NCBI GenBank assembly: GCA_023412665.1
Contig: JAEZCA010000068.1
Span: 3,651 to 67,650 of the forward strand
Reading direction: 5' to 3'
Source of the DNA: Bacillota bacterium
Lineage (GTDB): Bacteria; Bacillota; Clostridia; Acetivibrionales; DTU013
DNA length: 64,000 nt
Part shown: one piece after another, positions 1 to 64,000 of the stretch
How positions within the stretch are numbered: position 1 is the first letter of the stretch
Layout: every line of letters starts with the position of its first letter
The notes under the pieces: model-generated
What the model was told of the DNA's origin: nothing
Seen by the model: the letters and a program-made list of their open reading frames with translations, nothing else
Databases searched by the model: none
Made by a program: the position numbers and the translations under genes

Positions 1-161
1 AATTGTTTGGCGATACGCTCCCGAAAAAAAGACTCATAACAGCAGAAATCCGTCTACTTATTATCCTCAAAAACAACTGATATACTTGTTTAACAGGGAA
101 GGATAATTTGACGCCTACAACACTGCAAATTAAATTATGAAAATTGGGGGATATAATTGAC

Positions 162-1121
162 ATGAATGTAAAGAAGAAAATATGCACATTGTTGATTGCC
201 GCTGTCTGTATGACGGCAATATCGGGCTGTGGAAACGGACAGAAAGAGACACCTGTTTCAGACGCTGAATCGGTGCCGGCAGAACAAATTTCATCTGCAG
301 CAGAGACTGCCGGATCAGACGCAACAACAGTGACACCGGATAGTTTACCGACAAATGAAACTGATAAGGGTGCGGCTCCCGATGGGAAAATCGAAACATC
401 TGCGTCCGAGGATCCAAAGGATGAACTGCAATGGGATACGGAAACACTGAAAAATGAGACGGGAAAGACTTTGATAAGGTGTATAGGCAATCAAAGAGGA
501 GGCGACGGACATGTCAGCTTTGGAATAGTTTCCGCAAGGGGGACTACAATACTGGCGGATCCTATTTATTCGACCAAAGACAGAGGATATATAAAGACTG
601 ATATCATTACTGTATCGCATACTCACAGTGATCATTACAATCAAAAGCTGCAAACTAAAATGAAGGATTATGCGAGGCTTTCCTATTTTACTCCCGAGAG
701 CTTCACCGTGGAAGACGTGAATGTTATAGGAGTTACTGCATCACATTCATCGGATCCGATCAATGAATCGCGGCCGAGCAACGTGATATATGTCTATGAA
801 CTTGATGGTATCAGGATAGCCCACATGGGGGATATGGGACAGGATGAGCTTACTGCGGAGCAGCTTGAGAAGCTGGGACAGCTGGATATCATTTTCACTG
901 TAATCACCAACGCACCAAATTTCGGTTCATCAACAGAGAAGAACATAAAAATCATACAGCAGTTGAATCCAAGAATCGTAGTCCCAACACACTACTCGCA
1001 GGATGTGATTGCAGAAACGATAAAGGCTCTGGAGGTCAAAGAGTGTGAGAGTGCTACCGAACTGGTAATCAGCAAGGATGAGCTGAAGGATATGACAATG
1101 AGGTTCATCATTGTAGAATAA
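162..1121 (+). CDS. MBL-fold metallo-hydrolase, predicted lipoprotein
   Basis: ORF 144..1121. Preferred ATG at 162 with a GGGGGA Shine-Dalgarno about 9 nt upstream. N-terminus MNVKKKICTLLIAAVCMTAISGC is a signal peptide plus lipobox. HTHSDH matches the HxHxDH zinc motif. Confidence 0.8.
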   Translation: MNVKKKICTLLIAAVCMTAISGCGNGQKETPVSDAESVPAEQISSAAETAGSDATTVTPDSLPTNETDKGAAPDGKIETSASEDPKDELQWDTETLKNETGKTLIRCIGNQRGGDGHVSFGIVSARGTTILADPIYSTKDRGYIKTDIITVSHTHSDHYNQKLQTKMKDYARLSYFTPESFTVEDVNVIGVTASHSSDPINESRPSNVIYVYELDGIRIAHMGDMGQDELTAEQLEKLGQLDIIFTVITNAPNFGSSTEKNIKIIQQLNPRIVVPTHYSQDVIAETIKALEVKECESATELVISKDELKDMTMRFIIVE

Positions 1122-1126
1122 AAAGT

Positions 1127-1155
1127 GGGACGTCTTATGCAATATCAGACGTCCC
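1127..1155 (+). terminator. Stem-loop after the MBL hydrolase gene (weak T tract)
   Basis: GGGACGTCT (1127-1135) pairs with AGACGTCCC (1147-1155). No clear U-run follows. Confidence 0.35.
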
Positions 1156-1180
1156 TGCCCTTCATCGGGATATAAATCAA

Positions 1181-1189
1181 TTATCCACA
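1181..1189 (+). promoter_or_regulatory. Single perfect DnaA-box 9-mer TTATCCACA
   Basis: Exact consensus 9-mer about 90 nt upstream of the MBOAT start. An isolated box could be chance. Confidence 0.3.
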
Positions 1190-1278
1190 GCCCCAGTTGA
1201 TGAAAAACGCATTATATGTTAGAATTACAGCGTTCTGAGTATTTTGACCGGCACTTGAAGGGAAGCAAAAAAGCATAT

Positions 1279-2700
1279 ATGATTTTTTCATCATACACAT
1301 TCATTTTTATATTTTTACCGATAGTATTTACAGTCTACTATCTTGCCCAGAGATTTTTGGGGGACAAGCCGGCAAAGCTGTGGCTGGTTGGAGCGTCGCT
1401 GTATTTTTATGCTCATGGGAGCCTTGTTTTCTTACCGATCCTGGCAGGTACCGTTCTATTCAACTTTATCATCGTCAAGCTGATGAGAAGGTACAGCAGC
1501 AGGCCGGTGCTCCGAAAGCTGCTGATGTTGCTGGCAGCCCTGGAGAATCTCGGATTGCTGTTTTATTTCAAGTACATGAATTTCTTCCTTCAGAATGTCA
1601 ATTACATAACCGGCAGAGATCAGGTCCTGCTTAAAATAATACTGCCTATAGGCATTTCCTTTTATACCTTTCAGATATTGTCCCATGTTATTGACACCTA
1701 CAGAGGGGAGGGCGAGGACAGCACCTTTCTGGAGTTTTCACTGTTTGTGACATTCTTTCCCCAGCTTATCGTGGGGCCGATAATCCGGCATGATGATATG
1801 CTGGAGCAGATACGCTCCGAAAAAATCCGACGCCTTGATGCCGGCAATATTATGAAGGGTATAACACTTTTCTCAATAGGCTGTGCAAAAAAGATACTGA
1901 TAGCGGACACACTGATATCTCACGCGCAAAACTTTTATAATGTAATGGGAAACGGCAATTTCTTTGAGGCCTGGGGGGCGGTTCTGGCCTATACCTTCGC
2001 CTATTATTTTGATTTCTCGGGATATGTGGATATGGCCCTGGGACTTGGCCTGTTTTTCAATATCAGGCTGCCGGAGAATTTCAATTCACCATATAAGGCG
2101 CGTAATTTTGCTGATTTCTGGAGAAGGTGGAACATCAGTGTTTCGACCTTTTTCAATGATTATGTTTTCAGAAGGATATTCAAATTTGGAAACGGTATAC
2201 CAAAGCTGATACTGGCCACACTCGTGACATTTATTGTATCCGGCCTGTGGCATGGTGCCAGCTGGCATTATGTATTCTGGGGACTGGCAAATGGGATACT
2301 GGTCTGCTTCGCCAATATTATGACTCTGAAGCGGAAGAAGCTGCCGTTTTTTCCGGCGTGGGCTCTTACATTTTTCTTTGTGCTGCTGACCAGGGTGCTT
2401 TTTGATGCAAACGGTATGACCCAGGCAATAAATGTTTACAGGACAATGCTTGATATAAGGCCAGCGATAACGGGTTTTGCCGCCTTCCTTGGGATGGGTC
2501 TGACTTATGTGAAGGACAATTGGCTTGTGACCGCCCTTGTAATAATCGGCGCGTGCATCAGCTTTTTTGCGCCTAACAGCCGGGAGATGCTGGAGGACAG
2601 GGAGCCAAGATGGTATCATGCTGCTTTCAGTGGGGTGTTGATAACTCTGTCGCTGTTTTTTATGGGAGGTGTGTCAAACTTCCTGTACTTTCAGTTCTGA
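1279..2700 (+). CDS. MBOAT-family membrane O-acyltransferase (AlgI/DltB/PatA-like)
   Basis: ORF 1216..2700. Likely ATG at 1279 (MIFSSYTF...). Polytopic hydrophobic protein. LWHGASWHYVFWG contains the conserved MBOAT His motif. Size is AlgI-like, about 470 aa. Confidence 0.85.
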   Translation: MIFSSYTFIFIFLPIVFTVYYLAQRFLGDKPAKLWLVGASLYFYAHGSLVFLPILAGTVLFNFIIVKLMRRYSSRPVLRKLLMLLAALENLGLLFYFKYMNFFLQNVNYITGRDQVLLKIILPIGISFYTFQILSHVIDTYRGEGEDSTFLEFSLFVTFFPQLIVGPIIRHDDMLEQIRSEKIRRLDAGNIMKGITLFSIGCAKKILIADTLISHAQNFYNVMGNGNFFEAWGAVLAYTFAYYFDFSGYVDMALGLGLFFNIRLPENFNSPYKARNFADFWRRWNISVSTFFNDYVFRRIFKFGNGIPKLILATLVTFIVSGLWHGASWHYVFWGLANGILVCFANIMTLKRKKLPFFPAWALTFFFVLLTRVLFDANGMTQAINVYRTMLDIRPAITGFAAFLGMGLTYVKDNWLVTALVIIGACISFFAPNSREMLEDREPRWYHAAFSGVLITLSLFFMGGVSNFLYFQF

Positions 2701-2792
2701 CGGCTGGAAAACAGGATGTTGAGAGCTCAGACAGGCTGATACAGTCGGAATGAGCAGAATCGGAAAATATTTGCGGAGAGGGTCCAGGGACA

Positions 2793-4730
2793 GTGGAGAA
2801 GAAGCAGGCTATAAGTTTTAAAAAATGGATCGCAGTTTTTATAGTAACAGTTGTTGTTATAGGTGCTTTGATATGTGGACTCAATGCGCTTGTCGACCCC
2901 TTTGGCATTTTCGGGGATGTTGCTTTTAACTGGTATGCATATGATATGACACAGAATCCCAGAGCCGCTAAGATAGCATATCTCGATAAGAACTACGAAA
3001 AGTATGACTCGTACATCATAGGTTGTTCAAAGACAGGATCATATTCGACCGAAGCGCTGAACAAGTATTACGGCGGTGCCAGCTTCTACAATATGCTTAT
3101 GTATGGCGGGGACATGTACGATATCGAGCTGACCGCCAAATATATACTGGAAAACTATAATGTAAAAAACATAGTGATAAATATGGGGCTTGAGGAAACG
3201 GTAAGGTATGACACACAGGCTGATGAAATGAAGAGCAACCTCCATGCAAAGGTTGACGGTTCGTGGCAGCCGGCATACTATGGAAAATATCTTTTTGCAA
3301 ACCCATCCTATGCATTTTCCAAAATAGCGGCCTGGTACATGGACGGTTACCTTGTGAATGAAAATGATGTATTTCTACCCGAATCAGGGGCCTATGACAA
3401 GTCTGTCAGAGATGTGGAGCATGTGGGCAGTCTTAACGATTTTCTGACAGAGTATCCGAGCTTTAAAACCGTTCTGAAAAAAGAAAAACTTGACGCAAAG
3501 GACAAGTGCCTTGATTCTGTCCGGCGGATAAAGGAGATGTGTGATGAAAAAGGTGTCTCCTTCAGGATGATAATATCACCGATATTCCACACCGAAATGG
3601 ATATTTATGATAAAGTCCAGCTGGAGGAGTTCTTGACGGGGCTTTCACAGATAACTGATTACTGGGACTTTTCAGGATATACTTCTGTAAGCTTTGAGCC
3701 AAGGTACTTTTATGATACCTACCACTTCAGGAATGCGGTAGGGAATATGGTGCTGGCCAAAGTATTTGGTGATGAAAGCATATATTTTCCTGCGGATATC
3801 GGTCGGCATGTAACTGCGGATAATATCTCAGAGCATATATCTTCTTACTTTGGAAGCGCTGCTGCCGACGAAAACGGGGGAGGCGGCGTGAACAGCGACA
3901 GCGGAAGCAATAGTACCGACAATGTGAAAAACAGTGCTTCTCAAACGGCGGCATACAGTTGCAATGTTCCGGTCCTTATGTATCACCACTTGGACAGTGC
4001 AGCGACAAATGATGCCATTATGACTCCTGAGAGGTTCGAGGAACACATGGCTGCTCTCTCGGATGCCGGTTACTCAGCGATTTCCCTAACTCAGCTTCTC
4101 GATTATGTGGACAAAGGCCTGGAAATGCCGGAAAACCCTGTGCTGATCACTTTTGACGACGGCTATGCAAGCAATTATGAATTGGCATATCCGATTCTGG
4201 AGAAGTATAATATGAAGGCAGTGATAAATGTTATAGGAGTCACAACTGGAAAGGATAGCTACAAGGATACGGGCGCCGCTATAATACCGCATTTCACATA
4301 TGAGGAGGCCCGGGAGATGGCTGAAAGCGGTGTCATTGAGATACAGAGCCACAGCTTTGATATGCATAACACCGAGGCACTCGATGAAGATTACAGGCAG
4401 GGTGTGTATAAAAAAGCCGGAGAGACCGATGAAGAATATATAGAAGCCTTCTGCAGCGATTTTAAGAGATCGGAAAAGGAAATATTAGATAATACAGGCA
4501 ACAGGGTCATATCATACGCATATCCCAATGGCTTTTATACAACTTTGAGCGAGGTTCTTCTCAGCAGGATGGGTGTCAGGATAACGATGACTGTGGAGGA
4601 AGGCATGAACACGGTTATCAAAGGTTTGCCCCAAAGTCTGAGGGCAATGAAGCGCTACCGGGTGCATGAAGGCATCTCCGGCGAAAAGCTCGTAGAGCGT
4701 TTGAAGAAGGACAGCCAAAATGCAGGATAG
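2793..4730 (+). CDS. Membrane-anchored DltD-like (SGNH-type) domain fused to a CE4/NodB polysaccharide deacetylase domain
   Basis: GTG start. N-terminal TM helix WIAVFIVTVVVIGALICGLNALV. IIGCSKTGS aligns with DltD GSSE, and FYDTYHFRN aligns with DltD DTIH (DxxH). A Gly/Ser linker (GGGGVNSDSGSNS) follows. The CE4 half has VPVLMYHH, ITFDDGY, QSHSFDMH and YAYPNG motifs. Confidence 0.75.
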   Translation: MEKKQAISFKKWIAVFIVTVVVIGALICGLNALVDPFGIFGDVAFNWYAYDMTQNPRAAKIAYLDKNYEKYDSYIIGCSKTGSYSTEALNKYYGGASFYNMLMYGGDMYDIELTAKYILENYNVKNIVINMGLEETVRYDTQADEMKSNLHAKVDGSWQPAYYGKYLFANPSYAFSKIAAWYMDGYLVNENDVFLPESGAYDKSVRDVEHVGSLNDFLTEYPSFKTVLKKEKLDAKDKCLDSVRRIKEMCDEKGVSFRMIISPIFHTEMDIYDKVQLEEFLTGLSQITDYWDFSGYTSVSFEPRYFYDTYHFRNAVGNMVLAKVFGDESIYFPADIGRHVTADNISEHISSYFGSAAADENGGGGVNSDSGSNSTDNVKNSASQTAAYSCNVPVLMYHHLDSAATNDAIMTPERFEEHMAALSDAGYSAISLTQLLDYVDKGLEMPENPVLITFDDGYASNYELAYPILEKYNMKAVINVIGVTTGKDSYKDTGAAIIPHFTYEEAREMAESGVIEIQSHSFDMHNTEALDEDYRQGVYKKAGETDEEYIEAFCSDFKRSEKEILDNTGNRVISYAYPNGFYTTLSEVLLSRMGVRITMTVEEGMNTVIKGLPQSLRAMKRYRVHEGISGEKLVERLKKDSQNAG

Positions 4731-4854
4731 TTGATAGGGCCGGGTATGGGAGTAATACAGATATAGCAGGATAGCCGGAATAAGGTATGATACAGAGGTG
4801 TATCGTAAAAAGCAGGACAGTATGCTCGAAGTGTAGAGAGAAGGGATGATATCT

Positions 4855-5091
4855 ATGGATACAAGAGAAAGAATAATGGAGTTCTTTAAAGGCCGCAGCA
4901 GGGCTGATGACCTGAAATATGATACGGACCTGTTCAAGGGAGGCTTTATCAATTCGCTGTTTGCACTTGAAATGGTGGTATTTCTTGAAGATACCTTCAA
5001 AATAAAGATAAAGAACAAGGAAATAAACGAAAAAAACTTCAGGACTGTTGACAGTATTGCGGAAGTTGTGGAAAGAGCGAAACAAAAATAG
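4855..5091 (+). CDS. Stand-alone acyl/peptidyl carrier protein (DltC/ACP-like)
   Basis: ORF 4846..5091. ATG 4855 is better spaced from the GAGAGAAGGG Shine-Dalgarno. About 80 aa and acidic. GGFINSLFALEMVVFLED places a Ser at the DSL phosphopantetheine site followed by helix II. Confidence 0.75.
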   Translation: MDTRERIMEFFKGRSRADDLKYDTDLFKGGFINSLFALEMVVFLEDTFKIKIKNKEINEKNFRTVDSIAEVVERAKQK

Positions 5092-5109
5092 CAATCGAGG
5101 GAGATACCA

Positions 5110-6150
5110 ATGTCAAAGAAAATAAAATGCCTGGTTTGGGATCTGGACAACACGCTATGGAACGGCATACTTCTGGAGGATGGCAATGTCTCGCTCAAGG
5201 AAGGCATTATTGACATACTCCAAGAGCTGGACAGACGTGGTATATTGCTTTCGATTTCCAGCAAAAATGACCATGATGATACTATGAAAAAGCTGCGAGA
5301 GCTTGGAATAGAGGAGTATTTCATTTACCCTCAGATCGGCTGGAGCAACAAGGCTGACGCAATAAAGGAAATAGCTTCTGCCCTCAATATCAGTCTTGAT
5401 ACTTTTGCATTTATTGATGACCAGCCTTCAGAGCGCGAAGAAGTAGCATTTATGCTGCCTCAGGTTATGACCCTTGATGCAGCGGACTATAAGAGCCTTC
5501 CGGATATGGAAAGGCTAACGCCCAAATTTGTCACAGAGGATTCCAGGATGCGCAGAAAGATGTACCAGGCCGACCTTGAGCGCAAAAACGTGGAGAAAGA
5601 CTTCAAGGGCTCCAGTGAGGAGTTTCTTGCATCTCTTGGGATGGAGCTTACCGTGGCTCCTGTGGCAAAGGGAGATCTGGAGCGGGTCGAGGAGCTGACC
5701 ATACGCACAAATCAGCTGAATTCCACCGGCGTGACATACAGCTTTGAGGAACTGGAAGGGTTTATTTCATCGCCATCCCATGTTTTCCTTATTGCCGAGC
5801 TTAATGACAAATTCGGTTCATACGGCAAGATTGGGCTCGTCCTGCTGGAGGAGGCGGGAGACGAGCTGTGGATAAGGCTGTTGCTCATGTCCTGTAGAGT
5901 GATGACCAGAGGGATAGGTTCTGCTTTGCTTGTGCATATAGTTAAGCTTGCTGAAAGCAGAGGAAAAAGACTTGTTGCTGATTTTGTCGATACGGGCAGG
6001 AACAGGGTCATGTATATCACATATAAGCTGATGGGCTTTGAGGAAGCTGAGACTGACGACAGCTCTGAACAGGACAATCGCAGCGTGCTTGAGTACAGGG
6101 GCGGCAGCGACAGGGAATATCCGCCATATCTTAAGCTCATACTTAATTAA
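5110..6150 (+). CDS. HAD-IIIC / FkbH-like enzyme with GNAT-like C-terminal half
   Basis: GAGGGAG Shine-Dalgarno; starts 18 nt after the ACP stop. VWDLDNTLW is HAD motif I (DxDxT). SISSKN and FIDDQ are HAD motifs II and IV. C-terminal LLLMSCRVMTRGIG resembles the FkbH-family Cys (SCR) region, recalled from memory. Confidence 0.7.
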   Translation: MSKKIKCLVWDLDNTLWNGILLEDGNVSLKEGIIDILQELDRRGILLSISSKNDHDDTMKKLRELGIEEYFIYPQIGWSNKADAIKEIASALNISLDTFAFIDDQPSEREEVAFMLPQVMTLDAADYKSLPDMERLTPKFVTEDSRMRRKMYQADLERKNVEKDFKGSSEEFLASLGMELTVAPVAKGDLERVEELTIRTNQLNSTGVTYSFEELEGFISSPSHVFLIAELNDKFGSYGKIGLVLLEEAGDELWIRLLLMSCRVMTRGIGSALLVHIVKLAESRGKRLVADFVDTGRNRVMYITYKLMGFEEAETDDSSEQDNRSVLEYRGGSDREYPPYLKLILN

Positions 6151-6307
6151 GAGTATTTTGCTTTCCCAGAGGAGGCGGGATTATCCGGACCTTCTTAATT
6201 ATCCGGAAAGTTTCCGACAGGCCAGACAGTTGAATGGTTGATTGGGATGGGGATCGGGAGTCTGGAGCAACCCTTGCTACCTGGAAGATAAGTGTGAAGC
6301 ATAATAA

Positions 6308-6326
6308 TTTATCGAAAAACGATAAA
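6308..6326. promoter_or_regulatory. Perfect 7-bp inverted repeat TTTATCG-N5-CGATAAA just upstream of a promoter
   Basis: Read directly from the sequence. Lies 7 nt upstream of the putative -35 for the DUF2975/HTH genes. Candidate operator. Confidence 0.35.
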
Positions 6327-6332
6327 AATATA

Positions 6333-6361
6333 TTGATAAATAATAAAAACCATTGTATACT
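6333..6361 (+). promoter_or_regulatory. Sigma-A-like promoter (TTGATA-N17-TATACT)
   Basis: TTGATA at 6333-6338, 17-nt spacer, TATACT at 6356-6361. About 30 nt upstream of the 6394 start. Confidence 0.4.
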
Positions 6362-6393
6362 ATCCTTATGAATGAAAAGGGTGGTATTTTTTT

Positions 6394-6855
6394 ATGAAAA
6401 TACTTGATCGCAAGGGCCTCTCAGGGATTATACAGCGATTTGTGGAGTTGATACTGATTGGCGGTATATTGATAATACTTGGACTGCCGTTTGTGCTGAA
6501 ATGGTACATGAGCTTGCTTAACGGCAATACGACTGAGCTGTATGCTTTCCTGCTTCCGTTTCTTTATATCACAGGGATTTCAGCTGCCATGATAGTCTAT
6601 GAGCTTCGAAAAATATTCATAACGCTAAACCGCATGGATCCTTTTAGAATGGACAATGTAAAAAGCTTCAGGATAATGGCGATATGCTGTTTTATCGTAG
6701 CAGCTGCTTATATAGTCAAAATTTTTACTTTCAACTCGTTTCTTACAATTATTCTTTTCATGGTATTTGTAATTGGCGGATTCATGCTGCTTATTGTGTC
6801 TGAGGTATTCAGACAGGCGGTTATTGTAAAAGAAGAGAATGACTTAACGATATAG
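6394..6855 (+). CDS. DUF2975-like four-TM membrane protein
   Basis: Small polytopic protein directly upstream of a YozG-type HTH gene. This pairing is typical for DUF2975. Confidence 0.6.
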   Translation: MKILDRKGLSGIIQRFVELILIGGILIILGLPFVLKWYMSLLNGNTTELYAFLLPFLYITGISAAMIVYELRKIFITLNRMDPFRMDNVKSFRIMAICCFIVAAAYIVKIFTFNSFLTIILFMVFVIGGFMLLIVSEVFRQAVIVKEENDLTI

Positions 6856-6930
6856 CCAAGGCAGAAAGAGCAGCTTTGCCGTAATGACAGCCGCGGTTGA
6901 TTTGCAGGAAAGGGAGTAACAGGTGGATAA

Positions 6931-7143
6931 ATGGGTATCAGAATAAATCTGGATGTTATGATGGCCAAGCGCAAGATCGGTTTGACAGAGCTTGCCTCAA
7001 AGGTAGATTTAACGTTGGCCAATTTGTCAATATTGAAAAATAACAAGGCCAGAGCTGTCAGGTTTTCTACACTTGAAGGCCTGTGCAAGGCATTGGATTG
7101 TCAGCCGGGAGATATACTCGAGTATGAGCCGGAGGACAATTGA
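6931..7143 (+). CDS. XRE-family HTH transcriptional regulator (YozG-like)
   Basis: 70 aa. LDVMMAKRKIGLTELASKVDLTLANLSILKNNKARAVRFSTLEGLCKALDCQPGDIL is the characteristic short Cro/C1-type HTH. Confidence 0.85.
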   Translation: MGIRINLDVMMAKRKIGLTELASKVDLTLANLSILKNNKARAVRFSTLEGLCKALDCQPGDILEYEPEDN

Positions 7144-7176
7144 GACAGATATTCATGATTGCAAGGAGGGCTGGAA

Positions 7177-8766
7177 ATGAATGAAGATAATAAGAATCCA
7201 AATGATATCGAACAGCCGGGCAGGCCTATATACGGCCAACCGCAAGGGCTGATGCACAATCAGCACCAATTACCTGTCAAGCAACCATTGGTGTATAGTT
7301 CCGCAGACAAACTGCTGCTTGCAGGGGCACTCCTGTTCGGCATAATATTTGTAGGGCTCTTTTTTGACAACTATCCTGGCATTTCCGTTCCATTAATCAT
7401 AATTGTTTTTTATTCTCTGCTATTTACCTACACTAAGTCTGTACTGAAGAAGGATACCTGGTTCGGATGGTTTCTGTGTCTTCCGGTTTTTTTGCTTTCG
7501 TTGACATTCTTCCTCTTTGGAAACGAAGTGCTGATGATCCTCAATATTCTTGTGCTTCCGATGCTTATATTGCTGCAGACTATACTTGTGACAGGAGTGA
7601 ACAGCTACAAGTGGTTCAGCCCCGGAATAATACCGGATCTGTTTTTAAGTATGTTTGCCAGGTGCCTGATCCATATTCCCAAGCCATTCGGGATAATTTC
7701 ATCGATAGCCCGGACAAGGACAGGAAGCGGTGGTAAAAAGTCAGTCGGATCCAGAGTGCTTATTGGACTTATTATATCTGTACCTGTTCTGCTGGTGCTT
7801 CTCTTGCTTTTGTCATCGGCAGATATGGTTTTTGGGAAAATAGTTGAAAAGCTTCCCGACTTTCTTGAGAGTATTAATTTCAGCGAGCTTTTTTCCAGAA
7901 CTATTGTTGCATTATTTATATTTTTCATTTCCTTCAGCTATATATGGAGCCTCGGCCATGGTGAAAGATTTTTGGAAAACCGCACCGGACTGGTTTCTTC
8001 AAAAACTCCCGAGGAAAAAAGACGCTGGGACCCGGTCATATTTATTACTGTTACAGCAGCGGTCGACATACTTTATTTATTCTTTGTAGTAATACAGTTT
8101 ACTTACCTGTTTGGAAGATACGGACTACCTGAGGGTTTTACATATTCGGAGTATGCAAGAAACGGGTTCTCCGAGCTTGTGCTTGTATCGCTGCTTAATA
8201 TGGGGATGCTGGCAATCACGCTGACCTATACAAAAATTATGAATGGTTTCGGCGACAGAATATTCAGGCTTTTAAACTCGATAATGATCTGCTGCACCTT
8301 TGTCATGTTGTGCTCAGCCTATTACAGGATGTCGCTTTATGAGGCAGCATATGGGTTTACTTTTCTTCGCATCATGACCCAAGCCTTCATGATCTTTCTA
8401 TTCGTTTTATTCGTCATTACCATGGTAAGGGTTTGGAATGACCGTGTTCCACTGCTCAAACCCTATATCGCTGCTGCAGTGATCGCTTTTACGATCATTA
8501 ACTATATCAATGTAGATGCGGTGATAGCGCAGAAAAACATTGAAAGGTATCGTAAGACGGGGATAATTGATGTTCACTATTTCAACAGCCTTTCCAGCTC
8601 TGCTATCGATGAACTCATAGAGCTCTCCAACGACAGCGACCCGGAGGTTGCATCGGAGGCGGAGAAGATACTGGAGTCTAAAAAAATGTGGTTGTTGAGT
8701 AAAACGAAATGGCAATCATTTAATCTGGCTGATCACTATGCCAGAAAGGAAATGTCCAAGCAATGA
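7177..8766 (+). CDS. Large polytopic membrane protein (DUF4153/DUF4173-like)
   Basis: ORF 7159..8766. ATG 7177 lies 7 nt after AGGAGGG. More than 10 hydrophobic segments and a soluble C-terminal tail. The family assignment is tentative. Confidence 0.55.
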   Translation: MNEDNKNPNDIEQPGRPIYGQPQGLMHNQHQLPVKQPLVYSSADKLLLAGALLFGIIFVGLFFDNYPGISVPLIIIVFYSLLFTYTKSVLKKDTWFGWFLCLPVFLLSLTFFLFGNEVLMILNILVLPMLILLQTILVTGVNSYKWFSPGIIPDLFLSMFARCLIHIPKPFGIISSIARTRTGSGGKKSVGSRVLIGLIISVPVLLVLLLLLSSADMVFGKIVEKLPDFLESINFSELFSRTIVALFIFFISFSYIWSLGHGERFLENRTGLVSSKTPEEKRRWDPVIFITVTAAVDILYLFFVVIQFTYLFGRYGLPEGFTYSEYARNGFSELVLVSLLNMGMLAITLTYTKIMNGFGDRIFRLLNSIMICCTFVMLCSAYYRMSLYEAAYGFTFLRIMTQAFMIFLFVLFVITMVRVWNDRVPLLKPYIAAAVIAFTIINYINVDAVIAQKNIERYRKTGIIDVHYFNSLSSSAIDELIELSNDSDPEVASEAEKILESKKMWLLSKTKWQSFNLADHYARKEMSKQ

Positions 8767-8802
8767 TGTTATCATCCGGTTTTCCGGACTATAGCATTGT
8801 AC

Positions 8803-9294
8803 TCAGCTTATACCTGAGATCTTATTGAGCAATGTGAACAGAACAACAGCGGTATTTGATATACTGGCAAGGAATATTTGCGGCTTGTGCTTGTTCCTGT
8901 CGAAAATACCGCTGTTTTTTCCTATTTTCTTCTGAATGAAATAAAGCTGAAGCAATATGGAAAGTGCTGTAACGCCCTTGAGCAGAATGCTTTCGAGATA
9001 AAATGCGCAGTAACATAAAAATAGTATAATTATTAGATTGCATACGACGCTCAAGCCGGCCCCGAACATTTTCAGGTCTATATCCACCAGCTCTTCCAGT
9101 TCCTCCTCCAGCTCCTCGTCGACTTCCTTTTCCTCAAAACCGTTCCCTTTAGCAATATTATATATATTGGCAAATGATATTACTGTCAGTATCGTTGCGA
9201 TCACACCGAAAAAAATCTGATGATTCGCTGAGATAGTAATAACAGGGAATGCAAGTATTACTAAAAAAATTAATGTGCTGCCTCTGGATTGCAT
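8803..9294 (-). CDS. Membrane protein with acidic loop (unknown function)
   Basis: GGGAGA Shine-Dalgarno 8 nt upstream. Four hydrophobic segments. Loop EEKEVDEELEEELEELVD. Confidence 0.5.
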   Translation of the reverse strand: MQSRGSTLIFLVILAFPVITISANHQIFFGVIATILTVISFANIYNIAKGNGFEEKEVDEELEEELEELVDIDLKMFGAGLSVVCNLIIILFLCYCAFYLESILLKGVTALSILLQLYFIQKKIGKNSGIFDRNKHKPQIFLASISNTAVVLFTLLNKISGIS

Positions 9295-9505
9295 TATTTT
9301 ATTCTCCCGGGTTCCGACTGATCGTATTTGCTCGGATTTTTTCTTTTCAGATTATTATACTATAAAAAATATTATTCAGCACATAAAGTTTATACACTTA
9401 AAGTTTATGTTGTCTTTATTCTGTTGCAGAATAATAATTCTGTAAAATTGTTATGCTAACTATGATGATTTTTATTATGAATAAGTGCCAAAAGGAGGAT
9501 ACCGA

Positions 9506-10153
9506 ATGTCGAAGACAGTAGTAGGCCTTTTTGATACCCAGGACCACGCTGAGGCCGCAGCTCGACGGATCAAGGACCAGGGACTCCGCACCAGCGATAT
9601 ATCGATCGTAGCCAAGAGCGGAGATACCGGTGATCCGTATGATAGAGGCTCAACAGGCGGCGGCGTTGATAATGCCGGCAAATTTGACGATAATGAATTT
9701 AGCGGAGCAGCCTCGGTAATGGGAGACAGGATAGGAGGTAATGCAGCAGGCGGAAGAACCGGTCCGAATGCATCGATAGTCACCAGGCCGGATACCAGTG
9801 CTGAAATGGGCAGACGCGAAGGTGTAAATGACAATATTTCCGACGGAGTCATATCAGGCGGTTTACTGGGTGGTATAGCAGGCTTGCTGATAGGCGCAGG
9901 CAGTATGATTATTCCCGGACTGGGCATTATTGCAGCGGCAGGGCCGATAACCGGGCTGCTTTCAGGAGCGGTGACCGGAGGTATAGTAGGCGGTCTGATC
10001 GATCTGGGTATTCCCGAGAGGGAGAGCAAGCAGTATGAGAGCGGTATAAAGCAGGGCAAGGTGCTGTTCAGTATGAAGACGGACGATGACAAGGTGGATC
10101 ATGTAACTGCTCTGCTAAGAAACAGCGGCGCCAGAAGCGTTAATGTTTACTAG
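9506..10153 (+). CDS. YflT/general-stress-protein-17M-like protein with glycine-zipper membrane segment
   Basis: ATG 9506 follows AAAGGAGG. MSKTVVGLFDTQDHAEAAARRIKDQGLRTSDISIVAK resembles the B. subtilis YflT N-terminus. GGLLGGIAGLLIGAGSMIIPGLGIIAAAG is a glycine zipper. Confidence 0.65.
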   Translation: MSKTVVGLFDTQDHAEAAARRIKDQGLRTSDISIVAKSGDTGDPYDRGSTGGGVDNAGKFDDNEFSGAASVMGDRIGGNAAGGRTGPNASIVTRPDTSAEMGRREGVNDNISDGVISGGLLGGIAGLLIGAGSMIIPGLGIIAAAGPITGLLSGAVTGGIVGGLIDLGIPERESKQYESGIKQGKVLFSMKTDDDKVDHVTALLRNSGARSVNVY

Positions 10154-10209
10154 ATGCATTGAGCATCAGGCTGGTATGCCTAAGCAGTAGAATGTTGTAT
10201 AAAATATAA

Positions 10210-10239
10210 GGGTATGGGAATTTGCTCCCATACCCTTTG
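10210..10239 (+). terminator. Rho-independent terminator
   Basis: GGGTATGGGA ... TCCCATACCC followed by TTTG. Confidence 0.55.
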
Positions 10240-10243
10240 TGCT

Positions 10244-10440
10244 TTATAACGAGGCGAATAATGGGCCCCCCGCCCCACCTCTTTACGTATTTTCAGCCCT
10301 CGGGCTGAAAAACGCTTGGTGGAGGGTACTGATTTGCCTCTCAGGCGGTGAGCATATCTCTCGCCTCATTGAAACACTGCTGAGGTAAGAAAATTTTTCT
10401 ACAAACGAAAAATTTTCTTTGAACCGAAGTGTTATAACGC
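10244..10440 (+). repeat. Modular palindromic intergenic repeat, copy A (long form)
   Basis: TATAACGAGGCG ... TCGCCTC arms. Nested hairpins TTTTCAGCCC-TC-GGGCTGAAAA and AAGAAAATTTTTC-N7-GAAAAATTTTCTT. Ends GTGTTATAACG. Related copies at 18916, 20775 (inverted), 34693 and 45079. Confidence 0.75.
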
Positions 10441-10445
10441 ATCAT

Positions 10446-12275
10446 TCACGACATATCGGGTGCTTCCGGCTCTGCAGGCAGATCGGGTACTTCCGGTACC
10501 TCCGGTACAACCGGTGTCTCAGGTGGGGCAGGAGTAGTTTGTTCAGGCTGCGGATCATTTGTGTCCGGAGCAGCCGGAGTGTCTGTTGTGGCAGGGGTAC
10601 CAGGTATTGTTGGTGTTGCCGGTACAGCCGGTGTGTTTTTCTTTCTCATTTCCTCGGCAAGACCCGGTGTAGTTGTACCGTCAGGATTAAGTATCCCCAC
10701 CAGTATTTCTTCGGTGCAGGGCCTGTAACGACTTGTGTGGATTTTTGTCTGCGATACTACGGTATTGCCGGATTTTACTGTTTTATATGTCTCGACTACG
10801 AAGCCGTCAGTGCCGTACTGGTATTTTTTTGTAGTTCCTACAGGCAGCTTGGGATCATCGACATATTTTATATCATGGGGAGTCTGGCTCAAAACCTTGT
10901 TGCTTATATGGACCGTCTTGTCAGGCGTGGTATTGGTGCCTTTAAAAACAACGTGCACTTTGTTTTTATCAAGCCAGGCGTCGATTTTCAGAGGCCACTG
11001 TGTAGAATTAATGAAGCGGAAGTCCGTACCGCCGTAATAAGCGGTAGCATCCTGACCTAAAGGAACATATGTGACTATAAAGGAGTGGTTCTTCCTCTCG
11101 TTTACCTTCATGTCGGATTGAAGAACGGCATTGTAGAGTGTGCTGACCGCCTGACAAATACCGCCGCCGATGCCGTCCTCGACCCTGCCGTTGATATATA
11201 CATGCGCTTCCTTGTAGCCTGTTTTTTCATTTCTAGAGCCGACTATATCGTTGAATGAAAACTCCTCACCCGGAAGCAGTATGGTGCCGTTAAACTTGCC
11301 TACAGCCAGACCGATATTATGCGCTCTGTTTTTTTCATTCTGGGTAACCGTTTCAAACTTGGTGCTCACATTGGCCAGTTCATCCCTGAACAGCATTGAC
11401 ACAGCTTCTTCAGTGGTAACTGCCGGTTTTTCCAGCGTTGCCGGAAGCTCACGGTCGGTATCCTCGGTTGTGTTATGTTCTTTTATTATCTGTTCAAGAG
11501 TGGTCCTGTCTATTTTTCTTCCGACTATGTGCGGCACGACCTTCAGTGTGTCGTTCTCCATCTTGAAGTATGCATCCGCCGGATCGGAGTTGAGCTGGGT
11601 AAAAATTTCATCAGCATCAAACGGCGTCGGGTTTGTCACTATTACTTCAGGCTCGACCGGGCCGCCTTTATTACTTTTTATCATACCCATTACAAGCGCT
11701 TTTACATCTTCCTTGCTTACACTTTCTCCATGTCTGCCGGATCTGATGACAACGCGCTCATCGGTGATAAGGAGAGCGCCTTCCTTGACTTCTTTATATG
11801 CTTCCTCGCAAAATCTATTTACAAAGTCGTCGATTTTTTCCTCATCGTAGCTTTGAGGCATATTGATCACTGTTCCGCTGATACCTGCATGTGCGATATC
11901 ATATAATCTTTTGAACACATTGCCGGTACGACCAACCGAATATGCAGCTTCAACGGCTGCGTCAGTGTCGTAATCCACCCCGAGTTCCGGGTAGGTTGAA
12001 TTCACCTTCGCAGATGGGGTTTTAAGCGTTATTTTGAGTTCCAATGCGGGCACGGTATACTTTGCTTCCAGATATTGAAGCATATCATGCCTGCCCATAC
12101 CTGAAACATCAAGTCTTCCGACATATACACCCTTATAGGCCGCAGTGCTTTGCAGCAGTATATAAGAGAAAATGGATGCAGATATAAGCATTACGGCTGT
12201 AAATATAAGCAATGCTATGATAATTGTTCTTTTCCTGCTTCGCTTGGGAATACTGGGCTGTACCACAGGCTCCAT
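10446..12275 (-). CDS. VanW-family protein with G5 domain and Pro/Thr-rich C-terminal tail
   Basis: N-terminal TM anchor. Contains GRVEDGIGGGICQAVSTLYNAVL, read here as a VanW-type core (by-eye recall of the family signature). G5-like segment HDIKYVDDPKLPVGTTKKYQYGTDGFVVETY. PTPT/PE-rich tail. Confidence 0.85.
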   Translation of the reverse strand: MEPVVQPSIPKRSRKRTIIIALLIFTAVMLISASIFSYILLQSTAAYKGVYVGRLDVSGMGRHDMLQYLEAKYTVPALELKITLKTPSAKVNSTYPELGVDYDTDAAVEAAYSVGRTGNVFKRLYDIAHAGISGTVINMPQSYDEEKIDDFVNRFCEEAYKEVKEGALLITDERVVIRSGRHGESVSKEDVKALVMGMIKSNKGGPVEPEVIVTNPTPFDADEIFTQLNSDPADAYFKMENDTLKVVPHIVGRKIDRTTLEQIIKEHNTTEDTDRELPATLEKPAVTTEEAVSMLFRDELANVSTKFETVTQNEKNRAHNIGLAVGKFNGTILLPGEEFSFNDIVGSRNEKTGYKEAHVYINGRVEDGIGGGICQAVSTLYNAVLQSDMKVNERKNHSFIVTYVPLGQDATAYYGGTDFRFINSTQWPLKIDAWLDKNKVHVVFKGTNTTPDKTVHISNKVLSQTPHDIKYVDDPKLPVGTTKKYQYGTDGFVVETYKTVKSGNTVVSQTKIHTSRYRPCTEEILVGILNPDGTTTPGLAEEMRKKNTPAVPATPTIPGTPATTDTPAAPDTNDPQPEQTTPAPPETPVVPEVPEVPDLPAEPEAPDMS

Positions 12276-12507
12276 TAATTTAACACCCCGGGATAATTAA
12301 TTTTACTGACGTCTATAAATATTAGACGGTTTAATTATCGCAATTGTTTCCCTAAAACACAATATAAAAACAAAAAAATATATTAAATTTTGATTACTGT
12401 AATTTCAAATTATCAATACAATAGTGGAAATGAGCACTAAAATGTATTAATATTAAGGAAAAGAAGCATCGCCCGCATCTGGCAGCTATTTGAAGGGGTC
12501 ATATCTG

Positions 12508-13098
12508 ATGAATGTATTTAATGAGGCGGAGTTTAACAATATATGCAGAAAGCTTGGCAGTGACGGAACAGTAAGGGATGTGACCGTGCGCTATACTGCT
12601 CCGGGCTACTTCAACAGAATAAGGAATGTAGTGCAGCGGGACAGAAGAGGCGAGGTAGTTTTTTGCGTCATCCGGCCTGATGGCAGTATTATAACCGTCA
12701 CCTGCAGTGAATATCCTGAAAATATATACAGGATACCGACAGGGGGCATAGGCCACGAGGAAAACATAATTGATGCCATATTCCGGGAAGTCAAGGAGGA
12801 ACTCGGTCTGGAGGTCAGGATAAGATCCTTTGCGGGTGTATTAAGGATACGGTTTGAATACAATGATGATTTTGTGATGTTTTATTCGTACATTTTTATC
12901 CTTGACGAGATTGGCGGCAGGCTTCTGGAGGATGCAAGCGATGATGAGATAAGCAGCATCAGGGAGGTTGACCTGTCAGGGCTTGAGATTATCGCGGCGG
13001 ATCTGGATTCCATAAAGGGGAAATGGCATGATTGGGGCAAGTTCAGATACATAACCACCAGTGCAGTTTTGAGATATTTGAAGCACCTGCGTATATAA
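12508..13098 (+). CDS. NUDIX hydrolase
   Basis: ATG 12508 with GAAGGGG upstream. Nudix box GGIGHEENIIDAIFREVKEELGL. Confidence 0.8.
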   Translation: MNVFNEAEFNNICRKLGSDGTVRDVTVRYTAPGYFNRIRNVVQRDRRGEVVFCVIRPDGSIITVTCSEYPENIYRIPTGGIGHEENIIDAIFREVKEELGLEVRIRSFAGVLRIRFEYNDDFVMFYSYIFILDEIGGRLLEDASDDEISSIREVDLSGLEIIAADLDSIKGKWHDWGKFRYITTSAVLRYLKHLRI

Positions 13099-13158
13099 GC
13101 ACACATTTGCGCCTATAATTATAGTATACAAGTAATATACTGTAAGAGGGTGTAAATA

Positions 13159-13461
13159 ATGGATACAGAATTATTAAATAATGGGCATACGAATGTAAGC
13201 TCTAAAACCAAAGCAAATAAAGTTAAGAGTTCTTTTTTTGCCAGGACAAAGCCCAACAGCGGACTGACTGCCGAAGAGCAGCAAATAATCGAGGCGGCAC
13301 TGGCGGCCAGAAGTGAATGGGCGGAGGCAAATATCGATTTCAACTATGTACAGGACGATCTGCTCGTAGATTATCATATCTACAGGCTTAAGGCCTGTGA
13401 AGCAAGATATACTTACTTTTTAAAGCTGGCCAAGGAAAAAGGGCTGACCCAAAGCCTGTAA
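13159..13461 (+). CDS. yaaL: YaaL-like (DUF2508) protein
   Basis: The C-terminal pattern W..A......D..L.DY.IY.LKA.EARY.YFLKLAKEKGL matches B. subtilis YaaL. Sits upstream of bofA as in Bacillus. Confidence 0.6.
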   Translation: MDTELLNNGHTNVSSKTKANKVKSSFFARTKPNSGLTAEEQQIIEAALAARSEWAEANIDFNYVQDDLLVDYHIYRLKACEARYTYFLKLAKEKGLTQSL

Positions 13462-13639
13462 ATCTGTTGTCATAATTACCTCAATGTACAAGTATAATAA
13501 AACGAGGCCGCTGGTACGCTCAAGTTACCCGCTGTCTGTATTGTTACCGCCCTATTGCTGCGTGAAAGAAATACGAAGGCAGACCTGATGGTGTCGTTCT
13601 GGTGTGTGTTGTCAGATATGCCGGGTCTGGTGTGATGAT

Positions 13640-13906
13640 ATGGTTGATGTTGGAGTTATTCTGGCATATGCCGCAGGCATAATACTGTTGTTTGTTTTTG
13701 GCAGACTGTTTCTTGCTCCGATTAAGGTCGTTCTGAAGCTGGCACTCAATTCGCTGTTCGGGGCAGCAGCTATCCTGCTTGCCAATTGGGCAGGCAGTAT
13801 CTTCGGTTTTCATATGGCGCTGAACATATATACGGCATTTATTGTCGGGACATTGGGTGTACCGGGGTTCGTACTCCTTGCCGTTCTCAAGCTGATCTTT
13901 AAATGA
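13640..13906 (+). CDS. bofA: Pro-sigmaK processing inhibitor BofA
   Basis: ORF 13604..13906; likely start at MVDVGVIL. Two-TM protein of about 88 aa. ...FIVGTLGVPGFVLLAVLKLIF resembles the BofA C-terminus. Confidence 0.75.
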   Translation: MVDVGVILAYAAGIILLFVFGRLFLAPIKVVLKLALNSLFGAAAILLANWAGSIFGFHMALNIYTAFIVGTLGVPGFVLLAVLKLIFK

Positions 13907-14236
13907 ATAGTGACACTCCTTTGCAAGAAGTACTCTTGTTCCCATTATTTTTAACTTCGTTATATAATCTAGCACTTCACAAAATCTAATAACAATGTTA
14001 GAATAATATCAGGCATTTGGATTAAAATTGTATACAATATACATTTTAACCCGTATTATAAACTGATAAAACCCCTGATTATCTTAAACTGTGAGTTTTT
14101 ATAGGTTGATCAGTACATATAACGAGGCAATGGCCGGGAATTTTTGTGCAAACAAAATTTTCTTCTGAATCAATGCATTATAAGAAGTCTGCAGTAATCA
14201 GAGAACTCAAAGGGGAAAAATAAAGGGGAGATTAGA

Positions 14237-17200
14237 ATGGGAAAAAACATGAAAACAATGGACGGAAATACCGCTGCTTCTCACATTGCATATGCGTTTA
14301 CCGATGTAGCAGGTATTTACCCTATTACTCCGTCATCCGTTATGGCAGAACGTGTGGATGAATGGTCCGCCAACGGAAAGAAAAATATTTTCGGCCAGGA
14401 AGTCAGGGTCGTAGAAATGCAGTCGGAAGCAGGCGCTGCAGGAACTGTACACGGATCTCTTACAGCGGGAGCACTGACCACCACTTTTACAGCATCCCAG
14501 GGTCTGCTGCTCATGATACCGAATCTTTACAAAATAGCAGGAGAACTGCTGCCGGGCGTATTCCATGTGAGCGCCAGGGCATTGGCCAGCCATGCGCTGT
14601 CCATTTTTGGCGACCATTCGGACGTTATGGCATGCCGCCAGACAGGCGCCGCATTGCTTGCAGAAGGCAGCGTACAGGAGGTTATGGACCTGGCAGCTGT
14701 TGCTCATCTGAGCGCAATTAAGGGCAGGGTTCCCTTCATCAATTTCTTTGATGGCTTCAGAACCTCTCATGAGCTGCAAAAGATAGAAGCAATTGAATAT
14801 GAGGATCTGGCAAAGCTCCTTGATTACGATGCGGTGAAGAAGTTCAGGAAGAGCGCCCTTAATCCCGAACGTCCGGCAGTAAGAGGAACCGCTCAGAATC
14901 CCGATATATTCTTCCAGGCCCGCGAGGCATCCAATAGCTATTATGACGCGCTGCCGGCCATCGTTGAAGATTACATGAACAAAATAAGTGAGCTCACCGG
15001 CAGGAAATACGGACTCTTCAACTATTACGGAGCTCCTGACGCAGACAGGATAATAATTGCAATGGGATCTGTCACCGAGACCATAGACGAGACCATCGAT
15101 TACCTGATGGCTGCCGGAGAAAAAGTCGGTGTCGTAAAGGTCCACCTTTACAGACCGTTCTCAGTTAAACATCTGCTGAAAGTCATTCCGGATACAGTCA
15201 AAAAGATAGCTGTTCTCGACAGGACAAAGGAACCCGGTGCGCTGGGAGAGCCTTTGTACCAGGACGTATGCACAGCTCTTCTGGAAAGCGGAAAACTGTG
15301 TACTATCGTTGCAGGCCGTTACGGACTTGGTTCAAAGGATACTACTCCTGCCCAGATCGTAGCTGTATACAAGAACCTCAACTCAGAAACTCCGAAGAAT
15401 CACTTTACAATAGGTATAGTCGACGATGTGACAAATCTCTCACTTCCAATGGGCGAAGAGCTGGACACTGCTGCTGAAGGAACTGTAAGCTGCAAATTCT
15501 GGGGCCTTGGTTCAGATGGTACGGTCGGTGCGAACAAAAACTCCATTAAGATCATCGGCGACCATACAGATATGTATGCACAGGCATATTTTTCATACGA
15601 CTCCAAGAAATCCGGCGGTGTAACGATCTCCCATCTGAGATTCGGAAAGAAGCCGATCCGCTCGACCTACCTCATCAACAAAGCAGATTTCGTGGCTTGC
15701 CACAATCCTTCCTATATCGGTAAATATGACATGGTCAGCGATCTCAAGGACAATGGCACCTTCCTGCTCAACTGCAACTGGACTCCTGAGGAACTGGACG
15801 AGAAGCTGCCTGCAGACATGAAGCGCTTCATAGCAAAGCACAATATCAAGCTTTACATTATTGACGGTGTTTCGATAGGCAAGGAGATCGGACTTGGAAA
15901 CAGGATCAACATGATAATGCAGTCAGCCTTCTTCAAGCTGGCCAATATCATTCCTCTGGAGGATGCCGTTAAATATATGAAGGACGCAATTCTCAAAACT
16001 TACGGCAAGAAGGGCGAGAAGATCGTCAATATGAATTATCTTGCAGTAGATAAGGGAATAGGAGCTCTTCAGAAGATAGAGATACCGGCAAACTGGGGCA
16101 GTGCAGTCGATGAAGCTGCAGCCTCAAAGGATGTGCCTGAATTCATCAGCAAGATTCTTGATCCAATGAACAGGCAGATGGGCGACAAGCTTCCTGTCAG
16201 CGCATTTACAGGCATGGAAGACGGTACATTCCCCAATGGTACCTCCAGATATGAGAAGAGAGGAATCGCAGTTGATGTTCCTGAGTGGCAGATAGAGAAC
16301 TGTATACAGTGTAACCAGTGCGCATATGTTTGCCCTCATGCAGCTATCAGGCCGTTCCTTCTGGATGAAAACGAAATCAAGAACGCTCCTGAAGGGTTTG
16401 AGTCTAAGAAGGCTATCGGAAAAGGCCTTGAGGGTCTGAACTTCAGGATCCAGGTATCAGTACTTGACTGTGCAGGCTGCGGAAGCTGTGCAAATGTCTG
16501 TCCTTCAAAGGAAAAGTCACTGATCATGAAGCCTATAGAAACTCAGTACGAGCAGGCGAAGAACTTTGAATATGCTGCGACAATAGAGCCCAAGAATCCT
16601 ATCGGAGTTGCCACTGTAAAGGGCAGCCAGTTCCAGGAACCGCTGCTTGAGTTCTCCGGCGCATGCGCAGGCTGCGGCGAGACTCCTTATGCAAAGCTTA
16701 TGACCCAGCTGTTTGGAGACAGAATGATGATTGCAAATGCAACAGGCTGTTCTTCTATTTGGGGAGGAAGCGCTCCGTCAATGCCATATTGCGCAAACAA
16801 GAAGGGCTGCGGACCGTCATGGGCAAACTCATTGTTTGAAGACAATGCTGAATTCGGATATGGTATGTATCTGGCAGTAAAGCAGATTAGAAGCAAGATT
16901 GCCGACAACTGCAATAAGCTCTTGGAAAAAGCGCTGCCTGAAGATGTAAAGGCTGCTGTTGGAAGCTGGCTTGAAAACATGGATGACGGTGATGGCTCCA
17001 AGCAGGCATCCGCTGATTTGAAAGCAGCTTTGGAAGGCTTTAGTGCAAAAGCAGATGCTGATACAAAGGTATTGATAGATGACATACTGGAAAACAGCGA
17101 ATTCCTTATAAAGAAATCCCAGTGGATCCTCGGCGGTGACGGTTGGGCATATGATATAGGCTTCGGCGGTCTGGATCATGTTCTGGCATCCAATGAAGAT

Positions 17201-17761
17201 ATCAATATCCTCGTATTTGATACTGAAGTTTACTCCAATACCGGCGGCCAGTCTTCAAAGTCAACGCCTACAGGTGCTGTTGCTCAGTTTGCAGCATCCG
17301 GTAAGAGGACAAAGAAGAAGGACCTTGGTATGATTGCTATGTCATACGGCTATGTATATGTAGCACAGGTAGCACAGGGAGCAAACCAAAATCAGCTCTT
17401 AAAGGCGATGCTGGAAGCAGAGAAATACAAAGGGCCATCAATTATCATCGCATACGCTCCGTGCATAAACCATGGACTGAAGCTTGGAATGGGCCAATCC
17501 CAGCTCGAAGAAAAGAATGCGGTTGAAGCAGGCTACTGGCACCTTTACAGGTACAACCCAATGCTCAAGGAAGAAGGTAAGAACCCGTTCATACTTGATT
17601 CCAAAGAGCCAACAGCTTCCTATAAGGACTTCATAATGAGCGAAGTAAGGTACTCGTCACTGACAAGGACGTTCCCTGAAAAAGCAGAGATGTTGTTTAT
17701 TGAGGCTGAAAAGGATGCAAAGGAACGCTATGAGAACTACAAAAGGCTTGCTAATGGTTAA
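14237..17761 (+). CDS. nifJ: Pyruvate:ferredoxin (flavodoxin) oxidoreductase
   Basis: 1174 aa. MKTMDGNTAASHIAYAF N-terminus. Two CxxCxxCxxxCP ferredoxin motifs (CIQCNQCAYVCP, CAGCGSCANVCP). TPP motif GGDGWAYDIGFGGLDH. Confidence 0.95.
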   Translation: MGKNMKTMDGNTAASHIAYAFTDVAGIYPITPSSVMAERVDEWSANGKKNIFGQEVRVVEMQSEAGAAGTVHGSLTAGALTTTFTASQGLLLMIPNLYKIAGELLPGVFHVSARALASHALSIFGDHSDVMACRQTGAALLAEGSVQEVMDLAAVAHLSAIKGRVPFINFFDGFRTSHELQKIEAIEYEDLAKLLDYDAVKKFRKSALNPERPAVRGTAQNPDIFFQAREASNSYYDALPAIVEDYMNKISELTGRKYGLFNYYGAPDADRIIIAMGSVTETIDETIDYLMAAGEKVGVVKVHLYRPFSVKHLLKVIPDTVKKIAVLDRTKEPGALGEPLYQDVCTALLESGKLCTIVAGRYGLGSKDTTPAQIVAVYKNLNSETPKNHFTIGIVDDVTNLSLPMGEELDTAAEGTVSCKFWGLGSDGTVGANKNSIKIIGDHTDMYAQAYFSYDSKKSGGVTISHLRFGKKPIRSTYLINKADFVACHNPSYIGKYDMVSDLKDNGTFLLNCNWTPEELDEKLPADMKRFIAKHNIKLYIIDGVSIGKEIGLGNRINMIMQSAFFKLANIIPLEDAVKYMKDAILKTYGKKGEKIVNMNYLAVDKGIGALQKIEIPANWGSAVDEAAASKDVPEFISKILDPMNRQMGDKLPVSAFTGMEDGTFPNGTSRYEKRGIAVDVPEWQIENCIQCNQCAYVCPHAAIRPFLLDENEIKNAPEGFESKKAIGKGLEGLNFRIQVSVLDCAGCGSCANVCPSKEKSLIMKPIETQYEQAKNFEYAATIEPKNPIGVATVKGSQFQEPLLEFSGACAGCGETPYAKLMTQLFGDRMMIANATGCSSIWGGSAPSMPYCANKKGCGPSWANSLFEDNAEFGYGMYLAVKQIRSKIADNCNKLLEKALPEDVKAAVGSWLENMDDGDGSKQASADLKAALEGFSAKADADTKVLIDDILENSEFLIKKSQWILGGDGWAYDIGFGGLDHVLASNEDINILVFDTEVYSNTGGQSSKSTPTGAVAQFAASGKRTKKKDLGMIAMSYGYVYVAQVAQGANQNQLLKAMLEAEKYKGPSIIIAYAPCINHGLKLGMGQSQLEEKNAVEAGYWHLYRYNPMLKEEGKNPFILDSKEPTASYKDFIMSEVRYSSLTRTFPEKAEMLFIEAEKDAKERYENYKRLANG

Positions 17762-17789
17762 GCAATAAAAATAATCGGTGTAATGCTTT

Positions 17790-17826
17790 CCGGCGGATGG
17801 TCATAACTGGCTGTCCGCCGGTTTTG
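17790..17826 (+). terminator. Rho-independent terminator of nifJ
   Basis: CCGGCGGA ... TCCGCCGG followed by TTTTGTTG. Confidence 0.7.
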
Positions 17827-17930
17827 TTGTGCGCGTTTCTTCTAGAAAGACTTCTGAAGGCATATAATTTATTGTTTCGCAACAATACGGAGTTATTGCT
17901 CCTGCAGCAGATATGACCGGAGGAATTGCC

Positions 17931-18920
17931 ATGCAGGGAATTGAAAGAGAAATCGAAAGCAACTATAGCCTGGATGTCAGCAATATGTTTGCCCACAAGG
18001 ACGCATTCATTGTTGTGACACCCAAAGGGCGCAAGATAGTCAGAAGGATCCCGTTTTCATACGAGCGGCTGAAATTCGTACACGGCGCGAAAGAGCACCT
18101 TGCGGCAAACGGGTTTCCCTGCATAGATTCCTATATGCTGACAATATCAGGCGATCCCGGCTTTTACCACAATAACTGCCTTTATGCATTGACAGACTTT
18201 ATAGAGGGCCGTGAAAGCAGCTTTGACAGCGATGCTGACCTGGTCAGAGCTGCCGTCGCGCTTGCCGGGCTGCACAATGCTTCAGCCGGGTATATTGCTC
18301 CTGATGACTGCAAAATCCAGAATGAGTTAGGCAAGCTGCCGGGTTATTTTTCAAAGCGCCTGGACGATATTAAGAAGATGCGCAAGCAGGCAAAAAAGGG
18401 GAAGAGTCGGTTTGACCAGCTATTCATCCAATATGCGGATCATTTTATCAGCATGGGAGAAACAGCGTCAAAAGAGCTTGCTGCCTCAGCCTATGGTATA
18501 TTGGCCTCGAGGACGTTGGAGGAAAAATCGTTCTGCCACCATGACTATACTCATCACAATATCGTAATGGATGGAGGACATGTAACAATCATAAATTTTG
18601 ATTACTGCTGCTATGAACTGAGGGTGTACGATATAGCAAATCTGATCAGACGCAAAATGCGGAAGTGTGACTGGGACATATCAAAGATCGGACTCATCAT
18701 TCAGTCGTACAGCAGTGTGGCACCCTTGAGCATAGAAGAGCTGGAGGTCATGAAAATAATCCTTCAGTTCCCGCAGAAGCTCTGGCGTGTAGTGAACAGA
18801 TACTACAACAGCAGGCGCAGCTGGTCAGAGAAGAGCTATGTGAGCAGGCTTCTGGAGGTCATCAACGAAATAGAGCCGTTTGAGGCATTTGTCAAAGTAT
18901 ACGAAAGGACATATCTATAA
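17931..18920 (+). CDS. CotS-family spore coat protein / phosphotransferase-fold kinase
   Basis: ATG 17931 lies 8 nt after GGAGG. FCHHDYTHHNIV is the Brenner/APH catalytic-loop motif. IINFDYC is the DFG-like motif. Confidence 0.75.
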   Translation: MQGIEREIESNYSLDVSNMFAHKDAFIVVTPKGRKIVRRIPFSYERLKFVHGAKEHLAANGFPCIDSYMLTISGDPGFYHNNCLYALTDFIEGRESSFDSDADLVRAAVALAGLHNASAGYIAPDDCKIQNELGKLPGYFSKRLDDIKKMRKQAKKGKSRFDQLFIQYADHFISMGETASKELAASAYGILASRTLEEKSFCHHDYTHHNIVMDGGHVTIINFDYCCYELRVYDIANLIRRKMRKCDWDISKIGLIIQSYSSVAPLSIEELEVMKIILQFPQKLWRVVNRYYNSRRSWSEKSYVSRLLEVINEIEPFEAFVKVYERTYL

Positions 18921-19048
18921 CGAGGCGAAAAAAGTCTCCCGCCTCGTTGAAACACTGCCGGGGTAAGAAAATTTTTCTACAACCGAAAAATTTTCTTTGA
19001 ATTGAAGTGTTATAACGAGGCGGTAGAAGTCTCCCGCCTCGTCTTATA
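18916..19048 (+). repeat. Modular palindromic intergenic repeat, copy B (twin-hairpin short form)
   Basis: TATAACGAGGCG-N12-CGCCTCGTT, then the GAAACACTG...AAGAAAATTTTTC-N7-GAAAAATTTTCTT...AAGTGT module, then TATAACGAGGCG-N12-CGCCTCGTCTTATA. Starts inside the cotS-like stop codon and fills the convergent gap to fhs. Confidence 0.75.
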
Positions 19049-19057
19049 CTGTGTTTA

Positions 19058-20728
19058 TCAGAACAGCCCTGCTATGATGCCTGCTTCATCAATATCTATT
19101 TTTTCTGCAGCCGGCACTCTGGGCAATCCCGGCATGGTCATGATCTCGCCTGTAAGGGCTATTATAAAGCCCGCTCCTGCAGAGACCTTTATCTCGCGTA
19201 CATTTATTTCAAAATTCTCGGGTCTGCCGAGCATATTGGGATTATCGGAAAGCGAATACTGGGTCTTGGCCATGCAGATCGGCAATCCGCAGAGTCCCAT
19301 TTCCTCGAGCTTCTTGATCATTTTATCCGCCGAGGGTGAGTATACCACTGCCCGTGCTCCGTAGATCTCCTTTGCTATCTTTTCAATCTTTTCCTTCACT
19401 GGCGCATTTACATCATACAACAGCTTGAATTGAGAAGGGGTTTTCTTTATCAGGCTGACCAGCTTTTCAGCAAGCTCTCTGCCGCCTTCGCCCCCCTTTG
19501 CAAATACCTGTGAAAATGCAACTTCGGTATTGCAGCTGCGGCATCTGTCTCTGACATATTCCACTTCATCAGCGGTATCTGTATCAAAATGGTTTATTGC
19601 AACAATTACCGGCACACCGTATTTGTTTAAATTCTCGATATGCTTCTCAAGGTTTGAAAAGCCCTTCTTCAGTGCAGACAGATCCTCATGCTTGAGATTT
19701 TCTTTTCGGACGCCGCCGTTGTATTTCAGAGCCCTGATAGTGGCTACCAGTACAACCGCGTCAGGCTTGAAGCCAGCGTATCTGCACTTTATATCAAAGA
19801 ACTTCTCCGCACCCAGATCGGCTCCGAACCCGGCCTCCGTGATTACATAATCAGCCAGCTTCAGAGCCAGCTTGGTGGCGTTTACACTGTTGCAGCCATG
19901 GGCTATATTGGCGAAGGGACCGCCATGCATCAGCGCTGGTGTGTTTTCAAGTGTCTGTATCAAATTGGGCTTTATAGCATCCTTCAGCAGCAGAGTCATT
20001 GCGCCTTCCACCTTTAACTGCGCTGCAGTGACCGGAGCACCCGAGTAGTTGTAACCGATTATTATCCGGCCCAGCCTCTGCTTCAGGTCTGTAATATCGC
20101 TTGCAAGACATAGAATGGCCATTACTTCTGAAGCTACGGTTATTACAAAGCCGTCCTCCCTTGGTGTTCCGTTGGCTTTTCCGCCGAGGCCGACCACAAT
20201 GTTCCTCAGGGCTCTGTCGTTCATATCCATGGCCCTTTTCCAGGCTATCTGCCTTGGGTCTATGCCCAGTTCATTGCCTTGTTGAATGTGGTTATCTATT
20301 ACAGCCGACAAAAGGTTGTTTGCTGCGGTAATAGCATGCATATCGCCTGTGAAGTGCAGGTTTATGTCCTCCATGGGCACGACCTGTGAATAGCCGCCAC
20401 CTGCAGCTCCTCCCTTTACGCCCATTACAGGTCCCAGAGACGGTTCTCTGAGTGCAATTATTGCTTTCTCTCCGATTGCTGCCATAGCCTGTCCAAGCCC
20501 GACTGTCGTGGTAGTCTTGCCCTCGCCGGCAGGAGTTGGATTTATGGCAGTGACCAGTATGAGCTTTCCGTCTTTTCTATCCTTGACCCTATCCCAGAGA
20601 GAGGGGGAAAGCTTTGCCTTGTATTTACCATACAGCTCTAATTCTTCTGCGTCTATTCCCAGTCCTTCGGCTATCTCCATAATCGGCGTCATTGTGCACT
20701 GCTGTGCTATTTCTATGTCTGTCAGCAT
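19058..20728 (-). CDS. fhs: Formate--tetrahydrofolate ligase
   Basis: MLTDIEIAQ start (ATG 20728, GAAAGG Shine-Dalgarno). [16 protein letters not shown]-loop. About 556 aa. Confidence 0.95.
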
Positions 20729-20774
20729 TTTAATCAACCTTTCATATAAAATTCGTATGATAAAGCGTATTGTG

Positions 20775-20819
20775 TTTCAATGAGACGAGAGGTGGGAACA
20801 TCTTTCGCCTCGCTATAAT
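20775..20819 (-). repeat. Partial, inverted copy (E) of the intergenic repeat
   Basis: The reverse complement ATTATAGCGAGGCGAAAGATGTTCCCACCTCTCGTCTCATTGAAA matches the left arm, the CCCACCTC core and the CTCATTGAAA junction of copies A, C and D. Confidence 0.5.
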
Positions 20820-20996
20820 TATACCTGCCTGTTTATTACAAGACAATAGAGAACATGAACACATCAGATAATCGGAAAATTGCGCAGTCCTGTTTGGGAT
20901 AAAATCCTTTAACATGTGGGATGAAGTTTACATATAATGAAACAGGAGCTGTTGTCAAATGCAACCACAGATTTGAAAAGCGATGGTGGTGTATTA

Positions 20997-21896
20997 ATGA
21001 GTGATATTAAGGTTGGGGATATTGTCGCTAGAAGGTCATATGGCTACGATATTTTCTTCAAGGTGGTAAATATTACGGAGGTCGGCAATGACAGAATCAT
21101 CACACTTAAGGGGATAAGCTACAGGATAGAAGCGGATGCCCCTGAGTCAGACCTCGAGGTACAGCCGGAGAGCAGAGTGAGGGAATACAGGGACAATTGC
21201 TGCAGGAAGGCAGAGAAGTACAGCGATGACAAAAGGCTGGCACCAAGGTATGCATACTATTCGGCACCTCAAAACAGAGGATTAAGAAAAAAAATGTATT
21301 TTAGAGATACTTCAAATGACAAAACTGAAAGAATGAAGAGACCGGGAAAAGTACTCCATTTAGATGGTGATAAGGAATATCTGGAGAACTGTATAGCAGA
21401 ATATAAGAAGCTCGGTATGGATGTAATCGGGGAATATGTACCTGAAAAAGACCAGCCGCAAAGGGTAGGAGCCCTGCTTGCGGAACACAGGCCCGACATA
21501 TTGGTGCTGACCGGTCACGATGGCTTTATAAAGGGGCAGGACAGCTATAATAATCTGGCCTCATACAGAACATCGAGATATTTTATCGAGGCTGTAAAGC
21601 AAGCCAGAAAGCATAACAATGATATGGACGGATTAGTCATCTTTGCAGGTGCATGCCAATCGCTTTTTGGGGAAATAATCAGTGCCGGCGCTAACTTCGC
21701 CAGTGCTCCCTTCAGAGATCTGATACATGCCCTTGATCCTGTAAGAGTCTGTCAAAAAGTGGCTTTCGCGAGTGTTGACAAGATATTGGATGCAGAAGAT
21801 GTAATAGAAAATACTATAACAGGGAAGACTGGAATCGGTGGGGTGCAAACCAGGGGAAAATACCGGGAGGGATTCCCGATTGAGCCCTACCAATAA
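20997..21896 (+). CDS. yabG: Sporulation-specific protease YabG
   Basis: MSDIKVGDIVARRSYGYDIFFKV matches the YabG N-terminus. ILVLTGHDG and IFAGACQS motifs. Sits upstream of veg as in Bacillus and C. difficile. Confidence 0.85.
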   Translation: MSDIKVGDIVARRSYGYDIFFKVVNITEVGNDRIITLKGISYRIEADAPESDLEVQPESRVREYRDNCCRKAEKYSDDKRLAPRYAYYSAPQNRGLRKKMYFRDTSNDKTERMKRPGKVLHLDGDKEYLENCIAEYKKLGMDVIGEYVPEKDQPQRVGALLAEHRPDILVLTGHDGFIKGQDSYNNLASYRTSRYFIEAVKQARKHNNDMDGLVIFAGACQSLFGEIISAGANFASAPFRDLIHALDPVRVCQKVAFASVDKILDAEDVIENTITGKTGIGGVQTRGKYREGFPIEPYQ

Positions 21897-21926
21897 GTGG
21901 TACATTGAGCTTTTTTAAAAAAACAC

Positions 21927-21956
21927 TTGACATAATCAAATTTCCCTTGTTATAAT
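21927..21956 (+). promoter_or_regulatory. Consensus sigma-A promoter P1 (TTGACA-N18-TGtTATAAT)
   Basis: TTGACA at 21927-21932. TATAAT at 21951-21956 with a TG extended -10. Confidence 0.6.
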
Positions 21957-21968
21957 ATATAAATTTTT

Positions 21969-21997
21969 TTGACAAGCTATATTAATTATGATATAAT
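21969..21997 (+). promoter_or_regulatory. Consensus sigma-A promoter P2 (TTGACA-N17-TGaTATAAT)
   Basis: TTGACA at 21969-21974. TATAAT at 21992-21997 with a TG extended -10. About 28 nt upstream of the veg ATG. Confidence 0.65.
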
Positions 21998-22024
21998 GAT
22001 TAAAACAGAAGATGAGGTGATTCA

Positions 22025-22291
22025 ATGGCCGAAAAGAGTGACCTGTTTCAAATAAAGAAGAACATTGAGACCTGCATTGGCGAAAAAGTTCAATTAAAAG
22101 CTAATAAAGGCAGGAAAAAGGCTTTTATTAAAGAGGGAGTAATCGAGAACTCATATCCCAGCATCTTCATCATCAAGTTTGAAAACGAATACGAGACAAC
22201 AAGAAGAGTTTCCTACAGTTATACGGACGTACTTACCAAAGCAGTAGAGCTGGTTATTTGCAAAGATGACAAACGTATTCTTGTAAGCTGA
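22025..22291 (+). CDS. veg: Veg protein
   Basis: 88 aa. ...LKANKGRKK...YPSIFIIKF...RVSYSYTDVLTKAVEL is close to B. subtilis Veg. Confidence 0.9.
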   Translation: MAEKSDLFQIKKNIETCIGEKVQLKANKGRKKAFIKEGVIENSYPSIFIIKFENEYETTRRVSYSYTDVLTKAVELVICKDDKRILVS

Positions 22292-22323
22292 CACGGTGAT
22301 AAAGACTAGATGAAAACAGCCTT

Positions 22324-22356
22324 AAAACGGCCCGATCAAACGATCGGGCCGTTTTC
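22324..22356 (+). terminator. Rho-independent terminator of veg
   Basis: AAAACGGCCCGATC-AAAC-GATCGGGCCGTTTT. Confidence 0.75.
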
Positions 22357-22461
22357 GCTTCAATCGGGGGGGAGATTGTTTTTTCAGTAATAATTGCAGG
22401 GTCTTGTCAATATACATTTAGAGAGGATATTGCATGCTGTCATGCGGGGGGAGGATATCAA

Positions 22462-24027
22462 ATGTCTCTTGAATTGTTAAAAGAGGCCGTAAGGCTTAAT
22501 AGACCCATAGGTGAGGATTCTACGCAAACCATTGTTGAAAATGATATCATAGTGCCGGATATAAAGCCGGACATTGCGCGCATATTGCTGCTGGACGGTG
22601 ATGCCTGGATAAGCGGTGCCGAGACTGCCGCGGGCAAGGTATTGATCAATGGCATGGTCAGATACAAGATACTGTATGTTTCCGATGATCCTGACCAGCC
22701 TGTAAAAAGCATAACAACCTCTACGGGATTCCAGTATCCGATGGATGTACCCGAAACAAGGCAGGGTATGCAGTGCAGGGTCAAATGTGATATTGAACAT
22801 ATGGAATATGAAATACTAAACAGCAGAAAGGTCAATGTAAAGGCTATCGTCAGTCTGTTTGCCAGAGTCTCGGAACAGCTCGAGCAATACATTACCAGGG
22901 ATTTCGACGGATCAGACGGTATACAGATACTCAGAAATACAATAAATATCAATTCTTATATCGGCGATAGCAAAGCAGAATGCCCTGTGAGGGAGTTAGT
23001 CGATATACCTGCCGGAAAGCCCGCTATTCTTGAAATACTGAGAAATGATGTAAAAATATCCGGCAAGGAATATAAAGCGGGTGATGACAAGATTATCGTA
23101 AAGGGCGGGCTTAATATCTCCACATTGTATATAGGCGATGATGAGAGCCGGAGCATACAGTTCATGGAGCATGAGATTCCCTTTGCCCAGCTGTTGGATA
23201 TGCCCGGAGCTGATGACAGTTGTTCCTGTGATGTGGATATAGCACTGGGTGAAGTATCCTTTGAGGCGGATGAGGATGGCGATGGTGAGCTCAGGAAGCT
23301 TAAATGTGAGGTCGATCTCGGTATTTATGCCCAGAGCTTTGGAAGAAGAGATATAGAAATTGTTGATGACGTATACAATCCTAATACAAGAGTAAGTATA
23401 GAGAAGGAGCAGCTTGTGCTGGAGGAACTTGTTTCAGAGAATGAAAGCCAGCTGACACTGAAAGAGAATATAGATTTGGATGAGGGAGATCCTGATATTT
23501 CTGAATTATTTAATGTTATCGGCAAGCTCTCGCTTACCTCCAGTGAGATCATGGATGACCGAATAACAGTAGAAGGTGTTGCAGTGTGTAATGTCCTCTA
23601 CCTTGCTGACAATGGTGAAAAGCCGGTGTACTGTGTTGAACGGGAGATCCCCTTCAGACAGGTGCTCGATGCCAAAGGCATAAGAGCCGGCATGTCCCTC
23701 GAGGTGGATATGGATATTGATCACTATAGCTACAGCATACTCAATTCAAGAGATGTTGAGGCACGGCTGCTTATCAGCCTAAAGACCAGGGTCAGCAGAC
23801 AGCTTGCCGTGCCTGTGATCGCCAAAGCAGCGGAGCAGCCCCTTGATGAAAAAAGGTCGGCGCGCCAATCCAGTGTTACTATTTATTTCACTCAGCCTGA
23901 TGATACTCTCTGGAAGATTGCAAAGCGATACTATACAACAGTCAGCGAGCTTGTCAACAGCAATGCTATCGATGAGAACGAAGCCCTTGTGCCGGGGAGC
24001 CAGATCATTATACTGAAGAGGGCTTAA
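22462..24027 (+). CDS. sipL: DUF3794-repeat protein with C-terminal LysM domain (SipL-like spore morphogenetic protein)
   Basis: 521 aa. Repeated V.E.IVPD.KPDI-type modules. C-terminal LysM (VTIYFTQPDDTLWKIAKRYYTTVSELVNSNAI). The yabG-veg-X-ispE order matches the C. difficile sipL locus (recalled from memory). Confidence 0.65.
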   Translation: MSLELLKEAVRLNRPIGEDSTQTIVENDIIVPDIKPDIARILLLDGDAWISGAETAAGKVLINGMVRYKILYVSDDPDQPVKSITTSTGFQYPMDVPETRQGMQCRVKCDIEHMEYEILNSRKVNVKAIVSLFARVSEQLEQYITRDFDGSDGIQILRNTININSYIGDSKAECPVRELVDIPAGKPAILEILRNDVKISGKEYKAGDDKIIVKGGLNISTLYIGDDESRSIQFMEHEIPFAQLLDMPGADDSCSCDVDIALGEVSFEADEDGDGELRKLKCEVDLGIYAQSFGRRDIEIVDDVYNPNTRVSIEKEQLVLEELVSENESQLTLKENIDLDEGDPDISELFNVIGKLSLTSSEIMDDRITVEGVAVCNVLYLADNGEKPVYCVEREIPFRQVLDAKGIRAGMSLEVDMDIDHYSYSILNSRDVEARLLISLKTRVSRQLAVPVIAKAAEQPLDEKRSARQSSVTIYFTQPDDTLWKIAKRYYTTVSELVNSNAIDENEALVPGSQIIILKRA

Positions 24028-24188
24028 ATAAAGCTGATATATAGAAAATTATTCATGAGGGTTATGTATATATTTTTCATGTTAAAATTTTTACAAGTGT
24101 CCGAGAATACGATTTCGGGCACTTTTTATTGTAAATGGAATGTTCTTTGTATATAATATACCATAAACGTATTACACTGAGGCTGACG

Positions 24189-25049
24189 ATGAATTACCTG
24201 GAAATACCGGCCTATGCAAAAATCAATATTTCACTGGATGTCCTTCGCAAAAGGGAGGACGGTTATCATGAACTCAGAATGATAATGCAGACTTTGGAGC
24301 TTCATGATACCGTGTGCATGGAAGCGGCCGGAGAGGGTATCAGTCTGGAATGCGGCAGCAAATGGGTGCCGGAGGACTGTACAAATACGGCCTGGAAAGC
24401 GGCGGACCTGATGAAGCGCTGCTTTGGAATCAAAGATGGACTAAGGATAAGGATAATAAAACGGATACCGGTGGCTGCTGGCCTTGCGGGAGGCAGTTCT
24501 GATGCTGCAGCTATACTCAGGGGCATTAATGATATGTTTGAACTGGGCCTTGGACACGATGAACTGAGAAAGCTGGGGAGACAGATAGGGGCAGATGTGC
24601 CATACTGCATCGAAGGAGGGACACGGCTGGCTGAAGGGATCGGTGAGATCCTGACAGAGCTGCCGTCCTTTGACGGAGTTGATGTGGTACTAGTAAAGCC
24701 CGATATAAGCGTATCGACACCGTGGGTATATAAGAATCTCAGGCTGACGGGAATAACGGAGCATGACAGGCCTGATACAGATCTGCTTGTGGAGGCACTT
24801 AAGCAAAAAGATATCAAGTCAGTTGCCTGCAACATGAAAAATGTGCTGGAGCTTGTGACGATCGGCAGGTATGATATTGTCGGGAAGGTTAAGAGGCAAA
24901 TGGCAGAATCGGGCGCTGCGGGCAGCATGATGAGCGGGAGCGGTCCTACAGTGTTCGGACTGTTTATGGACACCGGCGCTGCAAAGGATGCGTATAGTAC
25001 TCTTTCATCCATAACCGGCTGGCAGTGTATTATCACAAGAACGATTTGA
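24189..25049 (+). CDS. ispE: 4-diphosphocytidyl-2-C-methyl-D-erythritol kinase
   Basis: ORF 24135..25049; start at MNYLEIPAYAKINISLDV. KRIPVAAGLAGGSSDAAA is the GHMP motif. Confidence 0.9.
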   Translation: MNYLEIPAYAKINISLDVLRKREDGYHELRMIMQTLELHDTVCMEAAGEGISLECGSKWVPEDCTNTAWKAADLMKRCFGIKDGLRIRIIKRIPVAAGLAGGSSDAAAILRGINDMFELGLGHDELRKLGRQIGADVPYCIEGGTRLAEGIGEILTELPSFDGVDVVLVKPDISVSTPWVYKNLRLTGITEHDRPDTDLLVEALKQKDIKSVACNMKNVLELVTIGRYDIVGKVKRQMAESGAAGSMMSGSGPTVFGLFMDTGAAKDAYSTLSSITGWQCIITRTI

Positions 25050-25093
25050 ACTGAATGAAAAAACGAGTTTATTATAAAGGAGATGTACAGTTA

Positions 25094-25780
25094 ATGGCGG
25101 GGAAGCTTACGAAAGTAAATCTAAACGACTATAAGCCGCTAAGGGATGTAATTTTTGACACACTTAGAGAAGCCATAATCGTCGGCGAGCTTAAGCCGGG
25201 TGAAAGACTTATGGAGGTCAAGCTTGCGCAGAAGATGGGAGTGAGCAGGACACCTGTTCGTGAAGCAATCAGGAAGCTTGAGCTTGAGGGTCTTGTTGAG
25301 ATGCTGCCAAGAAAGGGAGCTCATATTGCCGATCTTTCCATCAAGGACATAATGGATGTGCTTGAGGTCCGTGCGACGCTGGATGGACTGGCGTCTTCGT
25401 TGTCGGCATCGCGCATAAGCGACGATGAGATAAAGGAGCTCAAGCATGTGCATAGTCAGTTCGTCAATTATGTTGAGAAGGAAAATCTTCAGGGATCTAT
25501 CAAGAAGGACGTGGAGTTCCATGATATAATATACCGTTCATCAAGGAATGACAAGCTCATACAGATATCAAACAACCTCAGGGAGCAGATACAGAGGTTC
25601 AGGGTCATTTATATCAAGGATTACAGCAGTACCAGGGAGCTCATAAAGGAGCATATTGAGATCATAGATGCAATAACCGCCAGAGATTCCGCTGCTGCGA
25701 TGAGGTCTGCGCAATCACATATAAAGAAGCAGGAGGAAGCCATCACCAGGTCGGTAAAGAAGAACCGGATACCTGAATAA
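25094..25780 (+). CDS. GntR-family (FadR/FCD subfamily) transcriptional regulator
   Basis: GERLMEVKLAQKMGVSRTPVREAIRKLELEGLV winged HTH, followed by an all-helical FCD-like C-terminal domain. ATG 25094 follows AAAGGAG. Confidence 0.85.
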   Translation: MAGKLTKVNLNDYKPLRDVIFDTLREAIIVGELKPGERLMEVKLAQKMGVSRTPVREAIRKLELEGLVEMLPRKGAHIADLSIKDIMDVLEVRATLDGLASSLSASRISDDEIKELKHVHSQFVNYVEKENLQGSIKKDVEFHDIIYRSSRNDKLIQISNNLREQIQRFRVIYIKDYSSTRELIKEHIEIIDAITARDSAAAMRSAQSHIKKQEEAITRSVKKNRIPE

Positions 25781-25844
25781 AGCATCATACATGTGCCCGG
25801 CACAGAGCGGGACCGGAATGATCCAGCCCTGCTGACGGAAGCTT

Positions 25845-26051
25845 TTACTGCATGACCTCGTAGCCCAATTCCGCTATTTTTTTACTGATATCGCCGGGTT
25901 TGCGGAGATCGGGATCGAAGGATACTGTTACCGACTGTGCTTTCAGATCCACACCGACATCTTTGATTCCCTCCATTCCCCCCAGTTCGCGCTTTATACG
26001 GCCGGAGCATATGCTGCAGGTAATCGAAGGGACTGTAAAGGTTGCTTCCAT
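25845..26051 (-). CDS. Heavy-metal-associated (CopZ-like) metallochaperone
   Basis: 68 aa. TCSICS is a CxxC motif in a beta-alpha-beta-beta-alpha-beta sized protein. No P-type ATPase lies nearby. Confidence 0.8.
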   Translation of the reverse strand: MEATFTVPSITCSICSGRIKRELGGMEGIKDVGVDLKAQSVTVSFDPDLRKPGDISKKIAELGYEVMQ

Positions 26052-26082
26052 AAAATCCTCCAGAGAAAATTATTTTAACAGT

Positions 26083-26208
26083 ATTGTTTGCATTTTTTTA
26101 TAAAAAAGAACGTGAAAAAGCAGGAAAATTCTCCTCCAAATATATTTTTATTTTATACTGCAGTGTTTTAAAACATTTGAAGGTATTCAACGTATAATTG
26201 TTTGCATT
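26083..26208. promoter_or_regulatory. Two exact copies of the 12-mer ATTGTTTGCATT in the copZ-like / AAA ATPase divergent region
   Basis: Copies at 26083-26094 and 26197-26208, same orientation. The second overlaps a TATAAT at 26193-26198. Confidence 0.35.
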
Positions 26209-26276
26209 GTATTTTTACAGCCGGAAATAATTACAAAGGAGCCGGCCCGGCAAACAGCAAAACAGGAGGGATTATT

Positions 26277-27911
26277 GTGTCATCCGGAGAATTTTGGTAC
26301 GACAGTTTTTTAAGCAAATACAAATCAGGTATTTCCCATGAGTTTCTGTTTTATTTTAATGTTCGCGATCTGGTGGACAACTACAGGTACATGGACAGAT
26401 ACTTCTATGAGGAATTCATCAAGAAGAGAGGCTTTGGTATCGTTGCCTTTTACGATATATCAAGAGGTCTTACCTTTCTGGATGCAGGCATGGAAAAAGA
26501 GTTCAATATTATTACCTCCAATGAAGCTGCCAATTTAATGAATGCAATGCCGTCCAGGCTGTTCCCTCATATCGATAAGGCGCTGAAGAATACCAAGATG
26601 GTGCTTTTTATCGATCATGTGGAAAAGATTATCCCGTCAGGTGATATTGCCAGTATGTCCCTTGAGGAAAGGGTATCCTTGATTTGGATCTGCGAGTGGT
26701 CAGTCAGTGCCAAGATATCCTCTGTAGGCAGCTGCATACTGATGCTATCCGATAATCTTGCCGATGTGAGCCGGGAGCTGCTCAAATCCTCATACAGGAT
26801 CGAGCCGATATTTGTCGGACTGCCAAATGAGGCGCAGCGCAAGGATTATATAGAATATTTGCTCAAGGACAACGGCGTAAAGACGGAAATAACCGCAGAC
26901 GAATTCGCAAAGCTATCCTCCGGGCTGAGTAAAAAATCGATAAAAGACATAAAACTGAAATCAGAGGCCGAAGATATACCCATAAGCTTCGAGTTCATAA
27001 AGGAGAAGAAGCATTCCGTGCTGCAGAAGGAGTATGGCGATGTGCTGGAGTTCATATACCCGGAACTGGACTTTGAAAACATCGGCGGTATGGAAAAGGC
27101 AAAGGAATATTTGCTGAAGAACATCGTAAAGCCCATAATGAAGGGAGACCTCAGGAGGGTTCCCATGGGAATACTGCTTTGCGGACCTTCCGGAACAGGT
27201 AAGACACTTCTGGTCAATGCCCTTGCAAGGGCCAGCGGATTTAATTGCGTGAAGATCGATATGTCAAGGATCCTTGGCCAGTATGTAGGTGAAAGCGAGA
27301 AGAATTTTAAGAAGTGTCTGCTTGGCGCTCAATCACAGCACCCGGTAATAGTGTTCGTGGACGAATTGGATACGGCTTTCCGAAGAGGAGACAGCGGGGA
27401 CAGCGGTGTGAGCAGGAACATATTCAGTGAATTTTTGCAGTTCACCGGTAATACAAATAATAGGGGCAAGGTTATTTTTATTGCAGCAACCAACAGACCG
27501 GATCTGATAGATCCTGCTTTGAAAAGAGCCGGAAGGTTCGACAAAAAGATACCGATACTGCTGCCTGATGCCAGGGAACGAGCGGATATTTTCAGGATCA
27601 TTACAAAGAAATACGGATTTGATACGGATATAGAGGACTTCATGCCTTTTGCGCAGGAGACGGAGAACTATACCGGTGCAGAGATAGAGACCGTTGTCAG
27701 GAAGGCTTATGAGCTGGCTAACGAGGACGAGACCGATAATAATATCCTTACGGCTCAAATAATGTCGGAGGCAATAATGAGATGCCGGCCAAGCACCCAG
27801 CAGGTTCAGTTCATGACAATGCTGGCCATCGATGAATGCGATGACAAGGATTTATTGCCTGAGAAATATAAAGGGCTCCTGGACACAAAAAACCTGTCCG
27901 AGGATAGATGA
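26277..27911 (+). CDS. Classical-clade AAA+ ATPase (CDC48/Vps4/FtsH-like ATPase domain) with Walker-less N-terminal domain
   Basis: ORF 26202..27911. GTG 26277 lies 6 nt after ACAGGAGGG. Walker A GPSGTGKT, Walker B VIVFVDELD, second region of homology ATNRPDLIDPALKRAGRFD. The N-terminal roughly 280 aa lacks a P-loop. Confidence 0.85.
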   Translation: MSSGEFWYDSFLSKYKSGISHEFLFYFNVRDLVDNYRYMDRYFYEEFIKKRGFGIVAFYDISRGLTFLDAGMEKEFNIITSNEAANLMNAMPSRLFPHIDKALKNTKMVLFIDHVEKIIPSGDIASMSLEERVSLIWICEWSVSAKISSVGSCILMLSDNLADVSRELLKSSYRIEPIFVGLPNEAQRKDYIEYLLKDNGVKTEITADEFAKLSSGLSKKSIKDIKLKSEAEDIPISFEFIKEKKHSVLQKEYGDVLEFIYPELDFENIGGMEKAKEYLLKNIVKPIMKGDLRRVPMGILLCGPSGTGKTLLVNALARASGFNCVKIDMSRILGQYVGESEKNFKKCLLGAQSQHPVIVFVDELDTAFRRGDSGDSGVSRNIFSEFLQFTGNTNNRGKVIFIAATNRPDLIDPALKRAGRFDKKIPILLPDARERADIFRIITKKYGFDTDIEDFMPFAQETENYTGAEIETVVRKAYELANEDETDNNILTAQIMSEAIMRCRPSTQQVQFMTMLAIDECDDKDLLPEKYKGLLDTKNLSEDR

Positions 27912-28116
27912 TACAGTGGATCGGCAGGGTTTGCTTGTGGAAATCATGTTTTATTCTTGGAAGCACTGCTGCAGACCTCACAGTCGGTTCGAGGCGACTG
28001 GAAAGACCCGTGAGACAGGACTTCAAGGTAGAACTCATTTGTCGGCAGAATCGATCCACAGGGGTGGGTGCTTTAAAACATGATCGGAATAAGCAACCCT
28101 GCCGACTCTGTACAGT
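27912..28116 (+). ncRNA. Candidate structured RNA / long imperfect hairpin (class unknown)
   Basis: Long-range pairing read directly: 27912-16/28108-12, 27922-31/28095-104 (10 bp), 27933-36/28091-94, 27943-53/28074-84 (11 bp), 27961-66/28068-73 and 27969-76/28041-48. Inner hairpin CAGTCG-N8-CGACTG. Strand not determined. Confidence 0.4.
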
Positions 28117-28234
28117 TAAGGCAGGAGAGTAGTTTTGCCGAGACATTAATCCTTTACATCGGGCATTATTTATTATAAATTAAATATATACAGAAATGGC
28201 GGAACGTAACAATAAATAAAGGGAGGCAGTTAAT

Positions 28235-28963
28235 ATGGGTTTTTTCAGTAGACTTGGCGCTTTGATAAGAGGTTTCTTCGGCAGTTTGCTGGGGGGCGTG
28301 GAAGAAAATAATCCGGAATTACTATTTGAGGATATCAAGATGCAGATAGACAGGGCCAGAAAAGAAGCGGAGCAGCAGATCCTTGAGATTCAGACAAATG
28401 CCGAGATGATCAAGATCGAAATGCGGAATGCGGAAAAGAATCTTTTCACTGTAAAGGCAAGAGTTGAAGCTGCTCAGAAGACAGGAGACAAGGAGCTTCT
28501 GATTGAGCTGCTCATGCATGAGGAAGAATATCAGGCAACCTATGAGACCCATAAGGCCACCTATGATACTGCAATGGCTGAAGTGGCAAAGATCAGGGAG
28601 GACTACAAAATATTCGAGTCTGAAATGAGCGCCAAGCTCAATGAATTAAAGACTTTGAAATCCCAGGCAAAAATGGCTCAGCTCAGGGAGAATATCAACT
28701 CCGTGAATGCCAGATATACTTCAAGGAACAATACAGTCGGCAGTGTAAACGAGAGCATGGACAGGGCAAGAGAGCTTGTCAACAAAAAGACTGCCCGCGC
28801 CAATGCAGTGGAATCTCTTGGGGATACAAATATGGATCTGAAGCTCAAGAGGCTTGACATGAACTCTGCAAGGGATAGGGCGAAGGCAAGGGCTGAAGCG
28901 CTCCTTGGCAGCGAGCAGGGCTTTGAGGTAAAGGAAAAGACAGAAAACAAGGTATCACAGTAA
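28235..28963 (+). CDS. pspA: PspA/IM30-family protein (ESCRT-III superfamily)
   Basis: MGFFSRLGALIRGFFGSLLGGVEENNPELL resembles the amphipathic PspA N-terminus. The remainder is continuous coiled coil. AGGGAGG Shine-Dalgarno. Confidence 0.85.
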   Translation: MGFFSRLGALIRGFFGSLLGGVEENNPELLFEDIKMQIDRARKEAEQQILEIQTNAEMIKIEMRNAEKNLFTVKARVEAAQKTGDKELLIELLMHEEEYQATYETHKATYDTAMAEVAKIREDYKIFESEMSAKLNELKTLKSQAKMAQLRENINSVNARYTSRNNTVGSVNESMDRARELVNKKTARANAVESLGDTNMDLKLKRLDMNSARDRAKARAEALLGSEQGFEVKEKTENKVSQ

Positions 28964-29028
28964 ATGAAACCAGTACAAATTGGTGTAGCAGGTAAAGGGT
29001 TATTATTTGGGAATGGTGGTTTGAGCTT

Positions 29029-29844
29029 ATGAGAGCAAGAATGGTTTTGAGCGCGTTATTCAAATTGAGAAACATAGGAATACTGGCTGCGGCTTTGATC
29101 CTGGCAGCTCTTTTAAGCGACCCCACGGCATTGCCCAACATGTTTGGAATAAATGGCGCACTGCCTGACTCTCTAACTGTTACGGGAAGTATTGCAGTCT
29201 ATATGGTATTTGTCATTCAGACTCTTCTCAGTAAAAAGTTCCATACCGAATTCAACCAGAAGGAAAAGTTCAGGAACATAAGAGAGCTGAACAGGCTGGC
29301 CAACAGGCTTTCTTCAGAGGCCAGAAGAAATACCAACAACACCTACATGCAAAAGCTCAGGAAGGTAATAAACGACAAGAACGATATTTTTACTTCCTAC
29401 TCAACAGGAGAGCCAAGCTATCTGAAGGAAAAAATAGTTGAGCAGACGCTGAACCTGGTGATAGCTTATCTGAAGCTGCTCAACAACTTCTGTATAAGGA
29501 GCCGGGAGCTCAGCAGCGTGGATGTGGGCGCCGTATCAGCCAGGATAAACAACAACTCGAGAAAGCTCAGCTTTGCCAAGGACGCAAGGATGGCCGAGGA
29601 TGTCCGCAAAATCATCGAAATGGATGAGAAGCTGATAGGCAGGCTGAAGGAAGAGAAGAAGGATCTGGAGAGGATAAGTGCCAAGCTTGATTACATGGAA
29701 AGCACTGTGAACATGTTCAAGCACCAGATCATGTCCAGCGTCGAAAACGAGGATATGCTCGAACAACTGGAAACAGCGGTAAATGAAGCTGAAGCCCTTG
29801 ACGCGGTGCTTGAGGACAGGCGCAGGAACAAGCTAAGGATGTAA
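29029..29844 (+). CDS. Membrane-anchored coiled-coil protein (possibly XpaC/TelA-like)
   Basis: Two N-terminal hydrophobic segments (IGILAAALILAALL; VTGSIAVYMVFVIQTLL), then about 190 aa of helical or coiled-coil sequence. Starts 65 nt after pspA. Confidence 0.5.
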   Translation: MRARMVLSALFKLRNIGILAAALILAALLSDPTALPNMFGINGALPDSLTVTGSIAVYMVFVIQTLLSKKFHTEFNQKEKFRNIRELNRLANRLSSEARRNTNNTYMQKLRKVINDKNDIFTSYSTGEPSYLKEKIVEQTLNLVIAYLKLLNNFCIRSRELSSVDVGAVSARINNNSRKLSFAKDARMAEDVRKIIEMDEKLIGRLKEEKKDLERISAKLDYMESTVNMFKHQIMSSVENEDMLEQLETAVNEAEALDAVLEDRRRNKLRM

Positions 29845-29870
29845 GGCTCTCATCGATAATTATTAAAAGC

Positions 29871-29912
29871 AAGGGACGGGAAATTATCAGAAATGATTTC
29901 GCGCCCCTTTTT
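29871..29912 (+). terminator. Rho-independent terminator after the pspA two-gene unit
   Basis: AAGGGACGGGAAAT ... ATTTCGCGCCCCTT with two mismatches, followed by TTTT. Confidence 0.55.
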
Positions 29913-30001
29913 CATGTAATTGTGGTATTCTTTAAGGGAACCGTCCACTGATGCCGATAGTCAAAATGAAAGAATAAGCAAAGGAGCCGCGATAAAATAG
30001 C

Positions 30002-30379
30002 ATGTCAGTACATTGTGGTGTCGATATAATCGAGATAGACAGGGTGAAAAAATCTGTTGATGAGCTTGAAAGCTTCAGAAGCAGGGTTTTCACAGAGAAA
30101 GAGATAGCATACTGCGAGGGTAGGAACAAAGCAAAATACGAGAGCTATGCAGCCAGATTCGCCGCGAAGGAGGCAGTTCTGAAAGCTCTGGGGACTGGTC
30201 TTTCCGACGGAGTCGAGTGGAAGCACATAGAGATCAGCAATGATGAAAGGGGAAAGCCTGTGGTGGCTTTGACACACAGAGCCCTTGACATCTTTCGGGA
30301 AATGAATGGGAAGAGCATCGATATAAGCCTTTCCCACTGCAGTACATATGCAGTGGCATATGCAGTGATAGAAAATTAA
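30002..30379 (+). CDS. acpS: Holo-[acyl-carrier-protein] synthase
   Basis: 125 aa. GVDIIEIDRV, RFAAKEAVLKALG and ISLSHC motifs. Confidence 0.9.
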   Translation: MSVHCGVDIIEIDRVKKSVDELESFRSRVFTEKEIAYCEGRNKAKYESYAARFAAKEAVLKALGTGLSDGVEWKHIEISNDERGKPVVALTHRALDIFREMNGKSIDISLSHCSTYAVAYAVIEN

Positions 30380-30392
30380 GAGGTGGATATAC

Positions 30393-31493
30393 ATGAGGGT
30401 CAGGCTGCTCCAGTTCGGAGATCTTCATCTGGATGCCCCTTTCACATCGTTGGGCGATATTGAAGGGAGGCCTCATCAAAGGAGGCAGGATCTGAAGAGG
30501 ACACTGTCGAGGATAATTGATCTTGCGCTGAGTGAAAATCCGGATATCGTGCTTGTCTGCGGAGACCTGTATGAGCATGCCTATACGGCTAAAGGCTCAA
30601 TCAACTATGTATGCGCTCAATTTGAGAGGATACCGGACATACCTGTTTTGATGATACCCGGAAACCATGATCCGCAGGTACCCGGCTCCTTTTACAGCGA
30701 CCACGGGTGGCCGTCCAATGTGCATGTGCTTGGTACAGGTGATATGTTCGAGCATTCTCCCTCAGGCACCAGAGTTTTCGGCGGAGCTGCCCCGGAAACA
30801 ACAGATCCGTCCTATATCAATATATTGATGCATCATGGGACATTGGACATGCCCTTTAACTCCAATGCCTTTCAGCCCATATCCGGAAGGGAGATCCAAG
30901 AGCGGGGTTTCGACTACTGCGCTTTGGGACACTTCCACTCAAGGATATCCGGCGCAGGACCAGGCGGGACCATTTTTAATGCGGGCAGTCCCGAGCCCCT
31001 TGGCTTTGATGAAGAGGGAGCTCATGGCGTGTATATATCCGAGATTGAAAAGGAACCTGGGAGGAAAAGCACTGTAAGCTCAAATTTCATCAAGCTTTGC
31101 TCAAGGAGAGCTGTCACCCTGGAGGTCGGGATAAGCGGATGCCTGAGCAATGAGCAGGCAGCAGGCCTGATTGAAGCTGAAATAGGAAGAGCGGGAAGCA
31201 GTGAAGATCTTTTCAGGGTCATTCTAAAAGGCCGCATACCCTCGGATATAAGGATAGACGCAGAGGCTGTCGCAGAGCAGACAGCTGATAAGGCATTCTA
31301 TATAAAAATAATTGATGAAACCATCCCGGACTATGACCTGGAGCAAATTTCCCGTGAACAGGGACTAAAGGGGCTTTTTACCAGAAAAATGCTCGAGAGG
31401 GCAGCCAAAGAGGACCAGGAAGGGGCAAGGCTGGTCATGCAGGCGCTTTATTACGGACTGGAGGCTATTGACGAGGGAAAGGTATGCGTATAG
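30393..31493 (+). CDS. SbcD/Mre11-family metallophosphoesterase (YhaO/SbcF-like)
   Basis: FGDLHLD, CGDLYEH and PGNHD calcineurin-like motifs. The stop overlaps the next gene's start by 10 nt. Confidence 0.85.
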   Translation: MRVRLLQFGDLHLDAPFTSLGDIEGRPHQRRQDLKRTLSRIIDLALSENPDIVLVCGDLYEHAYTAKGSINYVCAQFERIPDIPVLMIPGNHDPQVPGSFYSDHGWPSNVHVLGTGDMFEHSPSGTRVFGGAAPETTDPSYINILMHHGTLDMPFNSNAFQPISGREIQERGFDYCALGHFHSRISGAGPGGTIFNAGSPEPLGFDEEGAHGVYISEIEKEPGRKSTVSSNFIKLCSRRAVTLEVGISGCLSNEQAAGLIEAEIGRAGSSEDLFRVILKGRIPSDIRIDAEAVAEQTADKAFYIKIIDETIPDYDLEQISREQGLKGLFTRKMLERAAKEDQEGARLVMQALYYGLEAIDEGKVCV

Positions 31494-33682
31494 AGAGGGT
31501 CGAGATCAATGGGTTTGCTAAAATAAGGAACCTGGTGATTGCTCCGGGCAGCGGACTTAATGTCATTTACGGGGCTAATGAGGCTGGAAAGTCTACTGTC
31601 CAGAGGTTCATCAGAGCAATGCTTTACGGGGTCAGGAACGGACGTGAGCCGTCCGGGCTTCCTGCTGCGCAGAAAAGATTCATGCCATGGGACGGCGCTC
31701 CATATGGCGGCTCTATTATATATTCTCTTGATAATGGATCAACAATTCGAGCTGAAAGAAACTTTGATAAGAATACCGTTCGTATATTTGACGGCAGTTA
31801 TAATGATATATCAGGGACATTCAGACTTGGTAAAGACAAGCTGCCTATGTTTGCTGACGAGCATCTGGGAATGGATGAAGCAACGTTTACAAGGACGGCC
31901 TTCATTGGTCAGATGGATGTCAGGATCGGCAGCAGCGGTTCGTCGGAACTGGCAGCAAGGCTTGCCAATGCTAAGGATACAGGGTCTGAAGGGTTGTCCT
32001 TCCAGAGAGCTGAGGCTGCTCTGGCAAATGCTCTGAAAAACAGGATAGGCACTGAGAGAACCAGGACACAGCCGCTGGACAGGCTTGAAGCGAGGCTCAG
32101 GCAGCTCGAAGAAGAGCATGCCAGGCTGACATACCGGCAGAAGCAAAGGCAGAGCCTGAAAGATGAGCTGTCGGATGTAAAAGCCCGGCTTGCCGGCTTG
32201 GACGCGCAGGAGCAGTATCTGGCAATAGTTGAAGAGCTGATCGATACAAGAAAGAAGATAGATGCAGGCATAAAGAAAGAGACAAATCTCACAGAGACAG
32301 CCGCGCTGCTTAAGGACATGGACAGGAAGCTGTCCGGACTGCTGGAGCAGGAACGTGCCGCTGCGGAGAATACAGGCCGAAACGGTGGTACCAGCCGAGA
32401 ATCCGGATATAGCGCCGATAGACCACAAAACAGCCGACGCTTTGAGAAGGTCAAGACTTTCCGCTTTGGTCCGGCAGTCCCGCTGCTCTGTTTTGCCGCT
32501 GCGCTGATATCGGGGGCGTTGCTGGTGTCCGCATTGACATCAGGGAGTCGGCCTGACGTACCGGCATCAATGCTTTTGTATGGGCTTGTTATGCTTATTT
32601 CCGCTATTGTGGGAACTATTTCCCTTGTTAAGGGAATGAAGGCCATGTATAGCCGAACCGGAAATGTATCAGGCGGACTGACCGGCGCATATCACGGAAG
32701 CATAGGAGATGACGGCAGCACCGTTGATTTGGCAAATACAGGTGATACTATATTGAGACCGGATGCCTTGAAGGAAAGGGCTGAGGGACTAGCCTTGCTG
32801 AAGCGGAATGCATTGAACAACGCTTCTTTGATATGCGGCAGCACGATGAGCCGCACTGAAGACGTGGAAAGGGCCTTGAGTCATACACGGACTGAGTTGG
32901 AGGAATTAAGCGCCAGACTACAGCGGAGAATTGAAGATGCAGGTAAGATTAAACAGCCTGCAGACAGCTATTTTACGGGGAAGGATCTGGATATGGTTAT
33001 CTATGATACCGATATATCGAGCCTGGAATCAGTGCTGAGGGCTGAAATGGAAAGCGTCAGGCAGTCTGTGCTGAGTATGTCGCTGAGGGAAAAATACTGT
33101 GAAGGAATGGCTGACGATGACAAAGAGAGCGCTTATGAACTGCAGCGTGTGGTAGAAGAAACCGTTGCGGTAAAGGAGAAAATCGCGTATCTTAGAAATA
33201 AGGCAAATGCAATCAAGCTTGCTCATGAGGTCCTATTGGAAGCCGGCATGGAAATCAGGCGTGATTTTGCTCCCGGTCTGAATAGCAGAATGAGCAGTAT
33301 AATAGCGGGTATAACAGGACAAAGGTATACGGATCTCAGAGGGGATGAGGCTCTGTTGCTCAATGCAGCCGCACCGGAATACGGGGAAGTTAAAAATGTA
33401 CTCCTGCTCAGCGGTGGTACGGCTGATCAGATGTACCTGGCGATGAGGCTTGCCATGACAGGTCTTTTGACTAAGGGGTCCGAGAGCCTGCCGTTAATAA
33501 TGGATGAAGTATTTTCTCAGTTTGATGACAACAGGACTGCTCTTGCGTTAAAATATTTACATAATGAGTACAGAGGCAGCCAGATATTCATTTTTACCTG
33601 CAAACAGCGGGAGGTGGAGCTGGCGAGGCAGATTTACGGCGACAGAATGAATTTTGTGGAGTTGGGGCATGAAGATTTTTAA
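31484..33682 (+). CDS. SMC/SbcC-like ABC-type ATPase with internal transmembrane hairpin (YhaN/SbcE-like)
   Basis: Walker A GANEAGKST. Signature LSGGTADQMYLAMRLAM. Walker B LPLIMDEVFSQFD. Coiled coils flank two hydrophobic helices (AVPLLCFAAALISGALLVSAL; MLLYGLVMLISAIVGTISLV). Confidence 0.8.
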   Translation: MRIERVEINGFAKIRNLVIAPGSGLNVIYGANEAGKSTVQRFIRAMLYGVRNGREPSGLPAAQKRFMPWDGAPYGGSIIYSLDNGSTIRAERNFDKNTVRIFDGSYNDISGTFRLGKDKLPMFADEHLGMDEATFTRTAFIGQMDVRIGSSGSSELAARLANAKDTGSEGLSFQRAEAALANALKNRIGTERTRTQPLDRLEARLRQLEEEHARLTYRQKQRQSLKDELSDVKARLAGLDAQEQYLAIVEELIDTRKKIDAGIKKETNLTETAALLKDMDRKLSGLLEQERAAAENTGRNGGTSRESGYSADRPQNSRRFEKVKTFRFGPAVPLLCFAAALISGALLVSALTSGSRPDVPASMLLYGLVMLISAIVGTISLVKGMKAMYSRTGNVSGGLTGAYHGSIGDDGSTVDLANTGDTILRPDALKERAEGLALLKRNALNNASLICGSTMSRTEDVERALSHTRTELEELSARLQRRIEDAGKIKQPADSYFTGKDLDMVIYDTDISSLESVLRAEMESVRQSVLSMSLREKYCEGMADDDKESAYELQRVVEETVAVKEKIAYLRNKANAIKLAHEVLLEAGMEIRRDFAPGLNSRMSSIIAGITGQRYTDLRGDEALLLNAAAPEYGEVKNVLLLSGGTADQMYLAMRLAMTGLLTKGSESLPLIMDEVFSQFDDNRTALALKYLHNEYRGSQIFIFTCKQREVELARQIYGDRMNFVELGHEDF

Positions 33683-34673
33683 CAGGGGTTTAAGGCAGAA
33701 TGCATTAAAAGGTCAGGTACTTGCAGTTGTACTGCTTCTTTTTGTATTGCTCTGCGGCTGTGCGGACAGAGATACCCAGGTGTCGGCGTCTGCTGATGGC
33801 ACCTCAGAGCCGGGGGCAAATGCGGAGCAGTCGGTGGAATATATTTACGGAATACCTATGGATGAGACTGCTGCTGTAGTGACCGAGAGTGTAGCTGATA
33901 TTTTTGAGAAGCCGGACGTCAAATCCGGCCGCATCACCCAGGTGCTGTGCAATCAGCCCGTCAGCGTATTTAGTAATAATGGCGGCTGGGCGAATGTAAA
34001 AACCATCAACGGCATTACAGGATGGATAAAGTCAAGATATATCAGCGACGATGTATCAAGCATCACAGGCAGGGTCTACACGTACAGGATAATTGTAACG
34101 AGCAGGGAAAAGACCGTTTATTCAGGGCCTAGCGGAGGAATAACCCAGGTCAGCGCCCAAATGGGAACTGAATTTTATGCTTTTAACAATATAGATGATG
34201 CCTATGAGGTGTTCCTGCCGGGAAATACAACAGGCTGGCTCAGGGGGAGCGGTATTATTCGTGTACCTACCGGCGACGCCATACCTGTTACCAATGCTGA
34301 TGATTTTGCGGCTACAGCGCTCCGGTTTAAGGGGACGACCTTTATGCTCGGCGGTATGAGCTCTATAGGCATTGATTCGCCCAGCTTAGTTTATATTTGT
34401 GCACGGATCAACGGCATTAATCTGCCAACAACTATCGAAGGCCAAATGTCTACAGGAACCGAGATAGAAATTGATGATGCAAAAGCAGGAGACCTGGTTT
34501 TCCTGTCGGGGACCGGCGACAACGAGGCAGGTACTGTTACCTGCGTAGGTGTCAGTATCGGAGACGGCAGCTATTTATACTCGGGACGGAAAACCGGATA
34601 TGTGGCCATAGGTGATATATACAGGGAAAACCCCGATGGGGTGGTGGTGGCTGTCAGAAGGATATTCAATTAG
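33669..34673 (+). CDS. Lipoprotein with two SH3-like domains and an NlpC/P60-like domain (catalytic residues apparently substituted)
   Basis: ATG 33669 overlaps the upstream gene by 14 nt. Lipobox LLCGC. SH3b-like GWANVKTINGITGWIKSRYI. NlpC/P60 scaffold GGMSSIGIDSPSLVY ... GDLVFL ... CVGVSIGDG. Confidence 0.75.
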   Translation: MKIFNRGLRQNALKGQVLAVVLLLFVLLCGCADRDTQVSASADGTSEPGANAEQSVEYIYGIPMDETAAVVTESVADIFEKPDVKSGRITQVLCNQPVSVFSNNGGWANVKTINGITGWIKSRYISDDVSSITGRVYTYRIIVTSREKTVYSGPSGGITQVSAQMGTEFYAFNNIDDAYEVFLPGNTTGWLRGSGIIRVPTGDAIPVTNADDFAATALRFKGTTFMLGGMSSIGIDSPSLVYICARINGINLPTTIEGQMSTGTEIEIDDAKAGDLVFLSGTGDNEAGTVTCVGVSIGDGSYLYSGRKTGYVAIGDIYRENPDGVVVAVRRIFN

Positions 34674-34692
34674 ACAGATCAATACATGCGGC

Positions 34693-34853
34693 ATTATAGC
34701 GAGGCGAATAATGGGCCCCAGCCCCACCTCTATACGTATTTTCAGACCTTCAGGCTGAAAAATGCTTGGTGGCGGGTACCATTCGGCCTTTCAGATATTT
34801 TCTTTCGATCAATCGAAAGAAAACGATACGGGCATATCTCCCGCCTCGTTATT
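34693..34853 (+). repeat. Modular palindromic intergenic repeat, copy C (long form, alternative inner module)
   Basis: ATTATAGCGAGGCGAATAATGGGCCCCAGCCCCACCTC...TTTTCAGACCTTCAGGCTGAAAA... as in copy A. Carries TTTTCTTTCGAT-CA-ATCGAAAGAAAA in place of the AAGAAAATTTTTC hairpin. Ends CCGCCTCGTTAT. Confidence 0.7.
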
Positions 34854-34855
34854 GC

Positions 34856-36007
34856 TTATCGTATATATTCACCGGTTTGCAGGGTAAATTCACTGTATTT
34901 CATTGCAAGCCTGCAGATCAGTCTTACAATATCCTCACATGCATTGGGCATTGCCAGATTTGCCGCTCCGGCAGACATCCTCCGAAGCAGGAATGGGTTG
35001 TCCAGAGCTTTTTTCAGAACGTCTGTAAGAGATCTGTCATTTGGAAGGCTCATTGCTGCACCGGCATTCTTGAGGAATTCTGCGTTTCTCTCCTCCTGAC
35101 CAGGAATCGGATCCATTATAAATATCGGCAGCCCTTTGACCAGTGCTTCAGATATGGTGACGCCGCCAGGTTTTGTGATGATTGCGCTGGCCGCATCCAT
35201 AAGCCTGCTTATGCTATGTGTGTACCCCAGTACTATTGCCGGTCTTGCAGATTTTGACGAAAGCCTTTCGAGCTCTTCCTTCAGTTTTTTATTCTGTCCT
35301 GTTACAGCAACTATGCTGATTTCTTTCTCAAGCTCCAGAAGTGAGGCGAATACAGACTTCATGTTGCACAAGCCCAAGCTGCCCCCCATTAACAGTATTA
35401 CAGGCTTTTCTACCGGAGCTGTATGTTTTTTTGTTTCACTGCTGCTGTTATTGTTTGTGAATTGCTTTGTTACCGGAATGCCATACGGGTATATCCGGTC
35501 TCTTCTGATCCCCATCCTTGCCATATCTGACTTTATGCTTTCATGGGCTACTATGAAGGCGTCAGTCTCTTCCAGCTTCCAGAAAAAATGGTTTGTATAA
35601 TCAGTCACGATACCGACTAGAGGGATCTGCAGGCCACTTGTTTTTTTCAGCCGGGATACCATCATAAGCGGCATAGTATGTGTGCAGACAACGGCGTCGG
35701 GCATCTCCTCCAGAAGCAGCTTCATCAGCCTTGGGGCCAGCATGCTGTTGAAGCTTTTGACAAAATCCGTGTATACCTCATCTCTTTCAGAGAGATCGTA
35801 TAGTTTTCCGTATATGTATGGAGCTCTTCTGATTGTCTGCAGGTATGTTCCTGTTATCAGCCTGTCGATTACAGGATTTATGTAATTCAGAGCATCGACG
35901 AGCCTTGTCCTGCATCCCGGAATCCGGCTTTCCATATGCTCCATAAGGGCTTGTGAAGCTTTGACATGACCGCCTCCGGTGGATGCGGTCAGGAATAATA
36001 TATTCAT
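34856..36007 (-). CDS. MGDG-synthase-family glycosyltransferase (UgtP-like diacylglycerol glycosyltransferase)
   Basis: MNILFLTASTGGGHVKASQAL N-terminus (ATG 36007, GGAGG Shine-Dalgarno). C-terminal GT28-like ITKPGGVTISEAL...PIPGQEERNA. Confidence 0.85.
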   Translation of the reverse strand: MNILFLTASTGGGHVKASQALMEHMESRIPGCRTRLVDALNYINPVIDRLITGTYLQTIRRAPYIYGKLYDLSERDEVYTDFVKSFNSMLAPRLMKLLLEEMPDAVVCTHTMPLMMVSRLKKTSGLQIPLVGIVTDYTNHFFWKLEETDAFIVAHESIKSDMARMGIRRDRIYPYGIPVTKQFTNNNSSSETKKHTAPVEKPVILLMGGSLGLCNMKSVFASLLELEKEISIVAVTGQNKKLKEELERLSSKSARPAIVLGYTHSISRLMDAASAIITKPGGVTISEALVKGLPIFIMDPIPGQEERNAEFLKNAGAAMSLPNDRSLTDVLKKALDNPFLLRRMSAGAANLAMPNACEDIVRLICRLAMKYSEFTLQTGEYIR

Positions 36008-36166
36008 CGATTCCCTACCTCCGCTATACATTATTAGCAAATTTGACCTCTGTTATTACATTTTCACCTCTTTCGGCCTTTTCTCCGGAATATTTTTTTC
36101 CATTGTGAAGAGAATAATATCGAGGCGATTATTTTATCCCTGAATGCTATTAGAGGAGGGTACACC

Positions 36167-36640
36167 TTGAAGTTCAGAAAAACCGCTTTACTTATTGCAG
36201 GGCTTATTTTAGCAGCAATGTGCGCAGTCGTCGGCCCTGATCCTTTATTCAGACTGAATGCTGCATATGCTCAGAACAGCAGCGTCAGTGAGGAACAGCT
36301 TCTTGCCAGAGCAATCAATGGAGAAGCCAGAGGTGAGCCGTACGAAGGCCAGGTGGCCGTTGGCGCTGTAATTTTGAACAGGGTCAAGGACCCCAATTTT
36401 CCCAACACAGTAGCAGGTGTGATTTACCAGCCTGGGGCTTTCACTGCAGTGTCCGACGGCCAGATAAATGTGCCGATAGACCCCGGTTCCACGGTTGTAA
36501 GGGCTGCTCGTGACGCATTGAACGGATGGGATCCCACAGATGGCTGTATTTACTATTGGAATCCCGCCACCGCAACCAGCTCATGGATCTGGAGCAGAAA
36601 GATCGTAACAAAGATTGGAAAGCACAATTTTGGAGTATGA
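36167..36640 (+). CDS. sleB: Spore cortex-lytic enzyme, SleB/CwlJ-type Hydrolase_2 domain
   Basis: TTG start after AGAGGAGGG. Signal peptide. LLARAINGEARGEPYEGQVAVGAVILNRV...FPNTVAGVIYQPGAFT. Adjacent to ypeB. Confidence 0.8.
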   Translation: MKFRKTALLIAGLILAAMCAVVGPDPLFRLNAAYAQNSSVSEEQLLARAINGEARGEPYEGQVAVGAVILNRVKDPNFPNTVAGVIYQPGAFTAVSDGQINVPIDPGSTVVRAARDALNGWDPTDGCIYYWNPATATSSWIWSRKIVTKIGKHNFGV

Positions 36641-36739
36641 TGAATCAGCTGTGATATAGCCGGTTCATTGAAGCATGTGCGGAACGGAAATTACCGGACG
36701 CATGGGTAATAAAGGAGATTCTTAGGGAGGTAGGAAGCA

Positions 36740-38131
36740 TTGGGCATACGTGATAAACTGCTGGATTTTAAAAGAAGACTATCTGACAGAAAAATGTACA
36801 GCATTGTTATAGTGGTTATCTCAGCAATATCAATATGGGGAATTTATCAGTTCAAACATGCTGCAAACTTGAGACAGGAGCTTGACAGCCAATATAACAG
36901 GGCATTTTATGAAATGGTCGGATATGTGAACAATGTTGAAACGCTTCTGGCTAAATCCATGGTCAGCACAACTACAGAAAGAACAGCGATCACACTCCAG
37001 GAGGCCTGGAAGCAAGCTGACCTGGCCCAGACGAATCTGGGACAGCTGCCGGTCACTCAGCCTGTACTGGCAAGCACATCAAAATTTCTGAACCAGGTGG
37101 GAGATCTCAGCCTGGCGCTTGATAATCAAAATATTAAGGGCAAGTCGCTCAACGATGAGCAGTATGGAATGGTCGAAAAGCTATATAAATATTCATCTTC
37201 ATTAAACGAGAAGCTCAAGGATCTGCAGGATGATCTGAATGCAGGGCGACTGAAATGGGGAGAGCTTGCCAGTAAAGGAACCAGATTATTCAGCAAGACC
37301 AAGCCCGGTGAAATGATGAAAAAGTTCGAGACTGTCGGAGATAATTTTAAGGACTACCCTACGCTTATCTATGATGGTCCGTTTTCTGATCATATGATCA
37401 CTGCAGAAGCCCGCGGGCTTACCGGGGATAATATGAGTGCAGGGAGTGCAAAGGAGAAAGTCACGGAATTCCTGGGGAAGGATCGTGTCCAGGAAGTAAA
37501 GGATACGGGCAAAAGTGATCATGGTCCTATAAAAACCTACAGTTTTCAAACCAAGCTAAAAAACATGCCTGATGATCAGGTAATAGACATAGCTGTCACA
37601 CAAAAGGGAGGTCATGTTGAATGGATGCTCAACAACAGGCCGGTTAACGAGGCAAAGCTTGATATGGAAAAGGCGAAGAAGGCCGGAATAGATTTCCTAA
37701 AGGAAAAGGGCTATGACAACATGAAGGATACCTACTATATCAAGCAGGATAATACAGCAACTATCAATTATGCATATATACAGGATGATGTGACGATATA
37801 TCCGGACCTGATCAAGCTTAAGGTTGCGCTGGATACAGGAGAGATAACCGGTATGGAAGCGAAAACCTACCTGAGCAATCATATAGAACGCGACATCCCT
37901 GATCCCAAAATTTCCATGGAGGAGGCCAGGAAGAAGATCAACGGTAAAATGGAGGTGTTGAGCTCAGGCCTGGCATTCATACCCACAGACTACAAAAAAG
38001 AGCTGTTCTGCTATGAGTTTAAGGGAAAGCTCAACGGCAAGGATTTTCTGGTTTACATCAATGCCGAAACAGGAGAAGAGGAAGATATATTGATGATAGT
38101 CGACACACCAAACGGAATACTTACCATGTAG
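36740..38131 (+). CDS. ypeB: Germination protein YpeB
   Basis: TTG start after GGAGGTAGG. N-terminal TM anchor. PepSY-like C-terminal repeats. sleB-ypeB operon order. Confidence 0.8.
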   Translation: MGIRDKLLDFKRRLSDRKMYSIVIVVISAISIWGIYQFKHAANLRQELDSQYNRAFYEMVGYVNNVETLLAKSMVSTTTERTAITLQEAWKQADLAQTNLGQLPVTQPVLASTSKFLNQVGDLSLALDNQNIKGKSLNDEQYGMVEKLYKYSSSLNEKLKDLQDDLNAGRLKWGELASKGTRLFSKTKPGEMMKKFETVGDNFKDYPTLIYDGPFSDHMITAEARGLTGDNMSAGSAKEKVTEFLGKDRVQEVKDTGKSDHGPIKTYSFQTKLKNMPDDQVIDIAVTQKGGHVEWMLNNRPVNEAKLDMEKAKKAGIDFLKEKGYDNMKDTYYIKQDNTATINYAYIQDDVTIYPDLIKLKVALDTGEITGMEAKTYLSNHIERDIPDPKISMEEARKKINGKMEVLSSGLAFIPTDYKKELFCYEFKGKLNGKDFLVYINAETGEEEDILMIVDTPNGILTM

Positions 38132-38194
38132 ATCAGCCTTGAGTAATTAATTGCATTTCCGGGAATATGGGGCAGCGCTTTTTTGAAAGCAATG

Positions 38195-38221
38195 CCCCTG
38201 TTTTCGGGGGGGGGACAGGGG
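38195..38221. terminator. Bidirectional stem-loop between convergent ypeB and the dnaI-like gene
   Basis: CCCCTGT-TTTCGGGGGGGGG-ACAGGGG. Confidence 0.55.
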
Positions 38222-38261
38222 TGTAGTCCCGTGCTCTGTGGCACTGACCTCAGTCAGTATT

Positions 38262-39290
38262 TCAGGCCTTCTTCATTCGGATGTCATCGCCTGCGAAGCG
38301 GAAGATGTCAAAACCGCCTGTTATTCTTGAAACGATCCTTTCGTCATAATACTCAAACAGCTTTTTCAGGTCGATGTTTGTAGCAATTACGGTTTTACAT
38401 GGTCTTTTGATATCATTTGACATCCTGGTATCGATAATATTCAATAGCTCAGCGTAACGCATCGCGGTTGGTGATTCAGTTCCGAGATCGTCTATTATCA
38501 GAAGCTCTGTTTCGAGTATGTTTTTATACAAAGAGGAATCGTAATCCTCATTGTTATTAGTATTATACCGGTACTCATATATAGTATTGAACAGGGCAGG
38601 AGCTGTCTGGTAAAGGACAGTATGCCCGGATCTCATCAGGTCCATTGAAAGACACACTGCCATAAATGTCTTCCCGACTCCGGTAGGACCGCAGAAAAGG
38701 AGATTCTTTATATCCGGGCTGCCAAAGTTCTTGATGAAATTGCGGCAGTTATCCAGTATCCCCGTGATCTGTCGGCGGGGAGACTTCTTGATGCCGTACT
38801 TCTCCTCATTGACCGTATCCGGGTAAAACTCCGTATTGAAGCATTCCAGCCCGCCATTGCCTGCGATGCATATATTTGACTGATCGTACAGATGGTTTAT
38901 AAGAAGCTGACGATAGCAAATGCACAGTGTGTCGCCATCTCCGTCAGGTGAGGCGACTATGCCGGTATCGGAGCATTTTTGACACTCATATACCGGGTTC
39001 AGGTAATCCTTGTCATAGTCATTGGCTGCCAGAAGATCGGATCTTTCCTTCCTGAGCTGTTCTATAGTGCTCGAGAGCCGGGCTGCTGCGCTGTCGGAAG
39101 GCACTGTTCCCAGAAGTATCGCTTTATTGTATTTCAAGCCTGCAGCATGGATCTCCCTCTCAATCTCTTCAAGCCGCGGGATGTGGTAATAAAGCCCTGC
39201 TTTTCTTTCTTCCAGCTGATCCTGAGCCCTTTTGCGTTTTTTCTCATATTCGTTTTTTATGAACTGATGTATATTGAGACTCGTGCCCAT
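38262..39290 (-). CDS. DnaC/DnaI-like helicase-loader ATPase
   Basis: Zn-ribbon-like CQKCSDTG...CICYR. Walker A GPTGVGKTF. Walker B LLIIDDLG. Confidence 0.8.
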   Translation of the reverse strand: MGTSLNIHQFIKNEYEKKRKRAQDQLEERKAGLYYHIPRLEEIEREIHAAGLKYNKAILLGTVPSDSAAARLSSTIEQLRKERSDLLAANDYDKDYLNPVYECQKCSDTGIVASPDGDGDTLCICYRQLLINHLYDQSNICIAGNGGLECFNTEFYPDTVNEEKYGIKKSPRRQITGILDNCRNFIKNFGSPDIKNLLFCGPTGVGKTFMAVCLSMDLMRSGHTVLYQTAPALFNTIYEYRYNTNNNEDYDSSLYKNILETELLIIDDLGTESPTAMRYAELLNIIDTRMSNDIKRPCKTVIATNIDLKKLFEYYDERIVSRITGGFDIFRFAGDDIRMKKA

Positions 39291-39367
39291 TAATCCAATC
39301 CTCTCAAAAAAACATTATTATCCTATTTGTTTTATCTGTCATTTGAATATCAATATAGGTTTAATTG

Positions 39368-40348
39368 TCAAACATCCTTATAGAGCTTATCAAAATATTC
39401 ATCATCATATTTTCGCTGATCAAAATTGCCCTTTTGAGGGATAGTCTTCTCCCTTGCTTTGGGCTTCCCTGGGTCAGATGGTCTTTTCTCTCCTTCAGCT
39501 GCGGTGATCTCGTCTTTTGTCTTATATCCCTTGTCATGCCAGTTGGTCAGTATTTTGTTGATATACTCGAAGCTCGGATTTACAGCTGAAGTCGTTCGTT
39601 TAAGGGCAAGTTCTATGATACCGCCGTCATAACCGTATTCAGAAACCCATTTCTCAACATAAGCCTCCTCGTACTCTGTTAAGAGTCCCTGCTTTCTGAG
39701 CTTCTTTAGTATCATTCCACGTATGTCCTTTATCTTTTGGGCTTCCATGGAGTATTTATCCAGATCGAAGCTGTTGCGGATGTTTTTGCTGTGCCAGTTA
39801 TCTGCGACCTTTGCAATATACTGGCGGGAAAGGGCCTTATAGTCATAGCAGTGCTTGAACAGGGCAAACATAACGTCTTCCTCGAACTGATACTTGTCAA
39901 ACCATGAGTCTATGTCCGTATACCAGGAAGGTGACATGACACCTTGAAAAAACGCATTGTTTATGCTTGAAATGAAGCGGCTGCGCTTTTTGCTCCGTTC
40001 GCTGCTGAGTTCGGCCTCTTCCGGTGTGGACGTTGTCTTTGCGCGGTAGACCTTTTTTATTTCCCTCTCCTTAAGATCGGTGATGCTGATGATGTTTTCA
40101 TTCGTCCCTCTTGATAAAAGGCCAAGCTCTTCGAGACGAACAAGAGCTTCCTTCACCCGTGGCGTCTGCAGCTCCAGCTTCCTTGCTATATCCTCAGAAG
40201 AGGGGTTTTTTCTGTATTTGCCCAAGAACACGCAATATAGATATACCTTGATAAAGTCGCTTTCCAGCGACGGCATGTACTCTGAGATAAAAACATCCGG
40301 TATGAGTGTATCTGAATAAAGCATTGATAAGTTCGCATCAAAAACCAT
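39368..40348 (-). CDS. DnaD-domain replication initiation protein (DnaB/DnaD-like)
   Basis: N-terminal winged-helix-like FIKVYLYCVFLG. C-terminal DnaD-type repeats (YIAKVADNWHSKNI; YINKILTNWHDKGYKT). Upstream of the dnaI-like gene. Confidence 0.8.
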   Translation of the reverse strand: MVFDANLSMLYSDTLIPDVFISEYMPSLESDFIKVYLYCVFLGKYRKNPSSEDIARKLELQTPRVKEALVRLEELGLLSRGTNENIISITDLKEREIKKVYRAKTTSTPEEAELSSERSKKRSRFISSINNAFFQGVMSPSWYTDIDSWFDKYQFEEDVMFALFKHCYDYKALSRQYIAKVADNWHSKNIRNSFDLDKYSMEAQKIKDIRGMILKKLRKQGLLTEYEEAYVEKWVSEYGYDGGIIELALKRTTSAVNPSFEYINKILTNWHDKGYKTKDEITAAEGEKRPSDPGKPKAREKTIPQKGNFDQRKYDDEYFDKLYKDV

Positions 40349-40643
40349 TAAAATGACCTCGCTACTATATATCTGTATGTATTTGGTATGCTATCTGTCA
40401 TTATCCACCGTAGGACATTGATTCATTATCCATTATATCACACACACTGCGTGATAAAAACTATTAAAACCATGTGACATTTCATAGCACAGCGAAATCC
40501 GTTTGATGGGTGTAAATCTGCATTTGCAGCTCATGCTGCATTTCATGAAATACCTTATTTGCTGAAATCCACATAAATACAGTTGATTTTTGGCTGGGAA
40601 AGTATTATCATATATTATGCACTGTAGATAAGTGCGGTAATAT

Positions 40644-40720
40644 GCGCCCATAGCTCAATTGGATAGAGCGTCTGGCTACGGACCAGAAGGTTGTGGATTC
40701 GATCTCTGCTGGGCGCGCCA
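40644..40720 (+). tRNA. tRNA-Arg (anticodon ACG)
   Basis: Hand-folded cloverleaf. Acceptor GCGCCCA/TGGGCGC. D arm GCTC-AATTGGATA-GAGC. Anticodon stem TCTGG/CCAGA with loop CTACGGA. T loop TTCGATC. Encoded CCA. 77 nt. Confidence 0.9.
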
Positions 40721-40721
40721 G

Positions 40722-40766
40722 AAAAGGCCGATACTTCAAGGATATGAGGTATCGGCCTTTTTGCAG
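40722..40766 (+). terminator. Rho-independent terminator after the tRNA
   Basis: AAAAGGCCGATAC ... GTATCGGCCTTTTT. Confidence 0.75.
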
Positions 40767-40858
40767 AAAAAGGGTTGGCTGTTTGTATTATTAATAGTAA
40801 AATACTTGTATGTGTACAAAACTTTTGATTATATAAATCAAATACAGGGGGCTTTGAT

Positions 40859-42022
40859 ATGCAGTACAGAAATTTTGGGAAGCATGAGCTGAAGGTTTCA
40901 GCGCTCGGCTTTGGTGCAATGAGGCTGCCGACAAGGAAGATCCAGGGCGCCGGGAACAGGCTTGACAGCAATATAGATGAGGCTGAAGCCATAAAAATGA
41001 TCCGGTATGCTATAGACAACGGAGTCAATTATGTTGATACGGCATACGGATACCATGGGGGCGAAAGTGAGATCCTCACCGGAAAAGCTTTGCAGGATGG
41101 GTACAGAAATAAGACCATGTTGGCTACAAAATCACCGGTCTGGCACATAAAAAAGCCTGAGGATTTCGACAGGTTGTTGGATGAACAGCTGAGCAAGCTG
41201 CAGACTGAGTATGTGGATTTCTATCTGCTGCATGCGATCGGCAGGCATTCATGGAGGAATACAGTGCTGAAGCAGGACGTGCTCCAGCGCGCAGAAGCTG
41301 CCAAAAAGGCAGGTAAAATAAAGTATCTTGGATTTTCCTTCCATGATGATATCAATGCATTCAAAGAAATAGTGGACGGCTATGACAAATGGGATTTTTG
41401 CCAGATACAGTACAATTATATGGATATCGAAAACCAGGCGGGGATGGAAGGCTTGAAATATGCAGCTTCAAAGGGCCTGGCAGTTGTCATAATGGAGCCT
41501 TTGCTCGGAGGAAGGCTTGCCAATCCGCCGAAGGATATCAAGGCTATATTTGATGAGAGCGGTACCGGCAGATCAGCGTCGGACTGGGGCCTTGAGTGGC
41601 TGTGGAACCAGCCTGAGGTTTCGGTTGTACTCAGCGGTATGAGTACCATGCGGCAGGTTGAGGAGAATATCGCGGCTGCAGACAGGTCGGGAGTCGGAGG
41701 GTTTAGTCTGAGCGAGCTTGACGTAATAGAACGTGTTCGAAAAAAGTATAACGATCGAGCTGCCATACCCTGTACCGGCTGTTATTATTGCATGCCCTGC
41801 CCGAATAAAGTCGATATACCAAGGAATTTTTCAATTTATAATGATGGTGTAATTCATGAGGATATTGATGGGGCGACGGTAACGTACAATAATTTCTTTG
41901 ATGCTGCAAATCGTGCTGACCAGTGTGTGACATGCAGGATATGTGAGGATAAATGTCCACAGAAAATACCGATCAGCGGATGGCTGCAGAAAGTCAGTGA
42001 AACTCTGGCGAAAAAGGTGTGA
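40859..42022 (+). CDS. Aldo/keto reductase with C-terminal 4Fe-4S cluster domain
   Basis: LGFGAMRLP...VDTAYGYHGGESE AKR core. CTGCYYCMPCP and CVTCRICEDKCP cysteine motifs. Confidence 0.9.
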   Translation: MQYRNFGKHELKVSALGFGAMRLPTRKIQGAGNRLDSNIDEAEAIKMIRYAIDNGVNYVDTAYGYHGGESEILTGKALQDGYRNKTMLATKSPVWHIKKPEDFDRLLDEQLSKLQTEYVDFYLLHAIGRHSWRNTVLKQDVLQRAEAAKKAGKIKYLGFSFHDDINAFKEIVDGYDKWDFCQIQYNYMDIENQAGMEGLKYAASKGLAVVIMEPLLGGRLANPPKDIKAIFDESGTGRSASDWGLEWLWNQPEVSVVLSGMSTMRQVEENIAAADRSGVGGFSLSELDVIERVRKKYNDRAAIPCTGCYYCMPCPNKVDIPRNFSIYNDGVIHEDIDGATVTYNNFFDAANRADQCVTCRICEDKCPQKIPISGWLQKVSETLAKKV

Positions 42023-42075
42023 TGACACTCCTTTGCATGTGGTGTATTTTGTGAGAGATGTTGTGAGAATGTATA

Positions 42076-42108
42076 AAAGCCCGGCCTGTTAGAATAAGGC
42101 CGGGCTTT
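42076..42108. terminator. Bidirectional terminator between the AKR gene and gdhA
   Basis: AAAGCCCGGCC-N11-GGCCGGGCTTT. Confidence 0.75.
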
Positions 42109-42167
42109 AAATGTACTGTTAATTATTTGCTCAAGAAGGGCGACCCCTTTTAAAGGGTGTCACCATA

Positions 42168-43520
<1,353 letters not shown>

Positions 43521-43878
43521 CTAAATCTGAGAAAATTACATTCATCTGCGGTATCTTTTGTGAAATAACCGTAATGCAATCCTTCATTTTTGCAAATTCG
43601 CCTCAAATGGCATTATATTCTATAAACAGCTTGTAATGTGCTCATTCAATGGCTTTACTATAATAATATATACGTGTTGTTATAGATTTGTCAAGAAAAA
43701 TATGAAGGAAGTGCTAAATTAAAATTGCATAATTTATCTTATACCTTCAAGCCCGATTCTGCGCGCTTTTACAACTTTAAACAGAATTTCATGTACATTT
43801 AATACAACGCTATATGTTTTACGTCATTCTATATGGTAAAATACCTAGAGGAATGTCGTAATTTGTTGAGGTGAGAAT

Positions 43879-44982
43879 GTGTTCAGAGTATTGCTTGTTG
43901 ATGATATGGAAATTAGCCGCAGGCAGGTCAGGAGATTAAACCTTTGGAACGGTGAGACCAGTTTCTCTATAGAAGCTGAGGCTCAAAACGGGCAGGAAGC
44001 TCTAAATTTACTCAAGCATGAACACTTCGACCTGCTCATAACAGATATTAAGATGCCTAAGATCGACGGAATCGAGCTTCTCCGGGAGATTGCAGGAAAA
44101 GGTCTTTGTCCCTGCGTCGTGCTGCTCAGTGACTATGAGGACTTTTCCTTTGCAAAGCAGGGGATCCTGCACGGAGCATTCGATTATCTCGGAAAACCTC
44201 CTGAATACGAGATCATGTTGGACATGTTAAAAAGGGTGGAGCAGTTTCTTATCAGGAAGCAAAAAGAGGACGAACTCGTTAAAAATCTGGCAGAAAAGCT
44301 TGAAGAAAAAATAGAGGAGGCATTTCCGTCGTCAGAACTTGAGCTTTTGATTGATGCGGTAAAAGGAAAGAATCCTGATATTAAGGCGGCTGTAAATAGC
44401 CTGACAGGTGCAATTTCGGCACTTTTCGGGAATGATATCATAAAAGCCGGCACAGCTCTGAAAAAGTCAATGACCGAACTGATCTCACAGCTAAAATCAT
44501 ATTTTTTATGGATGGATATGTTCGTTGACTGCAATAAGTATAAAACTCTTGATTATATCGGAATGGATGATGTACAGGCGGCTTTCAGCATCTTTGGAGT
44601 TGCCGTGGAGAGTATTGCTCAAGAGATCGGCAGGCTTGAATATGGCAATGCTGAAAACCAGATAGAGTACAGGATCTGCAGGTTTGTTCTGGAAAATGTA
44701 GATAATGAGATATCCATTGAAAAAATTGCAAAGGCTTTATATATGAACCGCAAATACATAAGCGAGGTTTTCAGACAAAGGACGGGTGAGCTTTTGATCG
44801 ATTATATAACCAGGGTAAAAATGACCCGTGCTGCGCGCCTGCTTACGCAAGGTGTCCAAAAGACATATGAGATAGCTTTGCAGCTTGGTTACCGGGATAC
44901 GGAATACTTCAGCAGGTTATTCAAGAAGCATATGGAAGTTAACCCGAGCGACTACAGGAACATGAGAATCGAAAAGTTATAA
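43879..44982 (+). CDS. Response regulator with AraC-type HTH output (YesN-like), no cognate kinase adjacent
   Basis: GTG start. REC domain VLLVDDMEI...DLLITDIKMPKIDG. C-terminal AraC HTH (YEIALQLGYRDTEYFSRLFKK). Confidence 0.85.
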   Translation: MFRVLLVDDMEISRRQVRRLNLWNGETSFSIEAEAQNGQEALNLLKHEHFDLLITDIKMPKIDGIELLREIAGKGLCPCVVLLSDYEDFSFAKQGILHGAFDYLGKPPEYEIMLDMLKRVEQFLIRKQKEDELVKNLAEKLEEKIEEAFPSSELELLIDAVKGKNPDIKAAVNSLTGAISALFGNDIIKAGTALKKSMTELISQLKSYFLWMDMFVDCNKYKTLDYIGMDDVQAAFSIFGVAVESIAQEIGRLEYGNAENQIEYRICRFVLENVDNEISIEKIAKALYMNRKYISEVFRQRTGELLIDYITRVKMTRAARLLTQGVQKTYEIALQLGYRDTEYFSRLFKKHMEVNPSDYRNMRIEKL

Positions 44983-45078
44983 TCTGACATAATTCGGGGT
45001 ATTAACAAGAAATAATTCATTAAAATATTTTTTTTTACAAGGTATTATAATTAAGGGATATTATGATACCTTGTTTTT

Positions 45079-45214
45079 GTTATAATGAGGCAACAGATGG
45101 GCCCCCGTCCCACCTCATTGAAACGCGCAGAGGTAAGAAAAATTTTCTACAATCTAAAATTTTTCTTTGAATGATGCGTTATAATGAGGCAATTAATATT
45201 TTGCCTCATTGAAA
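45079..45214 (+). repeat. Modular palindromic intergenic repeat, copy D
   Basis: GTTATAATGAGGCAACAGATGGGCCCCCGTCCCACCTCATTGAAACGCG...AAGAAAAATTTTC-N9-AAAATTTTTCTT...GCGTTATAATGAGGCAATTAATATTTTGCCTCATTGAAA. Confidence 0.65.
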
Positions 45215-45251
45215 TGATTCGTATAAAACTAGATTGGTGGATGAGTATAGT

Positions 45252-45644
45252 ATGGACAATGGAGCTATACTGTCGGTTATCGTTGTGGAGGATTCACAAT
45301 TTTTTGCGGATCTGGCTGTGAGGATACTGAAGAGAAGCGGGCTTAACTTTAATAGTAAAATAGTATCATCCAGAACTGCATTGCAAAAAGCACTGAAGGA
45401 GGATCGGTGTGACATTATCCTCAGTGATAATGCCATGCCCGGATTTAATGCATTAGGAGCGCTGGAGATAAAAAACGACATATGCAGTGAAATACCGTTT
45501 GTTATAGTTTCTGAAGACGTAAGCCAGAATGAATTGGAAGAAGCTTTCGAGAAAGGCTGTGATTCTTATCTCCCAAAGGACAGGATCACTGATTTGCCGG
45601 AGGTTGTAAGACAGGTGCTGCGTGCTTCGGAATCTAAAACATAG
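45252..45644 (+). CDS. Stand-alone receiver (REC) domain protein
   Basis: IVVEDSQFF...DIILSDNAMPGFNAL...SYLPKD. The start is uncertain (TTG 45234 or ATG 45252). Confidence 0.7.
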   Translation: MDNGAILSVIVVEDSQFFADLAVRILKRSGLNFNSKIVSSRTALQKALKEDRCDIILSDNAMPGFNALGALEIKNDICSEIPFVIVSEDVSQNELEEAFEKGCDSYLPKDRITDLPEVVRQVLRASESKT

Positions 45645-45689
45645 ATGTTAACATGCAGTAATTTACGCAATCTGAAAGGGGGTGAAGGA

Positions 45690-45929
45690 ATGAAGTCCAC
45701 CGGTATAGTGAGAAAGGTTGATGAATTGGGAAGAGTCGTTCTGCCGATAGAGTTGAGAAGAACACTGGACATTGCTGAGAAGGATGCACTGGAAATTTTT
45801 ATTGATGGTGCAAATATTATATTGAAGAAATATGAACCGGCTTGTATATTCTGTGGTGATGCCAAGGACGTCATTAACTATAAGGGCAAAAACATATGCT
45901 CTGCTTGTATGAAGGAGCTAAAGGGTTAA
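45690..45929 (+). CDS. abrB: AbrB-family transition-state regulator
   Basis: MKSTGIVRKVDELGRVVLPIELRRTLDIAEKDALEIF is nearly identical to the AbrB N-domain. Clostridial-type C-terminus CIFCG...CSAC. AGGGGG Shine-Dalgarno. Confidence 0.9.
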   Translation: MKSTGIVRKVDELGRVVLPIELRRTLDIAEKDALEIFIDGANIILKKYEPACIFCGDAKDVINYKGKNICSACMKELKG

Positions 45930-45960
45930 GCTGTCTGACAGGCAGGCATCCTGATTCCTG

Positions 45961-46010
45961 ATAGAAGCAATTTGTTCGGTCATACAGGATGGAGGACAAA
46001 TTGCTTCTAT
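45961..46010 (+). terminator. 15-bp perfect stem-loop after abrB
   Basis: ATAGAAGCAATTTGT-N20-ACAAATTGCTTCTAT. The T tract is weak. Confidence 0.5.
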
Positions 46011-46102
46011 TATGATAAGGGGAATGCGTTTTCAACGAGGCGGGAGGCAGCTGTCGCCGGGGTAATGTTATTTGATTTTCAGAGGGTGGTTTTCTGAAGG
46101 TA

Positions 46103-48730
46103 TTGAAAAAAAACAATGTTCTAAATAAAACTTTACAGATTATGGCGGTCGCTTTGATAACAGGACTCCTATTTTATTATTCCGTTACAAGGATACTTGT
46201 ATTTGATATGGAGAACTCTCTTATAAGGTATGCAAATCAAGGAGCGGCAAATGTCAGCAGTTTCGTACAGGGACGCTTGTCGGAGACAAGGTCGATCGCT
46301 GCCAACAGTATTATCAGTAATACCTCTCTGCCAATAGAACAGCGGCTGGAGGAGCTTCGATTGCAGCTGAGCCTTGACAGATACAGAAGGCTGAGTATTG
46401 CCGACACGAATGGCAATTCCATAACCACAGACGGAGTAAGTCTCAATATTCTGGACAGAGAGTACTATATGCGTGCAATGGCCGGAGAGTCTGTTGTATC
46501 GGACCCATTTAAAAGCCGGGTAGATGGCGCGATGGTAATTACATTTGCAGTTCCTTTATATAATGAAGAGAAAATTGCAGGAGTTCTTTATGCCACTTAC
46601 GATGCAGATGTTATCAGTACTATCACAGACCAAATAAAGCTCAGTGACAGCGGGTACACATTTATTATCAATAAGCAGGGAAATATCATTGCACATAAGG
46701 ACAGAAAGCTTGTTTACAGTGTTAGGAACGAAATACAGAACTCCTTTGAAATCAATAAGCTGGACAGGCTTGCTGAGCTTGAGAGAAGGATGATTGCAGG
46801 CGAAAGCGGCACCGGCGAATATACATATAATGGTGAAAAACGATACATGGGCTTTTGCCCGATTGAGGATACAGGTTGGTCAATTGCGGTGACTGCCCCA
46901 AAAAGTGCGGTTTTCAGCAAGCTCAATATTGTTTTCATTATACTTTTGATACTGATACTAACCATGTCATTTATTATCGCATTCGTCATGTCCCGCACCA
47001 GACTTCTGAAGATTGACTTGCTGAGGCAGCAGGTCAATACATACAGGATTGCTGATTTTACAAATCTCATCGCTTTTTCCATAAAGCGGGACGGGACCAT
47101 ATTGACATCAAACAGATACGCAGAGGATATCCTGCTGTATTTTGATAAATATGGAGCAAATAAGGTGCAGAATCTATTCGAACTTCTATCGGAAGACGAC
47201 AAGAAAACGCTGTTGGAGTCCATTGGCAATGTAAACACCAATGACAGCAGCACTAGCTTCGAGTTTGCTCTTCGCAGGGGCGACAGCAATACAATCCATA
47301 TCTACTGCAATGCCATAGAGGACAAGGATGTGGACGGCATCGTTGAGATACTTGGTGTCGATATAACTCAGAGAGTGATCCAGGAAAATATCCTTCAGGA
47401 CAGCTTTGAAGAACTTACGGTTGTGTACGATGAGCTCGCTGCCACCGAAGAGACTATCAGGCAGCTGGCATATAAGGATCAGCTTACAGGTCTTCCTAAC
47501 AGAGCGGCGCTGTTCAATGAGGTTGGAAAGGTCATTTCCGGCTTTGGAGAAGCTGATAAATGTGCACTGCTGTACCTGGACATGGATAACTTCAAATATA
47601 TCAACGATTCCTTCAGCCATTCCATGGGAGATATGCTGCTGGTGGAAATCGGAAGACGAATAAGGGATACCTTCAATGATAATGAGATGGTTGCCAGATT
47701 TGAAGGCGATGAGTTTGTCGTTTTCATTAGGAAGATATATTCTGTTGAAGATCTGAATACGAAAATCACAATGGCCATGAAGGTGTTCGAAGAGCCGTTC
47801 AATGTCATGAGAAATCATTTCCATGTTTCAGCCAGCTGCGGTATATGTATCTATCCTGATCATGCCTCATCCATCGAAGATATGATGAAGAGCTCGGATG
47901 TTGCAATGTATCATGCTAAAAAGGAAGGTAAAAATACTCATATCATGTTCAGGCAGGAAATGAACGATGCATTTGTCGAGAGGATCGAGATGGAAAACGG
48001 GCTGAGGCGTGCTATTGAAAATGATGAGTTTATCCTTTATTACCAGCCACAGGTCGATCTGACATCAGGCAGCATAGTAAGCTTTGAGGCATTGCTCAGG
48101 TGGGTCCATTCCGAACGGGGAATTATCCCGCCATTGAAATTTATCGGTGTCGCGGAGGAAACCGGCCTGATCGTACAGATTGGGAAATGGGTTTTGAAAA
48201 CCGCATGTGAGTTCATTGTTAACATTAACAGACGCTCAGGCAAGGAATATGGCATATCTGTGAATATTTCAGTTGTTCAGCTTATGCAGGCCGACTTTGT
48301 CAGTATGGTAGAGAACACACTGAAAAAAACGGGACTTTCGCCATCGTTGCTTGAATTGGAGATAACAGAGTCAAAACTTGTCGAGACAGTTGACATAAAC
48401 CTTCAAAAGCTGTATGAACTCAGAAAAATCGGAGTGCGTTTCTCAATAGATGATTTTGGGAAGGGCTTCTCATCATTAAGCTATCTCAAGCAGCTGCCGG
48501 TAACTACGCTAAAGATAGATAAATGCTTCGTTGACGATATACCTGACAATGATAACAGCATGATAGAATCCATAATCCATATAGGTCATAAACGTAACCT
48601 TCTTGTGGTTGCAGAAGGCGTGGAAAAGAAGGAACAGTTCGAGTACCTGGTAAAACACAAATGCGACATGGTGCAAGGGTACTATTGTTCAAGGCCAGTT
48701 CCGGAAGAGGATATAAGAGGAATGCTGTAA
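46103..48730 (+). CDS. Membrane sensor: dCache-TM-PAS-GGDEF(degenerate)-EAL protein
   Basis: Two TM helices flank a periplasmic Cache-like region. The GGDEF site reads RFEGDEF. EAL motifs are intact: FEALLRW, DDFGKGFSSLSYL, VAEGVE. Confidence 0.9.
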   Translation: MKKNNVLNKTLQIMAVALITGLLFYYSVTRILVFDMENSLIRYANQGAANVSSFVQGRLSETRSIAANSIISNTSLPIEQRLEELRLQLSLDRYRRLSIADTNGNSITTDGVSLNILDREYYMRAMAGESVVSDPFKSRVDGAMVITFAVPLYNEEKIAGVLYATYDADVISTITDQIKLSDSGYTFIINKQGNIIAHKDRKLVYSVRNEIQNSFEINKLDRLAELERRMIAGESGTGEYTYNGEKRYMGFCPIEDTGWSIAVTAPKSAVFSKLNIVFIILLILILTMSFIIAFVMSRTRLLKIDLLRQQVNTYRIADFTNLIAFSIKRDGTILTSNRYAEDILLYFDKYGANKVQNLFELLSEDDKKTLLESIGNVNTNDSSTSFEFALRRGDSNTIHIYCNAIEDKDVDGIVEILGVDITQRVIQENILQDSFEELTVVYDELAATEETIRQLAYKDQLTGLPNRAALFNEVGKVISGFGEADKCALLYLDMDNFKYINDSFSHSMGDMLLVEIGRRIRDTFNDNEMVARFEGDEFVVFIRKIYSVEDLNTKITMAMKVFEEPFNVMRNHFHVSASCGICIYPDHASSIEDMMKSSDVAMYHAKKEGKNTHIMFRQEMNDAFVERIEMENGLRRAIENDEFILYYQPQVDLTSGSIVSFEALLRWVHSERGIIPPLKFIGVAEETGLIVQIGKWVLKTACEFIVNINRRSGKEYGISVNISVVQLMQADFVSMVENTLKKTGLSPSLLELEITESKLVETVDINLQKLYELRKIGVRFSIDDFGKGFSSLSYLKQLPVTTLKIDKCFVDDIPDNDNSMIESIIHIGHKRNLLVVAEGVEKKEQFEYLVKHKCDMVQGYYCSRPVPEEDIRGML

Positions 48731-48743
48731 TTGAAAAATATAG

Positions 48744-48820
48744 TTATCCACAGCGATTCAGCCTTAAAAAACTGGGTTATGCACAGACTTATCAACATTA
48801 TCCACAGGGGCATTTCCACA
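48744..48820 (+). promoter_or_regulatory. DnaA-box cluster (5 boxes, same orientation)
   Basis: TTATCCACA at 48744-52 and 48798-806 (perfect). TTATGCACA at 48777-85 and TTATCAACA at 48789-97 (1 mismatch each). ATTTCCACA at 48812-20 (2 mismatches). Confidence 0.6.
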
Positions 48821-48952
48821 AAACGAGTGTTCTGAGGATATCTTTTCTCACAGATTATCAGACATACATACCGGTATTTAGTATTATTCATTAGAACCGT
48901 AGCTGTTCTTTCAGCACGGCAGTATAAATATCGATATGTTGGAGGTAATTAT

Positions 48953-49474
48953 ATGAGAAGAAGCAACACATCGCTCGGAGGACTGCTAATAATAGCGGGT
49001 GGATTGCTGCTGGCTGCACGCTTGTTGTTCAGAAATCCTTTGTTTTCCCTTGATGCCGGTGATTTTTGGCCAATAATCATACTCCTTGTAGGTGCGGGTT
49101 TTGAGCTTGCATACTATATTTCACTTAAAGCGCCGGGGCTTCTTGTGCCCGGAGGGATCCTGACCACCTACAGCCTGCTGTTTTTCTTTGAGACAGCCAC
49201 TAACTGGCGGTTTGCAGCTGTTACCTGGCCGATATATCTGGTGGGTGTTGCAGTAGGACTGTTCCAGCTTTACCTGCACAGTGGACGGCCGAGAGGCCTT
49301 TTAACGGCAATCGGGATTATTGGCGGTATTGCTGCGGCGTGCTTTATTGCAATGTGCTTCAGGTTTATGCTGGGGATTGTCGATCTGGGAGTGCTTATAC
49401 CAATAGTACTGCTTTTAGGAGGCTTGATACTTGTCTCCAGAAAAAGAGGGAGCGCCGGGTCGGGCAGCTGGTAA
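48953..49474 (+). CDS. Polytopic membrane protein (unknown; LiaF/DUF-like TM region)
   Basis: GGAGG Shine-Dalgarno. 5-6 hydrophobic helices and no recognisable soluble domain. Confidence 0.5.
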   Translation: MRRSNTSLGGLLIIAGGLLLAARLLFRNPLFSLDAGDFWPIIILLVGAGFELAYYISLKAPGLLVPGGILTTYSLLFFFETATNWRFAAVTWPIYLVGVAVGLFQLYLHSGRPRGLLTAIGIIGGIAAACFIAMCFRFMLGIVDLGVLIPIVLLLGGLILVSRKRGSAGSGSW

Positions 49475-49585
49475 CGTATTTTAGCGGAAAAGCTGAAAAG
49501 GGCAAAAAAGTTGGTTAGTCTGGCGACTAACCATGTAAAGGGGGTCAAAATGTATTTTGTGAGGTCACAATTATTATTGACCCCT

Positions 49586-50110
49586 TTAGCATTGTTTTAT
49601 ACACATATTTAAAAACTTTTCTTTTATTTCTGTTATTATGGTCTCTATATGCTTTTTTGAACAATCTATTTCTACATCTGCATACTTTTTATAAAGAGGC
49701 ATCCTTTCCTCATAAAGAGCTGCGACCGATTGGCCGGGCTGCATGGCGATTCCCCGGGTTTGGATATTCTTTAGCCTGCGCTCCAGCTGGTACATTTTAG
49801 TGTTCAGGAAGAACAGCACTCCTGCGGACTTCAGACGGTCCATAGCAGCCCTGCTGTAAATCACGCTTCCTCCTGTGGCTATGACATGATTTGTCAAATC
49901 AAGCTCCATTACTATACGTTCCTCTATTTTTATAAAACTTTCGATTCCGTTTTTTTCTATCAGGTCCTGCAGGTAGCTGTTTTCCTGCCGCTGTATCAGC
50001 AGATCAGTGTCAGTAAACGGCATCTTCAGAGCTTTTGCAAGCAAAACGCCCACGGTGCTCTTGCCGGCTCCAGGCATTCCTATTAGAACCAGATTCTTGT
50101 TTTCTGTCAT
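49586..50110 (-). CDS. aroK: Shikimate kinase
   Basis: LVLIGMPGAGKSTVG P-loop. FTDTDLLI. ATGGG. Confidence 0.9.
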   Translation of the reverse strand: MTENKNLVLIGMPGAGKSTVGVLLAKALKMPFTDTDLLIQRQENSYLQDLIEKNGIESFIKIEERIVMELDLTNHVIATGGSVIYSRAAMDRLKSAGVLFFLNTKMYQLERRLKNIQTRGIAMQPGQSVAALYEERMPLYKKYADVEIDCSKKHIETIITEIKEKFLNMCIKQC

Positions 50111-50221
50111 ACCGACCGCCTCATAAATGATAAATAAATCGTTTCATGTCAATACTATACCATATATGTAGCTTACAGAAAATGCTCAGATATTGCAATC
50201 AAATATGGGAGGGTACATCAT

Positions 50222-50557
50222 ATGGATTATTCAAGAGACAAGAGCTACGGTACAGGAGACAAAAACAGGTACGATAAAGACAGCAGCCGCCCGATGTTTG
50301 ATGAGGAGCTTGACAGCAGGGTCATTAATGCCGAAAGCCTCCAGATCGATACGACACTCAATGATATTTCAAAGGAACTCAGGCCGGGTGAAACTCTGGT
50401 ACTGGATATCGGAAACAATTACTTTGAGCAGACTGATGAAATCTATGATACTCTGGTAATGAGGGGCTATGACGTCAGGAAGTCATTTAAAAACGGGAGA
50501 AATCAGATACTTGTCAGCAGGAGTCCGCATCAGCATACAACGGCAAAACCCGAGTAA
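50222..50557 (+). CDS. Hypothetical small protein
   Basis: GGGAGGG Shine-Dalgarno 10 nt upstream. 111 aa, charged N-terminus. No motif recognised. Confidence 0.45.
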   Translation: MDYSRDKSYGTGDKNRYDKDSSRPMFDEELDSRVINAESLQIDTTLNDISKELRPGETLVLDIGNNYFEQTDEIYDTLVMRGYDVRKSFKNGRNQILVSRSPHQHTTAKPE

Positions 50558-50694
50558 CATTACAGCTTTATTAAATTTATCCATTTCATACTGCTAAGCC
50601 TCCGACAGCATTAATTCATGTTGTCTTGCTGCCGATAAATATATAGGGGTTTTAATATTCCTGGCTCTATTGTATAACCGGAGGTCTTAGCTAT

Positions 50695-53600
50695 ATGAAA
50701 CGTTCTAAAAAGTATATTGCTTTGTTAGTTGCAACAGTATTTATATTTACTATATTTGCAGGCCTTTCCACAGCCTCATATGCTGCTGCAATGCCTGTCA
50801 CTGTATCGGTGGAAAGCTACAGAGACGGTGTGCTGACTGTAAGATGGAATCAGCCGGCTGGTACAAAGGGCGCAATTATAACCTATCATGTGCCCGACAA
50901 TAATGACAATGCTTCACCGGCAGCCACAATATACGTTGTAGGTGACTCGAAGGCGCAGATCAAGGATCTCAAGGCAGACTACATATATGATATCAATGTT
51001 ACTTTATACGGGGCATTGGATGCCGGAAACCTGCCAAACGGAGAACCTACCGGAAAAGGGCTGCTGTTTTTTCTTCCTTCCATAACCTTTAAGGCGGCTG
51101 CAATTGCCCCTGCTCCATCATTTGCAACTATTCCAGGCGGTGGCCGCGAGTCAGGTACAAACCCCAAGCTGAAACTCAGCTGGAAAACTCCAAAGGCGTT
51201 TTTTGACCCGGACTATCTGACCGCTTCGCCTGCAGGCTATGCAGACCCCGATCCTGGTAACAACGTGTTTGCAGAGGCTTCAGAGAATAATGTCAAACAA
51301 TTCATGGAAAAATCACTCAATGATATATATACCGACAACATTCGTGATCTGGACACACTAAATTTCAGGATAAATATATCCAGCCGGCTCAATCTTCTCA
51401 ATTCAGGCTCATCCCAGTCGGCTATACTTATTGACCAGTCAGCCTCCGATGTCAGTGCATATGAAGCATATGTTTCCGGGACTTCAAATCCAAGGGCTGT
51501 TGTGACAAGCCCTGATACTCAGGGCTTCAGGAGTATCCAGCTGGAGGGCAGAGCTGACAGATCTTCGCCAATGCCTCCTGATACGGCCGGGGATTCAATT
51601 CTTCCTGACAGTGAAATACTTCCCGGAACGGTCTATTACATGAACATAAAGCCGATATACAAGGATGCGACTGGAAGTATAGGAATGGGATCCGCCGTCT
51701 CCGTCGGTGATCCGGAAAACCAGAATGGCAGTATGCTTTTTGGTGAAAGAGCATATGTCAATACTCCCATACGCTTTCAACTGACAAAGGACAGCGCTAA
51801 CAATATTTACTTAAAGATATATAAGATCAATCAGGGCAGTCTTGATCTTCCGAGACTATATTATGAAGTGCAGGTCACGGATGATCCTTCCATGCAGGGT
51901 GAGTGGGAAATCAAAAAAACAATGGATGACTCGTATTTTAACGGAGATTTTGCTGTCACAGTAATATCCGGGGTCAATCCCAACAATACTGTCTATTATA
52001 AAATTGTCGTAAAGTCGGAGAACCCCGTGGACAGGCTGGAGTCACTGGCAATGCCATATGCTCTTACTATAGACACAAGCAGGCCGCCGCTGCCAATGAG
52101 CATAGCTGTCAACAACAGAGAGCTCCACATCGACACAGTCGATCTGCCCACTGCTGACGATCCTTCGGATCCGGCAAGTGATGATATCATAGTCAAATCC
52201 ACGGATGTCACATTATCGTGGGAAAAGCCCCTCAATTGGGACGATATAAAAAATGACTTGTATTTCCACTTCCTGATCAGTACCAATCAAACTGATCTTC
52301 CATCCAAAGCGCCGATTTTTATAAATGGAAAGCTGTGGGGTGCGGAAGAGGGCTATGATGTCAAATACCGAATGGTCAAATATATTAGCGCCCTGTCATC
52401 TAAGATAAAGGATACAGGCAACAGGCTGGAATATACACTGGATGGATTTGATCTCTTTACCTGGGAGGATGCTACAAGTGATGTGGGTACAATAGACAGA
52501 TTACCCGGTGATGAAACGTACCCCGGATTTCTGTTACCAAATACAGTTTATTACCTGCAGATGTACACAACTATTGTAGGCAGTGAGGCGGCTGCGGCCT
52601 CTGACAAATCCATTATTACGAGCTTTACAACGCTAAATGGAGTAGAACTGGATGTGCCGCTTCCGATGAGCTTTGAGCTTGAGGATAACTCAAAGCTGAC
52701 ACAAGGGGGTAGAGAGATCAACTATATAGACCTGAGATTCGATAAGGTATCGAATCTGGACTGGAGGAACTATACCACGAATTATAATGAACTGGAGTAC
52801 AAATATGATATTTATTATGATATCTATATGAATTCCAGGACCAATACACAATTCATCCCTGTTGGCACAACACAGGATCTAAACGGTGATGTGGGATTTA
52901 CAGGAGCCGACGATCTGCAAAGCACCTCGGTCATAGCCAGGATAAACAGGTTTACCGAAGCCAATACAAGCAGGCTGATCAGCTGCGGCCTTCTGCAGCC
53001 TGATGAGACAAGAAATCCGCGAACGGTTTTCGGACCTGAGCTGCTTCCGAATACTACTTACTATTTTCTCGTAAGGACCAGACTGGTCGTGACCAAACGA
53101 TCAGACGGGCAACCGGTGGAAATCAAGGAATCCATGAATACTGCCATTCTTCCGGTTACAACCATCCTGCTGGATGTAAAGCCACCGGATGACAGTAAAA
53201 GGAAGCCGCTGGCGCCGACGGACTTCGCAATTGCAGAGGATGGCAGCGGAAATCAGATAATTGCTGGCAGCAGCGTTACGTTCAGTTGGCTGCAACAGGA
53301 AGGCGATGTAATTTACCAGCTGATCAGAACTACGGGAAAGGTAGATCCTGCCGCTGACCTGCCGGAGTATGAAAGCGATCCGGAATACATAAGCTTTCTC
53401 AATGAGTACGGAAGGCCTGTTGGAAATAATCCCAACAGGAAGGCTGTTTATATTGATCCAGCCGGTAACTATAATTATGGTGGGAAATTCACCTGTGTCG
53501 ATGGTGTTTGTACCTTCACCGTAGACAAGGCCATGTTTCCGAACAAGCTTTACTACTTCAGTCTCAAGACGGTAAGGGTGGACAATGCCAGAGAGCTCCT

Positions 53601-55782
53601 CGAGCCTTCCTCCGAGAGCGTTTGGGTATCGATTCCCGTCACCACCTCCCTCATTGATCCGCCTTCATCACTGGAGGTCGTTCAGATCCCTGAGCTGGGC
53701 ATTTGGTGGAATGATGATACAGCTGGATTGACAGCTGATGATTTCAGAATATATATAAAAGGTCCATCCGATCCTGCTTACAAGCTGATGACGAGAGCCC
53801 AGTCAACAATCGTAAAGGATCCTGATGCAATGACATATTACGGCAGGGTGACCGGTTTAAAGCAGGGCACCGCTTATGACGTAAGGGTTGCAAAGGGCAA
53901 GGATACGACTGTGTATGAAAAAACCGGGCTTATGACCAGAGACAGCTATCACCAGCTGGAGATAAAGTGGATAGGAAAGCCGCTGGATAATTACGCACGC
54001 TATGAGATAGCGATAATGGAGGAGGGCTCATCCGAATATACTGTACTTACCGCCGGCGATCTGGAGCAGTACACTAACAAGAATGGCTCCATACTACCCT
54101 ACTATACCGATGAAACAGCAAGGACGCTTAAGTCTGACGCACTTTATTTCTATGCCAGAATAAAGACAATGAATGTAACGCTGCCTGGCGGGATCGAGAC
54201 AAAGCAGCCCCTTCGTTCGAACACAAGATACATGATAAAGGTAAGAGCTGTAAAGGTGGATCCTGTCGAGGCAGATCTGATCTCATATTCCAAATACATA
54301 GGACCTGTAAGCTCCAGGACCGAGTTCAACCAGGATGACTATGACAACCAGGACAGGGAGGAGCAGCAGAAGGCAATCTTCCTGGACAGGATGAAGGAGC
54401 TTGAGAAAGGATATTTCTGGAGAGTCGCCATGGGTACCAACAATATCACCACGATACTTCTCAAGGGCGACAGGGTGGCTGATGCGCTGAAAAACTCCGC
54501 CGGGGATTCCTTTATCGTCGATCTTACCGGCATATCTGTCAATATCAATAAAGATGAGATATATGTACCGATAAACGTGGTCAATGCCATGAGAGCGCAG
54601 AAAAAGAGCCTTGTCATCAGAACTGCAGGTACGGAACTGCTGCTGAGGCCGGGGACACTCGATACAGCCTTCAATGACCTGATCAAGGACATATCTGAAA
54701 GGAAGGAAGTCAAGGACATCTACGTGAAGCTCGATCTAAAACGCGGAGGTGATGTCTATCCACCGCTTCCCTCCAATCAGGCGCCGGTTTCTGCAGTAAA
54801 TAGTGTTAAAATGCAGGCACAGGGCTTCACTGCAGCATACAGTGATATGGCGGGCCTGTTCCATGCCAAGCTGTACGATGAGGATTCGGGTCTTGTCGGC
54901 AAAATGCTGAATATGCTTCAGAACACTTATGTAGGAAGCGGGACGGGCTCTTCCGCCCTTATTGACCAGTATACTCGCAGTCTGGCGGAAATGATCGAAA
55001 AAGAGCTCTCTATATATATAAACGATACGCTGAATTCATCCAGACTCAGTAATGCTTTGAGGGACATAACAGTCTTCGATGCACCTGCAGCGGCAAACCT
55101 TGCTGTAAGCGATTCCAAAGGCGGAATGATGCCGTACGTACTGTACAATGGCTCGTCTGTCTGGCAAAAGCTGTCCAATGGCACGTCAGCCTCCGGATCT
55201 TCAGTTATATTTAGCATTATGGGGACTGGCAGCTTTGTAATAATGGCGCCGGCAAGTCTGTCGGGCGATATAAAAGGGCATTGGGCTGAAAGCAGCATAA
55301 CAAGCCTTGCAGCCAGATATGATCTGGAGGATGTATTCCCGGGTATACGAACCAGTTTCATGCCCAACAACAAGGCAACAGTCAAAGAAATAGTGCTGCT
55401 GTACGAAAAGGTAATAGGGAAATCGGCCGAAAATACGGGCCTCGATGCGAAAAATAAGCTTGCCAGACTGGGACTGGACAGCATTATTTCCCCGAATTCT
55501 CTTGCAAGAAATGCTGACAGACAGCAGACGGCTGCGATACTGTGCAGGCTCTACAGTGTCAAACAGGGAATAGATACTTCAAAGCTGAGACCTGCGGGAA
55601 GGACCGTGATATCAGATGAAAGCGGGATACGTGATGATTATTATGCATCAGTGATTATGATAGTTGACATAGATGTGATGAGACTCGATGGAAGCGGAAA
55701 ATTCAATCCCGGCGCAACTGTATCAAGAGCAGAGGCTGCAGAAGCCTTTGTCAGGCTCCTTCGCCTTACGGGTGATCTTTGA
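50695..55782 (+). CDS. Giant secreted Fn3-repeat protein with C-terminal SLH domains (S-layer/wall-anchored)
   Basis: Signal peptide ...STASYAAA. Multiple Fn3-like modules (W..P.. then ..T.YY..V.. strands, e.g. PNTVYYLQMYT, PNTTYYFLVRT, GTAYDVRVA). C-terminal SLH repeats (GHWAESSITSLAARYDL...; ATVSRAEAAEAFVRLLRL). Confidence 0.85.
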   Translation: MKRSKKYIALLVATVFIFTIFAGLSTASYAAAMPVTVSVESYRDGVLTVRWNQPAGTKGAIITYHVPDNNDNASPAATIYVVGDSKAQIKDLKADYIYDINVTLYGALDAGNLPNGEPTGKGLLFFLPSITFKAAAIAPAPSFATIPGGGRESGTNPKLKLSWKTPKAFFDPDYLTASPAGYADPDPGNNVFAEASENNVKQFMEKSLNDIYTDNIRDLDTLNFRINISSRLNLLNSGSSQSAILIDQSASDVSAYEAYVSGTSNPRAVVTSPDTQGFRSIQLEGRADRSSPMPPDTAGDSILPDSEILPGTVYYMNIKPIYKDATGSIGMGSAVSVGDPENQNGSMLFGERAYVNTPIRFQLTKDSANNIYLKIYKINQGSLDLPRLYYEVQVTDDPSMQGEWEIKKTMDDSYFNGDFAVTVISGVNPNNTVYYKIVVKSENPVDRLESLAMPYALTIDTSRPPLPMSIAVNNRELHIDTVDLPTADDPSDPASDDIIVKSTDVTLSWEKPLNWDDIKNDLYFHFLISTNQTDLPSKAPIFINGKLWGAEEGYDVKYRMVKYISALSSKIKDTGNRLEYTLDGFDLFTWEDATSDVGTIDRLPGDETYPGFLLPNTVYYLQMYTTIVGSEAAAASDKSIITSFTTLNGVELDVPLPMSFELEDNSKLTQGGREINYIDLRFDKVSNLDWRNYTTNYNELEYKYDIYYDIYMNSRTNTQFIPVGTTQDLNGDVGFTGADDLQSTSVIARINRFTEANTSRLISCGLLQPDETRNPRTVFGPELLPNTTYYFLVRTRLVVTKRSDGQPVEIKESMNTAILPVTTILLDVKPPDDSKRKPLAPTDFAIAEDGSGNQIIAGSSVTFSWLQQEGDVIYQLIRTTGKVDPAADLPEYESDPEYISFLNEYGRPVGNNPNRKAVYIDPAGNYNYGGKFTCVDGVCTFTVDKAMFPNKLYYFSLKTVRVDNARELLEPSSESVWVSIPVTTSLIDPPSSLEVVQIPELGIWWNDDTAGLTADDFRIYIKGPSDPAYKLMTRAQSTIVKDPDAMTYYGRVTGLKQGTAYDVRVAKGKDTTVYEKTGLMTRDSYHQLEIKWIGKPLDNYARYEIAIMEEGSSEYTVLTAGDLEQYTNKNGSILPYYTDETARTLKSDALYFYARIKTMNVTLPGGIETKQPLRSNTRYMIKVRAVKVDPVEADLISYSKYIGPVSSRTEFNQDDYDNQDREEQQKAIFLDRMKELEKGYFWRVAMGTNNITTILLKGDRVADALKNSAGDSFIVDLTGISVNINKDEIYVPINVVNAMRAQKKSLVIRTAGTELLLRPGTLDTAFNDLIKDISERKEVKDIYVKLDLKRGGDVYPPLPSNQAPVSAVNSVKMQAQGFTAAYSDMAGLFHAKLYDEDSGLVGKMLNMLQNTYVGSGTGSSALIDQYTRSLAEMIEKELSIYINDTLNSSRLSNALRDITVFDAPAAANLAVSDSKGGMMPYVLYNGSSVWQKLSNGTSASGSSVIFSIMGTGSFVIMAPASLSGDIKGHWAESSITSLAARYDLEDVFPGIRTSFMPNNKATVKEIVLLYEKVIGKSAENTGLDAKNKLARLGLDSIISPNSLARNADRQQTAAILCRLYSVKQGIDTSKLRPAGRTVISDESGIRDDYYASVIMIVDIDVMRLDGSGKFNPGATVSRAEAAEAFVRLLRLTGDL

Positions 55783-55820
55783 GTCCAATAGCTGAATAAT
55801 AGACCGGAGAGGGACACAAT

Positions 55821-58800
55821 ATGCACATGGATAGAAGTAATACAAAACGAATAAACGGAAAAACGGCGGCAGCCATATTGGCAGTAATACTGCTTGTGCA
55901 GAATGCATTGATACAGCCTGCAGCAGCGGCGATCAATGAGCCTCAGCCTGCGCCTGAGAGACTGAGAGCGGAGGCAATAAATGATGGAGGTCCCAATGCA
56001 GAGCCGGTTATTGGATATAATGAGTTCGACAAGTATTATATTGACCTGAAGACCGATAAAATCAAGCGGCCTGATGGCGTTCCCTCGCCCAGCATATATA
56101 TGAACTACTATTTGCAGGAAGTCAACAAACCGTATAAGCCGGTCAGACCCACCATACTAAAAGAAGGCAGCATACCGGCGAAAACGGATGATGATAATGC
56201 GATCAGAATGAAGGAATTGAGTTCAGGTACAGTTTATTATGCTCATGCCAAGGCTTACTACACATATACTCTTGATTCCGTTACATATACCAGTTCGGAG
56301 TCCAGCTCCTCCAATACTGTCAAGTTCATGACAGATATTAGCATCAATGCATATTCCTACGGTCCCAACCAGATCAAGATAGAGTGGGATGATGTATGGA
56401 ATTCAGGCAGAAGAATGGACTACAAGCTGTATATTTCTGAAAACAAATCATTTACCAATACTCCTGCGATATATATAGGACAGTCACAGATCAGTCAGAA
56501 CGGTCCTGTCACGGTCAATGAAGCAACAGGGAAGCTTGAATATATACATACAGTAAGGGATCCGGGCAGGGTCTACTATATCAAGATCGAACCGGATACT
56601 ACCGAAACCGAGCTTAAAAGATCTCCAAGCAGCCCGGTGGTTACAGTCAGCAGCTACATTCTTGCAAAGACGACAAAAATGTCCGTGACTGACGCGGGTA
56701 CGATCTGGAGACTGGAATGGAGCCCGGTGGTCACCGGAATAGGAGACAGCACTATTCGTGTAACCTACCAGATCTACAGAGGAACCGGATCAAGCAGCAG
56801 TATTGAGGAATATATGGCGTCTACGGACGATACTGTATTTTTCCTTACACTGAAGCAGGGCGATGAAGATAATTATTATGTTATAAAGGCGCTGGTAACA
56901 AGAAACGGGCAGGATGTATACCCGGGAATAAGGATACAGTCACCCAGGATATATGTGAAGGAATCCGAAGTGCCGTCAACACCTCCTGCTCCCGAACTGG
57001 TACCGGATTTCCGCAATGCAGGGGAGGTCATCATCTCATACGAGGACGAACTAAAGGCCAACAGTGCCACAGTACTGTGGAGAGCTCCACTGAAGGGAAA
57101 TGGAGAGGTAGATACCAATGTCATGTATGACATATGGCTAATCAGCGATCCCAATATGCTTGATGACCCGCCATCAGGGACTTTGATCGCATCCTCAATA
57201 AAAATGAACCAGACCAACTTTGTTATGAGTGGTACAAAGCTGCTTGGGTACAAGTATGCCGTTAGGGATCTGATGCCCAATTCAACGTATTACTTTAAAA
57301 TCGTTGCAAAGAAGGATTATATCGAATTTACCGATAACATTCTTCAAAATATAACCCTTCAATCCGATGCTTCTATGAAAATCATTATTACACCTGTGGA
57401 AGGGCCGATAGACCAGCCTGTGGTCCCGGGGACTCCGCCCTTGAGGATAAAGAAGGACACAAGCGGCAAGGACAGGATTACTAATACGTCTGCTGTAATC
57501 ACATTGCAGAATGCATGGTATGAGGAATACTCGGACACACCAAGGTATGGCACAACGCCTGTGGATGGCCCCAGGTGGTCCTGGTACTACAGGACTCCGG
57601 GTGAAATAGACGATGCAGGTATGAATCTCATTCCCCCTGTTGAAAACTTTGTAGCTGCATTGGAAAGCAATTATGATAATGATACCGATAACGACAGTGT
57701 CTCGGTGGATCCGCTGAAATTCAGAAAGGTGGAGTATGACAGTGGTGTGTCTATCGATGTAGGCTGTATTGAATACTCGCCTGACATTGATTATAATGAT
57801 CTTGAAAATTTGCCTGCAAACAAGGTTATCGGGTTTCCGTCGACACCCAACGACCCGGCAGAGGATACAAATGCTGTTGATGCTGTGAAGGACGGAGTCA
57901 GACATAATATCGATATCACCCTGAACAACCTGGAGCCCAACAAAACCTATATAGTATGGGTCAGAGCATCGAGGCGAAGCGTGAATCTCATTTCAGGGCC
58001 TTCTGACCCCATTATTATTACAACATTGCCGGATCTGCCCGAAGTGATAGAAAAGCCCACCGTCCCTGTATTCAATTATTATCATGCAGGTGATACATAT
58101 ATCGATCTGGGATGGAATTTCAACAGTTCATATGTGTATTACCTGGAATACGGTACTACTGATGACCGCAGCAAAAGCACAGGCAGGAAGGAAATTACGC
58201 CGGATGAGCTTGAATTCTCCACCTACTACAGGGTTAGCGGACTCAAGCAGGATACGGTCTATTATTTCTGGATACAGGCCGAGGCTTCGAATGCGTCCGG
58301 TGAAAAGAAAAGGTCCGATTTCAGTGATTCCTATATAGTCAGGACATTGAAGGACATACCTCCCGATACGCCCCTTGGATTTGGAGTAAAGGGTTCTTCG
58401 GATTCGATCACAAAAAACAGCATCACATATGAGTGGATCGCCCAGGAGGGCATGGAATATGTACTGGAAATCGATGAGGATATAAACTATTCAAAAAGCA
58501 CAAAGTACGAGATCAGCGATGCTTCGGAGTTTACCGCTGTGAACCTCAGGTCCAATTACAGGTATTATGCCAGGCTGTATGCATACGACCCTGCAAAGGA
58601 TCTTCTTTCCGCTCCGACACAAAGTGTTATTGTAAGAACACTCCGCTCGAGTGATGATTATGACTCGAGTTCGGATACCGGCGGCGTCATCTCGGGTGAT
58701 TACATTATAAAGGACAGTGCCGCTGTGAACGGAGTATGGAATATAAGAATAACGGGGATCAATGCCGATAGGTTTATACAAAAGGTGCACACTGACAATG

Positions 58801-59837
58801 TTCTCGATTACACCATCGACCTGAGGCAACCGCCTGCAGGTACAAGGACGATCTCCATAAGGATCGCCCAAAAGGTATTTGGCGCCCTTGGCATGCTTGG
58901 CGAGAATCTTATATTAAGAACCAGTGTTAATATGTTTATAATCAGGCCCGGAGTGCTGACCGGAGCAAACGGCATCTACGGGCAGATCACCGGAGGTGAT
59001 TTCGTTATTGAAATAACACCCCAAAGCACTGCCGATGGAACCATTAGCAACATGACCCTGAAAACGCCTGTCTCAAAGTTGGACGTGGGTATAATTGACG
59101 GACTGACCTACAGCATAACTGAGTTCCAGAAGCCTTTAAAGATCGCATACGAGTACAGTCAGGCAAGCTGGTACAAGCCCGGTGTCACATTTGGGTACTA
59201 TCTGTCAAAGGGAGAAGAAATCTGGCAAAAAACAGCTGCGGCAGGCAGCTTTGATCCTGATAGCAGAAAAGGCCTGCTTACATTTGAAATGCCGGTTTCG
59301 GGCAAAATGGCCGCGGCTGATCAGGGGCACGAATTCTATGAGGACATTTCCAGAAGCTATGCTGCAAATGCAATAGGAAATGTTGCGGCAGCTCATGAGC
59401 TAAAGTCTGTAAAGGGCAGGAATTTTGAACCGTCAAAGAACCTTACATTGGGTGATGGTGTAAAATTCATGCTGGATGTAATGGATGCCGATTATGGACA
59501 GGACTATATGACATTAGCTGCAAAGGCGGGAATCATAAAGAACACAGACAGCGGAAAATCAGCTTCAGATTGCACGAGGGAGCAGCTGATATCAATGGCA
59601 ATGAGAGTCTGTGAACTAAAAACATCACAGAAGGCCATATCAGATACAGCTGATATGTCTGTTTACAAGGATATCAGCCAGGTCAGTCCATCGCTGCTTC
59701 CCAGGCTCCGTTTCGCTCAGCAGAATGGTTTGATAACCAGCAGATTCACCGATACCCTTGGCCCAAAGGATACAGTTACACGGGCGGAAGCAATGGTGCT
59801 TTTGGAAAAAGTGCTGCGTTATTCCGGCGAAATTTGA
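55821..59837 (+). CDS. Second giant Fn3-repeat protein with C-terminal SLH domains
   Basis: Starts 38 nt after the previous gene. Signal peptide ...QPAAAAI. Fn3-like modules (GTVYYAHAKAY, GRVYYIKIEP, NSTYYFKIVAK, NKTYIVWVRA, DTVYYFWIQAE). SLH-like C-terminus (FYEDISRSYAANAIGNVAAAHEL; DTVTRAEAMVLLEKVL). Confidence 0.85.
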   Translation: MHMDRSNTKRINGKTAAAILAVILLVQNALIQPAAAAINEPQPAPERLRAEAINDGGPNAEPVIGYNEFDKYYIDLKTDKIKRPDGVPSPSIYMNYYLQEVNKPYKPVRPTILKEGSIPAKTDDDNAIRMKELSSGTVYYAHAKAYYTYTLDSVTYTSSESSSSNTVKFMTDISINAYSYGPNQIKIEWDDVWNSGRRMDYKLYISENKSFTNTPAIYIGQSQISQNGPVTVNEATGKLEYIHTVRDPGRVYYIKIEPDTTETELKRSPSSPVVTVSSYILAKTTKMSVTDAGTIWRLEWSPVVTGIGDSTIRVTYQIYRGTGSSSSIEEYMASTDDTVFFLTLKQGDEDNYYVIKALVTRNGQDVYPGIRIQSPRIYVKESEVPSTPPAPELVPDFRNAGEVIISYEDELKANSATVLWRAPLKGNGEVDTNVMYDIWLISDPNMLDDPPSGTLIASSIKMNQTNFVMSGTKLLGYKYAVRDLMPNSTYYFKIVAKKDYIEFTDNILQNITLQSDASMKIIITPVEGPIDQPVVPGTPPLRIKKDTSGKDRITNTSAVITLQNAWYEEYSDTPRYGTTPVDGPRWSWYYRTPGEIDDAGMNLIPPVENFVAALESNYDNDTDNDSVSVDPLKFRKVEYDSGVSIDVGCIEYSPDIDYNDLENLPANKVIGFPSTPNDPAEDTNAVDAVKDGVRHNIDITLNNLEPNKTYIVWVRASRRSVNLISGPSDPIIITTLPDLPEVIEKPTVPVFNYYHAGDTYIDLGWNFNSSYVYYLEYGTTDDRSKSTGRKEITPDELEFSTYYRVSGLKQDTVYYFWIQAEASNASGEKKRSDFSDSYIVRTLKDIPPDTPLGFGVKGSSDSITKNSITYEWIAQEGMEYVLEIDEDINYSKSTKYEISDASEFTAVNLRSNYRYYARLYAYDPAKDLLSAPTQSVIVRTLRSSDDYDSSSDTGGVISGDYIIKDSAAVNGVWNIRITGINADRFIQKVHTDNVLDYTIDLRQPPAGTRTISIRIAQKVFGALGMLGENLILRTSVNMFIIRPGVLTGANGIYGQITGGDFVIEITPQSTADGTISNMTLKTPVSKLDVGIIDGLTYSITEFQKPLKIAYEYSQASWYKPGVTFGYYLSKGEEIWQKTAAAGSFDPDSRKGLLTFEMPVSGKMAAADQGHEFYEDISRSYAANAIGNVAAAHELKSVKGRNFEPSKNLTLGDGVKFMLDVMDADYGQDYMTLAAKAGIIKNTDSGKSASDCTREQLISMAMRVCELKTSQKAISDTADMSVYKDISQVSPSLLPRLRFAQQNGLITSRFTDTLGPKDTVTRAEAMVLLEKVLRYSGEI

Positions 59838-59987
59838 ATTTTCAAAAAACATGCTTTTCAACCAGTAAGGTTAGAGATATAGAAATTTTTCATGTATAGG
59901 CCCCCTTTTATGAGGCAATAATTTTATTGGGATCGTAATGCAGAGGTTACGGTAAACAATCAAGCGCCGATAAAAGGGGGATTTATA

Positions 59988-60746
59988 GTGAAAAAATCAT
60001 TTCAGGTCATTTTTGCTTTTGTTTTAGTAATTTCCATTTTTATTATTATGATGCAGCAGGATAAACCTTACAGTCCCGCTGCCGAGGCTGTTGAAAAGGT
60101 CTTCTCCGAGACAGGAGCGGCTGCAGTCAGCTCGGAAATATATGTGCGTGGGACATCAAAGAGGAAGGTCCTTGATGAGGAGGATGCCCGCAGGCTGCTT
60201 GAAGATATAATAAACGGGACCGAAGCGAAGTATTCAAATGATGTACCAGTTTTTAACACTGTAAATAATGACTATGCCAAGAGCATAGAAATCAATTACA
60301 TAATAGATGAAAATAAAACCATCCAGATGTCGCTCTCTAATGATACGAATAAGGATGCAGACAGTACAAGTCTGACCATCAGCTTTACGGATACTTCCCG
60401 AAATCCGGCTGTCCGATCAAATGCTGCCGCTGTCGCAGACGTTCTGGGAAGGCACGAAATAGAGTTCGACACTAATATATCATTGACGGGCAGCGTTGAC
60501 GGGAAAATGGAGAATGATCAAATAGAGGATCTATACATAAGGGCTTTCAAGAGCATTGGAGCAGACAGGGTGGAAGGGATAGATGACAACGGCCTTGTAA
60601 GCGTTTCCGCGTTTTCACCTTCCATCGGCGAGGCTGTCAGAGTCAATGGCAAAAAAGTGAATATAAGTATGGCAGCACGATATAACTCATATGAAGATAA
60701 GACTTACATATGGCTTGCTACACCGGTCATTACCACAGAGTACTGA
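59988..60746 (+). CDS. ywmB: YwmB-like (DUF1779) protein
   Basis: GTG start after AAGGGGG. N-terminal TM anchor. Directly upstream of murA as in B. subtilis ywmB-murAA. The call rests mainly on synteny and size. Confidence 0.55.
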   Translation: MKKSFQVIFAFVLVISIFIIMMQQDKPYSPAAEAVEKVFSETGAAAVSSEIYVRGTSKRKVLDEEDARRLLEDIINGTEAKYSNDVPVFNTVNNDYAKSIEINYIIDENKTIQMSLSNDTNKDADSTSLTISFTDTSRNPAVRSNAAAVADVLGRHEIEFDTNISLTGSVDGKMENDQIEDLYIRAFKSIGADRVEGIDDNGLVSVSAFSPSIGEAVRVNGKKVNISMAARYNSYEDKTYIWLATPVITTEY

Positions 60747-60792
60747 CAGGCAGCCCAAGAGAAATACAAATGATGATAAGGGGGAAAATGAC

Positions 60793-62055
60793 TTGTCAAA
60801 ACTGATAATTACTGAAACCAGACCTTTAAAGGGCAGAGTCCGTATCAGCGGTGCCAAGAATTCGGTGCTGCCGATCATAGCAGCCTCGCTGCTTGTGGAC
60901 GGAAGCAGCATTATTGATGAAATTCCCTATCTTAACGATGTTAAAATAATGTGCGATCTTGTAAATTCACTGGGCGCTTCGATCGCATTGTCTGATGACA
61001 GGAGCAGGCTGGAGATATGCTGCAGGTCGCTGACAAATACAACAGCGCCATATGAGCTTGTTAACAAAATGCGGGCTTCTTTTCTTGTTGCCGGCCCGCT
61101 GCTGGCAAGGACGGGGCATGTGAGAATATCGCTGCCGGGGGGCTGCGCTATCGGCTCAAGGCCCATCGATCTTCATCTGAAGGGTTTTACAGCCCTTGGT
61201 GCGTCGATCACACAAGGCCATGGCTACATTGAAGCAGTAAAGAAGGGACGGCTGACAGGAGGGAAGGTTTATCTGGATTTTCCCAGTGTAGGTGCAACTG
61301 AGAATATAATGATGGCGGCTACTTTAGCTCAGGGAAATACTGTTATTGAAAATGCTGCGATCGAGCCGGAAATAGTGGACCTTGCCACATATCTGACATC
61401 GATGGGGGCTGAAATCAAAGGAGCTGGAACAGATACTATAAAGATATTCGGCGTCAGTGAGCTTAAAGCTGCCAACCACACGATAATCCCCGACCGAATA
61501 GAGGCCGGGACCTTTATGGTGGCAGCTGCCATCACAGGAGGGGATGTTATTGTAGACAACGTTGTCACAGATCACCTGAAGCCTGTTACGGCCAAGCTCA
61601 GAGAAGCAGGGGTGGAGGTGTCGGAGGAGCTGACGTCCATACGAGTGAAAGGAAACAGGATCCAGCCTGTCGATATAAAGACCCATCCATACCCTGGATT
61701 CCCGACAGATATGCAATCCCAGATGACTTCGCTGCTGAGTATTGCATGCGGAACCAGTATGGTGATCGAGACTATTTTTGAAAATCGTTTTATGCATGTC
61801 TGCGAACTGAAAAGAATGGGCGCAAATATAAAGGTCGAGGGCAGGAGCGCAATAATAGAGGGCTGCACCAAGCTGACCGGTGCAAAGGTCAAAGCCACCG
61901 ATCTCAGAGCCGGAGCAGCTCTGATACTTGCGGGACTTTGCGCGGAAGGAACAACGGAAATACTGGATATCGATCATATAGACAGAGGTTATATAAGGAT
62001 AGATGAAAAGCTGAGGAAGCTCGGAGCTGAAATATGCAGGTCAGAAGAAGAGTAG
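60793..62055 (+). CDS. murA: UDP-N-acetylglucosamine 1-carboxyvinyltransferase
   Basis: The ORF opens at 60691, but the TTG at 60793 (AAGGGGGA Shine-Dalgarno) gives the canonical LSKLIITETRPLKGRVRISGAKNSVLPI N-terminus. Active-site region LPGGCAIGSRPIDLHL. Confidence 0.9.
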   Translation: MSKLIITETRPLKGRVRISGAKNSVLPIIAASLLVDGSSIIDEIPYLNDVKIMCDLVNSLGASIALSDDRSRLEICCRSLTNTTAPYELVNKMRASFLVAGPLLARTGHVRISLPGGCAIGSRPIDLHLKGFTALGASITQGHGYIEAVKKGRLTGGKVYLDFPSVGATENIMMAATLAQGNTVIENAAIEPEIVDLATYLTSMGAEIKGAGTDTIKIFGVSELKAANHTIIPDRIEAGTFMVAAAITGGDVIVDNVVTDHLKPVTAKLREAGVEVSEELTSIRVKGNRIQPVDIKTHPYPGFPTDMQSQMTSLLSIACGTSMVIETIFENRFMHVCELKRMGANIKVEGRSAIIEGCTKLTGAKVKATDLRAGAALILAGLCAEGTTEILDIDHIDRGYIRIDEKLRKLGAEICRSEEE

Positions 62056-62071
62056 CTGCTTGCTGAAGGAC

Positions 62072-62103
62072 AAAGTATGTGCATGGCCGCATACTTTTTT
62101 TTT
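62072..62103 (+). terminator. Rho-independent terminator of murA
   Basis: AAAGTATG ... CATACTTT followed by a T run of about 9. Confidence 0.65.
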
Positions 62104-62152
62104 ATGTGAATATATATTTACCAAAACAGATAACCTGCTATAGGGGGTCCTG

Positions 62153-63169
62153 ATGAAAAAGCTCATATACTACGCGGGGGCAATGATCGCCATTGTCATA
62201 CTGCTTCCGATGTTTATTGTAAGAAGCTGCGGCCCTGCTCCGGTGCCGGAACCGAAAGATGGAACAGTACCGGTCAAGACCTGTGAAATATCGGTATACA
62301 ACCATGTTACGGGAGATGCTTCTACGGTAGATCTGGAGGAGTATATAAAATGCGTCCTTGCAGCAGAAATGCCGGCCGACTTTGATATGGAGGCGCTGAA
62401 GGCGCAGGCAGTGGCGGCCAGGACCTTTGCTTACGGCCGCATATCAGGTACATACAGATCAAAGCAAGGTGTTCATGACGGCATAGATGTCTGCACCGAC
62501 TCTGCTCATTGTCAGGCATGGATGAGCAGGGAAAGCGCCATGGAAAGATGGAATATACTGTTTGCATCAAGGAACTGGGGCAGGATCAGCAAGGCGGTAA
62601 GTGAAACCAAGGGAATTATTGCAGTATATAACGGCAATGTAGCCAATACTCTTTTTCACGCTAGCAGCCCGGGCAGGACGGAGAATGCGGAGGATGTGTG
62701 GGCGGGAAAAAGCGTGCCTTATCTCAGAAGTGTAGAAAGCAGCGGAGATGAGGCTTCAAAGGGATATATCGCTTCAGTGGCAGTCAGCGTCGGAGAACTG
62801 GCGGAGAAGCTTTTAAAGGCCTATCCCGATGCCGAACTGGAGGATGACATAACAGATAATATAGAAATCATTAACTTCACTGAAGGAGGAAGAGTGAAGA
62901 CTTTGAAAATTGGCAATATTACTATGAAGGGTACAGAATTCAGATCCCTGCTAGGTCTGAGATCAGCCTGCTTCACCATAGATTTTGTTGATGATGACCT
63001 GATGAGGATCACAACCACAGGGCATGGCCATGGAGTTGGGATGAGCCAATGGGGTGCAAATGCGCTTGCCAGGACCGGCGGAACATACAGGGAGATACTT
63101 CAGCACTATTATACCGGTATAGATATCATTGCCATATCTGATTATGAAGCCATGAAAAAGCCTGATTAA
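62153..63169 (+). CDS. spoIID: Stage II sporulation protein D (lytic transglycosylase)
   Basis: EEYIKCVLAAEMP...EALKAQAVAARTFA...CTDSAHCQAW...GHGHGVGMSQWGA. Confidence 0.9.
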   Translation: MKKLIYYAGAMIAIVILLPMFIVRSCGPAPVPEPKDGTVPVKTCEISVYNHVTGDASTVDLEEYIKCVLAAEMPADFDMEALKAQAVAARTFAYGRISGTYRSKQGVHDGIDVCTDSAHCQAWMSRESAMERWNILFASRNWGRISKAVSETKGIIAVYNGNVANTLFHASSPGRTENAEDVWAGKSVPYLRSVESSGDEASKGYIASVAVSVGELAEKLLKAYPDAELEDDITDNIEIINFTEGGRVKTLKIGNITMKGTEFRSLLGLRSACFTIDFVDDDLMRITTTGHGHGVGMSQWGANALARTGGTYREILQHYYTGIDIIAISDYEAMKKPD

Positions 63170-63269
63170 TCGGCATTTCCCGGCCGCCTTCCATACAAAT
63201 ATTTTTGCCTCCCATGTATATAGTTGCCATATGCGGCAACAATAATATATGGAGGTGGAATATGTGAAT

Positions 63270-64000
63270 ATGAAAAAATCATTTCCAGATGAAAAAGGTA
63301 AAAAATTCAAGGAGTTTCTGGACAAGAGAGGGTTTTATATCGTTCTGTTGCTGTGTATAGCTGTTGTGGCCGGAACTGCAGTTTTTGTCACTACTCGAAG
63401 AGCTGTCGACAGAGATTACGAAGCCAAAAATCTTTCTGATGAGTCCGGCGATGATCTTCTGGCTCAGGATGCAGCATTGAACGAATCGGAAAAGCTGACA
63501 GAAAAGCTGACAGAAGATTCTTTAGCATCAGTGACTGACGAGGGTCCGGATATCGGCAGCCCCGCATCTGTCAACAAGGATACTGCAGCCAAACCAAAGG
63601 ACAGTGACAAGAAGACCGAACCGAAGGATAATGCAGCGCCGAAGAAAACCGATCCTGCAAAACCAAATACACCAGTCAAGCAGCAAAGCTTTCTGATGCC
63701 TGTTGACGGTGCGGTTTCACTTGAATATGCGATGGACAACCTGGTATATTCAAAGACGCTTGAGGAGTGGCGTGCGCATCAGGGCATCGATATCGCAGCT
63801 GACAGAGGTACTCCTGTCAAGGCTGTTTCCGACGGAGTGGTCTGTGATGTGAAAAATGATCAGTTCTATGGCATATCCGTAGTCATCGATCATGAAAATG
63901 GCCTAAAGACACTATACAGGAATCTGGCTGCGGATGACACAGTCATCGTTAATCAGAAGGTAAAACAGGGAGAGATAATAGGAAGCATAGGAAACACAGC
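63270..64000 (+). CDS. M23/LytM-domain membrane protein (SpoIIQ-like), 3' end outside the window
   Basis: Open frame from ATG 63270 (GGAGGTGG upstream) to the window end; absent from the ORF track because no stop is present. TM anchor GFYIVLLLCIAVVAGTAVFV. Lys/Pro-rich linker. LytM core WRAHQGIDIAADRGTPVKAV...GISVVIDHENGLKTLY. Confidence 0.8.
   Translation, partial: MKKSFPDEKGKKFKEFLDKRGFYIVLLLCIAVVAGTAVFVTTRRAVDRDYEAKNLSDESGDDLLAQDAALNESEKLTEKLTEDSLASVTDEGPDIGSPASVNKDTAAKPKDSDKKTEPKDNAAPKKTDPAKPNTPVKQQSFLMPVDGAVSLEYAMDNLVYSKTLEEWRAHQGIDIAADRGTPVKAVSDGVVCDVKNDQFYGISVVIDHENGLKTLYRNLAADDTVIVNQKVKQGEIIGSIGNT

Follow-up and report, generated by a model that had tools for sequence, protein, structure and literature searches.

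A candidate carrier-protein-fed envelope acylation cassette with an FkbH-family loader in Clostridia

Introduction

Can an envelope acylation system be run on a carrier protein when no adenylation enzyme is encoded to charge it? This question is raised by positions 162-6150 of the DNA analyzed here (64 kb in total, hereafter the window), where genes of a membrane acyltransferase of the MBOAT type and of an extracytoplasmic SGNH protein are found together with those of a carrier protein and an FkbH-family enzyme. Carrier-protein-dependent envelope acylation is known only for Dlt D-alanylation, and other MBOAT-SGNH systems are thought to be acetyl-CoA users (PMC12148441). We analyzed the gene content of the locus, its conservation elsewhere and the predicted properties of each protein, and weighed the explanations that these data permit.

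Results

A conserved four-gene unit

All five ORFs of 162-6150 are present on the + strand, at the coordinates given in an earlier note on this DNA (ORF listing), and the motifs quoted for the five proteins were confirmed by translation (Table 1). The earlier note had described five same-strand genes lying together. All five indeed exist, but the first of them, encoding an MBL-fold lipoprotein hydrolase, is not maintained with the other four. This protein displays a lipobox (MNVKKK...AISGC, from 162), and apart from the contig from which the window derives (L001), no cassette locus yielded a homologue. Although adjacent and on the same strand, the MBL gene was consequently rejected as a cassette member.

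Table 1. Coordinates of genes and of predicted functional sites at the locus
Feature	Position (nt)	Strand	Evidence
MBL-fold lipoprotein hydrolase	162..1121	+	PF13483, 97.8 bits
MBOAT membrane acyltransferase	1216..2700	+	PF03062, 118.9 bits
MBOAT His346, predicted catalytic residue	2251-2253		Invariant in 15 orthologues
MBOAT C-terminal hexapeptide FLYFQF	2680-2697		
MBOAT Tyr491	2686-2688		Invariant in 15 orthologues
P3, bifunctional extracytoplasmic fusion protein, DltD-like SGNH + CE4	2793..4730	+	AF2/Foldseek; PF01522
P3 Ser79, predicted triad residue	3027-3029		Invariant in 36 homologues
P3 Asp308-x-x-His311, predicted triad residues	3714-3725		Invariant in 36 homologues
Probable stand-alone acyl carrier protein, FkbJ-like	4846..5091	+	NCBIfam ACP models, invariant Ser37
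Carrier Ser37, predicted phosphopantetheine site	4954-4956		Invariant in 16 homologues
FkbH-family enzyme, HAD-IIIC phosphatase + GNAT-fold domain	5110..6150	+	TIGR01686, TIGR01681
FkbH Cys262	5893-5895		Invariant in cassette and non-cassette clades
acpS, holo-ACP synthase	30002..30379	+	PF01648, 71.3 bits

The conserved unit thus consists of the four genes of 1216-6150, encoding the MBOAT, a fusion of a DltD-like SGNH domain and a CE4 deacetylase (hereafter P3), the carrier protein (ACP) and the FkbH-family enzyme (FkbH). Cassette loci with FkbH were recovered 37 times from genomes and metagenomes (16 being genome-derived), in Clostridia/Bacillota and in a single Chloroflexota MAG, and the order MBOAT-P3-ACP-FkbH is kept in 34 to 37 of the 37. 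The flanks are unrelated and different at every locus. Recurring in the same order amid such differing flanks, the grouping of the four genes is far beyond chance, and the co-occurrence on which the earlier proposal depended is strong. Three exceptions, an MBOAT with the P3 N-domain lacking ACP and FkbH (L140), an ACP-FkbH pair lacking MBOAT and P3 (L007), and a locus without an adjacent MBOAT (L008), split the linkage and count against reading the four genes as a single system.

The acpS gene pointed out previously is real and not linked to the cassette; it may supply the carrier with its phosphopantetheine arm. Phosphopantetheinyl transferases of PF01648 flank the cassette in two other loci, one of them (L094:4573-5496) with an Sfp-type motif.

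The membrane acyltransferase

Orthologue alignments place the probable true start of the MBOAT at 1279 (MIFSSY) rather than 1216. The protein carries GLWHGASWH, and His346 of this WHG..WH motif, invariant in 15 orthologues, is predicted to be catalytic. Among NCBIfam models, DltB comes nearest (TIGR04091, 151.8 bits, under the cutoff of 375), and the nearest solved structures are likewise those of DltB (8jem/6bug, E 1e-28). The initial description as an AlgI/DltB-type MBOAT with LWHGASWH is hence correct regarding family and motif, but the architecture is not DltB-like, as the protein terminates with a fused Tyr hexapeptide of PatA/AlgI type, FLYFQF. Residues F489, L490, Y491 and F494 are invariant in the 15 orthologues, and among 40 tails of cassette (type-A) MBOATs, FLYFQF occurs in 34 and a near variant in the remaining 6, always with the Tyr. 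Judged by sequence, FLYFQF corresponds to the Tyr acyl-shuttle motif that MBOATs of the PatA/AlgI type carry in fused form; motifs of the F-x-Y-x-x-F type are a demonstrated acyl-Tyr shuttle in DltX and PatA (PMC12148441). With the hexapeptide fused to the MBOAT, a separate DltX is therefore not needed, and the 94 nt immediately upstream of this ORF contain no ORF of at least 50 aa.

The SGNH/CE4 fusion protein

In P3, a TM helix at the N-terminus (aa 9-34) is followed by a DltD-like SGNH domain (aa ~36-355), a Gly/Ser-rich linker (aa ~356-390) and a CE4 deacetylase domain (aa ~391-645). In the SGNH domain, S79, G105, G106, D308 and H311 are invariant among 36 homologues, and Ser79/Asp308/His311 form the predicted triad, in a Ser79/Gly105/Asp308-x-x-His311 layout that parallels Ser74/Gly104/Asp373/His376 of DltD (PMC13653941). 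The N-domain yields no Pfam match in any of the 36 homologues and none in NCBIfam, the DltD models of which do not match P3 at E<=0.01. An AF2 model of aa 1-385 (pLDDT 84.1, pTM 0.82) was compared with the PDB using Foldseek, and the top 11 matches are all DltD (7dxm, 6pfx, 6o93, 3bma; prob 0.94-1.00, TM 0.31-0.39), followed by GDSL/SGNH hydrolases. As modeled, the likeness of the N-domain to DltD is at the fold level only, with low TM-scores and no sequence-level support.

The CE4 domain is readily recognized by PF01522 (69 bits versus a GA of 23.1, aa 445-596), and its motifs TFDDG (aa 453) and HSFDMH (aa 520) occupy nearly invariant alignment columns. Its closest relatives in both NCBIfam and the PDB are PgaB/BpsB/IcaB (134 bits on TIGR03938; E 1e-25 to 1e-28 against PDB chains of PgaB/IcaB/BpsB), with the PgaB/IcaB equivalog cutoffs not being reached. 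Thus, the first description of P3 as a CE4 deacetylase joined to a TM-anchored, DltD-like SGNH domain stands, with the qualification that DltD is the top match by structural likeness only.

The carrier protein and its predicted loader

The small ORF, with a probable start at 4855, had been taken for a carrier with Ser at the DSL position. It matches 15 NCBIfam ACP models (best 42 bits, E 9e-11), all under their own cutoffs, and scores 36.3 bits on DltC NF003464 (cutoff 68) and 18.2 bits on PF00550 (E 0.003, under the GA of 20.8), the latter threshold being exceeded by homologues in L007 (24.5 bits) and L029 (31.1 bits). Ser37, located in FINSLFALEMVVFLE (G-x-x-N/D-S-L-F), is retained by all of 16 homologues, among them FkbJ-type ACPs scoring above the PF00550 threshold, and identity to FkbJ-type ACPs of PKS/NRPS cassettes amounts to 33-40%. 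These comparisons favor the assignment: the ORF probably encodes a carrier protein homologous to FkbJ-type ACPs, with Ser37 as the predicted phosphopantetheine site. The stop at 5091 and the FkbH start at 5110 leave the 18 nt between the two genes that had been reported.

FkbH scores full-length on TIGR01686 (275.3 bits, cutoff 146.65) and on the HAD-IIIC model TIGR01681 (72.5 bits, cutoff 35.75), and its AF2 model consists of a HAD N-domain and a GNAT-fold C-domain, congruent with the HAD-IIIC/FkbH-like enzyme proposed initially and not with a plain phosphatase or GNAT. The protein possesses the motifs WDLDNT (DLDNT at aa 11-15) and MSCRVM, the latter harboring Cys262, and D11, D13, T15, D103, D104 and C262 are invariant in cassette and non-cassette clades alike. 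It is 50-58% identical to FkbH of canonical FkbK-FkbJ-FkbI-FkbH/NRPS-PKS cassettes. FkbH and the ACP of such a FkbK-J-I-H cassette are reported to turn 1,3-bisphosphoglycerate into glyceryl-ACP (PMC7489565), and the same activity appears in work cited in PMC3679948. Family membership and ~55% identity predict that FkbH is the loader, giving glyceryl-S-ACP from 1,3-bisphosphoglycerate. The genes conserved across the 16 cassette loci that come from genomes include none for FkbI/FkbK-type dehydrogenases, and the flanks lack them as well; with these two enzymes missing, the pathway should therefore stop at glyceryl-ACP, which is the predicted cargo. O-methyltransferases likewise do not recur within the cassette or next to it.

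Lack of an adenylation enzyme and a sister operon that has one

The claim that the cluster comes without a DltA ligase withstood a broader search: AMP-binding/A-domain homologues are absent from the 64-kb window and from the 10 kb of the source contig that lie upstream, and NRPS adenylation-domain homologues are missing within 7-10 kb in all 37 cassette loci.

A sister operon, found mostly in human-gut metagenomes, has the order adenylation enzyme, GNAT, carrier protein, MBOAT and DltD-like/CE4 fusion. It shares with the cassette the P3 fusion, an MBOAT with a fused motif and an in-operon carrier with loader, and differs by a DltA-like amino-acid adenylation enzyme and a GNAT upstream of the MBOAT. 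The P3 N-domains of the two operon types are 43-50% identical, whereas the sister MBOAT, ending in a FIYKQF-type motif, and the sister carrier show only remote similarity to their counterparts in the window (~140 and ~15 bits, respectively). Both operon types keep the His of the MBOAT together with its C-terminal F-L/I-Y-x-x-F/Y hexapeptide, and the CE4-DltD-like fusion is common to FkbH-fed and adenylation-fed operons. The loaders exclude each other, with 37 loci having FkbH only, 30 an A-domain only and none both. That FkbH and ACP are swapped for an adenylation enzyme, a GNAT and a carrier is as expected if FkbH loads the carrier.

Discussion

A model for carrier-fed acylation and its alternatives

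Taken together, genes 1216-6150 probably constitute a self-contained system for acylation of an envelope polymer, run on a carrier protein rather than acyl-CoA. We infer cargo, direction of transfer and acceptor as follows. In the cytoplasm, FkbH would, as suggested by its family, convert glycolytic 1,3-bisphosphoglycerate to 3-phosphoglyceryl-S-Cys262, the HAD domain would strip the phosphate, and glyceryl would be passed to the ACP, onto the phosphopantetheine arm that Ser37 bears. Glyceryl-S-ACP would next dock on the cytoplasmic face of the MBOAT, where His346 may catalyze transfer to Tyr491 of the protein's own FLYFQF at the outer face, by analogy with DltB/DltX and PatA. Finally, the SGNH domain of P3 would receive glyceryl on Ser79 (of Ser79/Asp308/His311) and hand it to an extracytoplasmic acceptor, with the CE4 domain either exposing the acceptor site by de-N-acetylation or trimming the modification. 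A PgaB/IcaB-type CE4 domain acting on the same polymer would make a GlcNAc-containing glycan the most likely acceptor; the flanks of the cassette loci hold nothing that points to an acceptor polymer.

Two unrelated pairs could instead be mere neighbors: an acetyl-CoA-fed MBOAT and P3 forming an O-acetyltransferase similar to PatA/PatB, which is responsible for peptidoglycan O-acetylation, and an ACP and FkbH making glyceryl-ACP for a different end product, for example a lipid or small metabolite. The PatA/AlgI-type MBOATs with fused hexapeptide that have been characterized to date do use an acetyl-CoA donor and no carrier protein (PMC12148441), which counts against a carrier-fed reading, and in L140, L007 and L008 the pairs are found apart. 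We nevertheless judge such a coincidence unlikely, as the order is constant in 34 of the 37 FkbH-containing loci although the flanks are unrelated, and as no consumer of glyceryl-ACP (KS, FabH-like enzyme, condensation domain or dehydrogenases) recurs in or beside the cassette. Moreover, the sister operon also places a carrier and a loader by an MBOAT of the same motif and a P3 fusion, with mutually exclusive loaders.

The system may also function as proposed with a cargo other than plain glyceryl, such as 3-phosphoglyceryl, hydroxymalonyl generated via dehydrogenases encoded elsewhere, or another acyl-phosphate-derived group. The identity of the cargo is deduced only from ~55% identity to PKS-linked FkbH enzymes, and the cassette FkbHs form one clade of their own (NJ tree), so that specificity could have diverged. 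The invariance of the HAD motifs (DxDxT, DD) and of the catalytic Cys in both clades, and the lack of a recurring FkbI/FkbK-type dehydrogenase or O-methyltransferase in or beside the cassette, render a different cargo distinctly improbable. A last possibility, a partial secondary-metabolite cluster supplying an unusual PKS/NRPS extender unit, is hardly credible. Genes of FkbH and of FkbJ-like ACPs do belong to the classic accessories of PKS, and the closest FkbH relatives outside the cassette clade sit in 3-hydroxyacyl-CoA-DH/ACP/acyl-CoA-DH/FkbH cassettes adjoining NRPS/PKS genes, but no PKS/NRPS family recurs in the cassette loci or flanks, A-domain homologues are absent as described above, and the constant partners are an MBOAT and an extracytoplasmic SGNH/CE4 protein.

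Implications

Returning to the carrier-fed system, the data suggest a variant of MBOAT-SGNH envelope acylation that has not been described before, and thereby an undescribed route by which uncultured Clostridia decorate a cell-surface polymer with what we predict to be a glycolysis-derived glyceryl group. The cassette would represent a second carrier-fed route, with a HAD/GNAT loader drawing on 1,3-bisphosphoglycerate in place of an adenylation enzyme, and with a different, neutral and hydrophilic cargo. It would also imply that a polyketide accessory module (FkbH/FkbJ) was recruited into envelope biogenesis. Considered jointly, the cassette and the gut sister operon suggest that the MBOAT and SGNH/CE4 core is a platform on which loaders can be exchanged. 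In that case, unrecognized surface modifications of relevance to phage, lysozyme, antimicrobial-peptide and immune recognition may occur in Clostridia, abundant human-gut lineages among them.

More speculatively, and in our view doubtful, P3 may be an extracytoplasmic acyl-editing machine, in which the CE4 domain de-N-acetylates GlcNAc of a wall glycan or exopolysaccharide and the SGNH domain re-acylates the freed amine or a neighboring hydroxyl with the carrier-delivered group, glyceryl in the cassette and aminoacyl or N-acetyl-aminoacyl in the gut sister system. This would generate N-glyceroyl or O-glyceryl sugars on the cell surface, a modification that to our knowledge has not been described for Firmicutes, and would mean that fused-shuttle MBOATs can be fed by interchangeable carrier-protein loaders. 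The in vitro methods established for Dlt and PatAB fit every step proposed here.

Comparison with known systems

The proposed scheme parallels Dlt, in which a small carrier protein is similarly loaded by a cytoplasmic enzyme, the acyl group crosses the membrane by way of an MBOAT to reach the Tyr of an F-x-Y-x-x-F motif, and the transfer is finished by an SGNH protein that is TM-anchored and has a Ser/Asp/His triad. While Dlt (DltX-DltA-DltB-DltC-DltD) places D-Ala on teichoic acids, the predicted cargo of the cassette is glyceryl, and the loader is an FkbH-family HAD/GNAT enzyme rather than an adenylation enzyme. Furthermore, the MBOAT itself carries the Tyr motif, which in Dlt resides in a separate DltX, a CE4 deacetylase is attached to the DltD-like domain, and the cassette proteins fall under the cutoff of, or fail to match, all Dlt equivalog models.

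With PatA/PatB and AlgI/AlgJ/AlgX, the cassette has in common the MBOAT His, the C-terminal Tyr hexapeptide and an extracytoplasmic SGNH partner (PMC12148441). Unlike these, it encodes a dedicated ACP and a loader within the operon, and its SGNH partner is DltD-like, not PatB/AlgJ-like, and bears a CE4 domain. That domain shares the TFDDG and H-x4-H metal/catalytic motifs with the poly-beta-1,6-GlcNAc de-N-acetylases PgaB/IcaB/BpsB (CE4), yet remains under the equivalog cutoffs and is joined to an SGNH acyltransferase domain, and no PNAG synthase genes are adjacent to the cassette.

The FkbH/FkbJ module, which makes glyceryl-ACP, belongs to the pathways of methoxymalonyl-/hydroxymalonyl-ACP and of tetronates (FK520, zwittermicin, tetronomycin, tetromadurin). 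The cassette resembles it in the FkbH enzyme, with all motifs present, in the neighboring stand-alone FkbJ-like ACP, and in the expected product, glyceryl-S-ACP from 1,3-bisphosphoglycerate (PMC7489565). It differs in having no FkbI/FkbK, O-methyltransferase, FabH-like enzyme or PKS/NRPS, in the ACP being located directly upstream of FkbH, and in being wired to a membrane acyltransferase rather than to an assembly line.

Gene content of the cassette

We classify the locus as an MBOAT-SGNH envelope acylation cassette that combines a Dlt-like carrier dependence and an FkbH loader with two fusions, those of the shuttle motif and of a CE4 deacetylase domain. Its four genes encode the MBOAT, a membrane-anchored DltD-like SGNH domain fused to the CE4 domain (P3), a carrier protein (ACP) and an FkbH-type enzyme. 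The five plus-strand open reading frames described by the earlier note are all present, the first with a start at 144 or 162, and the motifs quoted from them, as well as the 18-nt spacing between the carrier and FkbH genes, proved correct on translation. The assignment of acpS was likewise confirmed. Because 15 MBOAT orthologues align from MIFSSY, the true MBOAT start is probably the ATG at 1279 rather than 1216, and the carrier protein probably begins at the ATG at 4855 rather than 4846, the position favored by its orthologues and by the gene call of the contig.

Table. Genes of the cassette and further features of the window
Feature	Position	Strand	Matches and remarks
MBL-fold hydrolase, lipobox AISGC	162-1121	+	PF13483, 97.8 bits
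MBOAT	1216-2700	+	PF03062, 118.9 bits; nearest curated model DltB, 151.8 bits (cutoff 375)
P3, 645 aa	2793-4730	+	C-terminal CE4 is the sole annotated domain, PF01522, 69 bits; best NCBIfam match PgaB, 134 bits, under cutoff
Carrier protein (ACP), 81 aa	4846-5091	+	PF00550, 18.2 bits (GA 20.8); 15 NCBIfam ACP models, best E 9e-11
FkbH	5110-6150	+	TIGR01686, 275.3 bits (cutoff 146.65); HAD-IIIC, 72.5 bits (cutoff 35.75)
DUF2975 membrane protein, 70-aa HTH_26 (XRE-type) regulator, DUF4153 membrane protein	6394-8766	+	Directly 3' of the cassette; not conserved with it
acpS	30002-30379		PF01648, 71 bits

The MBL-fold lipoprotein had been proposed as a fifth member, an assignment that we do not retain: among the loci compared (numbered from L001, the window's own source contig) its homologue is confined to the source contig, and it may either assist locally or have no connection with the cassette. 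Immediately upstream of its gene, the source contig encodes a 759-aa LRR protein on the opposite strand, and 4.5-10 kb before the window start (L001:35-5344) a DDE_Tnp_1 transposase, a Y1 (IS200-type) transposase fragment and a sigma-70/zinc-ribbon gene pair are found. An Rfam scan of positions 1-9000 returned no regulatory RNA at E<=0.1. Promoter and terminator scans provide consensus matches only; by this measure the gaps between the cassette genes hold no terminator-like site, and the single plus-strand site within 1216-6150 falls inside the MBOAT 3' end.

Conservation of the cassette

An FkbH alignment was scanned against one genome per GTDB species, and the best 80 of at least 596 matches were kept. 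These 80 fall into two architectures. Fifteen carry the cassette, yielding 16 genome-derived loci together with the source contig, all in the window's order MBOAT, P3, ACP, FkbH and with different flanks at every locus. The hosts are mostly Clostridia/Bacillota MAGs (Oscillospiraceae, Peptococcaceae, Family XIII, Ornithomonoglobus), joined by one Chloroflexota MAG. The non-cassette matches, from Streptomyces, Paenibacillus, Brevibacillus, cyanobacteria, Acidobacteriota, Sorangium and others, show a 3-hydroxyacyl-CoA dehydrogenase, ACP, acyl-CoA dehydrogenase and FkbH adjoining NRPS/PKS genes, which is the canonical FkbK-FkbJ-FkbI-FkbH cassette for hydroxymalonyl/methoxymalonyl-ACP.

Several loci deviate from the standard arrangement. 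At L020 the P3 and ACP genes of an otherwise standard cassette are separated by a gene for a 358-aa protein (L020:3455-4531) that weakly matches subtilase (S8). A cassette-clade ACP-FkbH pair lacks a nearby MBOAT or P3 at L007:8742-10011, and P3-ACP-FkbH occurs without an adjacent MBOAT at L008:6667-10023; other parts of these two genomes may encode the missing partners. L140:1813-5551 is a split form, in which the CE4 and DltD-like domains (the latter 341 aa) are separate proteins encoded together with a cassette-type MBOAT, with no ACP or FkbH found in the approximately 7 kb examined downstream, where the next genes specify a 4HBT thioesterase, BKACE, an amino-acid kinase and a class II aldolase.

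Alternative loaders beside the same fusion protein

We then turned to metagenome contigs, which were scanned with the P3 N-terminal domain; the resulting 80 loci were merged with the genome loci and scored by phmmer. FkbH in the absence of an adenylation enzyme was found at 37 loci and an adenylation enzyme in the absence of FkbH at 30, while none held both; the 29 loci with neither loader are mostly contigs ending on the relevant side. No homologue of the adenylation enzyme was detected in the 64-kb window, the 10 kb of source contig upstream of it or the 37 FkbH loci. Thus, two different modules of loader and carrier alternate beside one type of DltD-like/CE4 protein, which either can serve.

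The adenylation-fed sister operon runs in the order amino-acid adenylation enzyme, GNAT, carrier protein, MBOAT and P3-like fusion (for example L130:2862-8866; also L105, L110, L115, L118, L141, L145, L150, L159, L160 and others). Its adenylation enzyme scores 356 bits against TIGR01733 and approximately 270 bits, under cutoff, against DltA models, and the presence of the GNAT suggests an N-acetylated aminoacyl cargo. The loci are mostly human-gut metagenome contigs, some of the protein clusters comprise approximately 400-1000 member sequences, and the proteins are named solely 'polysaccharide deacetylase family protein'; the operon appears uncharacterised. Its MBOAT is no more than a distant relative of the cassette MBOAT.

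This alternation of loaders beside the same P3 fusion is the strongest available evidence for FkbH and ACP feeding the MBOAT. That the ACP/FkbH pair instead lies there by accident, or acts independently, beside an acetyl-CoA-fed PatAB-like pair is an unlikely reading that nevertheless keeps some weight.

FkbH, its carrier and the cargo

The window FkbH is 50-58% identical to the non-cassette enzymes and has in common with them the invariant residues D11, D13 and T15 (DxDxT), D103/D104 and Cys262 (MSCRVM); for the ACP the identity is 33-40%, with an invariant Ser. In a neighbor-joining tree the cassette FkbHs form one clade apart from the PKS/NRPS-linked enzymes. In the AF2 model (pLDDT 82) the N-terminal domain matches HAD phosphatases and the C-terminal domain GNAT acyltransferases, which fits a predicted bifunctional phosphatase/acyl-transfer enzyme.

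In FkbH/ACP pathways the glyceryl-ACP that is reported to form from 1,3-BPG is oxidised to hydroxymalonyl-ACP by two dehydrogenases (PMC7489565; PMC3679948). Both are missing from the cassette, and the ACP should therefore carry a glyceryl group; a relay with a different cargo strikes us as distinctly improbable. That the cassette is a PKS fragment is very hard to credit, as a search for NRPS adenylation-domain homologues found none, and the locus clustering and flank census showed no recurrent PKS/NRPS family.

The P3 fusion protein and clues to the acceptor

In all 36 homologues the region equivalent to the N-terminal 385 residues of P3 stayed without a Pfam or NCBIfam match when the threshold was relaxed to E<=5, profile searching of the PDB up to E=1 was empty as well, and a link to the DltD or SGNH families at the sequence level was accordingly dropped. 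The AF2 model of this region (pLDDT 84, pTM 0.82) displays a transmembrane helix at residues 9-34 followed by an alpha/beta domain, for which the top 11 Foldseek hits in the PDB are all DltD, from four species (probability 0.94-1.00, with TM-scores of only 0.31-0.39), ahead of generic GDSL/SGNH hydrolases and the OatA SGNH domain. The invariant residues Ser79 (GCSKT), Gly105/106 and Asp308-x-x-His311 mirror the layout of Ser74/Gly104/Asp373/His376 in L. plantarum DltD (PMC13653941). At E<=1e-3 the family accounts for 1416 of 1.84 billion cluster representatives, in two length classes, fused (approximately 600 aa) and more distant stand-alone forms (approximately 355 aa). Stand-alone relatives of the P3 N-terminal domain (P0333-P0385) measure approximately 340-370 aa at 25-30% identity, and a few weakly match Pfam DUF1574 (best E 1e-6, slightly under the gathering score). 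The CE4 domain retains TFDDG and H-x4-H, and aligns with the PNAG deacetylases BpsB, PgaB and IcaB at E 1e-25 to 1e-28, versus E > 0.1 for peptidoglycan deacetylases.

No flanking family recurred, either when 16 loci were clustered or in a Pfam census of the 86 genes around 25 cassettes (maximum 3/86), and flanking genes were abandoned as pointers to the acceptor or as extra enzymes. The census counted two SLH, two GT2 and two PPTase (PF01648) genes. A query with AcpS for PPTases beside cassettes gave nothing useful, and a motif search gave one Sfp-type gene, L094:4573-5496 (minus strand), which is one of the two PPTase genes of the census and adjoins the 5' end of the cassette MBOAT gene, transcribed away from it. 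At L162, a 2.6-Mb contig outside the flank census, a GT2-GtrA fusion resembling polyprenyl-phosphate glycosyltransferases and a 634-aa protein without Pfam match are encoded directly 3' of the cassette (L162:11196-14197); the neighbourhood resembles extracytoplasmic wall-polymer glycosylation systems. Orphan P3-type fusions with no MBOAT, ACP or FkbH nearby (L100:799-4496, L103:2267-5964, L106:5145-7975) lie 3' of a gene for a 444-aa protein with an SLH (S-layer homology) domain and of a 73-aa ORF, neighbours that hint at a connection with the cell wall or with a secondary wall polymer.

Proposed relay and relation to known systems

The 15 MBOAT orthologues share an invariant WHG..WH (His346) and an equally invariant C-terminal F-L-Y-x-x-F. 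Cassette MBOATs end in FLYFQF (34/40) or a near variant (6/40), and those of the sister operon in a FIYKQF-type tail. While the gene content, residues, folds and synteny of the cassette are established, we infer every transfer step, the cargo and the acceptor of the chain from 1,3-BPG onwards, which as a whole we hold to be on balance probable. The acyl unit of 1,3-BPG would be taken up by Cys262 of FkbH, handed to the phosphopantetheine on Ser37 of the ACP, moved via His346 to Tyr491 of the MBOAT, and passed through Ser79 of the P3 SGNH domain to the acceptor. That acceptor polymer would contain GlcNAc and would also be the substrate of the fused CE4 domain, which may either prepare the acceptor or erase the mark.

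Full-text searches returned no paper that ties FkbH, or any carrier protein outside the Dlt pathway, to envelope systems of the MBOAT/SGNH kind, although the hexapeptide survey of Schultz et al. 2023 (Nat Microbiol) may mention such operons; papers containing both FkbH and MBOAT concern only aeruginosin/suomilide clusters. The only names that the proteins bear in the source databases are HAD-IIIC family phosphatase or FkbH-like protein, and polysaccharide deacetylase family protein. The C-terminal hexapeptide is an acyl-shuttle motif: DltB places D-Ala on the Tyr of the microprotein DltX, PatA, with the motif fused to its own C-terminus, auto-acetylates the same Tyr, and the acyl group is then taken from the hexapeptide Tyr by the SGNH partner (PMC12148441). 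MBOATs that have the motif fused on are described there as drawing on acyl-CoA, with no carrier protein in the pathway. The cassette, which pairs such an MBOAT with a carrier protein, is a hybrid outside that description.

Follow-up and report, generated by a model that had tools for sequence, protein, structure and literature searches.

Within the window (the whole stretch of DNA that was analysed, 64,000 nt), a gene pair encoding a small acyl carrier protein (ACP) and an FkbH-type enzyme forms the 3′ end of a conserved four-gene cassette, in the order MBOAT acyltransferase, SGNH-CE4 protein, carrier protein and FkbH (Table 1). The pair is therefore not the orphan that the initial annotation had taken it for. 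The carrier gene begins at ATG 4855, 9 nt past a GAAGGG, and ends with the TAG at 5089–5091; an alternative in-frame start, ATG 4846, abuts this GAAGGG ribosome-binding site and is less likely. The FkbH reading frame opens at ATG 5110 and has its own GAGGGAG upstream. The separation of 18 nt given earlier for the two genes is exact, both by the coordinates of the open reading frames and in the raw sequence. Their description as translationally linked captures this close spacing, but is a little strong for genes that do not overlap here; in relatives the gap shrinks to as little as 2 nt or becomes an 8-nt overlap. The two genes are surely co-transcribed.

Table 1. Features of the four-gene cassette, with positions in the window.
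Feature	Position	Strand	Basis or remark
Promoter-like site TTGATG-17-TAGAAT with TG extension	1197..1225	+	Consensus match only
MBOAT acyltransferase (longest ORF, 494 aa)	1216..2700	+	PF03062, 118.9 bits
C-terminal MBOAT hexapeptide FLYFQF, fitting the FXYXXF acyl-shuttle motif	2680..2697	+	Tyr491 is the predicted acyl-Tyr site
N-terminal transmembrane helix and SGNH-fold, DltD-like acyltransferase domain	2793..3866	+	AF2, Foldseek, VIA
Gly/Ser/Asn-rich linker between the two extracytoplasmic domains	3867..3950	+	pLDDT <50 from residue 359
CE4 polysaccharide deacetylase domain, PgaB/IcaB type	3951..4730	+	PF01522, 69 bits
Carrier protein, 78 aa, with phosphopantetheine site Ser34	4855..5091	+	Weak carrier-protein profile matches, invariant Ser34
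FkbH-type bifunctional loader: HAD-IIIC phosphatase domain (residues 1–140) and GNAT-fold domain (178–334)	5110..6150	+	TIGR01686, AF2 model

A hairpin at 1127–1155, 5′ of the promoter-like site, closes the upstream MBL-hydrolase gene. A terminator scan 3′ of position 6150 returned nothing convincing, which leaves the following promoter-like site (6333) as the sole marker of where the operon ends. The open reading frames of 60 aa or more found on the two strands of the operon, other than the four genes, are all overlapping or antisense frames. That the genes at 1216–6150 form a single operon is part of our best explanation of the locus, in which, taken as a whole, we place slightly better than even confidence.

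The FkbH protein scores 275.3 bits against TIGR01686 (cut-off 146.65), covering profile positions 3–321 of 323, and 72.5 bits against the HAD-IIIC model (cut-off 35.75). Its HAD motif sites are DLDNT (5140–5154), K81 and DD103–104. D11, D13, T15, S51, K81 and D103–D104 are invariant in one alignment of FkbH proteins, and every one of them is retained by 45 or 46 members of a wider set of 47 sequences, which takes in 15 homologs from 3HCDH-ACP-ACAD-FkbH/PKS clusters. In the same wider set, the cysteine of MSCR, Cys262, located within MSCRVMTRGIGS (5887–5922), is the sole invariant cysteine of the C-terminal half (present in 46 sequences, with a gap in the 47th). Both this cysteine and the aspartates of the DxDxT motif had been put forward as candidate catalytic positions, and the alignment bears out their conservation, the homologs from polyketide clusters included. 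Judged from this invariance, and not from an alignment with OzmB, Cys262 would correspond to the mapped cysteine of OzmB.

The GNAT-like character that had been proposed for the C-terminal half is also upheld. In the AF2 model (pLDDT 90.5), residues 178–334 match RimI and other N-acetyltransferases with Z of about 15 (VIA), and the HAD domain matches 3slr with Z of 19.1 (VIA). Strand β-4 ends at Cys262, which immediately precedes RGIG, at what we take to be the position of the pantetheine-binding loop of GNATs. In a phmmer search of the PDB, the HAD part alone was matched (3slr, E-value 3e-13), and no solved C-terminal domain of the FkbH type was found. The mechanism by which FkbH enzymes load glyceryl onto ACPs is known from the literature on OzmB (PMC9057759, PMC7489565), and homology suggests that the clade of FkbHs examined here may likewise use 1,3-bisphosphoglycerate.

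The carrier protein scores 18.2 bits against Pfam PP-binding, slightly below the cut-off, and matches 15 carrier-protein models of NCBIfam with E-values down to 9e-11, all of them below their cut-offs. With 36.3 bits against NF003464 (DltC; cut-off 68), it is a family-level relative of DltC only and not a DltC equivalog. Ser34, located in FINSLFA (4945–4965), is invariant among 44 carrier homologs, and the motif (N/D)SLFA is common to the carriers of the cassettes and those of PKS-type FkbH clusters. One Sfp-type phosphopantetheinyl transferase is encoded on contig C14 of the window's own genome; in one relative, such a gene is divergent from the MBOAT gene.

The MBOAT gene probably starts at ATG 1279, which would give a protein of 473 aa, as in most orthologs; an alignment of 20 orthologs begins at MIFSSY. 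The conserved MBOAT histidine is H346, in LWHGASWH (2245–2268). The score against TIGR04091 (DltB) is 151.8 bits with a cut-off of 375, marking the protein as a family-level relative of DltB only and not a DltB equivalog. The hexapeptide ends all 22 cassette MBOATs (exactly as FLYFQF in 19, with a difference at an x position in 3), and its F-x-Y-x-x-F positions are invariant. This motif and its acyl-Tyr role have been shown for DltX and PatA, and the PatA-type motif is auto-acylated on Tyr (PMC12148441). With H346 and the C-terminal FLYFQF conserved in 20–22 orthologs, the cassette MBOAT has the features of the PatA/PatB type. A predicted complex of the MBOAT with the carrier protein scored 0.11, below the mark, and speaks neither for nor against binding. 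The genome has a second MBOAT, on contig C42, which ends in FIYFRF and has no carrier gene nearby.

The second gene encodes a 645-aa fusion of a membrane-anchored SGNH domain and a PgaB-type CE4 deacetylase. The predicted catalytic triad of the SGNH domain comprises Ser79 (IGCSKT, 3018–3035), Asp308 and His311 (FYDTYHFR, 3708–3731). In a Foldseek search with this domain, taken from an AF2 model with pLDDT of 88.8, the top 12 matches were all DltD structures (6o93, 6pfx, 7dxm and 3bma among them; E-values from 5e-5, TM scores of 0.38–0.40); VIA gave Z of about 12 to SGNH hydrolases. Across 42 relatives, and likewise across 118, residues G77, S79, K80, D308 and H311 do not vary; the pattern GCSK...DTYH is invariant. 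At the level of sequence, Pfam and NCBIfam searches with residues 1–385 gave no match, Pfam DltD included, and a profile of the SGNH N-domain searched against PDB sequences found no DltD or SGNH match (best E-value 0.019, to an unrelated protein). The protein had been called DltD-like on first reading; the fold and the motifs agree with this, but no DltD is found by sequence profile, and the likeness thus rests on fold.

In the CE4 domain, the catalytic set is intact (His398 in MYHH, Asp455–Asp456 in TFDD, and His520 and His525 in HSFDMH) and invariant in 118 relatives. Its best solved relative is BpsB/PgaB (5bu6; E-value 1.3e-21), and its scores against TIGR03938 (PgaB; 134 bits) and TIGR03933 (55.6 bits) lie below the respective cut-offs of 321.9 and 248. 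Like PgaB, BpsB and IcaB, which are poly-β-1,6-GlcNAc de-N-acetylases, it has the His, Asp-Asp and His-x4-His elements in the same order and spacing; unlike PgaB and IcaB, it is under the cut-offs, stands behind an SGNH domain and occurs in a genome without PgaC/IcaA above the cut-off.

Of 44 related genome loci, 22 have the cassette. In 20 of the 44, the order is MBOAT, SGNH-CE4, ACP and FkbH; the remaining two cassette loci have the MBOAT pair divergent (L030) or are cut before the MBOAT gene (L007). The same four-gene order is found on three further contigs. Identity of the cassette proteins falls to 41–54 per cent, with FkbH staying at 51 per cent or above, and one of the cassette loci is in a Chloroflexota MAG. 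Because the flanks vary between loci, the four genes constitute the unit. In a quick tree of FkbH proteins, 17 cassette members and the one from L007 form one group (support of 99), and three other cassette FkbHs form a second group together with those of stand-alone ACP-FkbH pairs; both cassette groups are apart from all FkbHs of PKS context. The expectation that FkbH-like loaders are normally embedded in polyketide clusters does not hold for this close subfamily, which occurs in the MBOAT context no less often than in the PKS context.

The absence of ketosynthase, acyltransferase, adenylation and condensation genes, originally noted for the window, extends to the whole 105-kb contig that contains it (C17). 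In tblastn searches with a ketosynthase, an acyltransferase, an NRPS module and the acyl-CoA and hydroxyacyl-CoA dehydrogenases, all taken from a Bacillus PKS locus, nothing was found on this contig, and the matches in the whole genome were limited to the fatty-acid synthesis pair (C19), one NRPS-like gene (C1) and scattered AMP-binding genes. The O-methyltransferase, FabH-like enzyme, dehydrogenases and PKS of the methoxymalonyl-ACP/tetronate subcluster are likewise missing from the contig. The two dehydrogenases that oxidize glyceryl-ACP are present in all 15 PKS-context loci, and none adjoins the cassette in any cassette locus. At one locus alone (L013), there are weak dehydrogenase matches about 3 kb downstream of the cassette. 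We also found no canonical Dlt system elsewhere in the genome. The operon has no AMP-binding gene, and no DltA scores above the cut-off in the genome; the best match to TIGR01734 (DltA; 314 bits, cut-off 560) lies inside the 1445-aa NRPS-like gene on C1.

We consider it somewhat probable that the cassette encodes a carrier-protein-fed acylation of a cell-envelope polymer, in the style of D-alanylation, with a glyceryl group derived from 1,3-bisphosphoglycerate. From gene order, domain identity, intact catalytic residues, linkage and co-occurrence, we infer the chemical steps, the acyl group and the acceptor as follows. In the cytoplasm, FkbH would take 1,3-bisphosphoglycerate to form a phosphoglyceryl thioester on Cys262; its HAD domain would strip the 3-phosphate, and the carrier would then receive the glyceryl group on the phosphopantetheine arm of its Ser34. 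With no dehydrogenase, methyltransferase or dehydratase present, the acyl group would stay glyceryl (2,3-dihydroxypropanoyl). The loaded carrier may then dock at the cytoplasmic face of the MBOAT, which, via His346, would move the acyl group across the membrane to Tyr491 of its own FLYFQF. The membrane-anchored SGNH domain would accept the group on Ser79 and transfer it to an extracytoplasmic polymer. The fused CE4 domain may work on the same polymer, which would contain GlcNAc and could be peptidoglycan, a teichoic-acid-like polymer or a secondary wall polysaccharide; there the domain would either prepare the acceptor site or remove the mark. This explanation is weakened by the fact that the MBOAT is under the DltB cut-off and that the SGNH domain lacks a sequence-level DltD match.

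It is weakened, too, by the physical separation of ACP-FkbH from the MBOAT pair in some genomes. We weighed whether two unrelated gene pairs merely travel together: the MBOAT and SGNH-CE4 proteins would O-acetylate a wall polymer from acetyl-CoA, like PatA/PatB, and the ACP-FkbH pair would make glyceryl-ACP for another product (a lipid or a small molecule) via enzymes encoded elsewhere. A fused FXYXXF is the hallmark of acyl-CoA-using MBOATs, and the published MBOATs with this fusion take acyl-CoA as donor, without a carrier protein (PMC12148441), so the cassette MBOAT might simply use acetyl-CoA; the MBOAT on C42 seems to work without a nearby carrier gene, and in at least three genomes the two pairs lie apart. 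Against these points stand the single gene order in 20 loci from several families and one other phylum despite variable flanks, and the fate of the pairs when they are separated: where ACP-FkbH stands alone among housekeeping genes, the MBOAT and SGNH-CE4 genes are on another contig in three of three genomes. Among 300 sampled genomes of the class, 8 have FkbH, 8 have the SGNH domain and 6 have both, and the two SGNH-positive genomes without FkbH have an AMP-binding ligase and a small carrier-like protein instead, from which it appears that the acceptor side keeps company with carrier-type donors. Nor does the contig hold another consumer of glyceryl-ACP, such as a ketosynthase, a FabH-like enzyme or a condensation domain. 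Two independent pairs are, in our judgment, an unlikely explanation. The initial annotation had pointed to the MBOAT and SGNH proteins as the only plausible acceptor machinery, and the conserved linkage in 22 loci, together with the presence of both pairs in one genome even where they are not linked, argues for that assignment.

The export route could also be as proposed with a different acyl group, if this clade of FkbHs loads another acyl phosphate or if enzymes whose genes lie elsewhere convert the glyceryl group (e.g. to lactyl or pyruvyl) prior to export. The separate grouping of cassette FkbHs from PKS-context ones in the quick tree is in keeping with such a change. The proteins are nevertheless 50–56 per cent identical to PKS-context enzymes (56 per cent to a Bacillus homolog inside a KS/3HCDH/ACP/ACAD/AT cluster), and they retain Cys262 and every HAD phosphatase residue, which would be understandable only if the substrate is a phosphorylated acyl phosphate, 1,3-bisphosphoglycerate for example. 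Dehydrogenase queries and gene lists revealed no tailoring gene in the operon or in the cassette loci checked, and in the absence of the methoxymalonyl-route dehydrogenases, the most likely outcome is that the acyl group remains glyceryl. We thus regard another acyl group as improbable.

The nature of the target polymer is a guess, since at none of the loci examined is the cassette linked to genes for an acceptor polymer, and no PgaC/IcaA scores above the cut-off in the genome (the best match is a GT2 with 168 bits versus 422). For the latter reason, a PNAG-type polymer is not favored as acceptor. The CE4 domain could act on the polymer in more than one way. The CE4 family includes O-deacylating esterases as well as N-deacetylases, and the PatA/PatB cluster of Gram-negative bacteria holds an esterase, with Ape1 acting beside PatA/PatB. 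By analogy, the CE4 domain might be an eraser that hydrolyses a glyceryl (or acetyl) ester from the polymer, which would place writer and eraser on one polypeptide; at locus L062, the CE4 domain is encoded by a separate gene adjoining that of the MBOAT. Its closest solved relatives, BpsB, PgaB and IcaB, are however poly-GlcNAc N-deacetylases, whose full set of metal and acid-base residues is kept, and an eraser seems to us very unlikely. It would in any case be a variant of the carrier-fed route and not an alternative to it. In another variant, which we mention as a speculation with a low chance of being correct, the fusion of the CE4 and SGNH domains may point to editing of the N-acyl group of an amino sugar, in which acetyl would be swapped for glyceryl: the CE4 domain would strip acetyl from GlcNAc (or MurNAc) of peptidoglycan or a wall polysaccharide, and the SGNH domain would add glyceryl to the freed amine or to an adjacent hydroxyl, yielding an N- or O-glyceroyl amino sugar. 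If true, such an exchange would run outside the membrane and be paid for directly by a glycolytic intermediate.

Among characterized systems, the carrier-fed route that we favor resembles Dlt (DltA, DltC, DltB, DltX and DltD), which D-alanylates teichoic acids by passing the acyl group from a carrier thioester to the MBOAT, the Tyr of FXYXXF, a membrane-anchored SGNH protein and finally the polymer (PMC12148441). The differences are considerable. The adenylating ligase DltA has its counterpart in FkbH; the acyl group would be glycerate-derived and of glycolytic origin instead of D-alanine; the MBOAT itself bears the shuttle motif at its C-terminus, in place of a microprotein such as DltX; the MBOAT and the carrier are far below the DltB and DltC cut-offs; and a CE4 deacetylase shares one polypeptide with the SGNH domain. 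With PatA/PatB (and AlgI/AlgJ/AlgX and WssH), which O-acetylate peptidoglycan and exopolysaccharides, the cassette shares the extra C-terminal MBOAT helices ending in FXYXXF and an SGNH protein as the second step, but those systems use acetyl-CoA without a carrier protein (PMC12148441), whereas a carrier and its loader are conserved in the cassette operon. The FkbH protein itself is built like FkbH, OzmB, GdmH and Tmn16-type loaders, with a HAD-IIIC and a GNAT-like domain, an invariant cysteine and the same type of carrier. The methoxymalonyl-ACP and tetronate pathways in which such loaders operate have dehydrogenases, an O-methyltransferase, a FabH-like enzyme, a ketosynthase and an acyltransferase, all lacking from the cassette, and deliver to a synthase, in place of which we propose a membrane acyltransferase.

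To our knowledge, Dlt is so far the only characterized pathway of bacterial envelope decoration whose MBOAT is fed by a carrier protein. Other MBOAT-SGNH pathways are stated to be without a carrier protein (PMC12148441). If our interpretation is correct, the cassette would be a second carrier-fed MBOAT envelope route, with another loader (FkbH in place of an adenylating ligase), another acyl group (a neutral polyhydroxy C3 acid versus a cationic amino acid) and a hybrid build that combines a Dlt-like carrier feed with a PatA-like fused shuttle motif. It would also give a cell-envelope role to FkbH enzymes, which are known in the searchable literature only from polyketide, tetronate and non-ribosomal peptide chemistry. 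Our literature search, for which most subscription journals were outside reach, returned no paper describing an arrangement of FkbH, carrier and MBOAT; the two matches for FkbH with MBOAT were papers on cyanobacterial aeruginosin and suomilide, whose titles and abstracts do not describe it. The products would be glyceroylated wall polymers. In the anaerobic Firmicutes that inhabit digesters and guts, glyceroyl marks could alter surface charge, hydration, phage adsorption and sensitivity to autolysins or lysozyme.

Apparently, a ligase and a carrier-like protein encoded next to a homologous SGNH-CE4 protein can take the place of the loader, which suggests that envelope acylation systems of this kind form a modular family. 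At locus L061, genes for a ligase and a carrier-like protein lie beside those for an MBOAT ending in FIYKQF and an SGNH-CE4 protein; at L062, they are near genes for an MBOAT ending in FLYFQF, an SGNH protein and the separate CE4 protein.

On the + strand, 1216-6150 carries four tightly spaced ORFs, the products of which are a membrane-bound O-acyltransferase (MBOAT), a protein joining an SGNH-like domain to a CE4 polysaccharide deacetylase (SGNH-CE4), an acyl carrier protein (ACP), and an FkbH enzyme. The longest ORF of the first gene begins within a promoter-like site, which lies 3' of the hairpin closing the preceding MBL-hydrolase gene. Because most orthologs are 473 aa long and their alignment opens at MIFSSY, the real start is likely to be the ATG at 1279, which would give a protein of 473 aa.

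Features of the four-gene cassette and its immediate surroundings
Feature	Position	Strand	Details
MBL-fold lipoprotein	144-1121		
Promoter-like site	1197-1225		TTGATG-17-TAGAAT, upstream of ATG 1279
Gene 1, MBOAT	1216-2700	+	PF03062, 118.9 bits
Gene 2, SGNH-CE4	2793-4730	+	645 aa
Gene 3, carrier protein	4855-5091	+	Ser34 in FINSLFA
Gene 4, FkbH	5110-6150	+	TIGR01686, 275.3 bits (cut-off 146.65); HAD-IIIC, 72.5 bits
Downstream genes	6394-8766		DUF2975 membrane protein, short Cro/C1-type HTH regulator, DUF4153 membrane protein

The MBOAT scores 151.8 bits against the DltB model, far below the cut-off of 375. Its C-terminus is FLYFQF, and a terminal FXYXXF is found in all 22 cassette MBOATs (invariant at the F, Y, and F positions, and exactly FLYFQF in 19); His346 is also invariant in the ortholog alignment. 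An FXYXXF hexapeptide at the C-terminus of an MBOAT is the "acyl shuttle" motif, the tyrosine of which hands acyl groups over to the partner SGNH protein; the motif is located on the microprotein DltX in the teichoic-acid D-alanylation system (Dlt) and is fused to the enzyme in PatA, the MBOAT of envelope O-acetylation, and in other MBOATs (PMC12148441). Non-Dlt MBOAT-SGNH pathways use acyl-CoA as the donor and hence have no carrier protein (PMC12148441). The cassette would resemble Dlt in being carrier-fed, but its motif is fused to the MBOAT rather than carried by DltX; it shares the fused motif with PatA, whereas PatA-type pathways lack its carrier protein. It therefore appears to be a hybrid of the two builds.

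The initial annotation had singled out the ACP and FkbH genes as lying 18 nt apart, and this gap, which contains a GAGGGAG ribosome-binding site, was confirmed. The two genes are closely linked without overlap here, and are separated by 2 nt or overlap by 8 nt in relatives. Ser34 of the carrier is invariant in 44 homologs, and its (N/D)SLFA motif recurs in the FkbH-partner carriers of PKS clusters, which argues for a joint origin of carrier and loader in glyceryl-ACP pathways. Judged from its sequence, gene 4 is a true FkbH. A homolog from Bacillus wiedmannii (56% identity) is encoded among genes for KS modules, 3-hydroxyacyl-CoA dehydrogenase, ACP, acyl-CoA dehydrogenase, FkbH, AT, NRPS, and PPTase. 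Residues D11, D13, T15, K81, D103-D104, and Cys262 (in MSCR) are each kept in 45 or 46 of 47 FkbHs from both contexts, and Cys262 is the sole conserved cysteine of the C-terminal half in these 47 sequences.

In the AlphaFold model of FkbH (pLDDT 90.5), residues 1-140 form the HAD domain, which VIA aligns with the Bacteroides HAD-IIIC structure 3slr (Z 19.1, rmsd 1.8, 139 residues). Residues 178-334 adopt a GNAT fold (Z ~15 versus RimI and other N-acetyltransferases in VIA), with Cys262 at the end of strand beta-4, immediately N-terminal to RGIG; the earlier suggestion of a GNAT-like C-terminal half holding a candidate cysteine thus holds. Since the GNAT loop at the RGIG position binds the pantetheine of CoA, Cys262 would be well placed as a thiol for acyl exchange with phosphopantetheine. 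OzmB and its relatives convert 1,3-bisphosphoglycerate to phosphoglyceryl-S-enzyme, then to glyceryl-S-enzyme, and finally to glyceryl-ACP (PMC9057759, PMC7489565). The same chemistry is predicted for this FkbH, and the invariance of Cys262 suggests that it corresponds to the residue mapped in OzmB.

The product of gene 2 has a single membrane helix at its N-terminus, then a ~330-aa domain without a family match, a Gly/Ser-rich linker, and a CE4 domain (PF01522, 69 bits; PgaB model, 134 bits, which is below that model's cut-off). When the AF2 model of the N-domain (pLDDT 88.8) was searched with Foldseek, the best twelve matches were all DltD structures (E from 5e-5, ~390 aligned columns, TM 0.38-0.40), and VIA matched residues 50-327 to many SGNH hydrolases (Z ~12). 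G77, S79, K80, and D308-x-x-H311 are invariant in sets of 42 and 118 relatives, consistent with Ser79 as the SGNH nucleophile and D308-x-x-H311 as its Asp-x-x-His pair. BpsB, PgaB, and IcaB, which de-N-acetylate poly-GlcNAc, are the nearest proteins of solved structure to the CE4 domain; His398, Asp455-Asp456, and His520-x4-His525 of this domain are kept in the 118 relatives.

Among 44 genome loci encoding a close FkbH relative, 20 have all four cassette genes in the order seen here, one has a divergent MBOAT pair (L030), and one lies on a contig that ends before the MBOAT (L007). Fifteen are 3HCDH-ACP-ACAD-FkbH clusters with PKS or NRPS genes, four have ACP-FkbH on its own, and three are cut or distant. 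Identity to the window goes down to 41-54% among cassette proteins, with FkbH at least 51% identical. The hosts belong to Oscillospiraceae, Hungateiclostridiaceae, Clostridiaceae, Syntrophomonas, and one Chloroflexota MAG. The four genes also occur together on three further metagenomic contigs, where their surroundings differ considerably and include no glycosyltransferase cluster. In a quick maximum-likelihood tree, 17 cassette FkbHs and that of L007 form one group (support 99), those of L018, L029, and L037 fall into a second group together with stand-alone pairs, and both groups are separate from every PKS-context sequence. At individual cassette loci, a divergent Sfp-type phosphopantetheinyl transferase gene upstream of the MBOAT (L049, 5498-6259) is a possible hint at carrier activation, and a downstream GH20 beta-N-acetylhexosaminidase gene (L048, 6008-7579) is a possible hint at a GlcNAc-containing acceptor.

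The main rival explanation is that the cassette consists of two unrelated gene pairs, with acetyl-CoA as the MBOAT donor. It is weakened by co-occurrence: each of three genomes in which ACP-FkbH is surrounded by housekeeping genes has, on a different contig, an MBOAT gene (product 54-57% identical) with SGNH-CE4 behind it. Of 300 genomes sampled evenly from the class, eight had FkbH (E up to 1e-60), eight had the SGNH domain (E up to 1e-20), and six had both. The FkbHs of the two FkbH-only genomes (homologs of 53-55%) are presumed to be of the PKS type, and searches of the two SGNH-only genomes detected no FkbH. The gene row at 3378-9293 of L061 (G201:C11:58000-74000) opens with an AMP-binding ligase and a GNAT, continues with a carrier-like protein of 74 aa that has its serine in a DSF motif, and closes with an MBOAT (C-terminus FIYKQF) and an SGNH-CE4 protein that shares 44% identity with that of the window; by its gene content, this appears to be the cassette's export system with an adenylating loader. 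At L062 (G011:C11:12000-26000), 1417-9463 is a split arrangement: CE4 and SGNH are encoded by separate genes on one strand, together with an MBOAT of 46% identity that has FLYFQF at its C-terminus. Adjoining genes on the other strand encode an MBOAT of DltB size, a carrier-like protein of 80 aa, and an AMP-binding ligase. Neither small protein has a Pfam match, "carrier-like" being assigned by size, position, and serine motif; the 80-aa protein matches the Bacillus ACP (tblastn E 2.5e-8). Because of the co-occurrence and these ligase variants, the acceptor-side proteins appear to accompany carrier-type donors, with an exchangeable loader; no other observation speaks as strongly for the carrier feeding the MBOAT. 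In one genome with an intact ACP-FkbH pair on another contig, the SGNH-CE4 homolog has one in-frame TAA (L051, G002:C17:59937-64766), which could reflect gene decay or an error in the assembly.

With queries from a PKS locus of Bacillus (ketosynthase module, acyltransferase, NRPS module, both dehydrogenases, and phosphopantetheinyl transferase), we ran tblastn over all 72 contigs (3.74 Mb) of the own genome. No query matched contig C17, which holds the window, in agreement with the initial annotation's statement that the window lacks synthase context; matches elsewhere were limited to a fatty-acid synthesis pair (C19), one NRPS-like gene (C1), an Sfp-type transferase (C14), and AMP-binding genes at scattered sites. 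Neither DltA nor PgaC/IcaA was found above cut-off in this genome. At C42:85357-88365, the gene for a second MBOAT (467 aa, 35% identical, C-terminus FIYFRF) lies next to one for a membrane-anchored protein of 532 aa. Neither the nearby ORFs of at least 120 aa, a filter that excludes carriers of ~80 aa, nor tblastn of C42 with two carrier queries revealed a carrier gene, and the two genes are presumably an ordinary acyl-CoA-fed pair. Additionally, one strand of C33:97659-102674 combines genes for an asparagine-synthase-like protein, an AMP-binding ligase, and a protein of 347 aa with a match to a small carrier protein; this group may be a further carrier-based modification system.

In hydroxymalonyl-ACP synthesis, two dehydrogenases oxidize glyceryl-ACP. 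Both are present in all 15 PKS-context loci and beside the cassette in no cassette locus, L013 being the sole one with weak matches (36-37% identity, ~3 kb downstream). Because of this, and because the operon contains nothing beyond the four genes, glyceryl is the simplest prediction for the acyl group. The acceptor is more likely a common polymer (peptidoglycan or a wall-linked polysaccharide) than a strain-specific capsule, since the cassette is self-contained and its neighborhoods are variable. The CE4 domain, if read as active, points to GlcNAc-containing material, and may prepare sites, remove the mark, or enable an acetyl-to-glyceryl swap. On balance we lean modestly toward a mechanism in which glyceryl from glycolysis would be loaded onto the carrier protein, pass to the MBOAT tyrosine and then to the SGNH serine, and be placed on an envelope polymer. 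The analysis thus supports the earlier proposal that the ACP-FkbH pair, itself confirmed, serves the MBOAT and DltD-like proteins encoded upstream. No description of an MBOAT system fed by FkbH came up in our literature search, in which subscription journals were thinly covered.

The trait is patchy, occurring in 8 of the 300 sampled genomes and 7 of 177 genera. In G099, a genome of the same genus without the cassette, the ferritin and DUF2975 genes are ~190 bp apart; in the own genome they are separated by ~9 kb (C17:1072-10028, corresponding to window 1-6378 plus 2.6 kb before it), occupied by the cassette, the gene for the MBL-fold lipoprotein, and one for an LRR and solute-binding-like surface protein of 764 aa. 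The downstream DUF2975, HTH, and DUF4153 genes also adjoin the cassette in L001 and L004, and DUF4153 alone does so in L008; the other loci have none of the three. All three genes are present in the cassette-free genome of the same genus, and they are neighbors that lie outside the cassette.

Follow-up and report, generated by a model that had tools for sequence, protein, structure and literature searches.

A bacterial locus that encodes a CDC48-like AAA+ ATPase, PspA and a membrane-anchored helical protein is, as judged from sequence, a real candidate for the "missing" counterpart of the Vps4 recycling motor, and one that is partly supported by the present analysis and had been predicted before. 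Vps4 removes and recycles ESCRT-III subunits. How the bacterial ESCRT-III polymers formed by PspA and Vipp1 come apart is the question that the locus addresses. According to a 2025 review bacteria seem to lack a Vps4-like ATPase (PMC7619361), while PspA itself has a weak ATPase activity, other chaperones having been proposed for its turnover and structural work on PspA invoking unknown chaperones (PMC11746142).

The idea of a functional link is not new, and was published by Ravi and colleagues from genome comparisons (bioRxiv 2020; mSystems 2024, PMC11237479), who predicted a dyad of PspA with a protein containing an inactive classical AAA followed by a classical AAA domain. A literature search found no experimental test of this dyad. 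The present analysis adds the conserved tail of PspA, a promoter belonging to pspA alone of the two first genes, sister modules with DUF3150, and the clade structure.

Organisation of the locus

The locus lies within a window of 64,000 nucleotides, the whole stretch of Acetivibrionales DNA that was analysed, and its features are as follows.

26277..27911, + strand: tandem AAA+ ATPase, 544 aa (motifs, AF2 model, Foldseek, family-invariant columns)
28153..28181, + strand: predicted sigma-70-type pspA promoter, TTTACA-N17-TAAATT / TATAAAT (scan, conservation)
28235..28963, + strand: PspA/IM30 of the ESCRT-III superfamily, 242 aa (PF04012, alignment, N-terminal helix)
28919..28948, + strand: conserved PspA C-terminal tail GFEVKEKTEN, a possible tag by which the ATPase recognises PspA (alignment, genome-wide pattern scan)
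29029..29844, + strand: membrane protein, 271 aa, with two N-terminal TM-like helices and a conserved helical cytoplasmic domain of about 200 aa (homologues, model, hydropathy)
29871..29912, + strand: intrinsic terminator-like hairpin with U-run, closing the unit of pspA and the third gene (folding)

An earlier note on this DNA had read three same-strand genes followed by a terminator at 29871, and both parts hold: all three genes are on the + strand with their coordinates confirmed, and the hairpin and U-run at 29871-29912 fold with a dG of -17 kcal/mol (z -3.2). The genes are not tightly packed, and between the ATPase gene and pspA lies a spacer of 323 bp, in which no Rfam family was matched. 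This spacer carries an element bounded by inverted repeats, of which no other copies were found in JGI metagenome contigs or in 229 other loci, together with the predicted pspA promoter, which overlaps the near-palindrome ATTTATTATAAAT. The promoter box is preserved in 55 of the 75 Acetivibrionales loci, even where its flanks have diverged. Given the spacer and a promoter of its own, pspA does not require co-transcription with the ATPase gene. That pspA and its downstream neighbour have a promoter of their own in this organism is what would be expected if the polymer is abundant and inducible and the enzyme acting on it is kept at low copy number. The literature search yielded no usable expression data for the PspA or the ATPase of Acetivibrio thermocellus.

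The ATPase is a CDC48-like tandem and not a Vps4

The ATPase gene begins with GTG at 26277, preceded by AGGAGGG, within an enclosing ORF of 26202..27911 (+), and the resulting 544 aa is also the length of its homologues. Pfam AAA (PF00004) matches residues 299-427 with an E of 1e-38 and AAA_lid_3 (PF17862) is matched as well, while a motif scan finds Walker A (GPSGTGKT) at residue 303, Walker B (IVFVDE) at residue 358, a YVG pore loop, and at residue 405 the SRH TNRPDLIDPALKRAGR with its arginine fingers, so that the classical-clade motifs attributed to this 544-aa protein are indeed where they had been placed. With Walker A and B, an aromatic pore loop 1, the SRH and AAA_lid_3, the second domain (D2, approximately residues 255-500) is an intact classical-clade AAA+ unfoldase domain. 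The first domain (D1, approximately residues 1-250) is degenerate. No Walker A or B was found in it by motif scan, and in the AF2 model of the protein (pLDDT 89.4) it adopts an AAA-like alpha/beta fold superposable on the D1 of Cdc48. A helix pair specific to the family, with the motif ...FMTxLAxxECxDxDLLPxxY in the family-invariant columns, forms the C-terminus.

Placement of the ATPase made use of curated model scores and fold comparison, matches of its sequence to the PDB being uninformative because two-domain targets score twice. Over its full length the model matches the D1-D2 of Cdc48, p97, NVL and Rix7 in Foldseek (E 1e-25, TM 0.62-0.68), with 530-570 columns aligned to the Cdc48, p97 and NVL structures. 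The earlier note described a single active domain of the classical clade, which stands, and the whole-length superposition shows this domain to be the second of a tandem. The ATPase is thus CDC48/p97-like, a tandem AAA+ protein in which D1 is dead, D2 is intact and a substrate domain is missing from the N-terminus. CDC48/p97/VAT, NVL/Rix7 and AFG2 share the D1-D2 tandem with it and are also its best sequence-model matches, but CDC48, p97 and VAT own an N-terminal double-psi-barrel domain for substrates and adaptors, whereas the window ATPase begins directly with D1. Compared to the CDC48 type II group it has lost Walker A and B from D1 and gained the family-specific C-terminal extension, and it scores 171.6 bits with TIGR01243 against a cut-off of 802.65.

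Membership among the Vps4/CdvC-like ATPases, which had been entertained for this protein, is ruled out by the tandem architecture apparent from the D1-D2 superposition, by the absence from Pfam searches of an MIT domain and of Vps4_C (PF09336), and by a score of 130 bits with the CdvC model NF041006, for which the cut-off is 650. What is shared with Vps4/CdvC is the setting, namely a gene for a classical-clade AAA+ unfoldase beside one for an ESCRT-III-superfamily polymer with a conserved C-terminal peptide. Vps4 and CdvC have MIT, a beta-domain, a C-terminal helix and one AAA fold, whereas the window ATPase has none of the former three and two AAA folds; their ESCRT-III partners carry the MIM peptides that MIT binds, and to these the PspA tail motif described below is unrelated. 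The resemblance to Vps4/ESCRT-III is convergent and not orthologous, and the functional analogy, in terms of subunit extraction and recycling, is a proposal.

PspA and its conserved C-terminal tail

The assignment of the second gene product to the PspA family rests on Pfam, and PF04012 (PspA_IM30) matches with 39.7 bits against a gathering score of 33.9, residues 3-221 corresponding to profile positions 2-215 of 220. Its N-terminal segment, MGFFSRLGALIRGFFGSLLGG, combines hydrophobic with amphipathic character, in agreement with the PspA/IM30 identity and amphipathic N-terminal helix proposed earlier. No PspA or Vipp1 entry in the PDB was matched by a narrow PspA sequence profile. The PspA partners of related ATPases score 43.6 bits (Symbiobacteriaceae) and 64.4 bits (Armatimonadota) with PF04012.

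Residues G229-E234 of the tail are invariant in an alignment of Acetivibrionales PspA, and a corresponding RVVKEKTQN is present in the tail of Symbiobacteriaceae PspA, although these proteins are otherwise 33-35% identical. A scan of 185,579 genomes found the tail pattern only on PspA of the ATPase-linked clades, an exclusivity that is partly circular because the pattern was built from those very clades. The tail is not universal, since the VKEKT motif is absent from Armatimonadota PspA. Its conservation makes a role as a recognition tag for the ATPase plausible.

The tail peptide of the window PspA reads GFEVKEKTENKVSQ.

The third gene product

The third gene product was expected to be a two-TM protein with a long helical domain, and this is borne out by hydropathy, which marks residues 5-36 and 48-68 as two hydrophobic stretches, and by an AlphaFold2 model (pLDDT 81.7) in which the remainder is all helical. 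No match was obtained in Pfam or NCBIfam, nor by a PDB sequence search. The family, of which 318 homologues were found, is restricted to PspA-AAA loci, and its members in Symbiobacteriaceae loci are 23-26% identical to the window protein. The protein is a candidate membrane anchor or organiser, a role like that of the small membrane protein LiaI, which anchors the PspA homologue LiaH in Bacillus, although, with no match in Pfam, it does not resemble LiaI, PspB or PspC.

A divergent Snf7/PspA identity for this protein was considered and is not supported, the hhalign probability against the PspA profile being 0.1%. In Foldseek no PDB match of the model reached E <= 1e-3 and ESCRT-III was not among the top 50 listed, in which BAR domains and designed helical repeats gave weak matches only. 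All these methods are weak on flexible helical proteins.

Linkage of the ATPase and pspA across bacteria

That the ATPase is linked to pspA was a test set beforehand, and the linkage is kept in Acetivibrionales, Symbiobacteriaceae and Armatimonadota. Among Acetivibrionales pspA follows directly after the ATPase gene in 75 of 80 loci, the order of ATPase gene, pspA and third gene being found in about 75 genomes, and the one apparent exception is an insertion of >6 kb exactly within the spacer between ATPase gene and pspA. The surrounding veg-LysM-ispE-gntR-copZ neighbourhood is wholly syntenic in Acetivibrionales, which makes the adjacency there, taken alone, weak evidence. In Symbiobacteriaceae, where the module proteins are about 28-50% identical to those of Acetivibrionales, the order is ATPase gene, pspA, a PBP-OmpA gene and then the third-gene homologue, the first two lying about 25 bp apart. 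Armatimonadota have an isolated pair in the reversed order, pspA before the ATPase gene, with a 37-bp gap, unrelated neighbours and no third gene; the latter is co-conserved in the two Bacillota lineages. The pair persists while flanking genes come and go, and its linkage, read from genome sequences, is conserved beyond local synteny. The PspA-linked ATPases of Bacillota form one clade in a neighbour-joining tree, with a bootstrap of 46%.

The wider ATPase family

Most members of the ATPase family occur in a module of DUF1257, DUF2997, AAA and DUF3150, and this DUF3150 context with no adjacent PspA was found in all seven of the distant loci individually inspected (7/7) as well as in further loci. 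In these uncharacterised modules the ATPase is of the same two-domain family as in the window locus (E-values of 1e-20 to 1e-33 for the N-domain) and bears the same C-terminal motif, but the modules have other partners, mobile-element-like surroundings and no PspA. The link to PspA is thus confined to sub-branches, and PspA cannot be the general substrate of the family. The idea that DUF3150 is a disguised relative of PspA, which would give the whole family one kind of partner, was rejected, the two showing no profile similarity (hhalign probability 0.2%).

A defence-system or phage origin was likewise rejected. PADLOC gave generic AAA-core matches only (partial IetA and TRIP13) for the ATPase and none for PspA or the third gene, PHROGs held nothing for the ATPase N-domain or the third gene, and the AAA relatives in cultured phages are single-domain proteins only.

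Proposed function and alternatives

The reading we tentatively favour, at a little under an even chance, is that the locus is an envelope-stress module around PspA in which the ATPase extracts PspA subunits and so remodels or recycles the polymer. The ATPase would assemble as a hexamer, engage PspA via the tethered tail GFEVKEKTEN and pull subunits from membrane-bound PspA polymers, which would be remodelled or recycled after stress, and the two-TM helical protein may tether PspA to the membrane or nucleate it there, in the manner of LiaI with LiaH. The job that Vps4 has on ESCRT-III would here be done by a different AAA+ lineage. Support comes from the survival of the linkage through deep divergence and rearrangement, from the tail shared between clades whose PspA is so dissimilar, and from an intact D2 motor and pore loop in a predicted fold that matches the substrate-threading Cdc48/p97 full-length. 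That the locus amounts to an independent bacterial counterpart of ESCRT-III/Vps4, made up of a CDC48-like tandem motor, a PspA tag (…VKEKT…) and an anchored helical organiser, is possible but doubtful. If true, it would be a case of convergent evolution of ATP-driven ESCRT-III recycling and would contradict current statements that there is no Vps4-type regulation in bacteria. As a compact system of two to three proteins in cultivable cellulolytic clostridia, with a specific and mutable candidate recognition motif on PspA, it makes the disassembly question directly testable.

Alternatively, though this seems unlikely, PspA might act upon the ATPase as its regulator or adaptor instead of being its substrate, inhibiting it until membrane stress occurs or recruiting the unfoldase to damaged membrane, where it could extract or refold other membrane proteins in a quality control of the Msp1, FtsH or CDC48 type. 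The same linkage data fit, the conserved tail is equally readable as a docking peptide, and the non-PspA (DUF3150) partners of the family indicate a motor that is not intrinsically PspA-specific. There is also precedent in the proteobacterial PspF-PspA pair, genetically and physically coupled, in which E. coli PspA binds and inhibits the AAA+ protein PspF (PMC7619361). However, PspF belongs to the NtrC-type enhancer-binding proteins and has a DNA-binding domain, unlike the window ATPase, in which Pfam finds no DNA-binding or other output domain and beside which the locus has no protease partner; further, no alternative substrate candidate is conserved in all three lineages, the third gene being missing in Armatimonadota.

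Rather improbable is a role for the ATPase as an assembly chaperone that readies PspA or the third protein for the membrane-bound polymer or loads it there, instead of taking the polymer apart. Ravi et al. interpret PspA-AAA+ associations in terms of a chaperone-like activity by which complexes beneath the membrane are assembled, CDC48-like motors can be segregases that activate their partners, and the linkage data are silent on the direction of action, but PspA homologues self-assemble in vitro without a helper (PMC11746142) and the intact threading pore loop suits extraction better than loading. Very improbable is the absence of any functional coupling, with the ATPase a domesticated member of the mobile-element family (DUF1257-DUF2997-AAA-DUF3150) that has an unrelated role and was left beside pspA by inherited synteny, for although the Acetivibrionales synteny, the separate pspA promoter and the dominance of the DUF3150-type context in the family would suit it, the adjacency recurs in Symbiobacteriaceae and Armatimonadota with quite different neighbours and gene order, the pair outlasts its changing flanks, and where the ATPase occurs beside pspA the third gene and the PspA tail tend to accompany it.

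Relation to the published dyad

The window locus, where pspA lies beside a gene whose product has two classical AAA domains of which the first is inactive, corresponds to the dyad of Ravi and colleagues, who published the same inference from comparative genomics. The example given (PMC11237479) is AEY64320.1/AEY64321.1 of Clostridium sp. BNL1100, at the locus Clo1100_0028, which is orthologous to the window locus. Architecture and order (GntR, inactive AAA+AAA, PspA, acetyltransferase and so on) are the same, as is the bacterial order, except that the acetyltransferase is present in the Ruminiclostridium-type loci inspected and absent from the window. The "divergent Snf7" label of the membrane-anchored partner was not reproduced for the window third gene. 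The Symbiobacteriaceae loci agree with the extended operon type that they describe, which also encodes a PBP+OmpA protein and a helical protein anchored in the membrane.

The ATPase and its neighbouring genes

The earlier note described three same-strand genes in the window, proposed as a bacterial ESCRT-III/Vps4-like module, and the analysis confirms them.

26277-27911 (+), ATPase gene, 544 aa, GTG start with AGGAGGG before it
28235-28963 (+), pspA, whole-length PspA_IM30 match
29029-29844 (+), third gene, two hydrophobic segments (residues 5-36 and 48-68)
29871-29912, terminator-like hairpin with U-run, -17 kcal/mol, z -3.2

The amphipathic PspA N-terminus, the hydrophobic segments and helical domain of the third protein and the terminator at 29871 were all found, as were the quoted motifs of the active ATPase domain, namely GPSGTGKT at 303, IVFVDE at 358 and TNRPDLIDPALKRAGR at 405, together with a YVG pore loop. 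The 544-aa length is common to hundreds of ATPase homologues. Pfam finds one AAA domain (residues 299-427, E 1e-38) plus AAA_lid_3, and a motif check found no Walker A or B in residues 1-250. An AlphaFold2 model (72 sequences, pLDDT 89.4) superposes in Foldseek almost from end to end on the tandem D1-D2 domains of Cdc48/p97, NVL, Rix7 and AFG2 (TM 0.62-0.68 over 530-570 aligned columns, E ~1e-25), and this match is why we regard the protein, as modelled, as a CDC48-like type II AAA+ protein without an N-terminal substrate domain. Its first AAA domain, D1, is degenerate; the second, D2, is complete as a threading motor.

Curated models score CDC48 172, PAN 155, FtsH 132 and CdvC 130 bits, all far under their cut-offs, and with no MIT or Vps4_C domain found by Pfam search, membership of the Vps4/CdvC family is rejected. 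The Vps4-like reading thus keeps its ATPase-pspA linkage (in Acetivibrionales, Symbiobacteriaceae and Armatimonadota) and loses its family assignment; a Vps4-like role, if any, would be one of analogy.

The third protein has, after its hydrophobic segments, a conserved all-helical domain of ~200 aa (AlphaFold2, pLDDT 81.7) and no match in Pfam, NCBIfam, PADLOC or PHROGs, and its family (318 matches) is confined to ATPase-pspA loci. In two Bacillota lineages it is conserved along with the neighbouring PspA and inactive AAA + AAA genes (the dyad), which speaks for a part in the module, possibly as membrane anchor or organiser. A Snf7- or PspA-like nature was not reproduced (hhalign against PspA, probability 0.1%), and Foldseek gives weak matches only, to helical repeats and BAR domains.

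Linkage across lineages

Eighty Acetivibrionales loci carry an ATPase 72-97% identical to that of the window, followed by pspA in 75 and by the third gene in 73; the shortfalls are contig ends, except for one case (L079 and L204, contig JBLMYQ010000082.1), where an insertion of >6 kb separates pspA from the stop codon of the ATPase gene, precisely in the spacer, both genes still being on the contig. Since the wider Acetivibrionales neighbourhood is also syntenic, adjacency there is weak evidence alone, and it is the Symbiobacteriaceae and Armatimonadota that decide the question of linkage beyond synteny. Five Symbiobacteriaceae loci show the ATPase gene, pspA (gap ~25 bp), a PBP(NMT1)+OmpA protein and a third-gene homologue, with identities to the window proteins of 28-32% (D1), ~50% (D2), 33-35% (PspA) and 23-26% (third gene), and two Armatimonadota genomes have an isolated pspA-ATPase pair, pspA first, 37 bp apart and surrounded by unrelated genes. 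In an NJ tree the ATPases of Acetivibrionales and those of Symbiobacteriaceae are two groups with 100% bootstrap each; together they form one clade, nested among DUF3150-linked sequences, with only 46% support.

PspA itself is a hydrophobic, amphipathic helix at its N-terminus and scores 39.7 bits against PspA_IM30 (gathering score 33.9). In the alignment every Acetivibrionales PspA has a linker and then an invariant terminal peptide GFEVKEK(T-E-N), the Symbiobacteriaceae proteins end in RVVKEKTQN, and those of Armatimonadota have an acidic tail in place of the VKEKT-type peptide. A degenerate DNA pattern for the peptide, scanned over one genome per species in 185,579 species, gave 63 matches, 49 being PspA C-termini, all of the Acetivibrionales/Symbiobacteriaceae clades, and 14 unrelated chance matches; the pattern was derived from the same clades, which makes its restriction to them circular in part. 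For those of the 49 where the fetched DNA extends far enough, the ATPase gene is found upstream. Conservation of the terminal peptide across clades, on otherwise diverged PspA, is real. One relative (L067, 7688-8473) carries the tail motif in triplicate (GFEVKEKNGNFEVKEKNEALEVKERNENK).

That ATPase and PspA are functionally coupled in one module seems likely. The unfoldase would then act on PspA, in the simplest form by pulling subunits out of the polymer by way of the tail, which is the best-supported reading and one held tentatively. PspA might instead be a regulator or adaptor of the ATPase, or the ATPase might serve PspA assembly and not disassembly; the linkage beyond synteny would suit these as well as extraction. 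Neighbours without any coupling, which Acetivibrionales synteny alone would allow, are improbable given the pairs in Symbiobacteriaceae and Armatimonadota.

The dyad idea is not new. PMC11237479 (bioRxiv 2020, mSystems 2024) notes that PspA of bacteria is at times found together with a protein of two AAA+ domains, the N-terminal one inactive, and proposes that membranes are remodelled in an ATP-dependent way much as by Snf7/Vps4; the locus given in its example row, Clo1100_0028 (GNTR-HTH, Inactive-AAA+AAA, PspA, ACET), is orthologous to the window locus and alike in gene order. Later reviews (PMC7619361, PMC10936438) still state that bacteria have no Vps4-like ATPase, and no experimental study of the dyad was found in the literature. 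The window locus adds one more case to a kind of module that is predicted but uncharacterised, and is a good starting point for experiments.

The spacer and expression

The Acetivibrionales ATPase-pspA spacer (median 122 bp, range 64-325) holds a promoter-like box, TTTACA-N17-TATAAAT, kept in 55 of 75 loci even with diverged flanks, and therefore pspA and the third gene, which starts 65 bp downstream of it, are probably their own transcription unit with the terminator at its end, the ATPase gene probably being expressed separately or additionally. The short gaps in Symbiobacteriaceae and Armatimonadota suggest co-transcription. At window 28160-28185, and at the corresponding places in L001-L064, the conserved pspA promoter overlaps an AT-rich, nearly perfect palindrome (ATTTATTATAAAT), a possible operator. 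A gene for a GntR/FCD regulator (25055-25780) is found a short way upstream of the module, with synteny in most relatives.

The window spacer also holds an element of ~186 bp (27919-28104; L001 7640-7826) with imperfect inverted repeats of ~32 bp at its ends (TCGGCAGGGTTTGCTT…CATGTTTTA) and a strong predicted RNA fold (-90 kcal/mol, z -4.6). The closest relative (97% identity) has it at the same site in reversed orientation, other relatives are without it, Rfam gives no match, and no further copies were found in the window, 229 other loci or JGI metagenome contigs. Located a short distance upstream of the pspA promoter, it could be an invertible switch or a small mobile element, and with the L079/L204 insertion it suggests that the spacer is a preferred site of insertion.

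The wider ATPase family and side observations

Searching 1.84 billion representatives with the ATPase N-domain gave 190 clusters (50% identity, E <= 1e-10), nearly all of 560-620 aa proteins with the window architecture, the entire Acetivibrionales group being one cluster. Seven distant loci, with six distinct proteins, were looked up one by one (Ammonifex, Desulfoscipio, metagenomic contigs). All belong to a non-PspA module ordered DUF1257-like (~127 aa), DUF2997-like (~70-85 aa), ATPase gene, DUF3150, an arrangement that recurs in further genome loci, so the family as a whole does not have PspA as its general partner. This module is home to most family members (L081-L088, L108, L115-L120, L123); ArdC-N, SSB, ImmA/HTH, PIN, SNF2 and NurA/HerA neighbours make its surroundings look like mobile elements, and essentially no literature on it was found. 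Several family members (P0294, P0440, P0268, P0305) carry intein/Hint insertions, that of P0294 splitting the Walker A loop of the active domain.

Two loci syntenic with Acetivibrionales at ~72-73% protein identity, L068 (labelled an Ignavibacteriales MAG) and L079 (labelled a Deltaproteobacteria MAG), are probably on binning contaminants. Some relatives (L030, L036, L039, L066, L070, ~8465-9060; L003 9619-11211; L033 11116-13044) have genes that the window lacks: one for a GNAT acetyltransferase, placed between pspA and the third gene, and, after the third gene, those for a FapA-domain protein and a GAF-domain protein. Downstream of the module (window 30002-33682) lie acpS and a YhaO/YhaN-like pair, made up of a calcineurin-like phosphoesterase and an ATPase resembling SbcC/Rad50 that contains internal hydrophobic segments, all syntenic in many relatives.
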